Below, one piece after another: positions 1-45,891 of a DNA stretch of 45,891 nt. The stretch is from Clostridia bacterium (lineage in GTDB: Bacteria > Bacillota > Clostridia > RGIG6154): the NCBI GenBank assembly GCA_045589295.1, contig JAZNOU010000006.1, positions 1-45,891 on the forward strand. The letters are read 5' to 3'. Within the stretch, counting starts at the first letter, position 1; the number at the start of each line of letters is the position of its first letter. The notes under the pieces are model-generated. The model had not been told where the DNA came from. It made no database searches and saw only the letters and a list, made by a program, of their open reading frames with translations. The translations under genes and the position numbers were made by a program.

Positions 1-901
1 GCTGAGCACCTTGTGCAATTCCCTGCAAAGGTAACATTGCAAACTGCATTACACTTGTCATAATGGTCATAGCACCAACTGCAATATCTCCCCCATATTT
101 AAGGAGTGAAGAATTAAAGCAAACGGAAATTACACTTTCGCTTGACTGCATAACAAAAGCCGCTGTCCCGAGTGCTATGCAAGGCAGAATAATATCTGCC
201 CGAAGTTTTAAGTTTTCTTTCTTTATTTTGAGTTGTGTCTTTTTGCCGCAGAGGAAAGAGATAATCCATACACAGGAAAGCATCTGCGAAATGATAGTCG
301 CAAGTGCCGCACCTTTTACTCCCATATCAAAGCCAAAAGTTTATATTGCATCTAGCACATTATTACACACCGCACCGATAATTACCGAAACCATAGATAC
401 AGTGGTAAAGCCCTGTGCAGTTATGAATGTATTCATACCCAGGGTCATTTGCACAAACAGAGTGCCGATGGCATATATGCTCATATAATCGGTGGCATAA
501 CCGATTGTGTTTTCACTTGCACCAAAAGCAAGGAGCAAATCCTTGTTCCATATAAGCAAAACTGCGGTCAGGATAACCGACACAACAATCTGCAGACTAA
601 AGCAGTTGCCAAGCGTCTTTTCAGCAGATTCGGTATCCTTTTCGCCCATAAAGATAGACGCCCTTGGTGCACCGCCTGAACTTACAAGAGCTGCAAAAGC
701 TGCAACAAGCATAATCAGGGGCATACACACACCAACACCGGTAAGTGCTAAACTGCCATCACCCGGCATATGACCTATGTATATGCGGTCAACTATATTG
801 TAAAGCATATTGATAAGCTGTGCCACAACCGTCGGAATCGACAGTCTGAACAAAAGCTTACCGATAGGCTCTGTCGCTAAAAATTCCTTTTTGTCATTCA
901 T
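1..901 (-). pseudogene. MATE family efflux transporter (MepA-like), interrupted by in-frame TAA at 341-343; runs off the left window edge
   Basis: N-terminus 'LFRLSIPTVVAQLINMLYNIVDRIYIG'. The same frame continues after the stop as TFGFDMGVKGAALATIISQ...SLLKYGGDIAVGAMTIMTSVMQFAMLPLQGIAQGAQ, which is typical MATE sequence. The stop could be an assembly error. Confidence 0.8.
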
Positions 902-994
902 TTAATAAACCACCTTTTTTCGTTTATAATTTATTCAAACAAAATTCGATTTGTCGAGAATTTTTTACCAAGCACCATTTCTTTTCTTAACTTA

Positions 995-1023
995 ATTATA
1001 CAACATCTCCTTAAAAAATTCAA
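995..1023 (-). promoter_or_regulatory. Sigma-A-like promoter for the MATE gene
   Basis: Minus strand TTGAAT-N17-TATAAT. Confidence 0.55.
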
Positions 1024-1170
1024 TAACGCTGAAATACTTCATCGCCTCTTCTAACATTTTTCTAACAGAAATGGATAGAAATGCATGGGAAATTGGTGGT
1101 ACAGGAAATTCGTGTGCACAAAAGGCTTAGGAGGATTTTAACCCCTAAAAGTCTTGATTGTATACCGAAC

Positions 1171-1326
1171 AGACCTGCTAAATAAAGTCAAAGAAGTTTA
1201 TTCAAATTCTTAGGAATATTTTTGCAAAAATTCAGACCGACACTTTTCAATGCCGGTCCGTTTTCCATGCTATTATTTAAGTTGAATTTTTTTAAAATTT
1301 TTCTCTTTACTTTATTTAGCAGGTCT
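1171..1326. mobile_element. MITE / internally deleted IS remnant (156 bp)
   Basis: Perfect 18-bp terminal inverted repeats AGACCTGCTAAATAAAGT (1171-1188) and ACTTTATTTAGCAGGTCT (1309-1326); no transposase inside; no clear target-site duplication. Confidence 0.7.
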
Positions 1327-1333
1327 TTAACAT

Positions 1334-3277
1334 TTACGCTATAGCGTTTTTCTTTTTTGTAAGTACCTGAATTATGATTACCAATACCACAAGTCCCAGA
1401 CCGATAGCATCTGTTACAGCACCCGGGTATATCAAGAACAATCCGCCCGCAATAGCTACAATGCGTTCATACCAATGCATTCTGTGAATAAAAAATCCTT
1501 CAAGAGCTGAAGCCACCGCAAATATACCCACTATGGACGTTATACATATCAGTATAACTTCTACAGGTGTAGTATCAATAAAGAGCATTGCAGGGTTTAA
1601 TGCAAATACATAAGGCACGATAAAAGCACCAATTGCAAGTTTGGTTGCTGTTATTGCTGTCTTCATAGGATTACCCTGAGCAATAGCTGCACCTGCGTAT
1701 GCTGCCAACGCAACAGGGGGCGTAAGGTCTGCCACAATACCAAAATAGAACACAAAAAAGTGTGCTGCAATAACGGGGACACCCATTCTGATTAAAATCG
1801 GTGCACAGGTTGCTGCCATAATACAGTAGTTTGCAGTAGTGGGAACACCCATACCCAGAACTATACAGCAAAGCATAGTAAGGAAAAGTGCAACGATTAC
1901 CTGATTGCCGGCTAAAGCTACAATACCGTTAATCATCATATTTGCAAGACCGGTCATTGTGATGGTACCTGCGATAATACCTGCTACACCGCACGCCGCT
2001 GCAACAGTAATCATCCCCTGTCCCCCTGCAGCCAACGCTTCCCAGATACGTTTAGGGGTGATGCGGTTTCCTTTATTAAATAGGCTTACTGCAATAGCCA
2101 CAACAATTGCAATAGCTGCCGCATACTGAATTGAACGTGTGCTTGTGCTTACAAGATAAATCAAAACGACTAAAGGCAGGAGAAGATACACTTTTTTGAG
2201 CAATGGAATGAATCTTGGTAATTCTTCCTTTGTCAGACCGCGAAGACCTTCTTTTTTTGCTTCTAAGTGAACGGTAATAAACACTCCCGCAAAATATAAA
2301 ACTGCAGGCAAAATAGCACGAACTACTATATTGCTGTAAGGAACACCAATATAGTCTGCCATCAAAAATGCTGCCGCACCCATAATAGGAGGCATAATTT
2401 GACCGCCTGTTGAAGCAGAAGCTTCAGCTGCTGCCGCAAATTCGGGTTTATAACCAGTCTTTTTCATCAATGGAATTGTTACCGAACCTGAACCTACAGT
2501 GTTTGCAACAGAAGATCCCGAAACCATTCCCTCGAAAGCACTTGCTACTACTGCCACCTTAGCAGGTCCGCCTGAAAAACCACCAACAACAGCATTTGAA
2601 ATATTAATAAAGAAATCTGCAATTCCTGTACGTTCCAAAAATGCCCCAAATATAATAAATACCACAATAAATTTAGAACACACATTTACAGGTGTAGACA
2701 AAATTCCTTCTTTTCCGTAAAAAAGATAGTGTACAATGTACTTTGTCTTTCCCCACAGAGTAGGATTTGAAAGTCCCCATATAAAAGCATATAAAATAAA
2801 GCACCCTGCCACAATTACGATAGGAAGCCCTACACTGCGTCGGCAAGCCTCAGCGGTAGAAATAATCCCCAAAATACCAATGACTATCTGATACCACTGA
2901 AATCTGCTTCCCTGCTGGATAATAGTCTGAGCGTTAAAAGCAAAGTACAAAAATGCACCTGTTCCTATTATCATAAGCAAGACATCGTACCATGGCATAA
3001 AATTAACCTTTTGTTTGCCTTTTCTGGCAGGATACACAATATAAGCAAGACAAACTATAAAAGCCACGAATGTAGTAAGTCTTAATTCCTCCAACCATGT
3101 TGCAAATAAAGTTACATATATACAGAATAAAGAAAAAACCGCCAAAAGACAGGTTACAGCCACCTTTTGCCAACCCGACCAAATACGGATGTTAGATTCG
3201 CGGTCAAATTTCTGCATAACCGCCTCTAAATCCATCGGCTCTTGCGTCTTTTGCTGATTCTTTTTGCGAAACAACAT
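1334..3277 (-). CDS. TRAP transporter fused 4TM/12TM permease (TAXI-type)
   Basis: Motifs GGPAKVAVVASAFEGMVSGSSVAN, EASASTGGQIMPPIMGAAAF, LGMGVPTTANY, DLTPPVALAAY. Start moved to ATG 3277 behind an AAGGAGG RBS. Confidence 0.95.
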   Translation of the reverse strand: MLFRKKNQQKTQEPMDLEAVMQKFDRESNIRIWSGWQKVAVTCLLAVFSLFCIYVTLFATWLEELRLTTFVAFIVCLAYIVYPARKGKQKVNFMPWYDVLLMIIGTGAFLYFAFNAQTIIQQGSRFQWYQIVIGILGIISTAEACRRSVGLPIVIVAGCFILYAFIWGLSNPTLWGKTKYIVHYLFYGKEGILSTPVNVCSKFIVVFIIFGAFLERTGIADFFINISNAVVGGFSGGPAKVAVVASAFEGMVSGSSVANTVGSGSVTIPLMKKTGYKPEFAAAAEASASTGGQIMPPIMGAAAFLMADYIGVPYSNIVVRAILPAVLYFAGVFITVHLEAKKEGLRGLTKEELPRFIPLLKKVYLLLPLVVLIYLVSTSTRSIQYAAAIAIVVAIAVSLFNKGNRITPKRIWEALAAGGQGMITVAAACGVAGIIAGTITMTGLANMMINGIVALAGNQVIVALFLTMLCCIVLGMGVPTTANYCIMAATCAPILIRMGVPVIAAHFFVFYFGIVADLTPPVALAAYAGAAIAQGNPMKTAITATKLAIGAFIVPYVFALNPAMLFIDTTPVEVILICITSIVGIFAVASALEGFFIHRMHWYERIVAIAGGLFLIYPGAVTDAIGLGLVVLVIIIQVLTKKKNAIA

Positions 3278-3306
3278 TAACTTTCCTCCTTGATATGTAC
3301 AAAACA

Positions 3307-3335
3307 ACTGCGGCGAAAGGCAATTTCGCCGCAGT
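3307..3335 (-). terminator. Intra-operon stem-loop between the TAXI binding protein and permease genes (partial terminator or mRNA stabiliser)
   Basis: ACTGCGGCGAAA-ggcaa-TTTCGCCGCAGT 12-bp stem, followed by TGTTTT on the minus strand. Confidence 0.65.
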
Positions 3336-3356
3336 AAAATATTTTGTTCTTTAAAA

Positions 3357-4313
3357 CTATTCTACAGAAACTTCAACGCCTTTTTCCGCAAAGTACTTAG
3401 CAGCACCTTTGTGGAAAGGAACAGGCATACCTGATGTTGCATTTTCTAAAGAAAGTTCTGCACCCTTGGCATTTTCTGTTGTAATAGAATCGATATTGTC
3501 AAAAATCGCTTTGGTCAAAGCATAAACATCATCTTCTGCAGCATCTGCACTTACAATAAGTGTAGCTTTTACAGTAACTGTTTTTATATCTTCCTCCTGA
3601 CCTGCATAAGTGCCTGCAGGTATTATGTGTTCTGTGTAGAAAGGATTGGTCTGCATAAGCTTTTCAGAAACCGCACCATCAATAGGAACAAGATATGCAC
3701 TGTTTGTTGTGCAAAGTTCTGTAATTGCCGGTGTCGGAGGACCTGCTACAATAAATGCTGCATCAATTTTTCCGTCTTTTAAAGCATCTGCACTGTCTGC
3801 AAAAGACTGATACTGTGCTTTAATATCGTTTTCTGTAAGACCTGCTGCAGTCAAAACGTCTACAGCGTTAAAATACACACCTGATCCAGGAGCACCGATT
3901 GAAACAGATTTGCCTTTAAGGTCACCTACTGACTTAATTGCAGGATCCATAGTTACAAGCTGGATTGCTTCTGCGTATAAACCTGCAACAGTGCGGAAAG
4001 AATCAATTTTTCCTTCCTGTTCAAAAGAACGAATACCGTCCCACGCGTATGCCATAACGTCAGACTGTACTGTACCTAACTGATAGTTGCCTGCTGCAAT
4101 ACCCTGGATATTTGCTTTAGAACCATCGGTAGAAACAACAGTAACATTAATTCCTGCATTGTTTTTAATATACTGACCCAATACGCCGCCGTAGCCGTAG
4201 TATGTACCTGCGGTACCGCCTGTACCCATTGTCATCTTGGTTCCTGCACCACCACAGGCTGCTAAAGAAGCAACCATCATAACTGCCAATACAATTGCTA
4301 TTATCTTTTTCAT
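3357..4313 (-). CDS. TAXI family TRAP solute-binding lipoprotein
   Basis: Lipobox LAAC; GTGGTAGTYY, STDGSKANI, SIGAPGSG and VPFHKGAAKYF motifs; adjacent to the 4TM/12TM permease. Confidence 0.95.
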   Translation of the reverse strand: MKKIIAIVLAVMMVASLAACGGAGTKMTMGTGGTAGTYYGYGGVLGQYIKNNAGINVTVVSTDGSKANIQGIAAGNYQLGTVQSDVMAYAWDGIRSFEQEGKIDSFRTVAGLYAEAIQLVTMDPAIKSVGDLKGKSVSIGAPGSGVYFNAVDVLTAAGLTENDIKAQYQSFADSADALKDGKIDAAFIVAGPPTPAITELCTTNSAYLVPIDGAVSEKLMQTNPFYTEHIIPAGTYAGQEEDIKTVTVKATLIVSADAAEDDVYALTKAIFDNIDSITTENAKGAELSLENATSGMPVPFHKGAAKYFAEKGVEVSVE

Positions 4314-4353
4314 TTTATTTTACCTCCCGTAAAAATTTGACTTATACACAACT

Positions 4354-4382
4354 ATTATACAACAAGTTACAGATTTTTTCAA
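4354..4382 (-). promoter_or_regulatory. Sigma-A-like promoter for the TAXI operon
   Basis: Minus strand TTGAAA-N17-TATAAT. Confidence 0.6.
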
Positions 4383-4451
4383 GCCTTATTTTATACCATA
4401 AAACAAAAAGAGCACCAACCTATTTTAAATGCGTAAATTTCTATAAATCTC

Positions 4452-4480
4452 TTGCATTTTTAAGACCTTTGTGATACAAT
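4452..4480 (+). promoter_or_regulatory. Sigma-A-like promoter for the ECF-S/coaX operon
   Basis: TTGCAT-N17-TACAAT with extended TGn. Confidence 0.6.
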
Positions 4481-4534
4481 TACCACGTAAATACGTTGCG
4501 TCTTTTTAAAGAGCGACAGTAGGAGGAATTTAAA

Positions 4535-5125
4535 ATGGCAAACAAACCTTCAACCCGCACTCTTGTTGTGGGTGCGCTTTTAACAGCACTTGTATTTGTG
4601 CTTCAGTTTGCAGGCGCGAGCATAAAATTCGGAACATTTTCTATTTCACTTGTACTGATACCGATTGTTATTGGTGCAGTAACCTGCAAAAAATGGATAG
4701 GTGCGTGGCTTGGATTGGTATTTGGCTTTGCAGTTTTAGCAAGCGGTGATGCAAATCTGTTTTTAAGCTTTAATGCAGCAGGTACAATAATAACTGTTCT
4801 TCTAAAAGGTGCTGCCTGTGGATTTATCTCAGGTGCAGTTTATGAACTTCTCTTTAAGGCTACAAAAAAAACTTATCTGTCAACAGTTGTTTCTGCAATT
4901 GTATGCCCGATAGTAAACACAGGCTTATTTTTGCTTGGATGTAAAGTTTTTCTTATGGATGCTGTTGCTTATCTTGCAGGTAGCGGAGCGGATCTTGGCA
5001 AATTTATGATATTTGTTCTGGTTGGCGTTAACTTCCTTATTGAAATGGCAGTAATTATTATATTTACACCTGCAATAGTATACATCATTAAATCCGTATC
5101 AAAAAACAGAGGGCGTCAGGTATGA
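4535..5125 (+). CDS. ECF transporter S component, probably pantothenate-specific (PanT-like)
   Basis: 196-aa hydrophobic protein with 'ISLVLIPIVIGA...GAWLGLVFG' and 'PIVNTGLF'; AGGAGG RBS; overlaps coaX by 4 bp. Confidence 0.8.
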   Translation: MANKPSTRTLVVGALLTALVFVLQFAGASIKFGTFSISLVLIPIVIGAVTCKKWIGAWLGLVFGFAVLASGDANLFLSFNAAGTIITVLLKGAACGFISGAVYELLFKATKKTYLSTVVSAIVCPIVNTGLFLLGCKVFLMDAVAYLAGSGADLGKFMIFVLVGVNFLIEMAVIIIFTPAIVYIIKSVSKNRGRQV

Positions 5126-5886
5126 TTTTAGTAATAGACATAGGAAATACAAATATTGTTGCCGGTTGTATGGAAGGAACAAACATCCTTTTTAGAGAAC
5201 GTCTTGCTACTTCTCACCGTGCAACAAAGCTTGAATATTCAGTTCTTTTCAAAACAGCTTTTGAAATGTACAGCCTAAATTACAAAAAAATTGACGGTGC
5301 AATTATTTCTTCAGTAGTTCCGTCTGTAACAAACGTTGTTAAAGAAGCTATTGAAAACCTTTGTAAAATTGATGTTATGGTGGTCAGCCCCGAGCTTGAA
5401 ACCGGCATCAAGGTTGCTATTGACAATCCCCGTCAGTTAGGCAGTGACCTTTTGGTTGATGCAGTTGCCGGAATAGAAGAATATCCGCTTCCGCAGATCA
5501 TAATTGATATGGGTACAGCAACAACAATTTCTGTTATAAACAAAGACAAAGAATTTTTAGGCGGTGCAATACTGCCGGGTGTTGCGGTTTCTCACGATGC
5601 ACTTATCGGAAGAACATCTCAGCTTCCCAAAGTCGCTTTTGAAAAACCTAAGAAAATGATAGGCACTAACTCAGTTGATTCCATAAAAAGCGGAATTTTA
5701 TATGGCAATGCAGGAGCAATAGAAGGTATTGCACAGCGCTATGAAGAAGAGCTGGGAGAAAAATGTACTGTAATTGCAACAGGCGGACTTGCAAAAATAA
5801 TTGTACCGCTGTGCAAACGTGATATAATAATTGATGAAGATATGCTCCTTAAAGGACTTATGCTTATCTACAATAAAAATAAATAA
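5122..5886 (+). CDS. coaX: Type III pantothenate kinase
   Basis: IDIGNTN, LGSD, IIDMGTATT, GGAILPG and IATGGLA motifs. Confidence 0.95.
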   Translation: MILVIDIGNTNIVAGCMEGTNILFRERLATSHRATKLEYSVLFKTAFEMYSLNYKKIDGAIISSVVPSVTNVVKEAIENLCKIDVMVVSPELETGIKVAIDNPRQLGSDLLVDAVAGIEEYPLPQIIIDMGTATTISVINKDKEFLGGAILPGVAVSHDALIGRTSQLPKVAFEKPKKMIGTNSVDSIKSGILYGNAGAIEGIAQRYEEELGEKCTVIATGGLAKIIVPLCKRDIIIDEDMLLKGLMLIYNKNK

Positions 5887-5892
5887 TACTAG

Positions 5893-5924
5893 AGTAGGGA
5901 CTGGTTTTAAGTCCCTACTTTTTT
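5893..5924 (+). terminator. Rho-independent terminator after coaX
   Basis: AGTAGGGACT...AGTCCCTACT stem followed by a T tract. Confidence 0.8.
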
Positions 5925-5935
5925 ACTTAAAATTC

Positions 5936-5964
5936 TTGCGTTTTTCACTAAAAATTGGTATACT
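5936..5964 (+). promoter_or_regulatory. Sigma-A-like promoter for the lepA operon
   Basis: TTGCGT-N17-TATACT with extended TGn. Confidence 0.6.
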
Positions 5965-6002
5965 ATATAATAAGACAGAATTTAGTTTATACGGAGGAAC
6001 GT

Positions 6003-7808
6003 ATGCAAACAAATCAAAATAATATCAGAAATTTCAGCATTATTGCTCACATAGACCACGGAAAATCCACTTTGGCAGACAGACTTTTGGAACACACAGG
6101 ACTGTTAACCAAGCGTGAAATGGAAGAGCAAGTGCTTGACAATATGGATATTGAACGTGAACGCGGTATTACAATTAAGGCACGCGCTGTACGTCTTTTG
6201 TACAAAGCAAAGGACGGCGAAACTTATGTGCTTAATTTAATAGACACTCCCGGTCACGTTGACTTTAATTACGAAGTATCACGCAGTCTTGCGGCATGCG
6301 AGGGTGCAATTTTGGTTGTTGATGCCGCACAAGGCATCGAGGCTCAAACCCTTGCAAACACATATTTGGCACTTGACCACGATTTAGAGCTTTTGCCTGT
6401 TATCAATAAAATTGATCTTCCCGGTGCAAGACCTGATGAAATAAAAAACGAAATTGAAGATGTTATCGGCATTGAGGCAGACTCAGCGCCTCTGATTTCA
6501 GCTAAACTTGGAATAGGAATTGAAGAGGTTTTGGAAGATGTAGTCAAAAACGTTCCTGCACCAAGCGGTGATAAAAATGCTCCGCTTAAAGCTCTTATTT
6601 TCGACTCTTTTTATGACCAGTACAAAGGCGTTATTGTTTATATAAGAGTTGTTGAGGGCAGCTTAAAAGCAGGTCAGAAAATAAGGTTTATGGCAACAGG
6701 AAAAGAGTTTGACGTTGTTGAAGTTGGATATCTTCACCCTAATGGGCACTTAGCCTCAGATGAAATCACCGCAGGCGAAGTTGGATATATCGCAGCCTCT
6801 ATTAAAAATGTCCAGGACACGCGTGTAGGCGATACCGTAACTTTGGTGAATAATCCTGCTCCTGAGCCACTACCTGGATACAAAAAAGTTAACCCAATGG
6901 TTTTTTGCGGTATTTACCCCGCAGACGGTTCCAAATATGGTGACCTTCGTGATGCTTTAGAAAAACTTCAACTTAACGATGCGGCACTTTCCTTTGAACC
7001 TGAGACCTCAATCGCATTAGGATTTGGCTTCAGATGTGGATTTTTGGGGCTTTTGCATATGGAAATCATACAAGAAAGAATTGAGCGCGAGTTTAATTTA
7101 GACCTTGTTACAACCGCACCGTCTGTTATATACAGAATTACAAAGACAAACGGCGAGGTTATTTTTCTTGACAACCCCACCAATATGCCGTCACCCACTG
7201 AAATCAGTATGATGGAAGAGCCTATGGTTTCTGCATCTATTATGCTCCCTACAGAGTTTGTAGGAAATATTATGGAGCTTTGTCAGGAAAGACGAGGAAA
7301 ATATTTAAACACTCATTATTTAGACGAAAACAGAGTAACGCTTTCTTACGAACTTCCGTTAAACGAGATTATTTATGACTTTTTTGATGCCTTAAAATCA
7401 AGAACAAAAGGTTATGCATCATTTGACTATGACCTAAAAGGATATGAAAAGTCAAGCCTTGTTAAGCTTGACATTATGCTAAACGGGGATGTTGTTGACG
7501 CACTTTCATTTATCGTTCATTCAGATAAATCTTATGCACGTGCAAGAAGAATTGCGGAAAAATTAAAAGAAGCAATTCCAAGACAGATGTTTGAAATACC
7601 TATTCAGGCAGCAATCGGTAATAAAATTATCGCCCGCGAAACTGTTAAAGCAATGAGAAAAGACGTTTTGGCAAAGTGCTACGGCGGTGACATAACCAGA
7701 AAGAAAAAACTTTTGGAAAAACAAAAAGAGGGTAAAAAACGTATGCGTCAAGTAGGTACTGTTCAGGTTCCTCAGGAAGCCTTTATGTCGGTACTAAAGC
7801 TTGATTAA
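6003..7808 (+). CDS. lepA: Translation elongation factor 4
   Basis: [63 protein letters not shown]; ATG 6003 behind GGAGG. Confidence 0.99.
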
Positions 7809-7826
7809 AATTTAGGAGGGATAACG

Positions 7827-8957
7827 TTGAACAAAGCAGGAATTTATGTTCATATCCCCTTTTGCGTAAAAAAATGCAATTACTGCGATTTTAATTCATT
7901 CGCCTCGGGCGAACACACTCAAAACGAGTATATCAATTCTTTAATATCAGAAATTACGCAGTTTGCAAAAATAAAGAATTTACAGGCGGACTCTGTCTTT
8001 ATAGGCGGTGGTACGCCTACTCTTTTAAGCGAAAATCATTTGGAAAAGCTTATTGTTGCCATAAACGAAAGTTTTAGCCTTGATAAAAACACTGAATTTA
8101 CAATAGAGTGCAACCCCAAAACTGCGTCATTAAAAAAATTCAGACTATTAAAAAGTCTTGGTGTTAACAGACTTAGCATAGGTGTTCAGTCGTTAAATGA
8201 TAAGATTTTAAAAACTCTGGGAAGATGTCATAACACCAAAGATTTTCTGGAGTGTTTTGCAGCGGCAAAAATCGCAGGGTTTGAAAATATAAATTTTGAC
8301 CTTATGTTTGCAGTTCCAAATCAAAAACAAAAAACTTTTGAAAAAACAGTTAGGGATGCTATAAAGCTATCACCTGCACACATTTCTGCATATGGTCTTC
8401 AACTTGAAGAAAATACACATTTTTATGAAAATAAAGATATGTATCGCTTTCCAAGTGATGAACAAAACAGGAAAATGTATGAATTTTTGGTTGACTATTT
8501 AAAAGACAACGATTACAGGCAGTATGAAATTTCAAATTTTGCCAAAGACGGCTATGCTTGCAAGCATAATTTAAAGTACTGGGACCTTACAGATTATGTA
8601 GGGTTTGGTTTAGGTTCAAGCTCGTTTTTTGAAAATGCTCGCTACCAAAATCCTGCAGACTTAGGGGAATATTTTGACTTTTGCAACAATTTCACTCCCC
8701 TTTGGGAAAACGCACAAAAGCAAGCAGAAAATGACTTAATTGAAGAGTTTATGTTTTTAGGTCTTAGATTAACTAAAGGAGTAAGCAATACAGACTTTGT
8801 TAAAAAATTTGGCAAAAGTATGTTTGATATATATGAAAAAGTAATAGAAAAAAACTTAAATTTGGGGCTTTTAAACAGGGATCGCGACAGTATCTTTTTA
8901 AGCAAAAAGGGGTTTGACCTTGCAAACAGCGTTATGAGTGATTTTTTACTTGACTAG
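7827..8957 (+). CDS. hemW: Radical SAM heme chaperone HemW (HemN-like)
   Basis: YVHIPFCVKKCNYCDF (CxxxCxxC), GGGTPT, YEISNFA, HNLKYW; follows lepA as is typical in Firmicutes. Confidence 0.93.
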   Translation: MNKAGIYVHIPFCVKKCNYCDFNSFASGEHTQNEYINSLISEITQFAKIKNLQADSVFIGGGTPTLLSENHLEKLIVAINESFSLDKNTEFTIECNPKTASLKKFRLLKSLGVNRLSIGVQSLNDKILKTLGRCHNTKDFLECFAAAKIAGFENINFDLMFAVPNQKQKTFEKTVRDAIKLSPAHISAYGLQLEENTHFYENKDMYRFPSDEQNRKMYEFLVDYLKDNDYRQYEISNFAKDGYACKHNLKYWDLTDYVGFGLGSSSFFENARYQNPADLGEYFDFCNNFTPLWENAQKQAENDLIEEFMFLGLRLTKGVSNTDFVKKFGKSMFDIYEKVIEKNLNLGLLNRDRDSIFLSKKGFDLANSVMSDFLLD

Positions 8958-8969
8958 AAGGAGTTAAAA

Positions 8970-9929
8970 ATGGAGTATAAAAAAGTTGGTAGTTTAAATG
9001 CTTCCCATCTTGTTTTGGGCACGGACAAATTCGGTGACGAGCTTGACATAAAGGAGAGCCATAAGCTTTTAAACCTTTATACAGAAAATGGTGGCAATAT
9101 AATCGATACTGCAAGAAGCTACTCAATATGGGCAGGCGACTTTACCGCAGGTCAAAGCGAAAGAATTATCGGCGCGTGGCTTAAAAATGTTTCAAGAACA
9201 GATGTTTATATTGCAACCAAATGCTCTCATCCTGAGTCCACCAAAAGAATGGACATCCCAAGACTTTCTGAAGCAGATATAATTTTTGATGTTGAAGGAA
9301 GTTTAAAAGATTTAGGCACTGATTACATTGACCTTTTATGGCTCCACAGGGATGATGAAAGGGTGCCCGTTTCGGGAATTATGGTAGCGCTCCATAAACT
9401 TGTAAGACAAGGTAAAGTATTGAATATCGGAGCTTCAAACTGGACTGCAAAAAGAATTAAAGAGGCAAACGAATTTGCACTTGATAACAACTTGACACCG
9501 TTTTGTGCATCGCAGATTAAATGGTCGCTTGCAAAAACCGTATCTGATATAAACGCCGTTCAGGCAACTATTGAAATGGATGAAAACGAATACTCGTTTT
9601 ACAATCAAGAAAAAATGCCTGTTTTTGCGTTTTCATCTCAGGCAAAAGGGTTTTTCTACAAAATGGAACAAGGGATAGACGCCGTTTCGGGCAAAGCCAA
9701 AGAAAGATATTTCAGCGAAAAAAACATACAAAAATACAAAAAAATAAAAAGCTACTGTGAAAAAAACAACATTAGTATACAAAACGCTATAATTTCTTCG
9801 CTTTTGTCAAATACCGATTTTGACACATTTGCGCTTATCGGTCCAAGAAGTGAATCCCAACTTCTTTCTACAGTTGATGGCGCAAAAAATAAAGTTGATT
9901 ATGACTTTTTTAAAGAACTTATGTTTTAA
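8970..9929 (+). CDS. Aldo/keto reductase
   Basis: GGNIIDTARSY, SERIIGAWL, IATK, SLKDLGTDYIDLLWLHRDD, IGASNW. Confidence 0.92.
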   Translation: MEYKKVGSLNASHLVLGTDKFGDELDIKESHKLLNLYTENGGNIIDTARSYSIWAGDFTAGQSERIIGAWLKNVSRTDVYIATKCSHPESTKRMDIPRLSEADIIFDVEGSLKDLGTDYIDLLWLHRDDERVPVSGIMVALHKLVRQGKVLNIGASNWTAKRIKEANEFALDNNLTPFCASQIKWSLAKTVSDINAVQATIEMDENEYSFYNQEKMPVFAFSSQAKGFFYKMEQGIDAVSGKAKERYFSEKNIQKYKKIKSYCEKNNISIQNAIISSLLSNTDFDTFALIGPRSESQLLSTVDGAKNKVDYDFFKELMF

Positions 9930-9930
9930 A

Positions 9931-9956
9931 AAAGCGGATGCATTTGCATCCGCTTT
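9931..9956. terminator. Bidirectional terminator between AKR and abrB
   Basis: AAAGCGGATGCA-tt-TGCATCCGCTTT between convergent genes. Confidence 0.8.
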
Positions 9957-9960
9957 CATA

Positions 9961-10209
9961 TTATTTACTCTTTATTTCATCAACGCAACTTTTGCAAATA
10001 CATTTACCTTTGAACAAAGCCAGATTTTCTGTTGTTCCGCAAATGACACAGCTTTTGTTGTCAAATCTCTTAACAACAACTTTATCGCCATCTCGATAAA
10101 TTTCAACAGGTGTGTCTTTTTCTAGTCCTAAAATTTTTCTTATATCCTTTGGTATAACAATTCTGCCTAGTGCGTCTACTCTTTTACCATTTTCTGTAGT
10201 TTTGCTCAT
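9961..10209 (-). CDS. abrB: AbrB family transition-state regulator
   Basis: RVDALGRIVIPKDIRKILG N-terminal domain and C-terminal CVICG...ICKSC zinc motif; start at ATG 10209. Confidence 0.88.
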   Translation of the reverse strand: MSKTTENGKRVDALGRIVIPKDIRKILGLEKDTPVEIYRDGDKVVVKRFDNKSCVICGTTENLALFKGKCICKSCVDEIKSK

Positions 10210-10231
10210 TTTTATCCCACCCTTCGATAAC

Positions 10232-10260
10232 ATTTTACAGCATTTTAATAAAAAAGTCAA
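10232..10260 (-). promoter_or_regulatory. Sigma-A-like promoter for abrB
   Basis: Minus strand TTGACT-N17-TAAAAT. Confidence 0.6.
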
Positions 10261-10318
10261 TATTTTCTTGCTAATTTTTGGAATTTTTTAGGATTTTTTA
10301 CCATAAAAAATTCCATTG

Positions 10319-10325
10319 TTCGACA
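10319..10325 (-). promoter_or_regulatory. Spo0A box upstream of abrB
   Basis: Perfect TGTCGAA on the minus strand; a near-match TATCGAA lies at 10223-10229 just after the -10 element; Spo0A repression of abrB is established in Bacillus. Confidence 0.55.
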
Positions 10326-10357
10326 AGTGTAATTTATGAGCATTTCATTTTATTTTA

Positions 10358-11758
10358 TTATGTTAATTCACCATCTAATGACCACGTTTTTGCATCTGTA
10401 ATTTTAACTTTTATAAGCTTGCCTGTTAACTCTTTACCGCCTTTAAAGTTTACAACTTTGTTTCCTTCAGTCCTTCCTGACATTGTATCAGGGTCATTTT
10501 TAGATGGTCCGTCTACTAAAATTTCAACCGTCTTTCCTACAAATTTTTCGTTGCTTTTTTTAGAGTGAACATTTTGAACTTCCAAAAGTCTTTCAAAGTT
10601 TTTCTTGATTTCGTCATCTGTTAAAACCGGATCCATTAAAGCCGCTTTTGTACCATCTCTTTTTGAATAAATAAATGTAAAAAGTCCGTCAAAACCTACT
10701 TCTTCAACCAGCTTTACAGTTTCTTCAAAATCTTCGTTTGTTTCTGTCGGAAATCCCACTATAACATCGCTGGTAAGAGCAATATCGGGCATTTTTTCAC
10801 GAAGTTTTTTTATTATTTCAAGATATTTTTCTCTTGTGTAGCATCTGTTCATATCAGAAAGCACCTTGTTACTTCCAGATTGAAACGGCAGGTGCAACTG
10901 ATGACAAACTTTTTTACATTGTGCCATAGCACTAATTAATCTGTCTGAAATATCCTTAGGATGCGATGTTGCAAAGCGTATTCTTTCAATACCGTCTATT
11001 TCATTAACTTTCTCCAGAAGGTATGCAAAGTCAGGTTTTCCTTCTAAATCTTTTCCGTAAGAATTTACATTTTGCCCCAAAAGTGTTATTTCTTTATATC
11101 CTGCTTTTGCAAGCTCTTTTACTTCATTCAAAACCGCTTCAACACTGCGGCTTCTTTCTCTTCCTCTTACGTAAGGCACAATACAATAAGTGCAAAAATT
11201 ATTACAGCCATACATAACCGAAACCCATGCTTTATGCTTATCATCACGGCTTACGGGGATATTTTCTGCAATTACTCCGTCGCTTTCAACTACATCTTTT
11301 ACTCTTTTCTTTAGTGCTTGTTTTAAAATTTCAGGAAAGCGATAAACAGAGTGGGTGCCGAAAATCATATCAATATGCTTAAACTTTTCAGAAAGCATTT
11401 TTGCAACTTGCGGTTGCTGTGCCATACATCCGCAAACACCGATTATAACATCCTTTTTTCTTTTGCTTTTTAAAAATTTAAGTGCGCCTACGTTTCCTTT
11501 TAACTTTTGTTCTGCATTATCACGGACTGCACAGGTGTTAAACAATATTACATTTGCATTTTCACGGTCTTCAGTTAAGGTATATCCCATTTCCACAAGC
11601 ATACCTTTTAGACGTTCTGAGTCATTTTCGTTCTGCTGACAGCCATAAGTTACAACACAGGCAGTTTTTTGCTTGCCTGATTTTAAGTTCAAATCTCTGA
11701 CTTGTGCAGCAATTTTTTCCTGTTGTTCAATTTCTGCTAAACTTATTTGTTTTGACAT
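10358..11758 (-). CDS. miaB: tRNA ms2i6A37 methylthiotransferase
   Basis: TYGCQQNENDSE, NTCAVR, GCMAQ, GCNNFCTYCIVPYVRGRERSR, LLGQNVNSYG, C-terminal TRAM domain. Confidence 0.97.
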   Translation of the reverse strand: MSKQISLAEIEQQEKIAAQVRDLNLKSGKQKTACVVTYGCQQNENDSERLKGMLVEMGYTLTEDRENANVILFNTCAVRDNAEQKLKGNVGALKFLKSKRKKDVIIGVCGCMAQQPQVAKMLSEKFKHIDMIFGTHSVYRFPEILKQALKKRVKDVVESDGVIAENIPVSRDDKHKAWVSVMYGCNNFCTYCIVPYVRGRERSRSVEAVLNEVKELAKAGYKEITLLGQNVNSYGKDLEGKPDFAYLLEKVNEIDGIERIRFATSHPKDISDRLISAMAQCKKVCHQLHLPFQSGSNKVLSDMNRCYTREKYLEIIKKLREKMPDIALTSDVIVGFPTETNEDFEETVKLVEEVGFDGLFTFIYSKRDGTKAALMDPVLTDDEIKKNFERLLEVQNVHSKKSNEKFVGKTVEILVDGPSKNDPDTMSGRTEGNKVVNFKGGKELTGKLIKVKITDAKTWSLDGELT

Positions 11759-13195
11759 TTAATTTTCCTCAAGTAATTTATTTTTTATTTCCCACAATGG
11801 TTTTGACAAGTCTACATAATACTTGTGCGGATTTTCAAATCTTTTAACTTCGTCCCAAAGCTTGTCTGTTTGGTCTTTACAATAATTTCTTACCTCAGAA
11901 AGTGGCTTTGGCTGATAAATACATTTTCCGTTTTCAAAAACTTTAACAAGAAGTTTTTGCGCGGTAAAATTAGTCACCGTCTTTTTCTTCCATGTGTGCT
12001 CAGGGTCAAAAATCACGTATTCTTTTGTATCGTCAATCACCTCATCGTGAAGTGTGACAACATCTGCAATTGCCTTGCCTGTTTCGTTTGAAAACAGTCT
12101 GTAAAGCATCTTAAATCCTGGCGTTGTGATTTTTGCAACGTTTTCGCTCTTTTTGATTTTAGGGATTATTTTCCCGTCTTTTTCAAGTGCCACAAGCTTA
12201 TACACCCCACCGAACACAGGCTCTGATTTAGATGTGATAAGCCTTTCACCAACACCAAACGAATCAATTTTTGCGCCCTGCATCAAGGTATCTCTTATAA
12301 TATATTCATCTAATGAGTTTGACGCCATAATCATACAGTCTGAAAAGCCCTCTTTGTCTAAAACTGCTCTGACTTTTTTTGAAAGATATGTTATGTCACC
12401 ACTGTCAATTCTGACACCTTTAGGACGTTTGCCCATAGGCCCGAGCACTTCTTTAAACACCTTAATAGCATTTACTATTCCCGATTTTAAAACGTTATAG
12501 GTATCAATTAAAAGTACACAATTATCGGGATAGTTTTCGGCATACGCTTTAAATGCCTCATATTCTGAGTCAAATGCCTGAATCCAGCTATGTGCCATTG
12601 TACCTACCGCTGGAATATCAAACATTTTTTCGCAAATAGTACAAGCTGTTCCATCACAACCGCCAATATATGCCGCTCTCGCACCATAAATTGCTCCAAA
12701 TGCTCCCTGAGCGCGTCTTGAACCAAACTCAAAAACTTTTCTGCCGTCTGCTGCACGAACAATCCTTGAAGCTTTGGTTGCGATAAGGCTTTGATGATTT
12801 ATGGTAAGAAGCAACATTGTTTCCAAAAATTGCGCCTGAATAAGCGGTCCTTTTACCACGCAAATTGGCTCATGCGGAAAAATTGGTGTACCCTCAGGTA
12901 CAGTCCACACGTCACAACAGAACTCAAAATTTTTAAGATATTCCAAAAACTCTTCTGAGAACATTTTTTTAGACCTTAAAAATTCAATATCTGTGTCTGT
13001 AAAACGTATGTCTTTCATATATTCTACAAGCTGCTGCACCCCGCACATAATTGCAAAACCGCCGTCTTCCGGGATTTTTCTGAAGAACATATCAAAATAT
13101 CCTATTTCATCTTTCTTGCCTTGCATAAAGTAGCCGTTTGACATTGTAAGCTCATAAAAGTCTGCAAGCATTGTAAGATTTAAATTATTTTCCAC
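11759..13195 (-). CDS. pncB: Nicotinate phosphoribosyltransferase
   Basis: DFYELTM, EFGSRRAQG, GTMAHSW, LIDTY, VRIDSGD, DSFGVGE; likely GTG start at 13195. Confidence 0.95.
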   Translation of the reverse strand: MENNLNLTMLADFYELTMSNGYFMQGKKDEIGYFDMFFRKIPEDGGFAIMCGVQQLVEYMKDIRFTDTDIEFLRSKKMFSEEFLEYLKNFEFCCDVWTVPEGTPIFPHEPICVVKGPLIQAQFLETMLLLTINHQSLIATKASRIVRAADGRKVFEFGSRRAQGAFGAIYGARAAYIGGCDGTACTICEKMFDIPAVGTMAHSWIQAFDSEYEAFKAYAENYPDNCVLLIDTYNVLKSGIVNAIKVFKEVLGPMGKRPKGVRIDSGDITYLSKKVRAVLDKEGFSDCMIMASNSLDEYIIRDTLMQGAKIDSFGVGERLITSKSEPVFGGVYKLVALEKDGKIIPKIKKSENVAKITTPGFKMLYRLFSNETGKAIADVVTLHDEVIDDTKEYVIFDPEHTWKKKTVTNFTAQKLLVKVFENGKCIYQPKPLSEVRNYCKDQTDKLWDEVKRFENPHKYYVDLSKPLWEIKNKLLEEN

Positions 13196-13243
13196 TTTAA
13201 ACTCCGCCTCTTCTCCCAAAAGTTTCTCTTAAATTTAAAAATC

Positions 13244-13271
13244 AGGTTTGCCGCTAAATAGCTGCAAACCT
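13244..13271 (-). terminator. Stem-loop upstream of pncB (possible weak terminator)
   Basis: AGGTTTGC...GCAAACCT stem followed by GATTTTT on the minus strand. Confidence 0.45.
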
Positions 13272-13288
13272 TTCACTTTAGCCTTATA

Positions 13289-13699
13289 TTATTTTTGCGG
13301 TTTATTTACATTCATAAAGTAGTAGACTACTTCGTAAACGTAAAACAACAGTGCAAAAACTGCCGCTGCCACATATCTCTTTGCAGTATACATAACCAGA
13401 TTTATGTATAAAGGTATGTTAATAACATAATAAAATTTCAAAAAGAGTGCAATCAATAAAACAACTGCGCATATGGTAATGTAATATCCAAGGTTTTTTC
13501 TGCCAAGTGCTGTAAACACCACACACACTATTATTCCTGCAACTGAAAGTGCCATTAAAGCGTAAAGTATACTCGGCATATTTATTGCCATTGCGGAAAC
13601 AGAACCTTTATACATAAAGAACAATAAAAATTCTCCCAATATAATATAAAGTGTTGACAGTAAAAATCTGTTTACGACTGCTTCGTTTTCTCTTCTCAT
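13289..13699 (-). CDS. Hypothetical membrane protein (about 4 TM helices)
   Basis: 136-aa hydrophobic ORF with AAAGGA RBS, co-oriented between rsmE and pncB. Confidence 0.75.
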   Translation of the reverse strand: MRRENEAVVNRFLLSTLYIILGEFLLFFMYKGSVSAMAINMPSILYALMALSVAGIIVCVVFTALGRKNLGYYITICAVVLLIALFLKFYYVINIPLYINLVMYTAKRYVAAAVFALLFYVYEVVYYFMNVNKPQK

Positions 13700-13796
13700 A
13701 CCTATCTTAAAATCCTTTCTTTAATTTGCAGAAATTTGCAAATTTTGTTGTGATACTAAAAATCATCAAAAGTAAACCTTTACCAAAGGCCTCTTT

Positions 13797-14525
13797 TTAT
13801 ATCTCTCCGAAACAAAACATTAAAATACTTAGTGTTGAAATTGCGGCTGTTTCGGTACGCAAAATTCTTTTCCCAAGTGTAACAAGAGGAATGTCTTTTT
13901 CTTGCATAAGCTCTGCCTCAGTTTTGGAAAATCCCCCTTCAGGACCTATTATGTATCCTGCACTCTTAACATTTTTATTGCACACAAGCTCTCTTAACGA
14001 GCCATCCTTTGCACATTCGTAAGGCGCAAAACAAACCTCATTTTGTTTTAAAAGCTCTAATGCTTTTTTAAAATTCACAGGTTCTTTTACCTCTGGCACC
14101 GTGGCACGCTTACACTGTTTCGCGGCCTCAAAAGCAATTTTTTGCCACCTTTGAGTCTTTTTTGCTGAGTCTTTTATCTTAACTACCGAAAACTCGGTTT
14201 CAACAGGCACAATTTCAGCAATCCCAAGTTCTGTTGCTTTTTGGATTATAAAATCCATTTTTGCTTCTTTTGCAATACCCTGAAAAAGCACCAACTTAAT
14301 CTTTGGCTCTGCCTCTGATTCAAAAATATTTTTTATTTTAACTGAAGCACTTTGCTTTGAAACATTGTCAATAACAGCCTCTGCAACATAACCGCTTCCG
14401 TTAAAAAGTTCAAGCTCATCACCTGGATTAAGTCTTAAAACTCTGACGACGTGAACTGCCTCATCACCCGTGATGCAAACAATATCACCAATGTTAAATT
14501 TTTCTTCCACAAAACATCTGTGCAT
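13797..14525 (-). CDS. rsmE: 16S rRNA m3U1498 methyltransferase
   Basis: HVVRVLRL, IIQKATELG, EAAKQC, IIGPEGGFS, LGKRILRTETA. Confidence 0.97.
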   Translation of the reverse strand: MHRCFVEEKFNIGDIVCITGDEAVHVVRVLRLNPGDELELFNGSGYVAEAVIDNVSKQSASVKIKNIFESEAEPKIKLVLFQGIAKEAKMDFIIQKATELGIAEIVPVETEFSVVKIKDSAKKTQRWQKIAFEAAKQCKRATVPEVKEPVNFKKALELLKQNEVCFAPYECAKDGSLRELVCNKNVKSAGYIIGPEGGFSKTEAELMQEKDIPLVTLGKRILRTETAAISTLSILMFCFGEI

Positions 14526-14646
14526 AATTATTCCCTCTAATTTTACTATTTTGAACTTAATTTGTCAATATTTTAACACAAAATAGTTGATTATTTTTCA
14601 AAATTTGATATACTTATATGTAAGAACTTAAAAAAAGGAGAAATCT

Positions 14647-15015
14647 ATGAGTACAAATGAAAATTTAAATCCCGTCTTTTTCTATACTGCAAAATCAGAG
14701 AGCGAAGCACTTGTTATCATTTCAAAGCTTAAAGCCCACGGAATAGAAGCTTTTGTCAAACGCGACGATGCAGGGGCTGTAAGCAAGCTGTACACAGGTC
14801 AAAGCGTTACAGGTGCCGATATTTATGTGCCATACAATGCGCTTTTTGATGCAAACAACATTTTATCAATCAACGAGTCGGACCTTGAGCCTTTTGGTGG
14901 ACAAAGCACTATAAAAGACACCTTTGAAAAAGGTTTTATCAAAAAACTTATTATGTTTGGTACAGCAATAGCAGTTCTTGCAGTTGCACTTTACTTCTTA
15001 CTTAAAATTGCATAA
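14647..15015 (+). CDS. DUF2007-like protein with a C-terminal TM helix
   Basis: EALVIISKLKAHGIEAFV...ADIYVP pattern; AAGGAG RBS; upstream TTGATT-N16-TATACT. Confidence 0.7.
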   Translation: MSTNENLNPVFFYTAKSESEALVIISKLKAHGIEAFVKRDDAGAVSKLYTGQSVTGADIYVPYNALFDANNILSINESDLEPFGGQSTIKDTFEKGFIKKLIMFGTAIAVLAVALYFLLKIA

Positions 15016-15025
15016 CAAAATTTTG

Positions 15026-15047
15026 AAAGAGGCTTTTGCCTCTTTTT
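15026..15047 (+). terminator. Rho-independent terminator
   Basis: AAAGAGGC-tttt-GCCTCTTTTT. Confidence 0.75.
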
Positions 15048-15158
15048 ATATTAATTGTACCAAAAAAATGTTATTTTTTCAAGCACTTGATTAATTTTAC
15101 ATTATGTGATATACTTTATTGACAGTTTTAGGTTATATTTAAACAGGGGGGAATTATT

Positions 15159-16319
15159 ATGCCATATAGTGAAGCCGCTTCAAAGTTTGCAGAGCTTATC
15201 AAAAGTCAGCTCGAAAGAAACGAAAGAATTAAGGCACAAAAAGAATTTACTGATTACGAAAAATTAGACAAAATTATAATCGGTGTCGCAGCAGGTGATG
15301 GAATAGGTCCTGCAATCACCAAAGAAGCTGTTAGGGTTTTGGAATTTTTGCTTGACAAAGATATTAAATCAGGTAAAATTGAACTTAAGATCATTGATGG
15401 TCTTACTATAGAAAGAAGAGCGCAAGAAAACAAAGCTATTCCTGATGATGTGTTGGAAGAACTCAAAAAATGTCACGTTATTTTAAAAGGACCAACCACA
15501 ACACCAAGAAAAGGTGACCCATGGCCAAACGTTGAAAGTGCAAACGTTGCAATGAGAAAGGAACTTGACCTTTTTGCAAATGTTCGCCCTGTTAAAATTG
15601 AAGAGGAAGGCATTGACTGGACATTCTTCAGAGAAAACACCGAAGGCTCTTATGTATTAGGCTCATGCGGTATTAATGTTACCGATGAAGTTGCATTCGA
15701 TTTTTGTGTTGCAACAACTGAAGGTTGCGAAAGAATTGCAAGAGCGGCATTTGAGTATGCAAGAAAAAACAAAAAGACCAGAGTGACCGCAGTTACAAAG
15801 GCAAACATAATTAAAACAACAGACGGAAAGTTTTTAGATATTTGCAAAGAAGTTGCAAAAGAATATCCTGAAATTACATTTGATGACTGGTACATTGACA
15901 TCATGACTGCAAAACTTGTTGACCAGAAAAGACGCAGAGATTTCCAGGTGTTCGTGCTTCCTAACCTTTACGGCGACATTATCACCGACGAGGCGGCAGA
16001 ATTCCAGGGCGGTGTAGGCACTGCAGGCTCAATCAATATGGGCAAAAAGTATGCAATGTTTGAAGCAATTCACGGTTCTGCTCCAAGAATGGTTCAAGAA
16101 GGCAGAGATATTTATGCAGACCCATGCAGTATGATAAAAGCCGCATCGCTTTTAATGGCACATATTGGATACTTTGAAGAATCAAATCTCTTAGAAGAAG
16201 CAATGAACATCTGTGTGTTTAAAGAAAAGAAGCTTGTTATGACAGGAAGAGATACCGGCGCAACCTGCACACAGTTTGCAGACTATATTATGGATACAAT
16301 CAAAAAATTACAGGCATAA
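15159..16319 (+). CDS. Isocitrate/isopropylmalate family dehydrogenase
   Basis: GDGIGP, ILKGPTTTP, SANVAMRKELDLFANVRP, RENTEG, TKANI, PNLYGDIITD, FEAIHGSAP; promoter TTGATT-N17-TATACT at 15087-15115. Confidence 0.93.
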   Translation: MPYSEAASKFAELIKSQLERNERIKAQKEFTDYEKLDKIIIGVAAGDGIGPAITKEAVRVLEFLLDKDIKSGKIELKIIDGLTIERRAQENKAIPDDVLEELKKCHVILKGPTTTPRKGDPWPNVESANVAMRKELDLFANVRPVKIEEEGIDWTFFRENTEGSYVLGSCGINVTDEVAFDFCVATTEGCERIARAAFEYARKNKKTRVTAVTKANIIKTTDGKFLDICKEVAKEYPEITFDDWYIDIMTAKLVDQKRRRDFQVFVLPNLYGDIITDEAAEFQGGVGTAGSINMGKKYAMFEAIHGSAPRMVQEGRDIYADPCSMIKAASLLMAHIGYFEESNLLEEAMNICVFKEKKLVMTGRDTGATCTQFADYIMDTIKKLQA

Positions 16320-16320
16320 G

Positions 16321-16346
16321 AAAGAGGGCATACGCCCTCTTTTTTT
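16321..16346 (+). terminator. Rho-independent terminator
   Basis: AAAGAGGGC-atac-GCCCTCTTTTTTT. Confidence 0.8.
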
Positions 16347-16389
16347 AACTTTAAATAAATTTTGGCATATAATAAATCGGGGTGAAGTT

Positions 16390-17421
16390 ATGAATTATTT
16401 AGATGCCGAAATTTTAAAACAAGCAAACACACAGGCAGTTTACAATCTGTATCTTTATCTATCAGACAAAGTTTTCCCCAGACAAAATGAAACTTTAGAG
16501 TCTGCTGTCAGCAAACTTAATTCTGTACGGCTGTCCGACACAGACAAACAAAAGCTTTCTATTATACATAAAGCCTTAAACAACTATGATATTGCAAGCT
16601 CTACAATAAACAACTATACTTACTCGAAAAGAGGACTTACTGCGTGTACATTTACTTCCCCCCTTGGCATATCTGTTGTGTTCAAAGGTACAGGTTCGGG
16701 AGAGTGGATTGATAACGGCGAGGGGCTTTCAGGTATTCCTGAAACAAACACTTACATAACCTACCCAAACGGAAGAAAGACTTATACAACAGTAAAAAAC
16801 GACTTTGCCACAGACCAGCAAACACAGGCTCTTAACTGGTTTTACAAATTATGCCATAAAAACAGTTGGGACGAAAATTCCAACATAACTGTTTCCGGTC
16901 ACTCAAAGGGCGGTAACAAAGCGCAGTTTATCACAATTCACTCGGGTGTTGTAAAAAAATGTTTCAGCTTTAACGGGCAGGGGTTTTCTCCTGAAGCATT
17001 AACATCAATGGAAAACGCATATAAGAAAAATTATGACATAAGAAGACAAAAAATTATAAGCGTTTGTGCCCACAATGACTATGTAAACGTTTTAGGAAAC
17101 CATCTTATGCCCGAAAATCAGGTTTACTATTTTAAATCAGTTCCCACTTTTCACCCGATAGAAGATATGATTGATGATAACGGACTTTTAAATTCCCAGT
17201 GCAGAAAAGGTCTGCTTTCTGAATATGTGCAGTCGATTTCAGATGAACTAATGACTTTAACCCCTGACACAAGACAATATGTAACCCGTGCAGTTATGAA
17301 CATTTTTCAAAAATATCTTGGTGACAATCCTTTAAACGACGATTATGTTTCTCTTGAGGAAACTATTGCAGGAATTGCTATTGCAATTTCATTTTTATTT
17401 CGAAAATTTAAAAAAGTATGA
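16390..17421 (+). CDS. DUF2974/Mbeg1-like alpha/beta hydrolase (lipase class 3-like)
   Basis: VVFKGT...EWIDN, nucleophile elbow VSGHSKGGNKAQ, FNGQGF, DYVN; ATG 16390 behind GGGGTG. Confidence 0.8.
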   Translation: MNYLDAEILKQANTQAVYNLYLYLSDKVFPRQNETLESAVSKLNSVRLSDTDKQKLSIIHKALNNYDIASSTINNYTYSKRGLTACTFTSPLGISVVFKGTGSGEWIDNGEGLSGIPETNTYITYPNGRKTYTTVKNDFATDQQTQALNWFYKLCHKNSWDENSNITVSGHSKGGNKAQFITIHSGVVKKCFSFNGQGFSPEALTSMENAYKKNYDIRRQKIISVCAHNDYVNVLGNHLMPENQVYYFKSVPTFHPIEDMIDDNGLLNSQCRKGLLSEYVQSISDELMTLTPDTRQYVTRAVMNIFQKYLGDNPLNDDYVSLEETIAGIAIAISFLFRKFKKV

Positions 17422-17442
17422 GTTTTTGCTCATACTTTTTTT
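17410..17442. terminator. Bidirectional terminator
   Basis: AAAAAGTATGAG-tttttg-CTCATACTTTTT between convergent genes. Confidence 0.75.
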
Positions 17443-17459
17443 GATTTGAAATTGATTTT

Positions 17460-18449
17460 TTACATATGTTCTGCTCTGTGTTTACGTGCTCTTGCAAAAT
17501 AATCGTCCATTCTTTCGATTTCAAATTCGTCAATAATATCTTCGACTGTTTTGCCATCTTCGCCGTTATAGGTAAGCATACAGCAACCAACATAACCCGG
17601 ATCGTAAACTGTAAGGTCTGTTTTATATTTTTCTTTTGCCGCAATAAATTTGCTCCTGTTGTAGTCAATGTGGCAAAGTCTGTAGTCAAGGTTTACTGTT
17701 GCAGTAACGTGATGTGTATAGTTTGTAGCAGTTGCAACAGTTTCGCCAAACGGATTTAAAATTCTGCCGTGACCCGGATCATATACACCGTTTCTTGTTG
17801 CCGCAACCAAATACGACTGACATTCATAAGCCCAGATCTGCTGTTTGATACCGCCGTGATATGCTGAACAAAATACAACAAGATCAGGATGCTGTTCTTT
17901 GTATTTTTCCATAAGTTCGTTAAAGTTTAAGTCAAAGCAAATTGCAGATGCAACAGAACCAATATCAAGATTAATTAATTTTGCTTCTGTTCCGTATGCA
18001 ATACCGTCGTGATCGTTTTCTCCGATTGTAAGGTGGTTTTTATCATATCTTCCTACAACACTGCCATCTCTTCCTATATAAGTGGTGGTGTTTCTGAAAG
18101 GATATTTTTCTTCGTCTGAAACAAATCTGCCCTGACAATATGCAATATTTGTGTTGTTGTCTTTAGCAATAGTACCTAAATATTCTTCAACTTTTGTACC
18201 AAGATATCTGTAATAATCCTGCATATCTTTCCAGTATTCGGCATCGCTTGCATGTCCGGTATACTGAGAGTTGAAACGTATGCAGTTTTCGGGAAATACG
18301 ATAAGGTCCGGTTTGCTTGGGAGAACCATATCAATTTTTTCTTTAAGATACTGCCTGGTTTCTTTTTCGTAAGCTGTGTAATTTCCTATTGGTGTACTTA
18401 ACCTTGGAAGTTCAAGTGATAAGACACTTATTGTTGTGTTTTTTGCCAT
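17460..18449 (-). CDS. Carbon-nitrogen hydrolase (nitrilase superfamily)
   Basis: Glu-Lys-Cys triad motifs PDLIVFPE, YDKNH, AICFDLNF; RILNPFGE. Confidence 0.88.
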   Translation of the reverse strand: MAKNTTISVLSLELPRLSTPIGNYTAYEKETRQYLKEKIDMVLPSKPDLIVFPENCIRFNSQYTGHASDAEYWKDMQDYYRYLGTKVEEYLGTIAKDNNTNIAYCQGRFVSDEEKYPFRNTTTYIGRDGSVVGRYDKNHLTIGENDHDGIAYGTEAKLINLDIGSVASAICFDLNFNELMEKYKEQHPDLVVFCSAYHGGIKQQIWAYECQSYLVAATRNGVYDPGHGRILNPFGETVATATNYTHHVTATVNLDYRLCHIDYNRSKFIAAKEKYKTDLTVYDPGYVGCCMLTYNGEDGKTVEDIIDEFEIERMDDYFARARKHRAEHM

Positions 18450-18451
18450 TT

Positions 18452-19243
18452 TCAAGACCCCTTTTTCAAATATTTTTTTCTATATTCAGTAGGTGTAATG
18501 CCTACATTTCGTTTAAAGTTTCTGCTGAAAGCGTGTATGCACATATACCCTGTGCTTTCAGAAATTTCTGTTATGGACATATCTGTTGATGCAAGCATTA
18601 ACTTTGCTTTTTCAAGCCTTTTATCGTTAACAAACTGCATAGGTGATGTTGCCCATATCATTTTGAATTTTTTTACAAAATATGTTTTGTTGTATCCTGC
18701 TTTTGCAGCAAGTTCTTCTAAAGTTATCTCTCTTCCTATGTTTTTTTCAACATACGCTTCGAGTTTTACTATTATCATATCCGCATTTTTTTCTGAATTT
18801 GATGAATTTTCTCCTGAAGAAAGATCTTTATTGAATTCACGTGCGGCATAAGTTAAAAAAAGTTTAAGTGCCGAATTTGCCGCATCCATGCTGTATGGTT
18901 TGTTCGAAAGTCCTTCTTTTGCCGCAAGAATAAGCATGGTTTTCATAAAAACAACATCGCTTAACTGAAATTCACCGGGAACATTTTTCAAATGCTCGTT
19001 CAATTCATCGTTATGTACGCGGAATTTGATTTCCACAAGCCACATCTGGCTTCCTACAGTCATAGCGTGCAAATCACCGGGTTTGGCTAAATACACATAA
19101 TCGCTTTTTGCGTTGTATGTTTTATCACCAATTATGATTTTACCGCCTTTTCTTCTGCAGTAAAGAAGTTGATAAAAATCGTGGGTATGAGCATCTGTTG
19201 TGCAGGCAACGTGGTCATTTAACCACATAATATCAATATCCAA
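18452..19243 (-). CDS. AraC family transcriptional regulator
   Basis: N-terminal cupin (HTHDFYQL...PGDLH) and C-terminal HTH (FSRNFKRNVGITPTEYRK); TTG start behind AAGGAGG. Confidence 0.93.
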   Translation of the reverse strand: MDIDIMWLNDHVACTTDAHTHDFYQLLYCRRKGGKIIIGDKTYNAKSDYVYLAKPGDLHAMTVGSQMWLVEIKFRVHNDELNEHLKNVPGEFQLSDVVFMKTMLILAAKEGLSNKPYSMDAANSALKLFLTYAAREFNKDLSSGENSSNSEKNADMIIVKLEAYVEKNIGREITLEELAAKAGYNKTYFVKKFKMIWATSPMQFVNDKRLEKAKLMLASTDMSITEISESTGYMCIHAFSRNFKRNVGITPTEYRKKYLKKGS

Positions 19244-19265
19244 TTTTATCCCCTCCTTTAACTTG

Positions 19266-19294
19266 ATTATACTAAAGCGGTAAGACCATGTCAA
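19266..19294 (-). promoter_or_regulatory. Consensus sigma-A promoter for the AraC-nitrilase unit
   Basis: Minus strand TTGACA-N17-TATAAT. Confidence 0.75.
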
Positions 19295-19408
19295 CGGGAA
19301 ATAAGAATTTTTGACAAAAATTTAATATTTAGCAGAATTTTTGCAGTATAAATTATAGATAATATGTGCTACAATTGTGTTAAAGAATACACAAGGAGTG
19401 AAAATATA

Positions 19409-20389
19409 ATGAAAATAGCAATTATTTGTGCTAAAGAAAAAACAACTGACATTTTTACAGAAAAAGACATCAATAGATTACGCGCTCTTGGTGAAGTTGC
19501 AATCAACGAAGGTGATGCTTCAATTGAAAATATCAAAGCAACTGTTAAAGATGCTGATATTGCAATCACTTCATGGGGCAGCCTTAAAATGGAAGAAGAA
19601 ATTTTAAACGAATGTCCAAACCTTAAACTTTTAATGCACGGTGCAGGTTCAGTTAAACCTTACGTTTCAGATGAACTCTGGGCAAAAGACATCAGAGTTT
19701 GCGCATCAACAAAACCACTCGGTATCGGCGTTGCAGAAACTGCTTTAGGTTTTACAATTGCAGCTTGCAAAAACTTCTTTGCAATTAACGAAGACATCCA
19801 CAACGGCGGATACCTTCGTGAAAATATTAAAGAACTTTATGAAATTACAGTTGGTGTAGTAAGTGCAGGTTTCGTTGGCAGACACTATATTAAACTTCTC
19901 CAGAACTTCGGCGTTGATGTTCTTCTTTATGATCCATATGTCACAGAAGAACAGGCAAAGGCTATGGGATGCAAGAAAGCAGAACTGGAAGAACTTCTCA
20001 AAGTTTCAGATGTTGTTTCACTTCATGCTCCATCAATCCCTGCTACAAAACATATGATTAATGCCGAAACTCTTAAATTAATGAAAAAAGATGCTGTTCT
20101 TATTAACACAGCAAGAGGTTCACTCATTGATGAAAATGCTCTTTATGAACATATGAAAGCAGGTAACTTGAAATACACATGTATGGATGTTTATGATCCA
20201 GAACCACCAATGGAAGATAACCCACTCCGTACACTTAAAAATGTAATTATGACTTCACACCTTGCAGGTCTTGTTTCAAACGGACTTTTGAGAATCGGTG
20301 CACACTGCGCAGACCAGATTGAAAACTTTGTTAACAATCAGCCAATGGAATGCGAAGTTACAAAAGATATGCTTGCAAAAATGGCGTAA
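19409..20389 (+). CDS. D-isomer-specific 2-hydroxyacid dehydrogenase
   Basis: HGAGSVK, VVSAGFVGR, YDPY, SLHAP, LINTARG, DVYDPEP, SHLAG; ATG 19409 behind AAGGAG. Confidence 0.92.
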   Translation: MKIAIICAKEKTTDIFTEKDINRLRALGEVAINEGDASIENIKATVKDADIAITSWGSLKMEEEILNECPNLKLLMHGAGSVKPYVSDELWAKDIRVCASTKPLGIGVAETALGFTIAACKNFFAINEDIHNGGYLRENIKELYEITVGVVSAGFVGRHYIKLLQNFGVDVLLYDPYVTEEQAKAMGCKKAELEELLKVSDVVSLHAPSIPATKHMINAETLKLMKKDAVLINTARGSLIDENALYEHMKAGNLKYTCMDVYDPEPPMEDNPLRTLKNVIMTSHLAGLVSNGLLRIGAHCADQIENFVNNQPMECEVTKDMLAKMA

Positions 20390-20397
20390 AACCATTA

Positions 20398-20429
20398 AAA
20401 CAACCACCCAAAAGGGTGGTTGTTTTTTT
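20398..20429 (+). terminator. Rho-independent terminator
   Basis: AAACAACCACCC-aaaa-GGGTGGTTGTTTTTTT. Confidence 0.85.
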
Positions 20430-20463
20430 CGAATAAAAGAAATTATAAATTTTCAAAAAAATA

Positions 20464-20492
20464 TTGACAAATAAAAAAAACTTTGTTATAAT
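20464..20492 (+). promoter_or_regulatory. Consensus sigma-A promoter for tRNA-Gln
   Basis: TTGACA-N17-TATAAT with extended TGn and an AT-rich upstream region. Confidence 0.85.
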
Positions 20493-20511
20493 AGCAATGT
20501 TGAAAATAAAT

Positions 20512-20585
20512 AGCGGGATTGTGTAAGGGTAGCACGACAGACTCTGACTCTGTTTGTGAGGGTTCGAATCCTTCTCCCGCTGCCA
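20512..20585 (+). tRNA. tRNA-Gln(CTG)
   Basis: Acceptor AGCGGGA/TCCCGCT, D stem GTGT/GCAC, anticodon arm ACAGA-CTCTGAC-TCTGT, T arm GAGGG-TTCGAAT-CCTTC, encoded CCA. Confidence 0.97.
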
Positions 20586-20586
20586 T

Positions 20587-20618
20587 AAAAAAGCAAGCAC
20601 TTTAGTGCTTGTTTTTTT
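20587..20618 (+). terminator. Terminator after tRNA-Gln
   Basis: AAAAAGCAAGCAC-ttta-GTGCTTGTTTTTT. Confidence 0.85.
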
Positions 20619-20629
20619 ATGCTTAAATT

Positions 20630-20783
20630 GGGGTAGATTCGAACCCGAACTGAGGGTGCCCGCGTAGCGACCGCCGCCAGTGGCGGATGAAGGGAGCACG
20701 CAAGGGCTATGCAGTAACACAATGAAATGAGCTGACTCTCAGCGAAATTGAATTGATGTTACAAATGGATAGAATCCTTCTCC
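20630..20783. repeat. Structured tRNA-associated element bounded by antisense and sense copies of the tRNA-Gln 3' half
   Basis: GATTCGAACCC (20636-20646) is the reverse complement of tRNA 20560-20570; GAATCCTTCTCC (20772-20783) duplicates tRNA 20566-20577; internal hairpins include CCGCCAGTGGCGG. Confidence 0.65.
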
Positions 20784-20824
20784 AAAAAAATAAATAGCAT
20801 TCGATTTTTCTAAACCAAATGCTA

Positions 20825-21025
20825 TTATTTTTCAAACGTGATAACATCTTCAATTTTACAATCTAATGCAATGCAAATTTTATTTAAAATAAAACTGTCA
20901 TATCTTACAACTTTGTTTTTATAGTAATTATCAATTATATGATAACGAATACCAGTACGCTTTGCTAATTCGTATCTTGAAACATTACGATTCTTTAATG
21001 CAGAATCAAGCGTAATTCTTATCAT
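20825..21025 (-). CDS. Cro/C1-type (XRE) helix-turn-helix regulator
   Basis: 66 aa: SRYELAKRTGIRYHII...LNKICIALDCKIEDVI; GAGGTG RBS. Confidence 0.85.
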   Translation of the reverse strand: MIRITLDSALKNRNVSRYELAKRTGIRYHIIDNYYKNKVVRYDSFILNKICIALDCKIEDVITFEK

Positions 21026-21126
21026 AAACTCACCTCTAAATATATTTTAATAAATATATATCTTATTGACAACTCCCATATATAGATGTATACTTATATG
21101 CGTATATGTTATTGATGGAGGAAACT

Positions 21127-21393
21127 ATGGCTGAATTTTGTCTGGATTGCTGGAATAAACTAAACAAAACTGAAGATAGTCAAAGAAAATATATTTTATC
21201 AAAAAATTTAGATTTGTGCGAAGGTTGCGGAGAGTGGAAACAGGTAATTATCATGGAACGCAAAGCATACTATATTCGTATATTTAAATTATTTCTCTCT
21301 CCAATCTATATTATGTGCAATATAATATATTTTGTATGGAGATTACTTATACTCCCATACTTACTATTTAAGTATAGAAAATCAAAAAAATGA
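21127..21393 (+). CDS. Small hypothetical protein with two CxxC motifs and a hydrophobic C-terminus
   Basis: MAEFCLDCW...LCEGCGEW; GGAGG RBS before ATG 21127; promoter TTGACA-N17-TATACT at 21066-21094. Confidence 0.7.
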   Translation: MAEFCLDCWNKLNKTEDSQRKYILSKNLDLCEGCGEWKQVIIMERKAYYIRIFKLFLSPIYIMCNIIYFVWRLLILPYLLFKYRKSKK

Positions 21394-21462
21394 ATTGAAT
21401 TCAAACCACCCAAATTAATGGATGAAAAATCACAACTATTTATTTCGCAAAATGCCCTCTTA

Positions 21463-21475
21463 GGGTTCAAGTCCC
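21463..21475 (+). repeat. Inverted copy of the tRNA-Leu T arm
   Basis: GGGTTCAAGTCCC is a perfect 13-bp inverted repeat of 21536-21548. Confidence 0.75.
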
Positions 21476-21488
21476 TACTTATTTGCAC

Positions 21489-21520
21489 AAAAAAAGAACA
21501 CCCCATTGGTGTTCTTTTTT
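21489..21520 (-). terminator. Terminator after tRNA-Leu
   Basis: AAAAAAGAACACC...GGTGTTCTTTTTT. Confidence 0.85.
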
Positions 21521-21522
21521 GT

Positions 21523-21607
21523 TGGTGCGAGTGATGGGACTTGAACCCATACGCCACGAAGCACACGCCCCTCAAACGTGCCTGTCTGCCAGTTCCAGCA
21601 CACTCGC
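21523..21607 (-). tRNA. tRNA-Leu(GAG)
   Basis: GCGAGTG/CACTCGC acceptor, anticodon arm CACGT-TTGAGGG-GCGTG, long variable arm, GGGTTCAAGTCCC T arm, ACCA end. Confidence 0.97.
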
Positions 21608-21637
21608 ATTTGATATTTAGTTAAATCAACAAAAGTT

Positions 21638-21666
21638 ATTTTAACACACCAAATGCAGTTTGTCAA
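21638..21666 (-). promoter_or_regulatory. Sigma-A promoter for tRNA-Leu
   Basis: Minus strand TTGACA-N17-TAAAAT with TGn. Confidence 0.75.
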
Positions 21667-21686
21667 GTGTTTAGGTAAAAAATATT

Positions 21687-21851
21687 CTAAAAATCCGATA
21701 TTTTATCCAAAACCTGAAAAATTTGCTGTTTTGCATAGTCAATTACAAGCACTTTTGGTGTTCCAAGCAGGGAATTAATTGTAAAATCCACATAAAGCAC
21801 CCCTGCAACAAGAACAATTAACATCAAAATAATTTTAAGTGCAGTTTTCAT
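21687..21851 (-). CDS. Small membrane-anchored protein downstream of spoIIP (54 aa, absent from the ORF track; positional analogue of yqxA)
   Basis: Manual translation MKTALKIILMLIVLVAGVLYVDFTINSLLGTPKVLVIDYAKQQIFQVLDKISDF*; GGTGA RBS; fills the gap between spoIIP and the tRNA promoter. Confidence 0.65.
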   Translation of the reverse strand: MKTALKIILMLIVLVAGVLYVDFTINSLLGTPKVLVIDYAKQQIFQVLDKISDF

Positions 21852-21882
21852 TAAATCACCAAAGTTATTTTTTCACAACTTT

Positions 21883-22908
21883 TCATTTTATATACTCCTC
21901 CAAAATACACGCAAACAATTCTGCACTTTTGAGCACCTCATTTAAGCTGTTTCCGTTCGTACCAAATTCCACAATTAAAGAATTTTTTGTTGTGTGCCCG
22001 TTGAAACGCTCTTTCCTTAAATCAATCGGTCTCATTAGTCCGTCATACATTTTATTTGCCTGTGCCTGAAGTCCTATTGCAAACTTTAAGTTTTCCTGCC
22101 AGTGCGGATGCTTTAACCCTCCCTCGTCCGTTCCCACCACCAACATTAGCTGAGCTGCTTTTTGCCCGTTTACGTCATACGTTAGTTTGGTTCTTTTACC
22201 GTCTTCTGTTACTATGGCATCGCGGTGAACGTCCAAAATTACATCAATACCATCATAATGTTCCATATACCACTCGGCAGTTTTTAAGGCGTTTGCATAC
22301 GAGCCATTATAATTTGGATAGTCGTGCAGTTTTATATCGTGCAGAACATTAAATCCTTTTTCTTCTAACAGCTCTTCTAAATGAGAACCAATCTTTACAA
22401 CGTTTTTTTCATTGTCGCACGTTCTTGAGGTTGGCTGGTCTGAAAAGCCCTCAGTTGCGTGAGTATGAATAATTAAAATCTGCGGTTGTTTCTTCTTTTC
22501 AGGCGGTTTATAACCATCTGAAAGACTTAAAACATCAACTGTCTTTTGCGTGTGATTTTTAATTATAACACTATCATAACTTATCGTTTCGCCTGAATTA
22601 TAATATTTGATCTGCTCATCATAAACAGGTTCACTTAATTCTGTTTCTTCTTCATTGGGAACAAATTCGGGATTAAACACCTCTTGTTCTTTGGGCCTGG
22701 TTTTTTCAAACGCAAGATTTCTGACCTCATCAAAAAAAGTATATGACTTGTCTTTATACAAAACAAAGTTATGCGCCAAAATCTCTTTAGTATCAAGTCC
22801 GTAGGAAAAAGGCATAACAGCAGTATTTTTGCAAATAAAAAAAACACATATTAAAATTAACACACACACTGTCCTGGCAACAAAGTCAAGACCTTTATTA
22901 TCTTTCAC
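21883..22908 (-). CDS. spoIIP: Stage II sporulation protein P (engulfment autolysin)
   Basis: PQILIIHTHATEGF, YNGSY, LDVHRDA, LIVEFGTNGNS; N-terminal TM; GTG start at 22908 behind GGAGG. Confidence 0.93.
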   Translation of the reverse strand: MKDNKGLDFVARTVCVLILICVFFICKNTAVMPFSYGLDTKEILAHNFVLYKDKSYTFFDEVRNLAFEKTRPKEQEVFNPEFVPNEEETELSEPVYDEQIKYYNSGETISYDSVIIKNHTQKTVDVLSLSDGYKPPEKKKQPQILIIHTHATEGFSDQPTSRTCDNEKNVVKIGSHLEELLEEKGFNVLHDIKLHDYPNYNGSYANALKTAEWYMEHYDGIDVILDVHRDAIVTEDGKRTKLTYDVNGQKAAQLMLVVGTDEGGLKHPHWQENLKFAIGLQAQANKMYDGLMRPIDLRKERFNGHTTKNSLIVEFGTNGNSLNEVLKSAELFACILEEYIK

Positions 22909-22936
22909 GCCTACCTCCATAAAATGTATATGTTAA

Positions 22937-22965
22937 ATTTTATGGTGACGGCAGAGTTATTATTC
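22937..22965 (-). promoter_or_regulatory. Possible sporulation sigma (SigE-like) promoter of spoIIP
   Basis: Minus strand GAATA-N16-CATAAAAT resembles the SigE consensus ATa...CATAcanT. Confidence 0.4.
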
Positions 22966-23029
22966 AAAAAACATTTACAACAGCCTTTAAAAATAGTATA
23001 ATAAACATATAAATTTCAGGAGGCTGAAA

Positions 23030-24757
23030 ATGGTTGAACTTTTAAGTCCTGCCGGCTCGCCAAAGGCGATGGAAGCCGCAGTCAAAGCGGGAGCAGATGC
23101 CGTATACTTTGGCACAAGTGTATTAAACGCGCGTCAGTCGGCGACCAATTTCAAAGACGAAGAACTTAAAAAGTGGGTGTCATTTTGTCACAAAAGAGGC
23201 GTTAAGTGCTACTTAACGCTTAATACTGTTGTCTCCGACCGTGAAATTAAGGACCTTAAAGATTATATAAAATTTATTTGTGATTGCGGTGTTGATGCCA
23301 TAATTGTGCAAAGCATCGGGCTTGTAAAGGTTATAAAAGCAATTTGTCCCGAGATGGAAGTGCACGCCAGCACCCAGATGTCTGTTCACAATTCTGATGG
23401 TGTGAAAATTGCAAAGGAGCTTGGAGCAAACAGGGTAGTGGTTGCACGTGAGCTTTTAAAAGATGACCTTAAAAATTCTTGTTTGCACGGCATTGAAATA
23501 GAGAGCTTTATACACGGAGCACTTTGTATGTGCTATTCAGGGCAATGCTATTTGTCATCACTAATCGGTCAAAGAAGCGGAAACCGCGGACTTTGTGCTC
23601 AGCCATGCAGACAAAAATATAAAAACGGATACGAGCTTAGCTTAAAAGATTTATGTATGGCACAAAACTTTACCGAATTTTTGTCCTCGGGAGTTACATC
23701 ACTTAAAATTGAGGGCAGGCTGAAAAGTCCTGAGTATGTTGGCGGTGTTACAAGCATTTACAGAAAATTAATTGATGAAAATCGTAATGCTACCGAAAAG
23801 GAACTTGCTGATTTGAAAAGACTTTTTTCGAGAAGCGGGTTTACCAACGGATATTATAACAACGCAAAAGGCAAGGAAATGTTCGGCATAAGGACAGAAA
23901 AGGACAAACAACTTTCCAAGGGATTTTCTCTTAAAATAACAGCCGCCCCGCCAAAACAAGAAATTATTCTGCAACCAAGAAAAACTTACGATGAATTGCC
24001 TGAACTTTTGGGTTACAAATACAAAAAAAGCGTTTACAATTTCCATTTTCTAAAAGAAAATCAGATAAAAGATATGAAATATCTTTACCTTGCAAATCAC
24101 ATATGGCTTCCGCTTTTTGAAATCAAGACCTTCAAAGACGAAAGGCTTGGCGCAGTTCTTCCTGCAATTATGTTTGATTCGCAGAAAGAGCTTATAAAGA
24201 AAAAACTTAAAGAAACGGGAGTTAAAAAGGCGCTGTGCCGCACGATAAGCCACATTACTCTTTGCAAGGAACTTGGAATTGAGCCTCACGGTGCATTCTC
24301 AATGAATTTTTATAATTCTTACGACCTTGCCGCAGCAAAAGAGCTTGGCCTTAAAGAAACAGCTGTTTCAATAGAATCAAAGCTTGCCCAAATCAGAGAT
24401 ATGAAAAAACCAATGCCTGTAAATGCCGTAGTTTACGGTAAAATTCCCGTTATGACCACAGAAAACTGTATAATAAAAAATGCAGGCAAGTGCACAAATT
24501 ATTCAAAAGGATACAAGCTTATTGATAGACAGGCTACATTTGATGTGGTTTGTGAATTTGGACACAGAAATATTATTTTAAACTCTGTACCAATAAATCT
24601 TTCGGACAAGATAAAGGACTTTTCGGGAAAAGACATAAAGGGTCTTGAATTCTTATTTACAACGGAGACAAAAAAAGAAATTGAAAGCATAATTGAAAGC
24701 TATCAGAAAGGTTTAAAACCAAAAGGTAATTTTACAAGAGGTCTTTACCTAAAATAA
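23030..24757 (+). CDS. U32 family protein (RlhA/TrhP-like RNA hydroxylation family)
   Basis: ELLSPAG, GADAVYFG, HASTQ, HGALCMCYSGQC, NRGLCAQPCR, SLKIEGRLK; promoter TTTACA-N17-TATAAT at 22974-23002. Confidence 0.92.
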   Translation: MVELLSPAGSPKAMEAAVKAGADAVYFGTSVLNARQSATNFKDEELKKWVSFCHKRGVKCYLTLNTVVSDREIKDLKDYIKFICDCGVDAIIVQSIGLVKVIKAICPEMEVHASTQMSVHNSDGVKIAKELGANRVVVARELLKDDLKNSCLHGIEIESFIHGALCMCYSGQCYLSSLIGQRSGNRGLCAQPCRQKYKNGYELSLKDLCMAQNFTEFLSSGVTSLKIEGRLKSPEYVGGVTSIYRKLIDENRNATEKELADLKRLFSRSGFTNGYYNNAKGKEMFGIRTEKDKQLSKGFSLKITAAPPKQEIILQPRKTYDELPELLGYKYKKSVYNFHFLKENQIKDMKYLYLANHIWLPLFEIKTFKDERLGAVLPAIMFDSQKELIKKKLKETGVKKALCRTISHITLCKELGIEPHGAFSMNFYNSYDLAAAKELGLKETAVSIESKLAQIRDMKKPMPVNAVVYGKIPVMTTENCIIKNAGKCTNYSKGYKLIDRQATFDVVCEFGHRNIILNSVPINLSDKIKDFSGKDIKGLEFLFTTETKKEIESIIESYQKGLKPKGNFTRGLYLK

Positions 24758-24781
24758 TTAGTGTAGTTAAATTTACAGAAT

Positions 24782-24810
24782 AAAAAAAGCACTCGCCTGA
24801 GTGCTTTTTT
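24782..24810. terminator. Bidirectional terminator
   Basis: AAAAAAGCACTC-gcct-GAGTGCTTTTTT between convergent genes. Confidence 0.85.
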
Positions 24811-24812
24811 AT

Positions 24813-26249
24813 TTATTTTTTCCACGTAGTTGGGGCAAATAGCATTATCATTGGAATGATTTCAAGTCTGCCTGCTAACATTACCATTGATAAAACAAAG
24901 GTTGACAGGTCTGAAAATGCGGCAAAGTTTCCTGTAGGACCTACCATATTAAGACCTGGGCCTATGTTATTTATCGTGGCAACCACCGCCGTAAAATTGG
25001 TAGCAAAATCGAAATTATCAAGGCTTATAATCAAAAGTGCCCCCACAAAAACCGAGAAAAACGCTGCAACGTACACATTTACACCTCTAACGGTTTCGTG
25101 TTCAACCACACGTCCATTCATTGTTACCTTAAATGTTGTTCTTGGATGTGCAAGAATTTTTATTTCTTTTACAATGCTTTTAAAAAGAAGTATAAACCTT
25201 GAAACCTTCATACCGCCGCCCGTTGAGCCTGCGCATGCGCCCACAAACATAAGCATTACAAGTATTGTTTTTGAAAGCGATGGCCACAAATCAAAATCTG
25301 TTGTTGCATAGCCCGTTGTGGTGATAATTGATGCCACCTGAAATGAACTATGACGAAGTGTATCCAATAAATTGCCAAAAATTGAAAGGCAGTTTATTGT
25401 TATAATTACTACTGAAATTGCCACTATTCCTAAATATGCTTTAAATTCGTCTGACTTCAAAATGTCTTTGAACTTTCTTAAAATTATTAAATAGTATATT
25501 GAAAAATCAACACCAAAAATAAGCATAAATACAGTAATTACATTCTGAACGTAAGGACTATATTCCGCTATGCTTGAATTTAAAATACCAAATCCACCTG
25601 TACCTGCCGTTCCAAATGTAAGCGTAAGCGCTGAAAATAAGTCCAGTCCGCCCAAAAGCAACAATGCACACTCCAGCACAGTTAATCCCATATAAATTGC
25701 ATAAAGTATTTTTGCACCGTCTTTTACCCTTGGCACAAGTTTGCTTATCTTAGGACCAGGGCTCTCTGCTTTAATAAGATAAATGTTGCTTCCTCCTGAA
25801 AGTGAAAGAAGAGCCACCAAAAACACAAGTACACCCATCCCACCAATCCAGTGGGTAAAGCTTCTCCAGAAAAGCAACCCCTTAGGAAGCGCCTCAACAT
25901 CTGTTAAAATTGATGCGCCTGTTGTAGAAAAACCTGATGCTGTTTCAAAAAATGCATCAACAAAATTTGGTATAAACCCTGTAACATAAAAGGGAAGTGC
26001 CCCAAAAAAACTTATTATTATCCAGCTTAGTGCAACAGTTATATAGCCCTCTTTTGAATAAAAGGACTTTGTTTTTGGTTTAAACAATGTCATTATAACG
26101 CCGAATGCTACACAAATTGCTATACATATAAGATATTGTGGTGTGTACGGCTCGTTATATATAAGTCCGCACAATAGCGGTAGCACAAGGCAGACTGCCT
26201 CGCACAATACAACTCTTCCTAAAGTTGCTAAAATAAGTTTAAAATTCAT
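24813..26249 (-). CDS. trkH: Trk potassium uptake membrane protein
   Basis: FETASGFSTTGAS, HWIGGMG, GTGGF, TTTGY, GACAGSTGGGMK, NNIGPG, LAGRLEI. Confidence 0.96.
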   Translation of the reverse strand: MNFKLILATLGRVVLCEAVCLVLPLLCGLIYNEPYTPQYLICIAICVAFGVIMTLFKPKTKSFYSKEGYITVALSWIIISFFGALPFYVTGFIPNFVDAFFETASGFSTTGASILTDVEALPKGLLFWRSFTHWIGGMGVLVFLVALLSLSGGSNIYLIKAESPGPKISKLVPRVKDGAKILYAIYMGLTVLECALLLLGGLDLFSALTLTFGTAGTGGFGILNSSIAEYSPYVQNVITVFMLIFGVDFSIYYLIILRKFKDILKSDEFKAYLGIVAISVVIITINCLSIFGNLLDTLRHSSFQVASIITTTGYATTDFDLWPSLSKTILVMLMFVGACAGSTGGGMKVSRFILLFKSIVKEIKILAHPRTTFKVTMNGRVVEHETVRGVNVYVAAFFSVFVGALLIISLDNFDFATNFTAVVATINNIGPGLNMVGPTGNFAAFSDLSTFVLSMVMLAGRLEIIPMIMLFAPTTWKK

Positions 26250-26259
26250 TTATTAACCT

Positions 26260-27618
26260 CTACTTTAAAATATCGGTAATGTCTTTACAGCCGTTTGCAA
26301 TGGTCACAACAACCACAGTATCTCCAGGCTGAAGTACATCTTTACCCCTTGGGATAATAATACGTCCTAAGCGGTTTATACAAGCAACCAAAACATTATC
26401 CTTAAGCTTTAATTCCTCAAGAGGAATATTTGCAACAGGGGAATCTTTTTCTATATTAAACTCTAACGCCTCTGCCTTTCCGTCCAAAACAAAGTGCATT
26501 GTTTCAATATTACTTCCTACTGAATTATTTTTCGCTCTGACAAAACGAACTATATATTCTGCAGTAATATTTTTGGGGTAAATTATTGTATCAAGGTCAA
26601 GTTCTGATATTACATTATCATAAGTAATTCTGTTAATTTTTGTGATTATTTTTGCATCTGTCTTACTTTTTGCAAAAAGCGAAAGCATAATGTTTTCTTC
26701 ATCAATATTTATAAGCGAAACAAACGAACTTGCGTACTCTAAGCCTTCTTCCATTAAAACTCTTGTGTCGGTACCGTCGCCGTTTATAATTGTAGCTTTT
26801 GGTAAAAGTCTGCAAAGCTCATCGCAACGAGCCTCATTTTTTTCTATTATCTTAACGCTGATGCCCGACTGCTCTAAAATTTTTGCAAGATAAAATGCAG
26901 TTTCACCGCCGCCGACAATTGTAGTATCCTTAATTGTATGAGTTTTAAAACCAATTTTTTTGAAAAAGTCTGTAACATTTCCAAACGAGCCAACTATACT
27001 GATTTTATCACCCTGTTTTAAAACAAAGTCACCTCTTGGGATAATTGCCTGCTCTCCGCGTTCAACACCGCACACCAAAACATCGCATTTAAGTTTTGCT
27101 GTAAGTCCAGCAATTTTCATGTCGCACAAAGGACACTCTTCAGGAATTTTGAATTTAAGTATTTCCACTCTTCCTTTTGCAAAGGTATCAATCTGAATGG
27201 CAGACGGAAATTTTAAAACACGCGCAATTTCTGTCGCCGCAGTATATTCGGGGTTAATTACCATAGCAAGACCAAGGTCTTCTTTGATAAGATTAACCTC
27301 TTTTCTGAATTCGGGATTTCTTACTCTTGCAATCGTCTTGCAATTCCCCGTCTTTTTGGCAAGAAGACAGGTAATAAGGTTAGTTTCATCTGACCCTGTA
27401 AGCGCAATTAAAATTTCTGCGTTTTCAATTCCCGCTTCCTCTAAGGTATCAATGTTCATTCCGCTTCCCTCAACACCCATGATGTCATACTCATTTGCAA
27501 GGTCGGAAACTAATGAACGATTTAAATCTATTACCGTAATATTATGTTCTTTTTCGTAGCTTAACATTTCGGTTATTTTTTGACCTACTTTACCGCAACC
27601 AACAATAATTATATTCAT
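26260..27618 (-). CDS. trkA: Trk potassium uptake NAD-binding protein
   Basis: Two RCK domains (IIVGCGKVG; IVGGGETA), TIARVRNPE; adjacent to trkH. Confidence 0.96.
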   Translation of the reverse strand: MNIIIVGCGKVGQKITEMLSYEKEHNITVIDLNRSLVSDLANEYDIMGVEGSGMNIDTLEEAGIENAEILIALTGSDETNLITCLLAKKTGNCKTIARVRNPEFRKEVNLIKEDLGLAMVINPEYTAATEIARVLKFPSAIQIDTFAKGRVEILKFKIPEECPLCDMKIAGLTAKLKCDVLVCGVERGEQAIIPRGDFVLKQGDKISIVGSFGNVTDFFKKIGFKTHTIKDTTIVGGGETAFYLAKILEQSGISVKIIEKNEARCDELCRLLPKATIINGDGTDTRVLMEEGLEYASSFVSLINIDEENIMLSLFAKSKTDAKIITKINRITYDNVISELDLDTIIYPKNITAEYIVRFVRAKNNSVGSNIETMHFVLDGKAEALEFNIEKDSPVANIPLEELKLKDNVLVACINRLGRIIIPRGKDVLQPGDTVVVVTIANGCKDITDILK

Positions 27619-27720
27619 TTGCTTAAGTCCACCTTTTTTAAGAACTTTTAAAATATTTTATCACAATAAAAATCAAAAATCAACAGCTTTATTAAATACT
27701 GAGTTTCACTAAAGTTATCT

Positions 27721-28038
27721 TTATATTATACTTATTACACTTTCGGCAATAAATACGACTATACACGAAATTGTTGCCACTTGTAAAAGGCTTTTTTCAT
27801 AATATGACGCAATAATTCCTGCTATTACTCCCAACGCGGCAGAATAAACAGAGCCACACGAATAAAATACTGCAGGAACTGTCATAACGCTCAACACTGC
27901 ATACGGTACATAATATAAAAACGATACTATAAATCTGTTTGTTATTTTCTTTTTGATTAAAACCAAGGGTAACATTCTTATGAGATATGTTGTTATAGCC
28001 GCAACCAAAAGGTATACAAAAAATTTGCCGTAGTCCAT
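27721..28038 (-). CDS. azlD: AzlD family branched-chain amino acid exporter small subunit
   Basis: TYLIRMLPL, FLYYVPYAVLSVMTVP; ATG 28038 behind GAGGTG; follows azlC. Confidence 0.88.
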   Translation of the reverse strand: MDYGKFFVYLLVAAITTYLIRMLPLVLIKKKITNRFIVSFLYYVPYAVLSVMTVPAVFYSCGSVYSAALGVIAGIIASYYEKSLLQVATISCIVVFIAESVISII

Positions 28039-28039
28039 A

Positions 28040-28771
28040 TTACACCTCTTCCTCTTTAACGGGCGCAACGAGTGCAGCCACTGCACTTGCAATACATGCA
28101 CATATAATAATAACAAATCCGCTTGGAACTGCTTTTAACAATGGAACAAAATAAAATAAAACACTAAGCGCGATTGCTCCCAAAACACAATAAAGTGTAG
28201 GTTTGCTTTTTTTTACTTCCGGTACTACTATTGCAATAAACATTCCGTAAATTGCAATGCCAAGAGCTGAAACTACGCTCCCTGGCAAAATATTTCCGGC
28301 ACTTGCACCAATGAGCGTTCCAATACTCCAACCTAAATACGGGGTTACAATAAGACCATAAAGATATTTTTTACCGACTTTCCTTCTTTTGCCTGATGCA
28401 ACTGCAAAAACCTCATCTGTATTTACAAATGAAATTAAAAAGCGGTCGATTAGTTTAACACTACTGCCAAGCTTTTGAGAAAGCGAAACCGACATTAATG
28501 CATACCTTAAGTTTATTATAAGCTGCGCTACAAAAAGCTCAATTAGACTTCCGCCCCCAAGCATTATAGGAACTGCCGCAAGCTGACCTGCAGAGGTCAC
28601 ATTTGTCATTGAAATCAACAGTGCCTGAATAACTGAAAGACCCTCTGACACTGAAAATATTCCAAACGCAAAGGATACTGATAAATACCCAAGGCAAATT
28701 GGCAAGCCATCTTTTATTCCGGATAAAAATTTATTATGCTCATTCATTATATTATTCCACTCCATGAGCAT
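28040..28771 (-). CDS. azlC: AzlC family permease (start could be 28747)
   Basis: GLPICLGY, SAGQLA, INLRYALMS, TDEVFA, GIAIYGMFI. Confidence 0.9.
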   Translation of the reverse strand: MLMEWNNIMNEHNKFLSGIKDGLPICLGYLSVSFAFGIFSVSEGLSVIQALLISMTNVTSAGQLAAVPIMLGGGSLIELFVAQLIINLRYALMSVSLSQKLGSSVKLIDRFLISFVNTDEVFAVASGKRRKVGKKYLYGLIVTPYLGWSIGTLIGASAGNILPGSVVSALGIAIYGMFIAIVVPEVKKSKPTLYCVLGAIALSVLFYFVPLLKAVPSGFVIIICACIASAVAALVAPVKEEEV

Positions 28772-28816
28772 ATTTTAACATAATTTCATAAAATATTCAA
28801 GAATGTTTTTTAATAC

Positions 28817-28846
28817 AAAAAAGGCACACAGCAGTGTGCCTTTTTT
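28817..28846 (-). terminator. Terminator closing the surface-protein cluster
   Basis: AAAAAAGGCACAC-agca-GTGTGCCTTTTTT. Confidence 0.85.
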
Positions 28847-28847
28847 A

Positions 28848-29711
28848 TTAGAAAATCTCTTTTGCCATTTTAAAGAAGTTTTCAAGACAAATTTCAGTTG
28901 CTTCGTAGCCGCCCAATGAAAAACCTGAACCTTGCGGTCTTGTTAAAAGTTCTTCAGATATTTCAAGCTTTACTCTGTAATGTGTTTCCATTACAATCCA
29001 GCCGTCATATCCATCATCTTTAAGGGCTGTGAGCTGACCTTTAAAGTCAACATCGCCATCACCGAACGGAACACCTGAAATAGTGCCGTCTGCATTTTTA
29101 ACTGCATCCTTAATATGAACGTGGTTTATTAAACCTTTCATAAAGTTGTAGCCGTTTGGATACGGAACTTCACCTGTTGGTGAATAAATGTCATTTCCCG
29201 GATCCCAAAGTCCCTTTACTCTGTCCATATCAATAGCTTTAATAACCTTTGCTAAGTCTTCTCCACAAGCCGCATTAACTGACGGATCTGACTCTAAAAG
29301 AACATAAATATCATTTTCCTCTAAAATATTTTCAACTGATTTATAAGCAGAAACTATTTCAGGAAGTGCTTCATCGAGTTCTTTTTCTTTAAAGAATGTA
29401 AAGCCTCTTATATATTTTGTTCCAAGTTCTTTTGCAACCAAAATACATTTTTTAAGTATTTCAATGCTTTCTTCAACTTCTTCTTTGTTGCAGTTGCATT
29501 TAAAAAATGGTGCTGATATTGCACAACATTCTAAGTTGTACTCTTTCATTGCCTTTTTAATTTGCTCAAGGTCTTCTTTTGTAAGCTGGTGCGGTCCGTG
29601 ATCATTAACCGAACGAATTTCAATTCCGTCAAGGTTAAATCTGCCCGCAAGTTCTGCTGCTTCAAAAATATCCTGAGAAATTTCATCTGTTATTACTGCA
29701 TATTTTACCAT
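28848..29711 (-). CDS. Sugar phosphate isomerase/epimerase (xylose isomerase-like TIM barrel)
   Basis: ITDEISQD, IEIR, LLE, WDPGN, HVHIKDA, GYDGWIVMETH metal-binding pattern. Confidence 0.88.
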   Translation of the reverse strand: MVKYAVITDEISQDIFEAAELAGRFNLDGIEIRSVNDHGPHQLTKEDLEQIKKAMKEYNLECCAISAPFFKCNCNKEEVEESIEILKKCILVAKELGTKYIRGFTFFKEKELDEALPEIVSAYKSVENILEENDIYVLLESDPSVNAACGEDLAKVIKAIDMDRVKGLWDPGNDIYSPTGEVPYPNGYNFMKGLINHVHIKDAVKNADGTISGVPFGDGDVDFKGQLTALKDDGYDGWIVMETHYRVKLEISEELLTRPQGSGFSLGGYEATEICLENFFKMAKEIF

Positions 29712-29757
29712 TTTGTCTCTTCCTTTACTTTAAAAATCAACTCTAGCTGACCATATT

Positions 29758-32700
29758 TTATAATGTCTTTACATAGGTGTAAGGAATCATCTTGCCATTC
29801 GCATCCCAGACAAAGAGTTTAATTTTCTTTGTATTAGGCGCTGTGAAGTTAAAGACATATTCGCTTGTGAATCCGTTAGCCGGAACAGTTATGGTCTTGC
29901 TCTTAGTTGAAATAAGTCTGTTATCTTCACTGTAGCATGCAATATGAATTGTTGCATCTTTTGCACTGTCGGTTAAGTTATATGCATAAGTTGTAACATT
30001 AAAGTTATCACTTTCCTTACCATCTACCGAGTAAACAGTAACACCTACCTGATTGCGTTCTTGTCCTTCAATCAAAGTGGTAAACTTAAATGCGTCTGAA
30101 ATTTCAACTTCACCTGTTGCATACTTATGAGTTGCCGTAGTACTTACTCTCCAGTAGTAAACCTTGTCACTCTCTAAGCTTGCTTTTACTTTGTATGAAA
30201 GGTCATAGGTCGTATCACTTTCAACCATACTTTCTGGTGAAAAGCTCTTATCAGTTGCAACTTCAACAAAGTATTCCTGTGCGCCTTCTACTGATGCCCA
30301 CTTAAGTGATAAGTCTTTTGCAGAAATTGAAACTTCAACCGGACTGATTGCCTTTACTTTTGCATTCTCAGCATAATCTTCTTCTGACAAAAGGCCCATT
30401 TTTGAGTATGGAATTGGTTCAATTCCTAATGACTCATAAACGCTTGCATCTGCATATCCCTTGCTCGCAAATGGATTTTCAGTTGTAAAATACTTATTGT
30501 TTTCATCAACAGTTCTGATGTAACCGCTGAATATTGCGCTATACTTACCTGCATTTCTACCTGATGCGTGTTTTGCTATGTCAATTCTATTTTCGCCTGT
30601 GTTAATCATAACGTTATTTGCAACATAGTTATCACGAGCAGACGAAAGGTAAGCGTTTAAATTGATTTTCTGAGTTGTTGCAGATGTAGATGTAGAATAA
30701 CGATAGTATGTGTGAGTATGACTTCCTGTATAAGAGATAATGCTGGAGGTTTTTGCATTAGCAACAGTCTTCCCGTTATTTTCATACTCGGTAATTCTTC
30801 TATACATAAGCTCAGCCCATTTTTTAAGAAGCGGATAACGGTCAGCATAAGCACCTGTTATGGTTGTTCCATTTCCGCCATAACCTTCAGATGCTAAAAG
30901 TTTTTTTGTAATTGAACCATATTCAAGTGCACCAGTCTTCCATCTTGTTTCGCCGCTATTCTGCTGTTGCCAATATTGATTTGTAATTCTTATTGGTCCT
31001 TCATTTTCTCCCGCTGTATTTGTGTAGTTCAAGAGAACGTTGTTGTAAATGGTATTCTCACTTCCTGTATGAAGTTGAATCCAGCTTCCGTCAATGATAT
31101 TTCCGTAAATATAACATTCTGAAAGCATATCGTCAAAATATACAGCTCTTGGCTCTTTCGACGTGCTGTGGATGTAATTATATCTTACGTGATTGCCGCG
31201 GTTGAACATATCGTTACCATTAACATATATTGCACCTGAGTCAGTAGTAACTCTGGGTCCTGCAACAATTTCATTATATTCAACAACCGTTTCATTACCT
31301 GAAATACTCAGACAAGAGCCTACGTTGTTTGAAACAAAGTTATGGCTTATTATCTGCCCAATACCTGCAGCCGTAACGCCCTTTGTATTATAAAATACGC
31401 AGTTTTGTACAAACTGACGGTCAGGGATGAGCTGTTTCTTTTCCTCTCGGTCATCGCCTTCAAGGTAAACCCCGTAATCTTCTATATCTTTGAAAGTAGA
31501 ATTAATAACACCTGAGTATTTTCCCACAACATAAACGCCGCTGCCAACATTTTCAAACAAGCAATTCTGAACAACAACGCTGTCTGATTCGTTATAGCCT
31601 ACTATATTCACTGCTTTTCCTTTTGCTTTTGTAAAGTTAATGCCGTTAATTACAACATTTTTACATCTTGTAAAATCCCACATATAATTAGTATTAGAAA
31701 CTGCATATAGTATTTCAGCATCTTCTGTAAAGTCGGCTGTCGGATAAACATAAAGCTTGCCTGTATTTTTATCCACAAACCATTCGCCAGGGCTGTCAAG
31801 CTCTTCTAAAACATTGTAGTAATAGAAAGAAGGGGAATAAGTGTCAGTTTTAGTATATTTACAACCCCAACTTATACCTTCTTTTGTTCTGATGCTTCCT
31901 TTTGCTGGGTTGAATTTTGCAATATTAAGGTGATCCAATGTCCATTCATTATAAAATCTTCCATAAACCCAGATGTCACCTGTATTTACCCATGAGAATG
32001 GTCTTAAATCTTCAATACAGAACTCGGCACCTGTTGCCATTGCTGTTTCTTCAGCAGTTGGTGTTTTCCCTGAAGCAAGAAGCTCAGTATACCACTTTGA
32101 ATATGTACGAGCCGGACCACATTCAGAACCAACCGCTATGTCAATAGCACCTGAGTCAATAACCCCGTTACTAACTCCTTTGCTATTTTTATCCGCATCA
32201 GCGCCTGTATATTCTTTCATTTCTGTTGTTTCTGAGTTCGGCCATCTTGCAATGGTATATTTGCTCTCGCCTACAAATAAAGCAGGTTGAGAGCTTTTAG
32301 AAATCTCACCGAAATTTGTCATTCCATATTTTTCTTTTAAGTCAACAACCAGAATCTTATCAGCTGCCTCAGGTGCAAATCTTTGATATACATCCTGGTC
32401 AGTAACGTGTTCAAAATCAGCTACTTTAATAGTTTCACCGCCTGAAACTGTAACTTTTTCATTGTTATAATTTGAAACAATAAATGGTAATTCTTCCGTG
32501 CCTTCAACGTCTAGAATATACATTCCTTCACTCATAAGATATGTTCCTTCTCTTAAGTAAAGAATCATACCGCTTTGTGGCTTATGTTTTTGTAACGCAG
32601 CTTTTATTGTTTTAAATGGCTTATCAATTGTACCTGTAGCGGTATCATCATTACCATTATTAACATCAACAAAAACTTCCGTAAGCCCCTTAATTTTTGC

Positions 32701-33228
32701 AGGCTGTACAACAGGCATCTCTGATGGCAATTCATCTCTTCTTTCTACAAAAAGATCTTTTACTGCAGAAGCTGTTGGCGCGCCATAGCTTGTAGGCAAG
32801 CCTTTTAACGCCTCCAATCTGCCTGGCTCTGATAAAACATCCTTTCTGGTGTCAATTTCTCTTGTTAAATGTGCGTACCCTGTTGTGAAATAGAGGGTAT
32901 ATACACCTGGAGCACCTGTATGCTTAAATTCATACTCAAATGAACCGTCAGCCTTTGCATCAATTTCCTCATAGTATGAAAATACTTCATTACTATCTGA
33001 ATGCTGTGGAATTTCGTCGCGTGTTTTCCCTGGATTTAACATATAAAATGTTGCCCAGTTTCTTCCCATAGTTGTTGCCATTCTTCCCGACAGTTTGAGC
33101 ATTCCGGTATCAGCCTTATATTCTACAACCAAATGAATGCCCGACGATGTGTCTGCTGCAATACAGGGAAGAGAAAAACAACAAATAAGCATTAATACAC
33201 AAATAATAGTTGCAATAATTTTTTTCAT
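29758..33228 (-). CDS. Secreted right-handed beta-helix CAZyme-like protein (GH141-like motifs) with N-terminal Ig-like module, Fn3-like domain and C-terminal 'FVWD' module
   Basis: Signal peptide; FVDVNNGND...GTIDKPFKT, YTIARWPN, EELDSPGEWF, DSGAIY, VYFDD; Fn3-like 'LKWASVEGA...YYWRV'. Confidence 0.8.
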   Translation of the reverse strand: MKKIIATIICVLMLICCFSLPCIAADTSSGIHLVVEYKADTGMLKLSGRMATTMGRNWATFYMLNPGKTRDEIPQHSDSNEVFSYYEEIDAKADGSFEYEFKHTGAPGVYTLYFTTGYAHLTREIDTRKDVLSEPGRLEALKGLPTSYGAPTASAVKDLFVERRDELPSEMPVVQPAKIKGLTEVFVDVNNGNDDTATGTIDKPFKTIKAALQKHKPQSGMILYLREGTYLMSEGMYILDVEGTEELPFIVSNYNNEKVTVSGGETIKVADFEHVTDQDVYQRFAPEAADKILVVDLKEKYGMTNFGEISKSSQPALFVGESKYTIARWPNSETTEMKEYTGADADKNSKGVSNGVIDSGAIDIAVGSECGPARTYSKWYTELLASGKTPTAEETAMATGAEFCIEDLRPFSWVNTGDIWVYGRFYNEWTLDHLNIAKFNPAKGSIRTKEGISWGCKYTKTDTYSPSFYYYNVLEELDSPGEWFVDKNTGKLYVYPTADFTEDAEILYAVSNTNYMWDFTRCKNVVINGINFTKAKGKAVNIVGYNESDSVVVQNCLFENVGSGVYVVGKYSGVINSTFKDIEDYGVYLEGDDREEKKQLIPDRQFVQNCVFYNTKGVTAAGIGQIISHNFVSNNVGSCLSISGNETVVEYNEIVAGPRVTTDSGAIYVNGNDMFNRGNHVRYNYIHSTSKEPRAVYFDDMLSECYIYGNIIDGSWIQLHTGSENTIYNNVLLNYTNTAGENEGPIRITNQYWQQQNSGETRWKTGALEYGSITKKLLASEGYGGNGTTITGAYADRYPLLKKWAELMYRRITEYENNGKTVANAKTSSIISYTGSHTHTYYRYSTSTSATTQKINLNAYLSSARDNYVANNVMINTGENRIDIAKHASGRNAGKYSAIFSGYIRTVDENNKYFTTENPFASKGYADASVYESLGIEPIPYSKMGLLSEEDYAENAKVKAISPVEVSISAKDLSLKWASVEGAQEYFVEVATDKSFSPESMVESDTTYDLSYKVKASLESDKVYYWRVSTTATHKYATGEVEISDAFKFTTLIEGQERNQVGVTVYSVDGKESDNFNVTTYAYNLTDSAKDATIHIACYSEDNRLISTKSKTITVPANGFTSEYVFNFTAPNTKKIKLFVWDANGKMIPYTYVKTL

Positions 33229-33301
33229 ATATTTTCTCGCTTTCTTTTTTAATGTCGATAAATTTTGGCCAAAATTTCTTTCCCTATTTTAAGGTCCAAA
33301 T

Positions 33302-33323
33302 GGGAACGGGCATGCCCGTTCCC
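33302..33323. other. Perfect 22-bp GC-rich palindrome between the two beta-helix genes
   Basis: GGGAACGGGCATGCCCGTTCCC; the T tract follows it on the + (antisense) strand only. Confidence 0.8.
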
Positions 33324-33338
33324 TTTTTTGGTCAATTT

Positions 33339-36300
33339 TTATTTTGCACTGCTAATTGAAACTTTTCCAAGTGTGTTATGGCAGTAGAATAAGAAATATC
33401 CTTCTTCATAAATTGGGTTGTCAGTATCTAAATACTCTAAAACAACGTTTCCATTAACTTTAAGTGTACTTAATACACCGCCGTCAACATTTACGGAACC
33501 TACTTCAAATTCATAGGTTTCGCCCGACTTAATCTGTCCGTTGTTCGGAACCATAGCAACAATTTCTCCGTTGCCTTTTTCAAGATACTTCTGGAATTCA
33601 ATCAAATCTTCTTTAATAACAAAGAAGTATCCTTTTGCCTTTGTAGGTATAACTTTAGTATCCAACTGTCTTGTAGCGATTGCCTGCCAATCCCCAACAT
33701 TGTCATACTTAAAGCCAAATTTCATCAACTGTTTTGGTGCCAAAGAATTTTTAAATGCAAATACTGTGCTTTCCTTCTCGTTAGGAACTACTTCAATAAC
33801 TGTGTTATCACTTGCAAGACTTATCGCAGCGAGTGCACTTGTGCTTTCCCATAGTGAAAGGTCAAGCTCTTTTATTGCATAAGTGAATTCTAAAGTATCA
33901 TTTTTCTTAATATCTGCAACAACAGTATTTAATGCATCTGCAGCTGCTTTTACATCTTCTTTAGCTTCAACTGCTGCAAGTGCTGATTTTGCAGTTGCGA
34001 TTGCATCTTGCAGTTTTGCTTTTGTACCTGTTTTGTATGTAACAGTTTCAGCCGCCAAATCGCTTTCTGTGATTGTTTCTTCAAAAGCCTGAGCTTGCTC
34101 AATTGCTCTTTCGAGCGCAGCGGTGCTTACAAAATCTCCGTCCAAAGCAGCCATATCGCTAACGCTTGAATATTCTGTTGTCACATTCTTTGCCTGGTGC
34201 ATAAAGCCGTAGTATGCAGGAGCGTAGCAGTCAATAGTAGCATCTACGTCAAGGTAATCAAAGATTGTTTCGCCGTCAATTTTTACGGTAACATGGACAC
34301 CTTCGCTTGTAGGTCTTACTTCTGATACCAAATCAAACCATTCACCAGGTTTTATAATCTCATTGTTATTTACAACGTCAGCCAAAACAGGACCGGAAGC
34401 AGGTTGCGGATATCTTTGAAGCTCAATGAGGTCAGACTTAAAGATTAAACAGTAGCCACTAACTGATGTAATACCGCCCGGAATAGCGATAGAACCGCTA
34501 ATATCAACGCCTGTATAGTCATCAAGTCTTTCGTGTCTTACGCTCATCGCAAGAGTTGCTCCTGCGGACAATCCGCGGACAGTACTTGCAACAACGCCGG
34601 AAGCCGTTCCGCCTGAAAGCTTTAATGTATCGCCAAGATATTCATCAACAATACCTGCTGTATTTTTCTTGAATTTTTCAGCAACTACTTCATGTGAACC
34701 CTTACCAAAGTTTACAGTATAAGGAATTGCGTTTTCAGCAAGTTTAATATAGAAGTCTTTCTGCCACTGAACACAGTATTTATCAAGGTCATCCTGTAAC
34801 TTAAATTCGTCTCTCTTAACTTTTCCTTCTTCAATAAAGTCTCTGAGAATCTTGATAGTACCTTCTTTGTAAAGAGGCATATCAGACGGATAGTTTTCTG
34901 CTTCAGGTGAGCCTTCTTCAACAACGTTACCTGCATCAAGGAATTTACTCATTGATTTAAACGCTGCATCCATTTCCACACTATCAAGCTCAATCATATC
35001 AACAGCTTCTTCAAATGTGTATGTTACAAAAGTTGCTGTTTCCATAACAGAAGGAGTTTTGCTTACCTTTTCTGTCCATGAATTTGTTGAAACAGTCCAA
35101 TAGTACTGCTTACCAAACTCAAGATCTGGAAGTGCAAGTTCTTCTGCTTGGGTTTCTGTCTCTAAGATAATATCCTTAAATTCAGGATCTGTTGCTAATT
35201 TAACATTGTATGATGATTTACCAAAAGCCTCGTTCCATATGAGAGCAACACCAGTAGGCAGTATCTTAACCTCATCGCTGTTCATAGGAGCAGCAGGTTT
35301 AATCTCTGGGAGTTCCAAAGGCTTATCTAAAAGTGCAGGGTCAAAAATCGGTCCCATTTGAACATTTTTCTTAAACGGTTCAATTCCCGTGGTAAGCTTA
35401 CTTAAAGTTTCATCATCAAAATCTAAAACGCCATTGTCCCAATCGGTAAATTCAAGCACTGATGGGTCTTCGAATAAATAGTTATTTTCAACAACATAAT
35501 CAATTTCACGGCTTATAATTTCTACGTCTACCGGAATATTCACCGCAATATTGTTTTTGTAAACATTGTTTTTAGGAGATGAAAGGTAAAGCCCCTCTTC
35601 ATCGTCAGTACTAACATAGTTAGGATTAAAATAATGATCGTATGTATGCTGAAGTATTCTTCTCTGCCAATCATACTGATACGGGAATCTGCTGGTCCAA
35701 CTTAAAGTATAATAATCACCATAACGTTTTGTGTATCTTGATGACGTCTGAGGTATAACAACGCTACCCCATTCTGCTGAACCATGACCGTATCTTGTTG
35801 AGTTACTTATAGCAGAGTTTATATCAGGTAACTTACATATCAGATTATTATAAATCATATTGTCTGAACCTGAATGGAGGAATATTCTTGCTTCGTTTAA
35901 TACGTTACCATAAACATACATACCACCAGAAAGGTCATCAAGATAAATTCCTATAGGTGTGTGTCTGGGTGTAATAGTTGATCTGTTAAAGAAATTATAT
36001 CTTACAATGTTTCCTGCATTTCTTCCTGATCCATTATTATAGAAAAGTCCGGCATCAAGACCAACATCAGGTCCTGCAACAAATTCATTATACTCAACGA
36101 TTTTATCGCCAGAGCTTGCAGTTGTTGAAATACCCATGGTGTCAAAACCTGTTATAAGACAGTGCGAAACAATGTCTCTTGAACCACTAGTAATAGTAAT
36201 TCTCTTAGAATAACAGTTTTGAATAAAGTTTCCTGCAATCCTGTTATTTAGTTCAGGTGTCGGGCCATTCATACTGCTTTCGCCAAACAAAATTGAACAA

Positions 36301-37760
36301 GTAACACCATTTTCATAAACTGTTGTGTCCTGCTCTATGCAATAGTTACTTGTATTTTTAATTGTAGTATGCTGAACAAGATTGCGGTTGGCGCTATTTT
36401 CCATTCGGACGCCGTTATAACCCATATCCAATGTAATTCCGTTTATAACAGAATATTTTGTGCCTGACATAGTAATAAGATTGTCTGTTGCTGTAACTAC
36501 CTGAATTAAGGTATTGTCTTTTATTTCAACTGAAGGGTAAACATAAAGCATACCTGTCTTATTATCTAAGAACCATTCACCAGGATTATCAAGCTCTTCT
36601 AAGATATTATAGTAATAGAAGTTTTTCTCTTTAATATACTGAGCACCATAGTTACTATAGTCATAAGACTTAATAGTCATTTTGTCTTCATTCCAGCTCT
36701 GAACCCTGAAGTGGTAAGGACACCATTCCATATAGAAATATCCGTAAAACCAGATATTATCTGTGTTTTCCCATGAAAATGGTCTTGGGTTAACAACCTG
36801 GAACTCAATACCTGTACCTGTTTTTCCTGTATAGTTACCAATACTTGAGTCATCGATAATATCACCAATATTAACAACACCATGAGAACCATCCAATCCT
36901 TCATACTGTGCCATATTAGTCATACCAACGTTAGGCCATCTTGCAATTGTGTAAAGTATGCCGTCAATATAAAGTGCAGGTCTTGAAGTTCTGGTCATTG
37001 TACCAAAGTCTGTATAACCAAGCTTACCTAAATCAACTGAATAGATATATGGCTTTACAGAATCTTTGACTTTTCTGTTGAATGTAGCGTCATTTGCTTT
37101 ACTAAGCTGTGATCCCGAAACTGTCATAGCTCCTGTAAAGGTAACTTTTTCATCTTTATAGTTTGAGTAAAATACCAAATCTTTTTCGCTTGAACCGCCT
37201 GATTTTTGAGTGAGCGATACAGCTTGTAAAATTGAGTATACACCCTCTCTGAAGTAAACAGTTACGCCACCTTTTTTAGACTTAAGCTTATTTACTGCGT
37301 TTACTGCTCTTTGAGGTGTTTTAAAAGGTTCGTCTATTGTTCCAGGGTTGTGGTCATTACCTGTAGGCGATACATAAAATTTCACTTTTGATGCATCAAT
37401 TTCTGCCTTTGTATACGGTGCAAAAACAGGTACTTCATCAGGAAGAGTTTCTCTAACCTGTTTAAAACGTCCCTCTGTATCATTAGTAAGTGTGTTATAC
37501 AAAAAGTCATCTGTAAGGCCTAATGTATAATCTCTTGTAAGTTTTGTTCCTGTTGACTCTACAACATAGTTTTCCCAGTCAATATTTATGCCGTCAAGTA
37601 CACCTGCAGTGTTTCCCGAAGCATCGCCCGAAGCAGATAAAATTACTGCTTCAGGCTGTGCTGCTGTTTCTTGTTCTGCCGCTAATACTGCAAAATTTGC
37701 AGAAGTAAGCATCATTAACACTACAAGTATCGAGGCGACTGTTTTATGAAATTTATTCAT
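33339..37760 (-). CDS. Secreted right-handed beta-helix CAZyme-like protein (GH141-like motifs) with Fn3-like domain and two [helical + lectin-like] C-terminal repeats
   Basis: Signal peptide; FYVSPTGNDHNPGTIDEPFKT, YTIARWPN, EELDNPGEWF, DAGLFY, GIYLDD; AAGGAGG RBS. Confidence 0.8.
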   Translation of the reverse strand: MNKFHKTVASILVVLMMLTSANFAVLAAEQETAAQPEAVILSASGDASGNTAGVLDGINIDWENYVVESTGTKLTRDYTLGLTDDFLYNTLTNDTEGRFKQVRETLPDEVPVFAPYTKAEIDASKVKFYVSPTGNDHNPGTIDEPFKTPQRAVNAVNKLKSKKGGVTVYFREGVYSILQAVSLTQKSGGSSEKDLVFYSNYKDEKVTFTGAMTVSGSQLSKANDATFNRKVKDSVKPYIYSVDLGKLGYTDFGTMTRTSRPALYIDGILYTIARWPNVGMTNMAQYEGLDGSHGVVNIGDIIDDSSIGNYTGKTGTGIEFQVVNPRPFSWENTDNIWFYGYFYMEWCPYHFRVQSWNEDKMTIKSYDYSNYGAQYIKEKNFYYYNILEELDNPGEWFLDNKTGMLYVYPSVEIKDNTLIQVVTATDNLITMSGTKYSVINGITLDMGYNGVRMENSANRNLVQHTTIKNTSNYCIEQDTTVYENGVTCSILFGESSMNGPTPELNNRIAGNFIQNCYSKRITITSGSRDIVSHCLITGFDTMGISTTASSGDKIVEYNEFVAGPDVGLDAGLFYNNGSGRNAGNIVRYNFFNRSTITPRHTPIGIYLDDLSGGMYVYGNVLNEARIFLHSGSDNMIYNNLICKLPDINSAISNSTRYGHGSAEWGSVVIPQTSSRYTKRYGDYYTLSWTSRFPYQYDWQRRILQHTYDHYFNPNYVSTDDEEGLYLSSPKNNVYKNNIAVNIPVDVEIISREIDYVVENNYLFEDPSVLEFTDWDNGVLDFDDETLSKLTTGIEPFKKNVQMGPIFDPALLDKPLELPEIKPAAPMNSDEVKILPTGVALIWNEAFGKSSYNVKLATDPEFKDIILETETQAEELALPDLEFGKQYYWTVSTNSWTEKVSKTPSVMETATFVTYTFEEAVDMIELDSVEMDAAFKSMSKFLDAGNVVEEGSPEAENYPSDMPLYKEGTIKILRDFIEEGKVKRDEFKLQDDLDKYCVQWQKDFYIKLAENAIPYTVNFGKGSHEVVAEKFKKNTAGIVDEYLGDTLKLSGGTASGVVASTVRGLSAGATLAMSVRHERLDDYTGVDISGSIAIPGGITSVSGYCLIFKSDLIELQRYPQPASGPVLADVVNNNEIIKPGEWFDLVSEVRPTSEGVHVTVKIDGETIFDYLDVDATIDCYAPAYYGFMHQAKNVTTEYSSVSDMAALDGDFVSTAALERAIEQAQAFEETITESDLAAETVTYKTGTKAKLQDAIATAKSALAAVEAKEDVKAAADALNTVVADIKKNDTLEFTYAIKELDLSLWESTSALAAISLASDNTVIEVVPNEKESTVFAFKNSLAPKQLMKFGFKYDNVGDWQAIATRQLDTKVIPTKAKGYFFVIKEDLIEFQKYLEKGNGEIVAMVPNNGQIKSGETYEFEVGSVNVDGGVLSTLKVNGNVVLEYLDTDNPIYEEGYFLFYCHNTLGKVSISSAK

Positions 37761-37777
37761 TTAGTCAACCTCCTTTA

Positions 37778-40546
37778 TTATTTGTAGTAAACCATCATGA
37801 TAGGTGCTCCCTGATTTGCAATAAGTACACCCTTTTCAATAACACCATTGCCATCATTATATGTTTTAATATCGTTTACTCTGATAGGTTCAAAAATATT
37901 TGCCTTTGTATTAACTTCAATAATTAATGTAGCCGCTATATTATAAACTCTCTTTGTTGGATTTGGACTGAACTCTTCGAGCTTTAAGCTTGTGTTACTT
38001 GATGATACCTGTCTGAACAACCAATAATCAAACACAAGTTCTGCTGCATTTCTTTCCACTCTGTTGATGTAGAATGGAAGTACACAGTTAACGTCTGTTA
38101 AATACATGTAGTCTCTTTGGATCTTTGAAATATCAAAGTCATGCATAATTCCGTATTCACATTCTTCAAAGTAGTACTGTGAACCCGGATTAACTACCTT
38201 ACCCTGACTATAGTCGTAGCAAACAATAATACAATCGTCACGGATCATATTACCATCTAATGTGTAAGCAACAACATCACCAACGCCAGCTACAATCGGA
38301 TTAGTTGTGCACTGTCCAAGACCACACTGACAAACAAGTGTAGTGTCGCTTTCTGTCATGTATTCAAGATACTCATCCCCATCAGTGATAGTAACCTTTT
38401 TAACCGGATTACCTTCATCGTTGATGGTTTCTCTTACTTTTGTAATAACACCGTAAGTAGGAAGGTCCTGACTGTGCGGTTTTGTATAGTTGATATTAAC
38501 GCTGTATACGATATTTTCTGCATACAATCCGCCGGTTTTTGTCGCATAAGCGGTTACCTTATATGAACCTCTTGAACTGATTTTTGAGTTTGAATAATCA
38601 GTAACGTAAGCATCTTCAATGCTCTGTCCTCTTGGGATAACAAATGCTTTTGCTCTTCCGTCTAATACAAATCTGTCGCTAAATGAATTAGCCTTTGAAT
38701 TGTAATAAATTTCTTCGTCATTTGCACCTCTCATAATGTGAAGTGTGTCATCAGACTCTGTTAAATAGTTTGGATTACCTGTTGCGATATCATATGGTGT
38801 GTCAATATAATTGATTTTACCGTCAGCATTAACTCTGTATCTGATAAGATTTGTTTTAAAGCCTACAAGATAGTTTGCAAGGGTCTCTTTACTTTTATAA
38901 AGCCTTCCGTCAACAACTACTCTGTCAGCTGTAGTAAAGTCTGAAATAGAGCTTCCATCTGTTAAAAGTCTGATTGTAAGAACATCATCCATTGCATTTT
39001 TGTAATGAAGATTTATAAGATAACCAACTTTAACTGAATCTTCTTCTTCATTAACACTGTAAACAAGCTCATTGTCAAATGTGAAATAAAATACCATATT
39101 TCTGCCAATTGCAATGTCACTTGGATTTGCAGTAACATAATCTGAATATGTCTTTGTTGCAATGTATTCTGTTTCTCCTACATAATAGCTGTTGCCGTCC
39201 ATTGTAGAGAGAATACCTGTTAATTTTTCATTAGAGTACTTAATTCTTGCACGCTTGCCGTCAGCTGTCTTTGCAACTGATAAAACAACGCCGCTGTTCA
39301 TTGAAGCAAGATCAAATAAAGCACCCTGCTTGTTAGTGATTATTAAGTCATTTTTTGCTTTTGACAAGTCAATATCAACGTCTGTGTAATTAGGATTACC
39401 ATAAATTATGCCGGCTTCAGCATCAACATTTTCAACTACAACAATTGTGTAGTCTGTAACCATAACTAAATCATAATAACCGTCGCCATCTGTATCAACA
39501 ATCTTAACATTACCATTTTCAGGCTTTAGCATCTGATCCATAGTTTTTGTAAATGATGCTTCTTTTGTTTCTGTTGAATAAGCGTGACCGTTGTAGATAA
39601 GTCTGTAATTTGCATTAAGAAATGCTTCTTCCGTATCGTTCTGAGCCTCATCTACATAATATTCATACTTAAGAGCTGAATATGTTGCAATGTCTTTATA
39701 ATCAAGTTCAATAATATCTGTTTTGTTTTCGTTAACATAAGCAAAGATTAAAATGTTTTTGTCTGCATCTTCGTCATACTTATAAAAACCTTCAACAGTG
39801 TAGCCCAAAAGGTCTTCCATTCCTGTCTGGTTTTCAAAAACTGACTGGCCGATTTTAATCTGGCCTTTATTTATTGATGAATCACCGATAAGCCCTGTAA
39901 CACCATCATCAATAACTGTTCCTTCTATCATATAAATGCCAAGTCTTTTTGACATGAACATTTCTTTTTCAGGATTGTTTGTTGTAGCATTGCCATCATA
40001 CATATTGGAGTTTGAAATATCTGCACGTAATGTATTGTAAACAAGCTTTAAAGCAGCTTTAGCTGTAACGTTTGTATTTGCTTCAAGCCCAACACCGCTT
40101 AAAAGACCTTTTGCAGCTGCAGCGGGAATGTATCCGCCGTAGTACTGTGCAAAATACTGGTCACCCATTAAGTTAACCAAAATTTTGCAAGCAGCTTCTG
40201 CTGTAAGTAATGCGTCAGGTTCAAAGTTGCCGTTTCCGTCACCAACAACAAAATACATCTGATAAAGGAGTGTTGTAACGTCAAAAATCGGGCTGTCTAC
40301 CGGAACATCTTTAAAAATCTGTGTTGTTGATAAACCTTTGTAGTTTTCAATAGGAATAAGTTTTGCTACCAATTTAGCAAATTCGCCTCTGGTAATCAAG
40401 GCTGTTTCATCAGCAAATGTGCCCTCTGCTACAATGCCTGCTTTATCCAAAAAAGCAGGGATTTTATCTGAAGACATTGCTGCACTTGCAGCAACTGATG
40501 TGAAAAGCATGGTAAATGCCAATATGAAACTTAAAAGCTTTCTCAT
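37778..40546 (-). CDS. S-layer-like protein with N-terminal SLH domains
   Basis: Signal peptide; ITRGEFAKLV, FKDVP...GDGNGNFEPDALLT; DTDGDGYYD Ca-binding-like motif. Confidence 0.82.
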   Translation of the reverse strand: MRKLLSFILAFTMLFTSVAASAAMSSDKIPAFLDKAGIVAEGTFADETALITRGEFAKLVAKLIPIENYKGLSTTQIFKDVPVDSPIFDVTTLLYQMYFVVGDGNGNFEPDALLTAEAACKILVNLMGDQYFAQYYGGYIPAAAAKGLLSGVGLEANTNVTAKAALKLVYNTLRADISNSNMYDGNATTNNPEKEMFMSKRLGIYMIEGTVIDDGVTGLIGDSSINKGQIKIGQSVFENQTGMEDLLGYTVEGFYKYDEDADKNILIFAYVNENKTDIIELDYKDIATYSALKYEYYVDEAQNDTEEAFLNANYRLIYNGHAYSTETKEASFTKTMDQMLKPENGNVKIVDTDGDGYYDLVMVTDYTIVVVENVDAEAGIIYGNPNYTDVDIDLSKAKNDLIITNKQGALFDLASMNSGVVLSVAKTADGKRARIKYSNEKLTGILSTMDGNSYYVGETEYIATKTYSDYVTANPSDIAIGRNMVFYFTFDNELVYSVNEEEDSVKVGYLINLHYKNAMDDVLTIRLLTDGSSISDFTTADRVVVDGRLYKSKETLANYLVGFKTNLIRYRVNADGKINYIDTPYDIATGNPNYLTESDDTLHIMRGANDEEIYYNSKANSFSDRFVLDGRAKAFVIPRGQSIEDAYVTDYSNSKISSRGSYKVTAYATKTGGLYAENIVYSVNINYTKPHSQDLPTYGVITKVRETINDEGNPVKKVTITDGDEYLEYMTESDTTLVCQCGLGQCTTNPIVAGVGDVVAYTLDGNMIRDDCIIVCYDYSQGKVVNPGSQYYFEECEYGIMHDFDISKIQRDYMYLTDVNCVLPFYINRVERNAAELVFDYWLFRQVSSSNTSLKLEEFSPNPTKRVYNIAATLIIEVNTKANIFEPIRVNDIKTYNDGNGVIEKGVLIANQGAPIMMVYYK

Positions 40547-40547
40547 A

Positions 40548-42089
40548 TTATGCTACCTCCTTTGTAATTGCATATACAAGCAATGCTGCCTGTGCACGTG
40601 TTGCTGTAGCCTTAGGTGCAAATGTGTTGTCACCCATGCCATTAATAATTCCTTTTGCCGCCAAAGCACTAACTGCTTCTTTAGCATAATCGCTGATTTC
40701 GCTATAATCTGCAAAATCTGTCTTGTTGGCATCAAATGTAACGCCATTTGCTTTCATAACGTTATAAATCATAACAGCCATATCTTCGCGTGTGATACTT
40801 CTGCCGTAACCGAATTTGCCTTCGCCTACGCCATTAATGAAACCTGCTGCTTTTGCTGATGCAACATAAGTAGCTGACCAGTCGCCTGCAGGGATATCAG
40901 TAAATTCATTCACTGCTAAAGAATTGTATTTGCCTGATGCAAGAATAATCATTTTTGCAAACTGCTCTCTTGTAACAAGGCCGTTTGGTTCAAAATAACC
41001 CTGGCTTGTACCTGCTACGATACCCTTTAATGAAAGAGCTTCGATAGCTTCCTTAGCCCATGAAACTGAACCTAAATCATAAAATGCAACTGTTGTCGCT
41101 GTGTTTGCGGAATTATCTTCCATTTCGCCTGACCATTCTCTGTCATTTGGAGCAGGTGCACCGCCTCCTGCACCGCCTGCACCGCCTGCACCGCCGAGGC
41201 CATTGTCTGTAGGTGCATTTGCAACAGCTGTATCAAATGCTACTTTGATTTCATCTGCGTTAGCAAAATCCTGATGTAAAGTAACTACTTTATTTACAAA
41301 CTGATCCTGAACGTATTGTTTGCCTGCGTCACTAAGAGCATCATACGCTGTAAAGCTTATGCCTTTCATACTTGCCGCATTGTTTCTCATTAATGTAATA
41401 AAGGTTGTTGCATAAGTTGTGTTGTTGAATTCTTTAACAAATGCTGCTTCAGTTTCAACCTTATCAACCAAAGCATAGAAGCTTTCCAAAATCTGAGCGT
41501 TTGTACCTGTTACATCAATATCCAATCTGTTAGTGTAAACTCTGTACTCAAACAACGCTTCTGATTGAGAAAAACGTGTTAAGTCAACACCGATCTGACC
41601 ATGTTCTTTAATTTTGTCCATAATCACATCTTGAGCAATATTACCTGTTTGAATTTGTTTTACCAGTGTTGCTGCACTTGCGGTACCTTCGATTGTAAAG
41701 TTTACACCCGCTGAGGTATAACCATCATATAATGCGTAAAAAGTTAAACTAGTTGGATTTTCAGCAACAAATGTAAATGTTGCTGAAAATTTACCTACTG
41801 TATCTGCAGATGCAGTTGTTGTTGCAATAGCTACAACCGCACCTGGTACTGAATAGTTTGATATAGGAGCATCAAGACCATTAAGTGCTAAAATTGTTAC
41901 ATATCTGTTTTCTAAAACAGAACCCATGTCGTTAACAAGGTTGCCTGATACTCTGATTTTTCCCTGTACAGCATCCAAAATTTCAATGTTAGTTGAATTA
42001 AACGGAATGCTTACTGCTGCTGATACGGGAAGTGCACATACTGACACTATTAAACAAAGTGTCAGCAATAATGTTAGTGCTTTTTTCAT
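40548..42089 (-). CDS. Cell-wall anchor protein: N-terminal Ig-like module, helical region, Gly/Ala linker, three C-terminal SLH domains
   Basis: Signal peptide; FYDLGSVSWAKEAI...VTREQFAKMI, FTDI...ITREDMAVMI, FADYSEISDYA...ATRAQAA. Confidence 0.9.
   Translation of the reverse strand: MKKALTLLLTLCLIVSVCALPVSAAVSIPFNSTNIEILDAVQGKIRVSGNLVNDMGSVLENRYVTILALNGLDAPISNYSVPGAVVAIATTTASADTVGKFSATFTFVAENPTSLTFYALYDGYTSAGVNFTIEGTASAATLVKQIQTGNIAQDVIMDKIKEHGQIGVDLTRFSQSEALFEYRVYTNRLDIDVTGTNAQILESFYALVDKVETEAAFVKEFNNTTYATTFITLMRNNAASMKGISFTAYDALSDAGKQYVQDQFVNKVVTLHQDFANADEIKVAFDTAVANAPTDNGLGGAGGAGGAGGGAPAPNDREWSGEMEDNSANTATTVAFYDLGSVSWAKEAIEALSLKGIVAGTSQGYFEPNGLVTREQFAKMIILASGKYNSLAVNEFTDIPAGDWSATYVASAKAAGFINGVGEGKFGYGRSITREDMAVMIYNVMKANGVTFDANKTDFADYSEISDYAKEAVSALAAKGIINGMGDNTFAPKATATRAQAALLVYAITKEVA
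41157..41195. repeat. 9-bp coding tandem repeat (TGCACCGCC x4) encoding a GGA linker
   Basis: Copies at 41157, 41169, 41178 and 41187; protein GGAGGAGGAGGGA before the SLH domains. Confidence 0.85.
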
Positions 42090-42106
42090 GCTAAATTACC
42101 CCCTAA

Positions 42107-45100
42107 TTATCTGCTTGTTATTTCATCAGGAAGCTGCATAAGTCTTCCCATAGAACCGTCTGTCTTAGCTTCCCAGATATACATTCTTACAATCTTAGCC
42201 CCTGTTCTGCCTGCAAATGTATTAAAGTCAAAGTTTGCAGCTGTGCTTCCGCTTGGGATTGTAACATACTGAATACCGATAAGCTCTTCTTTTTCATTAA
42301 ATGCTGCAACTGCTGCAATTACGTCTTTGTCGTGTGCACCTGAAAGATTCATTGTGTAAGTAAATCTTGTTGCAGTTTCCATTGCTGTGCTAAAGCAGTT
42401 AAAGCTTGCTTTACTTGCTACTGCATCAATATAAACATTTAATGCTTTTGCAGTGGTAAACGGATATGAAAGACCTCCAAATGCTTCGCCATCTTCGGAC
42501 TTAAGTGTTTGTGGAATTCCATTTACTTTTGTTGTTGCCTTAACTTCTAAGATATAGTCGGTCTGATATTTAAGTCCGTTCTTAGGAACAATTGTAATAA
42601 CATTTCCGTTTGTAATTGTAATATTAGCATCAACTATATTGCCTTCGCTGTCTTTTACAGTAACGAGGTCTTCAAGAGTATCATCTTTAAGTGAATCTTC
42701 AATAAGTTTTACAGATTCAGCGTTAAGTTTCTTTGTTAATGTAAGGGTAATATCATCGTCTTCCTTAACATTGTCTTTCGGAACGTCAACGTGTGTTCTG
42801 AATTTTGTTTCTTTTGTGATTTTCCAATCATCATAGTAAACTACAACAGGTGAACCTGAGTCTGCACCAACAATTTTTGACATCATACCGTCAATAGTAC
42901 TATAGTTTGAAGCAAATGCAATTTCGCTTACAAGTTTTCCGTCAAGATAAACATGATGTGAAGGTGTTAACTGTCCGGTTGCAGCAAACTCATTTGCAGA
43001 GAACACAAACTCAATAGTATGCCATTCATCTGTTGTAAAGAGTGCATCTACGCTACCTGCTACTCCTGTTGAAACAGTGGCTGCAGTGTTATACATATGG
43101 AATTTAGGTGATCCGTCTGTGTGTCTTGCAAAGTTAGAGTCGTTGATTTCCACGCCTGTTCTGCTTGTAGCACCAAGGATGTAAGACGCGTTACGAAGCT
43201 GCTGTGAGCTTAACGGAACGTGAGGTACCGAACTGCTAGGAACATATATGCGTGAACTCATACGAATAACTGTGTATTGATCTTCTGTAATTGTTTCCTG
43301 CTTATCTAATGCTCTTTTTACTATATGATAGTTAGGAGCTGTAGAATTTGATGTTGAAGACGCAAGAACTGAGCCGTCTTTTCCATAGTAACCAGTATTG
43401 TTCATCAATACCATGTTGTCACCATCCGGGTCTGCAGGGTCCTTTACAATCTTAACTTCGGCATCTCTGTATTCTGCACCGATTTTTTCTAATGTAAAGA
43501 TTGAAGGTTTTTTGTCCGGACTTGTATACCAGTTTACATAAGGTGTAAATTCAATTCCTTTTTCTGCTTTTTCAATGCTGTTTTCAAAGTTTTCTTCAAG
43601 CAATACAACTGTGTCAAAGTTTGCGTCTCCAGGAAGAGCACTTCCTGAGCCTGCACCTTCACCAGCCAAATCGCCTACTACTTTGCTTGCTGTATTCACA
43701 GTAATCATAACAGCAGCAAGTTGTTCGCCCTTGATGCTAACCAACGAGCCATCTTTTGATGTAATCTTATAAGAACCACCTGTGATATCAAGGTCTTTGA
43801 GCTGAAGTGTAACAACTTTTTTATCCTCTGAAACTGTAACTGTTAAGCCACTTACTCTTAAGTTTTCCTGATTTTCAACAACAAATGCATCATTGATAGC
43901 ATTCGCGCTTTCATCATTCAAAGGATATGTTAATTCAATATTAATTGCTTTTTCTGTTTTTGGCTCATAGCCTGTAATACTGCTTTCATATGTTGCTTTG
44001 AATGGTAAGATTTTAAAGCTGTACTCAAATTCAAGCTTTCTTCCTCTTCTGTCAATAAGCTTATCTGTAGCTTTAATTGTGTGCATACCTTTGCCAAGTC
44101 TAAGACCTGAAAGCTGGAGTGTGATTGTGTCATCATCTGTTTTTGCAGCGTTATTTGCATTATATGTAGCCTGAATGCCTTCAATCTTAGTGCCGTTTTC
44201 GTCCACAACTTCAAAACCTGTAGCAAATTCTTCTGCTGCAAGTGTAGCCGGTGAAGACAAGCCAAGTAAAATAGTCTGGTCTTTGCCTTCTACATATTCA
44301 GTAATAACGCCTGTACCAGGTTCAGAATATATAACCATAAAGTCAACAGTGTTGAAAGAAATACTTACATTTGCGAAAAGTCCATCAGCATTTGCTAATT
44401 TACCATCAACTGATTCGATCATATGTTTGCCATCGCCAAGCTGAAGTCCTGAAAGCTGAAGTTTTACAATATCCTTTGTTTCGCCGAATTCTGCAGCAAG
44501 ACCCGGGATATTCTTTCCGTCCTTATCTGTTACGATAAATGCGTTTGAAAGGTCGGTATTATCAGCGAGAACTTCTTCAAATTTAATTGTAATAACCTGA
44601 TCTTTTCCTAAATCGTAACTAGGAACTGCTGCAGGTGTAATGCTTTCAACCAAAAGTTTTCTTGCTGTTGTAAACTCTACTTCTCTGTTTGTTGTAGGAG
44701 TGTAAGGAATGTAACAGTCAACAAAAGTCGCACTTGTACCGTCTGCTTTTGCCATTTTTGCACCTGTACTTCCTGATGCAGGTGTGTATGTGCATTCAGC
44801 GGCACCAATCATATACTTGCCGTTTGTTGCTGTATAGTTTTCATTAATTGGATACTCGTACCACTCATATTCCTGGGTAATAGATGTTCCGTAAATGTCT
44901 TTTATTGTATCATTTAATACAACTTTATAATTGCTTTCACTAACAAGTGACTTAGCTAAAACAACTCTTAATTTTTTGCCGCCTTCTTCGAGTGTAGCAC
45001 TCTTAACAGCGTTTACAACCTTATTACCTTCTGCATCAAGAACATTAACGCTTTCATTAATTGTTGCAGGGTCAACTTCACCTGTAAATGTATATACTAC

Positions 45101-45891
45101 AGAATCTGTTGAAGGTTCAAAAGCAGTTTCGCTTCCGACAAGCTCAACATCGCTAACGCTGAAGCTGTCTATGAGATAAGCTTTAAAGTTATCCACATAG
45201 ATTTCCATGCCATTTACACTACCCCAAACACCATAAATTGTGTCTGCAAAGTTAAATTCCTGACCCTGATAACCTGCAGGGAGCAAGCCTGTATATGTCA
45301 AACCACTTCTTTTATGTCCGCTTAATACGCTGTTTGCAGTATTTTTCAAAACTGCACCATTGTTGTAAACAGTGATTGTATCTACTTCGCCTGTCTGGTC
45401 AAGGATAATTTTAATTTTTCCGGCATCATTCTTATAGTTGTGTGCAGATGCAGGTGTACCATACCACATATATATAGGACCGTAAGATGAGTTTGCCCAT
45501 GTGCCTTCTTCAACACGGAAGTTGCCGGCTGTTTGTAATGTAGGTTTCCATGCACCAGAGTTTGGATAATCAAAAATCTTTGCTTGATTTCTTGAAGGTG
45601 CAAAGAATGATGACTGATGCGCACCAGATGAAATTATTTTAACATCCGCTTCGTAAACAAGCTTTTTGCCTGCATACTCTCCGCTTGTTAAAGAAATGCC
45701 CTGAGTGCCATTAAAGTTTCTTCTGAATGTCATATAGTCGGTATCGTAGTCGGTTGCTCTGTCATTATAAAGTCTTAAGGCACCGCCTGAGAAGTTACCG
45801 CCAAGATTCATATTTGAAACATCTACAACAGAAATACTATCGTTTGTATTTGTAGTTGAATGTCTTAAATAGGACTGGATATCCCAATTGC
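42107..45891 (-). CDS. Very large surface protein, 5' end outside the window: lectin-like domains, about five Ig-like (Big_5-like) repeats and a C-terminal 'YIWE' module
   Basis: Frame is open from the window end through ATG 45811; repeats of the type I...F...L...F.V.D..G...V.LQL..L...G...I...L....G; ConA-like endings IYVDNFKAY and VYYDDWKI. Confidence 0.8.
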   Translation of the reverse strand, partial: NWDIQSYLRHSTTNTNDSISVVDVSNMNLGGNFSGGALRLYNDRATDYDTDYMTFRRNFNGTQGISLTSGEYAGKKLVYEADVKIISSGAHQSSFFAPSRNQAKIFDYPNSGAWKPTLQTAGNFRVEEGTWANSSYGPIYMWYGTPASAHNYKNDAGKIKIILDQTGEVDTITVYNNGAVLKNTANSVLSGHKRSGLTYTGLLPAGYQGQEFNFADTIYGVWGSVNGMEIYVDNFKAYLIDSFSVSDVELVGSETAFEPSTDSVVYTFTGEVDPATINESVNVLDAEGNKVVNAVKSATLEEGGKKLRVVLAKSLVSESNYKVVLNDTIKDIYGTSITQEYEWYEYPINENYTATNGKYMIGAAECTYTPASGSTGAKMAKADGTSATFVDCYIPYTPTTNREVEFTTARKLLVESITPAAVPSYDLGKDQVITIKFEEVLADNTDLSNAFIVTDKDGKNIPGLAAEFGETKDIVKLQLSGLQLGDGKHMIESVDGKLANADGLFANVSISFNTVDFMVIYSEPGTGVITEYVEGKDQTILLGLSSPATLAAEEFATGFEVVDENGTKIEGIQATYNANNAAKTDDDTITLQLSGLRLGKGMHTIKATDKLIDRRGRKLEFEYSFKILPFKATYESSITGYEPKTEKAINIELTYPLNDESANAINDAFVVENQENLRVSGLTVTVSEDKKVVTLQLKDLDITGGSYKITSKDGSLVSIKGEQLAAVMITVNTASKVVGDLAGEGAGSGSALPGDANFDTVVLLEENFENSIEKAEKGIEFTPYVNWYTSPDKKPSIFTLEKIGAEYRDAEVKIVKDPADPDGDNMVLMNNTGYYGKDGSVLASSTSNSTAPNYHIVKRALDKQETITEDQYTVIRMSSRIYVPSSSVPHVPLSSQQLRNASYILGATSRTGVEINDSNFARHTDGSPKFHMYNTAATVSTGVAGSVDALFTTDEWHTIEFVFSANEFAATGQLTPSHHVYLDGKLVSEIAFASNYSTIDGMMSKIVGADSGSPVVVYYDDWKITKETKFRTHVDVPKDNVKEDDDITLTLTKKLNAESVKLIEDSLKDDTLEDLVTVKDSEGNIVDANITITNGNVITIVPKNGLKYQTDYILEVKATTKVNGIPQTLKSEDGEAFGGLSYPFTTAKALNVYIDAVASKASFNCFSTAMETATRFTYTMNLSGAHDKDVIAAVAAFNEKEELIGIQYVTIPSGSTAANFDFNTFAGRTGAKIVRMYIWEAKTDGSMGRLMQLPDEITSR

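What the first reader, a model, noticed from the sequence alone, without database searches (positions are those of the whole stretch)
20630..20783. Structured element bracketed by antisense and sense copies of the tRNA-Gln 3' half
Seen: just after the tRNA terminator is GGGGTAGATTCGAACCC (degenerate reverse complement of the tRNA's GGGTTCGAATCCTTCTCC). Then comes a GC-rich nested hairpin (GCCC/GGGC, GCGT/ACGC, core CCGCCA-G-TGGCGG at 20674-20686), a second hairpin (GTAACA/TGTTAC, CAAT/ATTG, GCTGA/TCAGC), a 12-bp direct copy GAATCCTTCTCC, and another stem-loop (AATAGCATT/AATGCTATT). There is no integrase nearby. Inference: a roughly 150-bp non-autonomous element that targets tRNA T-loops and whose ends are derived from the target, or a ncRNA able to pair with the pre-tRNA. 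Ordinary integrase att duplications give only a direct repeat, not an extra antisense copy.
Basis: partly seen in the sequence, partly recalled or inferred. Interest (0 to 1): 0.7.

Follow-up and report, generated by a model that had tools for sequence, protein, structure and literature searches.

The report
Folded RNA module nested in tRNA copy
The stretch is one copy of a widespread, undescribed, protein-less folded RNA/DNA module that sits inside spare partial copies of tRNA genes in gut Clostridia, and it behaves like a small exchangeable or mobile cassette whose way of moving is unknown.

Summary
A conserved 114-nt core lies at 20658-20771. It sits in the T loop of a truncated second copy of the tRNA-Gln 3' part.

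- Family size: a covariance model found it in 11 of 18 genomes of the family and 23 of 151 of the class, and in prophage-bearing contigs. It matches no Rfam family.
- Fold: covariation supports it (90% of cells paired against 66% shuffled, 0 of 500), on the tRNA's strand.
- Context: in the window's family most copies lie in a partial copy of the neighbouring tRNA. The junction follows a GG in the D, anticodon or T loop.
- Antisense copy: it is the mirror arm of a palindrome centred on the tRNA terminator. The same arm follows tRNA-Leu(GAG) and tRNA-Ala, which have no core-1 module, so it is not specific to this element.
- Turnover: at the same tRNA-Gln locus one congener has no module and an uninterrupted T-arm remnant. 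Another has a different 161-nt module in the same bracket. Core similarity does not follow locus.
- Partners: no reverse transcriptase or TnpB was found. Y1 and IS110 transposases do not track the core.

Best reading: a non-autonomous, cassette-like selfish module. The mechanism is unproven. The scan noted look-alike architectures in CPR bacteria before.

The parts
20464..20492 (+). sigma-70-type promoter of tRNA-Gln (TTGACA-17-TATAAT with TG). It is the only strong + strand promoter upstream of the element.
20512..20585 (+). intact tRNA-Gln(CTG)
   Evidence: 59.5 bits
20588..20619 (.). terminator hairpin (stem 20594-20611) with an A run before it and a T run after it, so it can act in both directions. 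It is the centre of the palindrome.
20620..20646 (+). mirror (antisense) arm of the tRNA-Gln 3' part. It is degenerate over the acceptor part and exact over 20636-20646 (GATTCGAACCC).
   Evidence: 20558-20648 folds as one long hairpin, z = -8.1; an 11-nt antisense match lies 50 nt behind the tRNA, against a background of 4-7 nt.
20643..20657 (+). small hairpin ACCC-GAACUGA-GGGU. Its 3' strand (CTGAGGGT, 20650-20657) is a sense copy of the T-stem 5' strand plus T54 of tRNA-Gln.
   Evidence: compared with the tRNA sequence
20658..20771 (+). core-1 module, a conserved structured element. Helices: 20658-61/20704-07; 20664-68/20696-99; 20671-72/20692-93; 20674-78/20682-86; 20708-10/20765-67; 20714-18/20758-62. 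The tip hairpin 20731-35/20739-43 is variable.
   Evidence: (142.5 bits)
20772..20783 (+). direct copy of tRNA-Gln bases 57-68 (the T-loop 3' half, the T-stem 3' strand and the first acceptor bases). It is truncated before CCGCTGCCA.
20793..20826 (.). 15-bp hairpin with a T run. It terminates the HTH gene on the - strand and may also stop + strand read-through.
20825..21025 (-). Cro/C1-type HTH gene (65 aa). It lies in the 833-bp stretch that is missing at the orthologous site of congener G003.
21106..21393 (+). 95-aa ORF with no Pfam match, in the same 833-bp stretch
21455..21522 (-). behind tRNA-Leu(GAG): a terminator, then the mirror arm of that tRNA's own 3' part (GGGACTTGAACCC), then TAAGAGGGCATTTTGCG. 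That last stretch is the 5' start of a family-2 module, cut short.
   Evidence: (z = -7.7)
21523..21607 (-). intact tRNA-Leu(GAG)

Best explanation
The element is one copy of a family I call core-1. It is a protein-less module of about 115-125 nt that folds as a single strand on the tRNA's strand, and it lives nested in spare, truncated copies of tRNA genes in Oscillospirales-type Clostridia.

In this window the module lies between T54 and G57 of a second, partial copy of the tRNA-Gln 3' part. The layout is: intact tRNA, terminator, inverted copy of the tRNA 3' part, short sense T-stem piece, module, sense T-loop-to-acceptor piece. As a single strand, the tRNA-derived pieces and their inverted copy can close the module in a multi-way junction.

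I read it as a non-autonomous, cassette-like selfish element. I infer that copies are exchanged or inserted at the most conserved GG-containing loop sequences of tRNA genes, and that they persist only in disposable duplicate copies.

I also infer that the inverted copy arises from template switching at the palindromic terminator (an 'A, inverted A, A' arrangement) and is not an end of the element.

Shown: the fold, the family, the nesting, the junction positions, the palindrome and the turnover at orthologous loci. Inferred: mobility, the recombination route, and any function of the fold.
For: Fold and strand:
- RNAalifold on 10 copies gave 28 pairs, 14 of them with compensatory changes.
- On 85 distinct copies, 90.2% of cells pair against 66.3% when shuffled. 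The covariation score is 0.392 against 0.117 (0 of 500 shuffles) and 0.04-0.07 when slid.
- Frequent G-U pairs fit only the + strand.

Family and patchiness:
- 11 of 18 family genomes carry it, with 1-6 copies each.
- 23 of 151 class genomes and 18 of 108 genera carry it.
- A pattern scan gave 121 or more genome loci and 68 viral-contig loci. The model gave 86 and 85 matches on them.
- Tandem arrays of 2-3 units occur.

Nesting:
- In the set drawn mainly from the window's family, 24 of 32 copies have a same-strand tRNA within 420 nt.
- 16 of 32 pass a strict BLAST test for a tRNA-derived flank abutting the module. By inspection the count is 25 of 32.
- Junctions fall at tRNA positions 18-23, 37 or 53-55, always after GG.

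Turnover at the tRNA-Gln locus:
- G003 has the same terminator plus TTAAAT, then an uninterrupted T-arm remnant and no module.
- G002 has a different 161-nt module, and G001 has the first 33 nt of the same module at a contig edge. The G002 module sits between the same kind of antisense T arm and the tRNA 3' end.

Locus-incongruent similarity:
- The Glu copy of G002 is 0.90 identical to the Ser copy of G003.
- The Glu copy of G003 is 0.88 identical to the Ser copy of G001.
- The three orthologous Glu copies of G001, G002 and G003 are only 0.74-0.84 alike among themselves; the G000 Glu copy lies below 0.71 to all three.

Palindrome:
-.
Against: - No transposition or excision event was seen. No near-identical copies lie at different loci within one genome: the best within-genome pair at different tRNAs is 0.82. 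Any movement is therefore old, or proceeds by conversion.
- No recombinase tracks the family. Y1_Tnp occurs in 8 of 11 genomes with the core and 4 of 7 without. IS110 occurs in 5 of 11 and 0 of 7, but G001 and G002 have cores and no IS110.
- The strong conservation of internal loops would also fit a cellular function.
- In the wider sample most copies show no tRNA flank. Only 44 of 165 unique copies pass the strict test, so tRNA nesting is not universal.
- Complementarity between flanks is modest as a statistic. Layout A: 6.68 against 5.51 (0 of 200 permutations), helped by 7 related tRNA-Pro copies. Layout B: 6.33 against 5.71 (7 of 200). A cruder duplex test was weak, with median z -0.46 and 19 of 159 below -2.
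- The alignments behind one search were fitted to the model, and the search pattern fixed one hairpin.
Confidence: 0.45

Rival explanations
1. It is a cellular small-RNA gene family that uses tRNA genes as a scaffold. The module would be transcribed from the tRNA promoter. In the upstream layout it precedes the intact tRNA. In the downstream layout it is reached by terminator read-through. tRNA-processing enzymes would trim it, and it would bind a conserved protein or ligand. The partial tRNA pieces would serve as processing and stability handles.
For: - Internal loops and hairpins are strongly conserved, with compensatory changes in the stems.
- The orientation always matches the tRNA's.
- In the upstream layout the partial copy keeps the tRNA promoter, and the intact tRNA follows 20-40 nt later.
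- The tRNA-Glu(CTC) locus carries a copy in all four species of the genus.
Against: - Distribution is patchy: 23 of 151 class genomes.
- Copy number is variable and tandem arrays occur.
- The same locus is empty, or filled by a different module, in congeners.
- Core similarity does not follow the locus.
- The window copy has no promoter of its own behind a strong terminator.
- The tRNA parts decay: anticodon arms have diverged and acceptor 3' strands are missing.
Confidence: 0.25
2. It is debris of integrase-driven integration at tRNA genes: attL/attR duplications of prophages, islands or integrase-less CIME-type derivatives. The module would be the terminal, att-adjacent part of such elements.
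For: - Direct repeats run from a tRNA loop to the tRNA's 3' end. Several reach CCA, and one includes the terminator.
- Some arrays lie beside prophage integrases at tRNA-Pro.
- G000 has 9 tyrosine recombinase genes.
Against: - The module lies inside the loop, between a sense T-stem 5' piece and the T-loop 3' half, and not outside a complete core site.
- Half of the nested copies duplicate the 5' part of the tRNA, from +1 up to a D-loop or anticodon-loop junction. As far as I recall, such junctions are not used by tRNA-targeting integrases.
- No integrase lies in the window, and none is a constant neighbour in 56 viral-contig loci.
- The conservation pattern is that of a folded single strand, not of protein-binding arm sites.
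- The prophage-side arrays turned out to lie on the host side of the tRNA.
Confidence: 0.1
3. It is a non-autonomous derivative of a single-strand (HUH/Y1, IS200/IS605- or REP/RAYT-type) element. It would insert 3' of a short GG-containing motif in folded single-stranded DNA of tRNA genes on the lagging-strand template.
For: - The junction always follows GG in a loop.
- The orientation relative to the tRNA is fixed.
- The single strand is folded.
- One insertion is clean: tRNA-Ser(CGA) 1-18, module, 20-41.
- Y1_Tnp genes or fragments occur in G000 and in 12 of 18 family genomes.
Against: - Y1_Tnp does not track the module: 8 of 11 against 4 of 7. G001 and G003, with 2 and 6 copies, have none.
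- No module lies next to a Y1 gene among the model's hits.
- TnpB was not found.
- This model does not explain the duplicated and inverted tRNA pieces.
Confidence: 0.1
4. It is a regulatory antisense RNA. The antisense T arm would pair with the tRNA or pre-tRNA, in cis in read-through transcripts or in trans, and so control maturation of the cognate tRNA. The module would act as a structural or sensing domain.
For: - The antisense arm can form an 11-13-bp helix with the intact tRNA's T arm across the terminator at both tRNA-Gln and tRNA-Leu.
- The clearest antisense hits in 5' flanks are to the same tRNA identity as the neighbouring tRNA: Gln, Asn, Thr, Met and Gly.
Against: - The arm also occurs without any core-1 module.
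- Many module copies have no antisense arm.
- No expression data were obtained.
Confidence: 0.05

Closest known systems
tRNA-gene attachment-site duplications left by integrative elements, including integrase-less CIME-type derivatives (recalled from the literature; not read here)
   Same: An intact tRNA is followed by a direct repeat of its 3' part. The loci are hot spots with rapid turnover.
   Different: There is no integrase. The module lies within the loop. 5'-part duplications and D-loop junctions occur. An inverted copy is present. The conserved part is a folded single strand.
Bacterial MITE-like repeats, REP/BIME and IS200/IS605-derived palindromic elements
   Same: Small, protein-less, multi-copy, structured and intergenic.
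   Different: There are no family-constant terminal inverted repeats, because the bracket is copied from the local tRNA. There is no fixed-length target duplication. No transposase tracks the family.
Introns and disruptions of tRNA genes: bacterial group I introns in anticodon loops; archaeal introns at D, anticodon and T-loop positions; split and permuted tRNA genes (PMC3293823 seen only as a search listing and abstract start)
   Same: The inserts lie in tRNA loops, and flank pairing brings the two sides of the insert together.
   Different: The host copy is truncated and an intact gene lies beside it, so no splicing is needed. There is no group I or other Rfam match. The organisms are bacteria, which as far as I recall lack the archaeal splicing endonuclease.
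Structured inserts in partial tRNA/tmRNA copies of CPR/Saccharibacteria noted earlier in this scan (unchecked AI notes)
   Same: The architecture is the same: an 85-160-nt folded, protein-less module in a D or T loop of a partial tRNA copy beside the intact gene. Some carry an antisense and a sense copy of the tRNA 3' end, and tandem arrays occur.
   Different: A different phylum and different module sizes.
Template-switch rearrangements at quasi-palindromes, and 'duplication / inverted copy / duplication' structures (recalled)
   Same: The tRNA 3' part occurs as a direct copy, an inverted copy and a direct copy again, with the inversion centred on a hairpin terminator.
   Different: These are known as sporadic mutations. 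They are not known as a recurrent, conserved bracket around a structured module.

Membership tests
Any Rfam 15 family | Covariance-model match | tested here: not met
   (E up to 10, window 19500-22500) found only the two tRNAs and chance-level hits, none on 20654-20778. One search gave the same result for the family-2 module.
Core-1 family (defined here) | Full-length match to model R1, with the conserved hairpin GCYGCC-NGU-GGCRG followed by ANNAAGNGA, and a second domain that ends in ...CCGCAA | tested here: met
   window 20650-20779 scores 142.5 bits over model positions 1-130. The window copy was one of the 10 sequences used to build the model.
MITE / non-autonomous DNA transposon | Family-constant terminal inverted repeats and a fixed-length target-site duplication | tested here: not met
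   The flanks differ with the neighbouring tRNA. The direct repeats range from 12 to more than 55 nt and end at the tRNA's end.
MITE / non-autonomous DNA transposon | A cognate transposase in the same genomes | tested here: inconclusive
   Y1_Tnp: 8 of 11 against 4 of 7. IS110: 5 of 11 against 0 of 7, with exceptions. Other transposase families were not surveyed.
Integrase att duplication / CIME | Direct repeat of the tRNA 3' part at both ends of the inserted DNA | tested here: met
   12 nt in the window. 25-51 nt, reaching CCA, in other copies.
Integrase att duplication / CIME | An integrase in the element, or a shown helper; the crossover lies beside the cargo and not inside it | tested here: not met
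   No integrase in the window. The module lies between the T-stem 5' piece and the T-loop 3' half.
tRNA intron (group I or archaeal type) | It interrupts a complete tRNA gene that needs splicing | tested here: not met
   Every nested copy I inspected is in a truncated tRNA copy. An intact tRNA lies beside 24 of 32 in the window's family set.
IS110 bridge RNA / seekRNA | Encoded next to a DEDD recombinase gene, with guide loops for target and donor | tested here: not met
   The two IS110 genes of G000 lie on other contigs and have no R1 hit. G001 and G002 have modules and no IS110.
Retroelement (group II intron, retron and the like) | A reverse transcriptase in the genome | tested here: not met
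   PF00078 was not found in G000, which is 97% complete.
TnpB/IscB guide RNA (omega RNA) | An adjacent TnpB or IscB gene | tested here: not met
   PF07282 was not found in G000.

The most novel reading that the evidence does not exclude
Core-1, family 2 and the look-alike inserts noted in CPR bacteria may be members of one new, cross-phylum class of protein-less mobile modules. These would home into the exposed loops of tRNA genes (or of tRNAs) through a reaction guided by the folded single strand itself. The tRNA-derived bracket would act as an internal guide that aligns the two sides of the target. In that reading they are ribozyme-like or host-enzyme-assisted insertion elements with no gene of their own.
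Probability: 0.25. Interest if true: 0.9.

Novelty: categorically new. Interest (0 to 1): 0.76.

Why it matters
- If these modules are mobile, they would be a kind of selfish element that carries no protein and no fixed ends. They would copy their bracket from the target and would use the most conserved sequences in biology, the tRNA loops, as landing sites.
- That could explain the many stray tRNA fragments next to tRNA genes in gut Clostridia and in CPR bacteria.
- A short, programmable, protein-independent or host-enzyme-dependent way of inserting sequence would also be of technical interest.
- If the modules are instead cellular sRNAs, they are a large, strongly structured RNA family of unknown function in abundant gut bacteria and their prophage regions.
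- In either case genome annotation currently misses them, and it misreads the partial tRNA copies.

Tried and rejected
- Expression: the run search found only small shares in RNA runs. Laying four RNA runs covered the tRNA-Gln alone (20502-20596) and nothing of the module. These were contigs of other organisms' tRNA, so they say nothing about expression of the module.
- Phage database: blastn of a prophage-context copy against 50,697 phage records found no match.
- Constant protein neighbour: 149 ORFs flanking modules in the unique viral-contig loci (56 had full-length matches) gave no recurring family. They included terminases, integrases, lysins, a PBECR5 nuclease and others.
- Reverse transcriptase and TnpB were not found in G000. 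IS110 and Y1 do not track the family.
- A general test for a flank-to-flank helix over 38-nt windows was weak: median z -0.46, and 19 of 159 below -2. I therefore do not claim a long closing helix for the whole family. I claim only the 5-bp closing helix of the model (81% paired) and clear longer helices in single copies.
- The best antisense match was to another species' tRNA-Gln, over 15 nt. I considered this as a sign of foreign origin and dropped the idea, because it rests on two base differences.
- An empty site at tRNA-Ser(GCT) in G000 could not be used, because synteny is broken there.
- Literature: four full-text searches listed nothing that describes such modules. I saw only listings and abstract starts and read no paper.
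- A sequence look-up and a second word search in earlier findings of this scan returned nothing.

Full report
**What is in the window**

tRNA-Gln(CTG) lies at 20512-20585. It has a perfect promoter at 20464-20492. A hairpin terminator follows at 20594-20611.

The stretch folds much better than shuffled sequence on either strand.

No Rfam family matches it, even at E up to 10. Of the 35 ORFs I selected in the window, the 33 I scanned encode no integrase, transposase or reverse transcriptase. The gene content, which includes SpoIIP, points to a spore-forming Clostridia-type bacterium.

**The inner part is a conserved, repeated, structured family**

BLAST of 20626-20790 against the window's own genome found a second copy (84% identity over query 29-153) and a partial third copy. 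Relatives hold further copies. The homology covers 20654-20778. It therefore excludes the antisense piece and covers only part of the 12-nt direct repeat.

Ten copies align with 28 predicted pairs, and 14 of these show compensatory changes.

A covariance model built from them gave these counts:
- 11 of 18 genomes of the family, with 1-6 copies each.
- 23 of 151 genomes of the class, in 18 of 108 genera, under stricter filters.

Nearly all were Oscillospiraceae, Acutalibacteraceae, Ruminococcaceae or unnamed Clostridia MAGs. It also hit 68 stretches in viral contigs. The model gave 86 and 85 matches on the loci fetched.

On 85 distinct copies, 90.2% of cells pair against 66.3% when shuffled. 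The covariation score is 0.392 against 0.117 (0 of 500 shuffles) and 0.04-0.07 for slid partners.

Two caveats apply:
- That alignment was fitted to the model.
- The pattern fixed helix 5.

The other six helices vary freely. G-U pairs at several positions fit only the strand of the tRNA.

The second domain is modular. It is swapped between copies (GUAACAC... against GCGGUCGAAAA...) and is missing in short copies.

**Context**

In the set drawn mainly from the window's family, 24 of 32 copies have a same-strand tRNA within 420 nt.

Two layouts recur.

Layout A:
- The tRNA promoter comes first, then the tRNA's 5' part from +1 to a loop, then the module, then a short tail.
- The intact identical tRNA follows 20-40 nt later.
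- Examples are Glu-CTC, Arg-ACG, Pro-TGG and Leu.

Layout B, which is the window's:
- The intact tRNA comes first, then its terminator, an antisense piece, a short sense piece and the module.
- The sense 3' part of the tRNA follows, often up to CCA, and then a second terminator.
- Examples are Gln, Asn, Ser-GCT, Thr and Trp.

The junction is not restricted to the T loop. It lies after GG in one of three places:
- the D loop, at positions 18-23 (Leu, Ser-CGA, Pro-CGG);
- the anticodon loop, at position 37 (Pro-TGG);
- the T stem/loop, at positions 53-55.

By a strict BLAST test, 44 of 165 unique copies have a tRNA-derived flank of 14 nt or more abutting the module. That is 16 of 32 in the family set. 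By my inspection the family count is 25 of 32.

Most copies from the wider pattern scans show no tRNA flank. Their neighbours are diverse. Several 'viral' arrays are in fact host tRNA-Pro upstream regions next to an integrated prophage.

**The antisense copy**

The stretch 20558-20648 folds as one long imperfect hairpin: tRNA T arm and acceptor 3' strand, then the terminator, then a mirror arm (z = -8.1). tRNA-Leu(GAG) on the other strand shows the same arrangement at 21455-21548 (z = -7.7). No core-1 module follows there.

Among the 42 tRNAs of the genome, four have an antisense copy of 10 nt or more of their own 3' part within 200 nt downstream: Gln, Leu-GAG, Ala and Leu-CAA. Asn has 9 nt. 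The background is 4-7 nt.

What follows the arm differs by tRNA:
- Behind tRNA-Leu(CAA) the arm opens a different module, and the direct repeat there includes the whole terminator.
- Behind tRNA-Ala and tRNA-Leu(GAG) only the start of such a bracket is left.

So the antisense copy is a recurrent bracket, arranged as direct copy, inverted copy, direct copy. It is not an end of core-1. I infer template switching at the palindromic terminator as its origin. This is inference from the geometry, and I did not test it.

As a single strand the bracket can pair with both sides of the module. Such pairing is clear in single cases:
- Pro, 9 bp.
- Thr, 8-9 bp.
- Asn, 9 bp.
- Leu, 7 bp.

As a family-wide statistic it is only modest.

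**Turnover**

The same tRNA-Gln locus differs among four species of the genus:
- G003 has the same terminator and TTAAAT. An uninterrupted, degenerate T-arm copy (GTGAGGGCTCGAGTCGC) follows, and then the tRNA-Leu terminator. It lacks the antisense piece, the module and the 833 bp that hold the HTH gene and the 95-aa ORF.
- G002 has, in the same place, a different 161-nt module. It starts with an antisense T arm and ends with the tRNA-Gln 3' end through CCA.
- G001 has the first 33 nt of that module at a contig edge.

This second family occurs in 12 of 18 family genomes by BLAST. A divergent copy that BLAST missed lies in G000. It has no Rfam match.

The tRNA-Glu(CTC) locus carries core-1 in all four species, yet core similarity does not follow the locus:
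- Glu of G002 against Ser of G003: 0.90.
- Glu of G003 against Ser of G001: 0.88.
- The orthologous Glu copies of G001, G002 and G003 among themselves: 0.74-0.84 (the G000 copy is below 0.71 to all three).

Cores have therefore been exchanged between loci. The best pair at different tRNAs within one genome is 0.82, so I saw no sign of very recent movement.

**Partners**

In G000, which is 97% complete:
- No reverse transcriptase and no TnpB were found.
- There are 9 tyrosine recombinases.
- There are 2 IS110 genes.
- There are Y1_Tnp fragments.

Across 18 genomes, Y1_Tnp is found in 8 of 11 with the core and 4 of 7 without. IS110 is found in 5 of 11 and 0 of 7, but G001 and G002 have cores and no IS110. 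No clean partner emerged.

**Reading**

The data fit best a non-autonomous, cassette-like selfish module. It would persist in disposable partial tRNA copies and be exchanged at conserved GG-containing loop sequences.

The main rival is a cellular sRNA family scaffolded on tRNA genes. Weaker rivals are:
- integrase att debris;
- a Y1-mobilised single-strand element;
- an antisense regulator of tRNA maturation.

Defining features of MITEs, att remnants, tRNA introns, bridge RNAs, retroelements and omega RNAs were each tested, and at least one feature failed for each.

**Earlier notes and literature**

Earlier unchecked notes of this scan describe the same architecture in CPR/Saccharibacteria, with other modules. 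I could not test homology to them.

Four literature searches listed nothing that describes such modules. I saw listings and abstract starts only.

Expression could not be assessed.

Noticed in passing
L255 2583-2743 (- strand; G002:C13) and G000:C12, about 240-390 nt behind tRNA-Leu(CAA) at 21569-21655 (- strand): A second, unrelated structured module ('family 2', about 150-160 nt). It starts with an antisense T arm and holds GGTG(C/T)G(A/C)AG(G/C)C(G/C)GGTAC...GCAAGCAGG. It ends in the T-loop-to-CCA part of the cognate tRNA. BLAST finds it in 12 of 18 family genomes. It has no Rfam match. In G002 it occupies the same tRNA-Gln site as core-1 does in the window.
   Followed up: partly
window 21455-21522: Behind tRNA-Leu(GAG) lies a mirror copy of that tRNA's 3' part, followed by the first roughly 20 nt of a family-2 module, cut off by the ORF95/HTH stretch. 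Rfam's spurious 'mir-3145' hit at 21463-21548 is this palindrome.
   Followed up: partly
window 20629-21461: This 833-bp stretch (module, Cro/C1-type HTH gene, 95-aa ORF of no family) is missing between tRNA-Gln and tRNA-Leu in congener G003. G003 carries an 80%-identical copy of the HTH/ORF95 pair 17 kb away on the same contig. This may be a small two-gene mobile or toxin-antitoxin-like unit.
   Followed up: partly
G000:C12:242320-242420: tRNA-Ala(TGC) is followed by a terminator, a 13-nt antisense copy of its own T arm and TAAGAG. This is a bracket start with no module behind it.
   Followed up: no
L181, L230, L234, L240 (viral contigs): Two or three tandem units, each made of a promoter, tRNA-Pro(TGG) bases 1-37, core-1 and a 9-nt complement of the flank, stand in front of an intact tRNA-Pro. 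That tRNA is itself the attachment site of a prophage. A PBECR5-type predicted RNA nuclease gene lies just upstream of the array in L181 and L230.
   Followed up: partly
L060 (genome contig), downstream of the module: Two partial tRNA-Ser-like copies both break right after the anticodon loop (…CTCGAAA, then a T run). This hints at yet another insert type or break point at positions 38/39.
   Followed up: no
window 9961-10257: A small MazE/AbrB-type antitoxin-like ORF (98 aa), unrelated to the finding.
   Followed up: no

Follow-up and report, generated by a model that had tools for sequence, protein, structure and literature searches.

SLH domains bind the cell wall, and dockerins bind cohesins. 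In the SlpA LID/HID pair of Clostridioides difficile, which arises by protease cleavage of a single precursor, the displayed part is held non-covalently on the wall-anchored (CWB2) part. The C-terminal domain of the Bacteroidota type IX secretion system is an export signal that is removed at the outer membrane. SLH-anchoring and monovalent adaptor scaffoldins of cellulosomes have been classified (PMC11557425), and Cellulosilyticum lentocellum has a minimal system of a single cohesin and dockerin, the dockerin protein being part of a cellulase complex (PMC13487519). The arrangement of two modules, N and C, at the locus analyzed here and in related genomes points to an undescribed mode of surface enzyme display.

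All features described lie on the reverse strand of the window, that is, the whole stretch of DNA analyzed (45,891 nt). A giant secreted Big_5/lectin-like repeat protein (ORF at 42107–45891; Big_5, E = 1e-13), the putative cargo, ends in module C, the candidate tag (42110–42409, located by sequence searches and a β-sandwich model). Its gene is 5′-truncated by the contig end; the full-length orthologues (1955 and 2081 aa) carry a signal peptide and a terminal C, and neither N nor SLH; the initial annotation had taken the giant, as far as visible, to be C-only. The anchor ORF (40548–42089) begins 17 bases past the giant's stop and encodes a signal peptide, module N as the putative receptor (41688–42008, by profile comparisons), a helical region common to N-SLH anchors and fused C-N-helix-SLH proteins (41199–41666), a Gly-rich linker, and three SLH domains (40584–41087; Pfam SLH, E = 1e-34). 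Behind the anchor, as in most cassettes, lies a member of an S-layer-like family (37778–40546), here a 922-aa protein with a degenerate N-terminal SLH; elsewhere in this genome, one protein has C followed by a piece of an S-layer-like body. Two GH141-like β-helix proteins follow. One, of 1473 aa (33339–37760), has no N, C or SLH, and its C-terminal region forms its own family that was found in the same cassettes. The other, of 1156 aa (29758–33228), carries N at its start (32839–33144, by profile comparisons) and C at its end (29761–30060, by sequence searches). It scored 27.6 bits with GH141_M (cut-off 27), indicating that the GH141 insertion domain and β-helix are present, and matched BT_1002 (E = 2e-6); judged by sequence, it belongs with GH141 and is a predicted enzyme. 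The motifs quoted initially were all present in these ORFs at their places, and neither C-bearing protein contains SLH, dockerin or LPXTG.

N and C are real, uncatalogued families of about 90–100 aa each. The C of the giant and that of the 1156-aa enzyme aligned pairwise (blastp, 28% over 67 aa, E = 1e-6), and in a jackhmmer search of the genome's 3725 ORFs, started from the enzyme C, the giant's C was recovered with E = 1.6e-16. Direct pairwise alignment of the anchor N with the enzyme N gave none (E = 0.1), while their orthologue profiles aligned with an hhalign probability of 88.6 and an E of 2.6e-6, compared with E = 0.45 for the C vs. N control, and an iterated search begun from the anchor N alone arrived at the enzyme N. 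Both kinships that had been proposed for the window's modules were thereby confirmed. A profile of four tandem N copies missed the window's N copies in a search of the genome, and the anchor-N and tandem-N profiles gave no direct alignment (E = 0.069); the two are linked via the enzyme N and deeper profiles. This genome holds eight N and ten C copies. C copies in one genome are just 14–28% identical, whereas dockerins of one type are much more alike.

The check for known CBM, Big or Ig families of Pfam returned no match above the cut-off; the best single-member hits were Mannosidase_ig for C (E = 0.001) and CarboxypepD_reg for N (E = 3e-4). Dockerin_1 matched 0 of 13 C members, and Cohesin (PF00963, about 140 aa) matched 0 of 30 members of N, which is about 90 aa long. 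No NCBIfam name was found for N or C, the ESM Atlas clusters nearest to C are unnamed, pattern scans with the window's anchor yielded 0 loci in genome contigs and one in metagenomes, and no paper on either module was found in the literature searched. N is faintly like generic adhesin Ig repeats (6xi3, E = 1.7e-6), and weak N matches also occur on proteins in which C, SLH and dockerin are all lacking (C12:175358, E = 0.004; L126).

The N-C tandem was modeled at pLDDT 90 as complete Ig/Fn3-like two-sheet sandwiches with seven strands per module, so that, by the models, both N and C are Ig/Fn3-like seven-strand sandwiches. Because both are modeled as complete, the β-strand complementation that had been envisaged for their contact is not indicated. 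The C model matched Ig domains of GH2 glycosidases and the RsgI4 sensor domain (Z = 9.8 and 9.1, rmsd 2.2–2.8, 84–88 residues aligned), N matched FlgD (Z = 7.4, rmsd 2.2), and the fold search with the giant's C alone gave Z ≤ 7 throughout. Cohesin was absent among the matches listed for the tandem model, where N was folded only together with C and C accounted for most matches. This generic fold, together with scattered weak Pfam matches (Big, MG2 and CarboxypepD_reg models) and the ability of kinship alone to produce co-occurrence, would suit N and C being ordinary Ig-like spacers or stabilizers that have no part in docking and have been passed around among the secreted proteins of related clostridia. 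Such a spacer role is very improbable in view of the strong positional and partner rules of the modules, their conserved outward face, the N-dockerin proteins, in which N would have nothing else to space or stabilize, and a protein (L138) in which N, read by eye, stands before a separate X-like module and a dockerin-like tail.

Each module has one conserved hydrophobic and one polar sheet face, the outward-facing residues being assigned from strand alternation, and C carries an exposed-looking Tyr/Phe/Trp patch and conserved Lys, Phe, and Trp on its F strand. Conservation of this patch was equal in C with cis N (65) and without it (198), a comparison with a circular element, as the profile itself selects for the patch. 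We infer that the outward C-C′-F-G sheet faces form the contact surface and, in the same way, that there may be a specificity code and chain extension. Complex prediction covered one N:C pair, the anchor N with the giant C (alignments of 30 and 44 rows); three runs without folded controls gave 0.03, 0.43, and 0.01 against a mark of 0.32, and the outcome was counted neither for nor against binding. Covariation over 40 N-C tandem pairs, a small number, gave no signal (maximum z 3.8 vs. 3.9–5.1 in shuffles).

Domain order was then compared among N and C proteins. Five proteins (P0088, P0120, P0131, L020, and L022) are single chains of cargo-C-N-helix-SLH3, with the C-N-helix unit present twice in two of them, and the window's giant and anchor match parts of these fusions separately. 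SLH was found on seven of 259 C proteins, a pooled set that includes duplicates and over-represents C hits and anchor loci, and in 7/7 N lies between C and SLH (five N at the cut-off, two at E = 2e-4 and 8e-4 in an eight-protein search). The 101 N proteins comprised 61 with cis C, 26 with SLH, five with both, and nine others, namely four N-dockerins, four truncated entries, and one with a weak C. No more than two to three N occurred per protein, and no multi-N scaffoldin with CBM3 was seen. The modules had been expected to be always terminal; in three genomes, C ended 54 of 73 C proteins and N started 24 of 31, so this does not hold. At four loci of the genus, as well as in families f12, f18, and f37, the gene directly ahead of an N-SLH gene encodes a protein ending in C. 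In G100, only 6 of 11 anchors have a C gene directly ahead of them; the corresponding figure for other genes, taken from regions picked around C hits, is 27 of 101.

Taken together, C probably serves as a tag in the manner of a dockerin and N as its cohesin-like receptor, the two forming a separate docking system able to plug into a cohesin-dockerin pair. The earlier proposal that C tethers cargo via N draws support from context evidence of five kinds, namely the fusions, the rule that C and SLH share a protein only with N between them, the constant presence of N on an anchoring device of some kind, N-dockerins, and co-occurrence, while the binding itself is inferred from this gene and domain context. 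C would be a portable tag marking secreted proteins, both enzymes and adhesin-like ones, that themselves lack a wall anchor, and N, as its receptor, would be held at the wall either directly as N-helix-SLH3, the form in the window, or via a small N-dockerin adaptor docked on a cohesin-SLH protein. The giant's last domain would bind the anchor encoded right behind it, by which the C-N-helix-SLH3 unit, a single polypeptide in other clostridia, would be rebuilt. N+C proteins, among them the 1156-aa GH141-like enzyme and the N-C-esterases, would act as adaptors, with C docking and a new N offered. It is a tentative and rather doubtful extension, along the lines of the fiber first envisaged, that N and C are a self-compatible pair and that proteins with both (N-enzyme-C, N-C-esterase, enzyme-N-C) polymerize head to tail from N anchors or N-dockerins into open-ended, scaffoldin-free enzyme chains capped by C-only giants, making up a self-extending surface degradosome in several families of uncultured clostridia.

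The frequency of cis C among N proteins (61/101) and the occurrence of both orders, N-C, in common tandems such as aa 24–205 of C12:230674, and C-N, could also mean that N and C pair only within one protein or a fixed gene pair, as a unit split or joined by fission and fusion; N+C enzymes would then be self-closed, and most lone C copies relics or caps. The nearest neighbors of each module are its own orthologues, therefore N/C pairs may be private. However, lone C keeps a patch like that of cis-paired C and reaches 35–86 copies per genome, and self-closed N-C esterases would be left anchorless. The N-C tandems also have almost no linker, and the high local pLDDT with a pTM of 0.62 weakly suggests no fixed cis orientation. 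Restriction of N/C pairing to one protein or gene pair is very improbable.

A cohesin-dockerin pair, not seen initially, does exist in this genome, outside the window. The one dockerin match is a 213-aa N-dockerin protein (C21:8183-8824), and the one cohesin match is a cohesin-SLH protein (C7:78905) distinct from the N proteins. The term non-cellulosomal is thus apt for N and C themselves but not for the whole assembly, as the cohesin-dockerin pair would serve as one wall anchor. N-dockerin genes adjoin cohesin genes in some loci. With a profile of the N part alone, Pfam dockerin was found at 23 of the best 30 loci (E ≤ 0.002; 17 over the cut-off), and a cohesin-like neighbor at 16 of the best 30 (nine by Pfam), six of these 16 having seeded the local model. 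The ESM Atlas clusters nearest to N-dockerin are hypothetical dockerin proteins. N as the X module of an X-dockerin was considered and, on sequence comparison, is not favored, as no solved X-dockerin was among the PDB profile matches and N, read by eye, precedes a separate X-like module in L138. N-dockerin adaptors would also explain G287, whose genome, a single contig, holds 35 C while giving no N-SLH match; none of about 30 of its SLH genes proved to be an N-SLH anchor.

C was present in 80 of 301 genomes of the class, in as many as 86 copies, and at least 1414 protein clusters (50% identity) carry it. Some N was found in 68 of the 80 C genomes, and C in 58 of 67 N genomes and in 42/42 with two or more N, a co-occurrence confounded by kinship; C was found in 0 of 19 control genomes outside the family of the present genome. 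Three C-only genomes were re-examined for N, with seven further ones outside this check: G197 (97% complete) has 18 C copies, and three queries found no N or dockerin in it, nor was N found in G301 (2 C) or G003 (3 C). G197 would be accounted for if C alone, in a CBM-like manner, held proteins at the surface by a wall polymer, an S-layer-like protein or a substrate glycan, with N a separate Ig-like display or adhesion domain. The aromatic patch, the fold likeness of C to glycosidase Ig domains and the RsgI4 sensor domain, the S-layer-like family in G287 as in cassette genomes, and the C placed ahead of an S-layer-like body piece in this genome fit this as well. We regard surface attachment by C alone as unlikely though a serious candidate, and the accompanying view, that N and C merely co-travel as parts of one surface toolkit, as unlikely to the same degree; they leave unexplained N between C and SLH in 7/7, the small N plus dockerin proteins, and the N-SLH genes behind C genes in several families. 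G197, kinship, the G100 gene order, low C identity, the likeness to adhesin Ig, and the weak orphan N matches are counted against docking of C on N.

If N does bind C, annotation has overlooked a docking pair by which a large clostridial group, most of it uncultured, displays glycan-degrading and adhesive proteins. Such a pair would account for secreted enzymes whose anchor is not apparent and for the lone cohesin-dockerin pairs of cellulosome-free genomes. Designer enzyme complexes would gain an all-β pair that is orthogonal to cohesin-dockerin.

Similar to SlpA LID/HID, N and C would be a dedicated, non-covalent domain pair that is also found as one chain, the binding here being predicted; in contrast to SlpA, each half has a gene and a signal peptide to itself, and the modules reappear in dozens of proteins. 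Like the type IX C-terminal domain, C is an Ig-like terminal module of about 80–100 aa on dozens of unrelated cargo proteins, but it occurs in monoderm clostridia, on cargo with ordinary signal peptides, and also internally. Donor-strand-complemented fibers (chaperone-usher and type V pili) involve an incomplete sandwich to which the next subunit contributes the lacking strand. The seven strands modeled per module would weigh against such a gap here, but the last strand of C is short. Unlike the dockerin, a helical module with a duplicated calcium-binding loop-helix, C is modeled as an all-β sandwich some 90 aa long. The Pfam models for cohesin and dockerin match neither module, tag and receptor are often in one chain, and the cargo differs from that of cellulosomes, comprising GH141-like, SGNH-esterase-like, and lectin/Ig proteins. 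C. lentocellum likewise has one cohesin and one dockerin per genome, the purpose of the lone pair being in question (PMC13487519), while the single dockerin of the present genome carries only module N. The overall plan resembles that of the cellulosome as classified (PMC11557425), with many terminally tagged secreted enzymes, few SLH receptors, and receptor-plus-dockerin adaptors: N occupies the cohesin positions, on SLH proteins or dockerin adaptors, and C the dockerin positions, on enzymes that have no anchor of their own.

The observation that the window's proteins share two modules was confirmed as a whole. The two copies of module C were homologous by sequence comparison. Pairwise, the two copies of module N did not align significantly, but their profiles did (probability 88.6, E 2.6e-6), with E 0.45 for a control profile comparison of C with N. 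No Pfam match near the cut-off was found for C (13 members) or N (30 members). The 13-row C profile matched at least 1414 clusters at 50% identity and, in a class-wide sample of 301 genomes, 80; full scoring of five chosen genomes gave genome-wide counts of 86, 45, 41, 35, and 27 C copies. The predicted model of an N-C tandem from the window's own genome, G000 (pLDDT 90), had seven strands in each module. The C model was similar to Ig domains from GH2 enzymes (Z 9.8, rmsd 2.2–2.8, 86–88 aligned) and the N model weakly resembled FlgD (Z 7.4); the fold is a common one and does not indicate function. In each module, one sheet face was polar and variable and the opposite face hydrophobic and conserved, in C with Ala-x-Tyr, Lys-x-Phe-x-Trp, and Met-x-Pro positions; from strand alternation, we infer that the conserved positions of both modules point outward.

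The window is one complete contig (45.9 kb), and the genome that contains it measures 1.54 Mb and is 97% complete. The window's cassette comprises five consecutive minus-strand genes: a 5′-truncated Big_5 giant ending in C (42107..45891); 17 bases behind it, an N-helix-SLH3 anchor (40548..42089); a 922-aa member of an S-layer-like family with N-terminal SLH (37778–40546); and two GH141-like proteins, one of 1473 aa (33339–37760) and one of 1156 aa with N first and C last. The complete order was conserved in G005, and the giant-anchor pair was also present in G006 (once) and G007 (twice). The cassette recurred in G100, where an N-helix-SLH3 anchor and an S-layer-like gene accompany several cargo genes ending in C, but direct adjacency was modest (a C gene directly before 6/11 anchors vs. 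27/101 other genes). The S-layer-like family has several paralogues per genome, usually directly after the N-SLH anchor, and one 1438-aa G100 protein is its fusion to N-helix-SLH. A family with at least 10 G100 proteins, typically adjoining a cassette's S-layer-like gene, is defined by the last 540 aa of the 1473-aa protein; its members carry none of N, C, and SLH, and their attachment may be of a different kind. Directly 3′ of the 1473-aa gene, before the 1156-aa gene, lies a perfect GC-rich inverted repeat (33302–33323), possibly a terminator or mRNA-stabilizing hairpin.

The modules are not always terminal: across G000 and the retrieved parts of G100 and G287, 54 of 73 C proteins end in C, 12 have it close to their start, and 7 have it internally, and 24 of 31 N proteins start with N. 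In a pooled protein set, in which C hits and anchor loci are over-represented and duplicates were kept, SLH occurred in 7 of 259 C proteins, and in all seven N lay between C and SLH; these are cargo-C-N-helix-SLH3 fusions, whose two halves were separately matched by the window's giant and anchor. Of 101 N proteins, 92 carried C, SLH, or both, the remainder being N-dockerins or truncated; a 323-aa secreted protein near SLH genes (G000:C12:175358-176329), whose N match is weak (E 0.004) and whose second domain is unassigned, is an exception if real. Four secreted SGNH/DUF4886 proteins of G000 start with N-C, the linker almost absent. That N and C pair privately in cis is quite improbable, and that they are inert spacers even less probable; these readings fit worst. 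Elsewhere in G000, a 490-aa protein (C5:64897-66369) has C at its start, as if in place of SLH, before a stretch resembling an S-layer-family body (E 2e-7), and a 1849-aa CUB/LRR/Big_2 protein with terminal C (C12:34990-40539) lies, by eye, between integrase-like and resolvase-like genes, suggesting mobility of C-tagged cargo.

The one-contig genome G287 has 35 C, and N was not found there at E≤0.001, so it first seemed to refute docking. It encodes a 297-aa protein of diverged N plus dockerin, whose gene lies immediately upstream of genes for cohesin-cohesin-SLH3 and cohesin-SLH3 proteins. Compared with N, the profile of this adaptor's homologues aligned at E 1.6e-4 (probability 51), and N modules were the top matches of that profile outside its own set. 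The initial annotation saw no cohesin-dockerin pair in the window; outside it, G000 has a single dockerin match, fused to N (C21:8183-8824, L107), and a single cohesin match, fused to SLH (C7:78905-79960, L106). N-dockerin genes occur in many families, mostly one per genome and adjoining cohesin genes. The adaptor's N-part profile matched 58/300 genomes; among its best 30 loci, dockerin was present in 23 (17 above the Pfam cut-off) and a cohesin-like neighbour in 16, six of which seeded the local model. In two proteins (P0024, P0112), two or three C modules come after a cohesin, an arrangement that may be a reverse adaptor between the two systems. G287 also has stand-alone C-only ORFs of 101–104 aa without signal peptide (L075:9765-10070, L070), suggested to be remnants or frameshifted tails.

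C was present in 58 of 67 N genomes and in all 42 with two or more N, and N in 16 of 19 C-bearing families and, once the adaptor profile was added, in 68 of 80 C genomes. Five of the remaining 12 were re-examined; N was found in G192, G212, and G218, whereas G301 and the 97%-complete G197, with its 18 C, yielded none. A deeper C profile found C in 5 of 13 N-only genomes and in 1 of 20 negative for both, that one (G003) being of the window's own family. Since kin are not independent, these counts support the link without proving it. The main rival, that C itself binds wall, S-layer, or glycan, is unlikely but favoured by the low identity among one genome's C copies and by G197, a genome where 18 C-bearing proteins (L143-L171) but no N or dockerin were found and which is the best place to seek another partner of C.

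The proposal that C docks onto N is well supported by genomic logic, with the N:C contact itself inferred from context. We consider it rather probable that C is a tag and N a wall-held receptor: the giant would dock on the anchor encoded directly behind it, and scattered C proteins would attach via this anchor or via the N-dockerin/cohesin-SLH route. Proteins with both modules carry no other anchor and so would dock through C, with their N still available; open chains of them, hinging on N:C self-compatibility, are doubtful.

Among the matches listed in searches of openly accessible literature, none described N, C, or the adaptor. SlpA LID/HID and the type IX C-terminal domain offer analogies. 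The N/C system works like cohesin-dockerin but is not a member of it, as C has an all-beta fold and cohesin and dockerin models match neither N nor C. PMC13487519 describes a lone cohesin-dockerin pair with a different use. Among the scaffoldins listed in PMC11557425, N-SLH parallels the SLH-anchoring type and N-dockerin the monovalent adaptor type.
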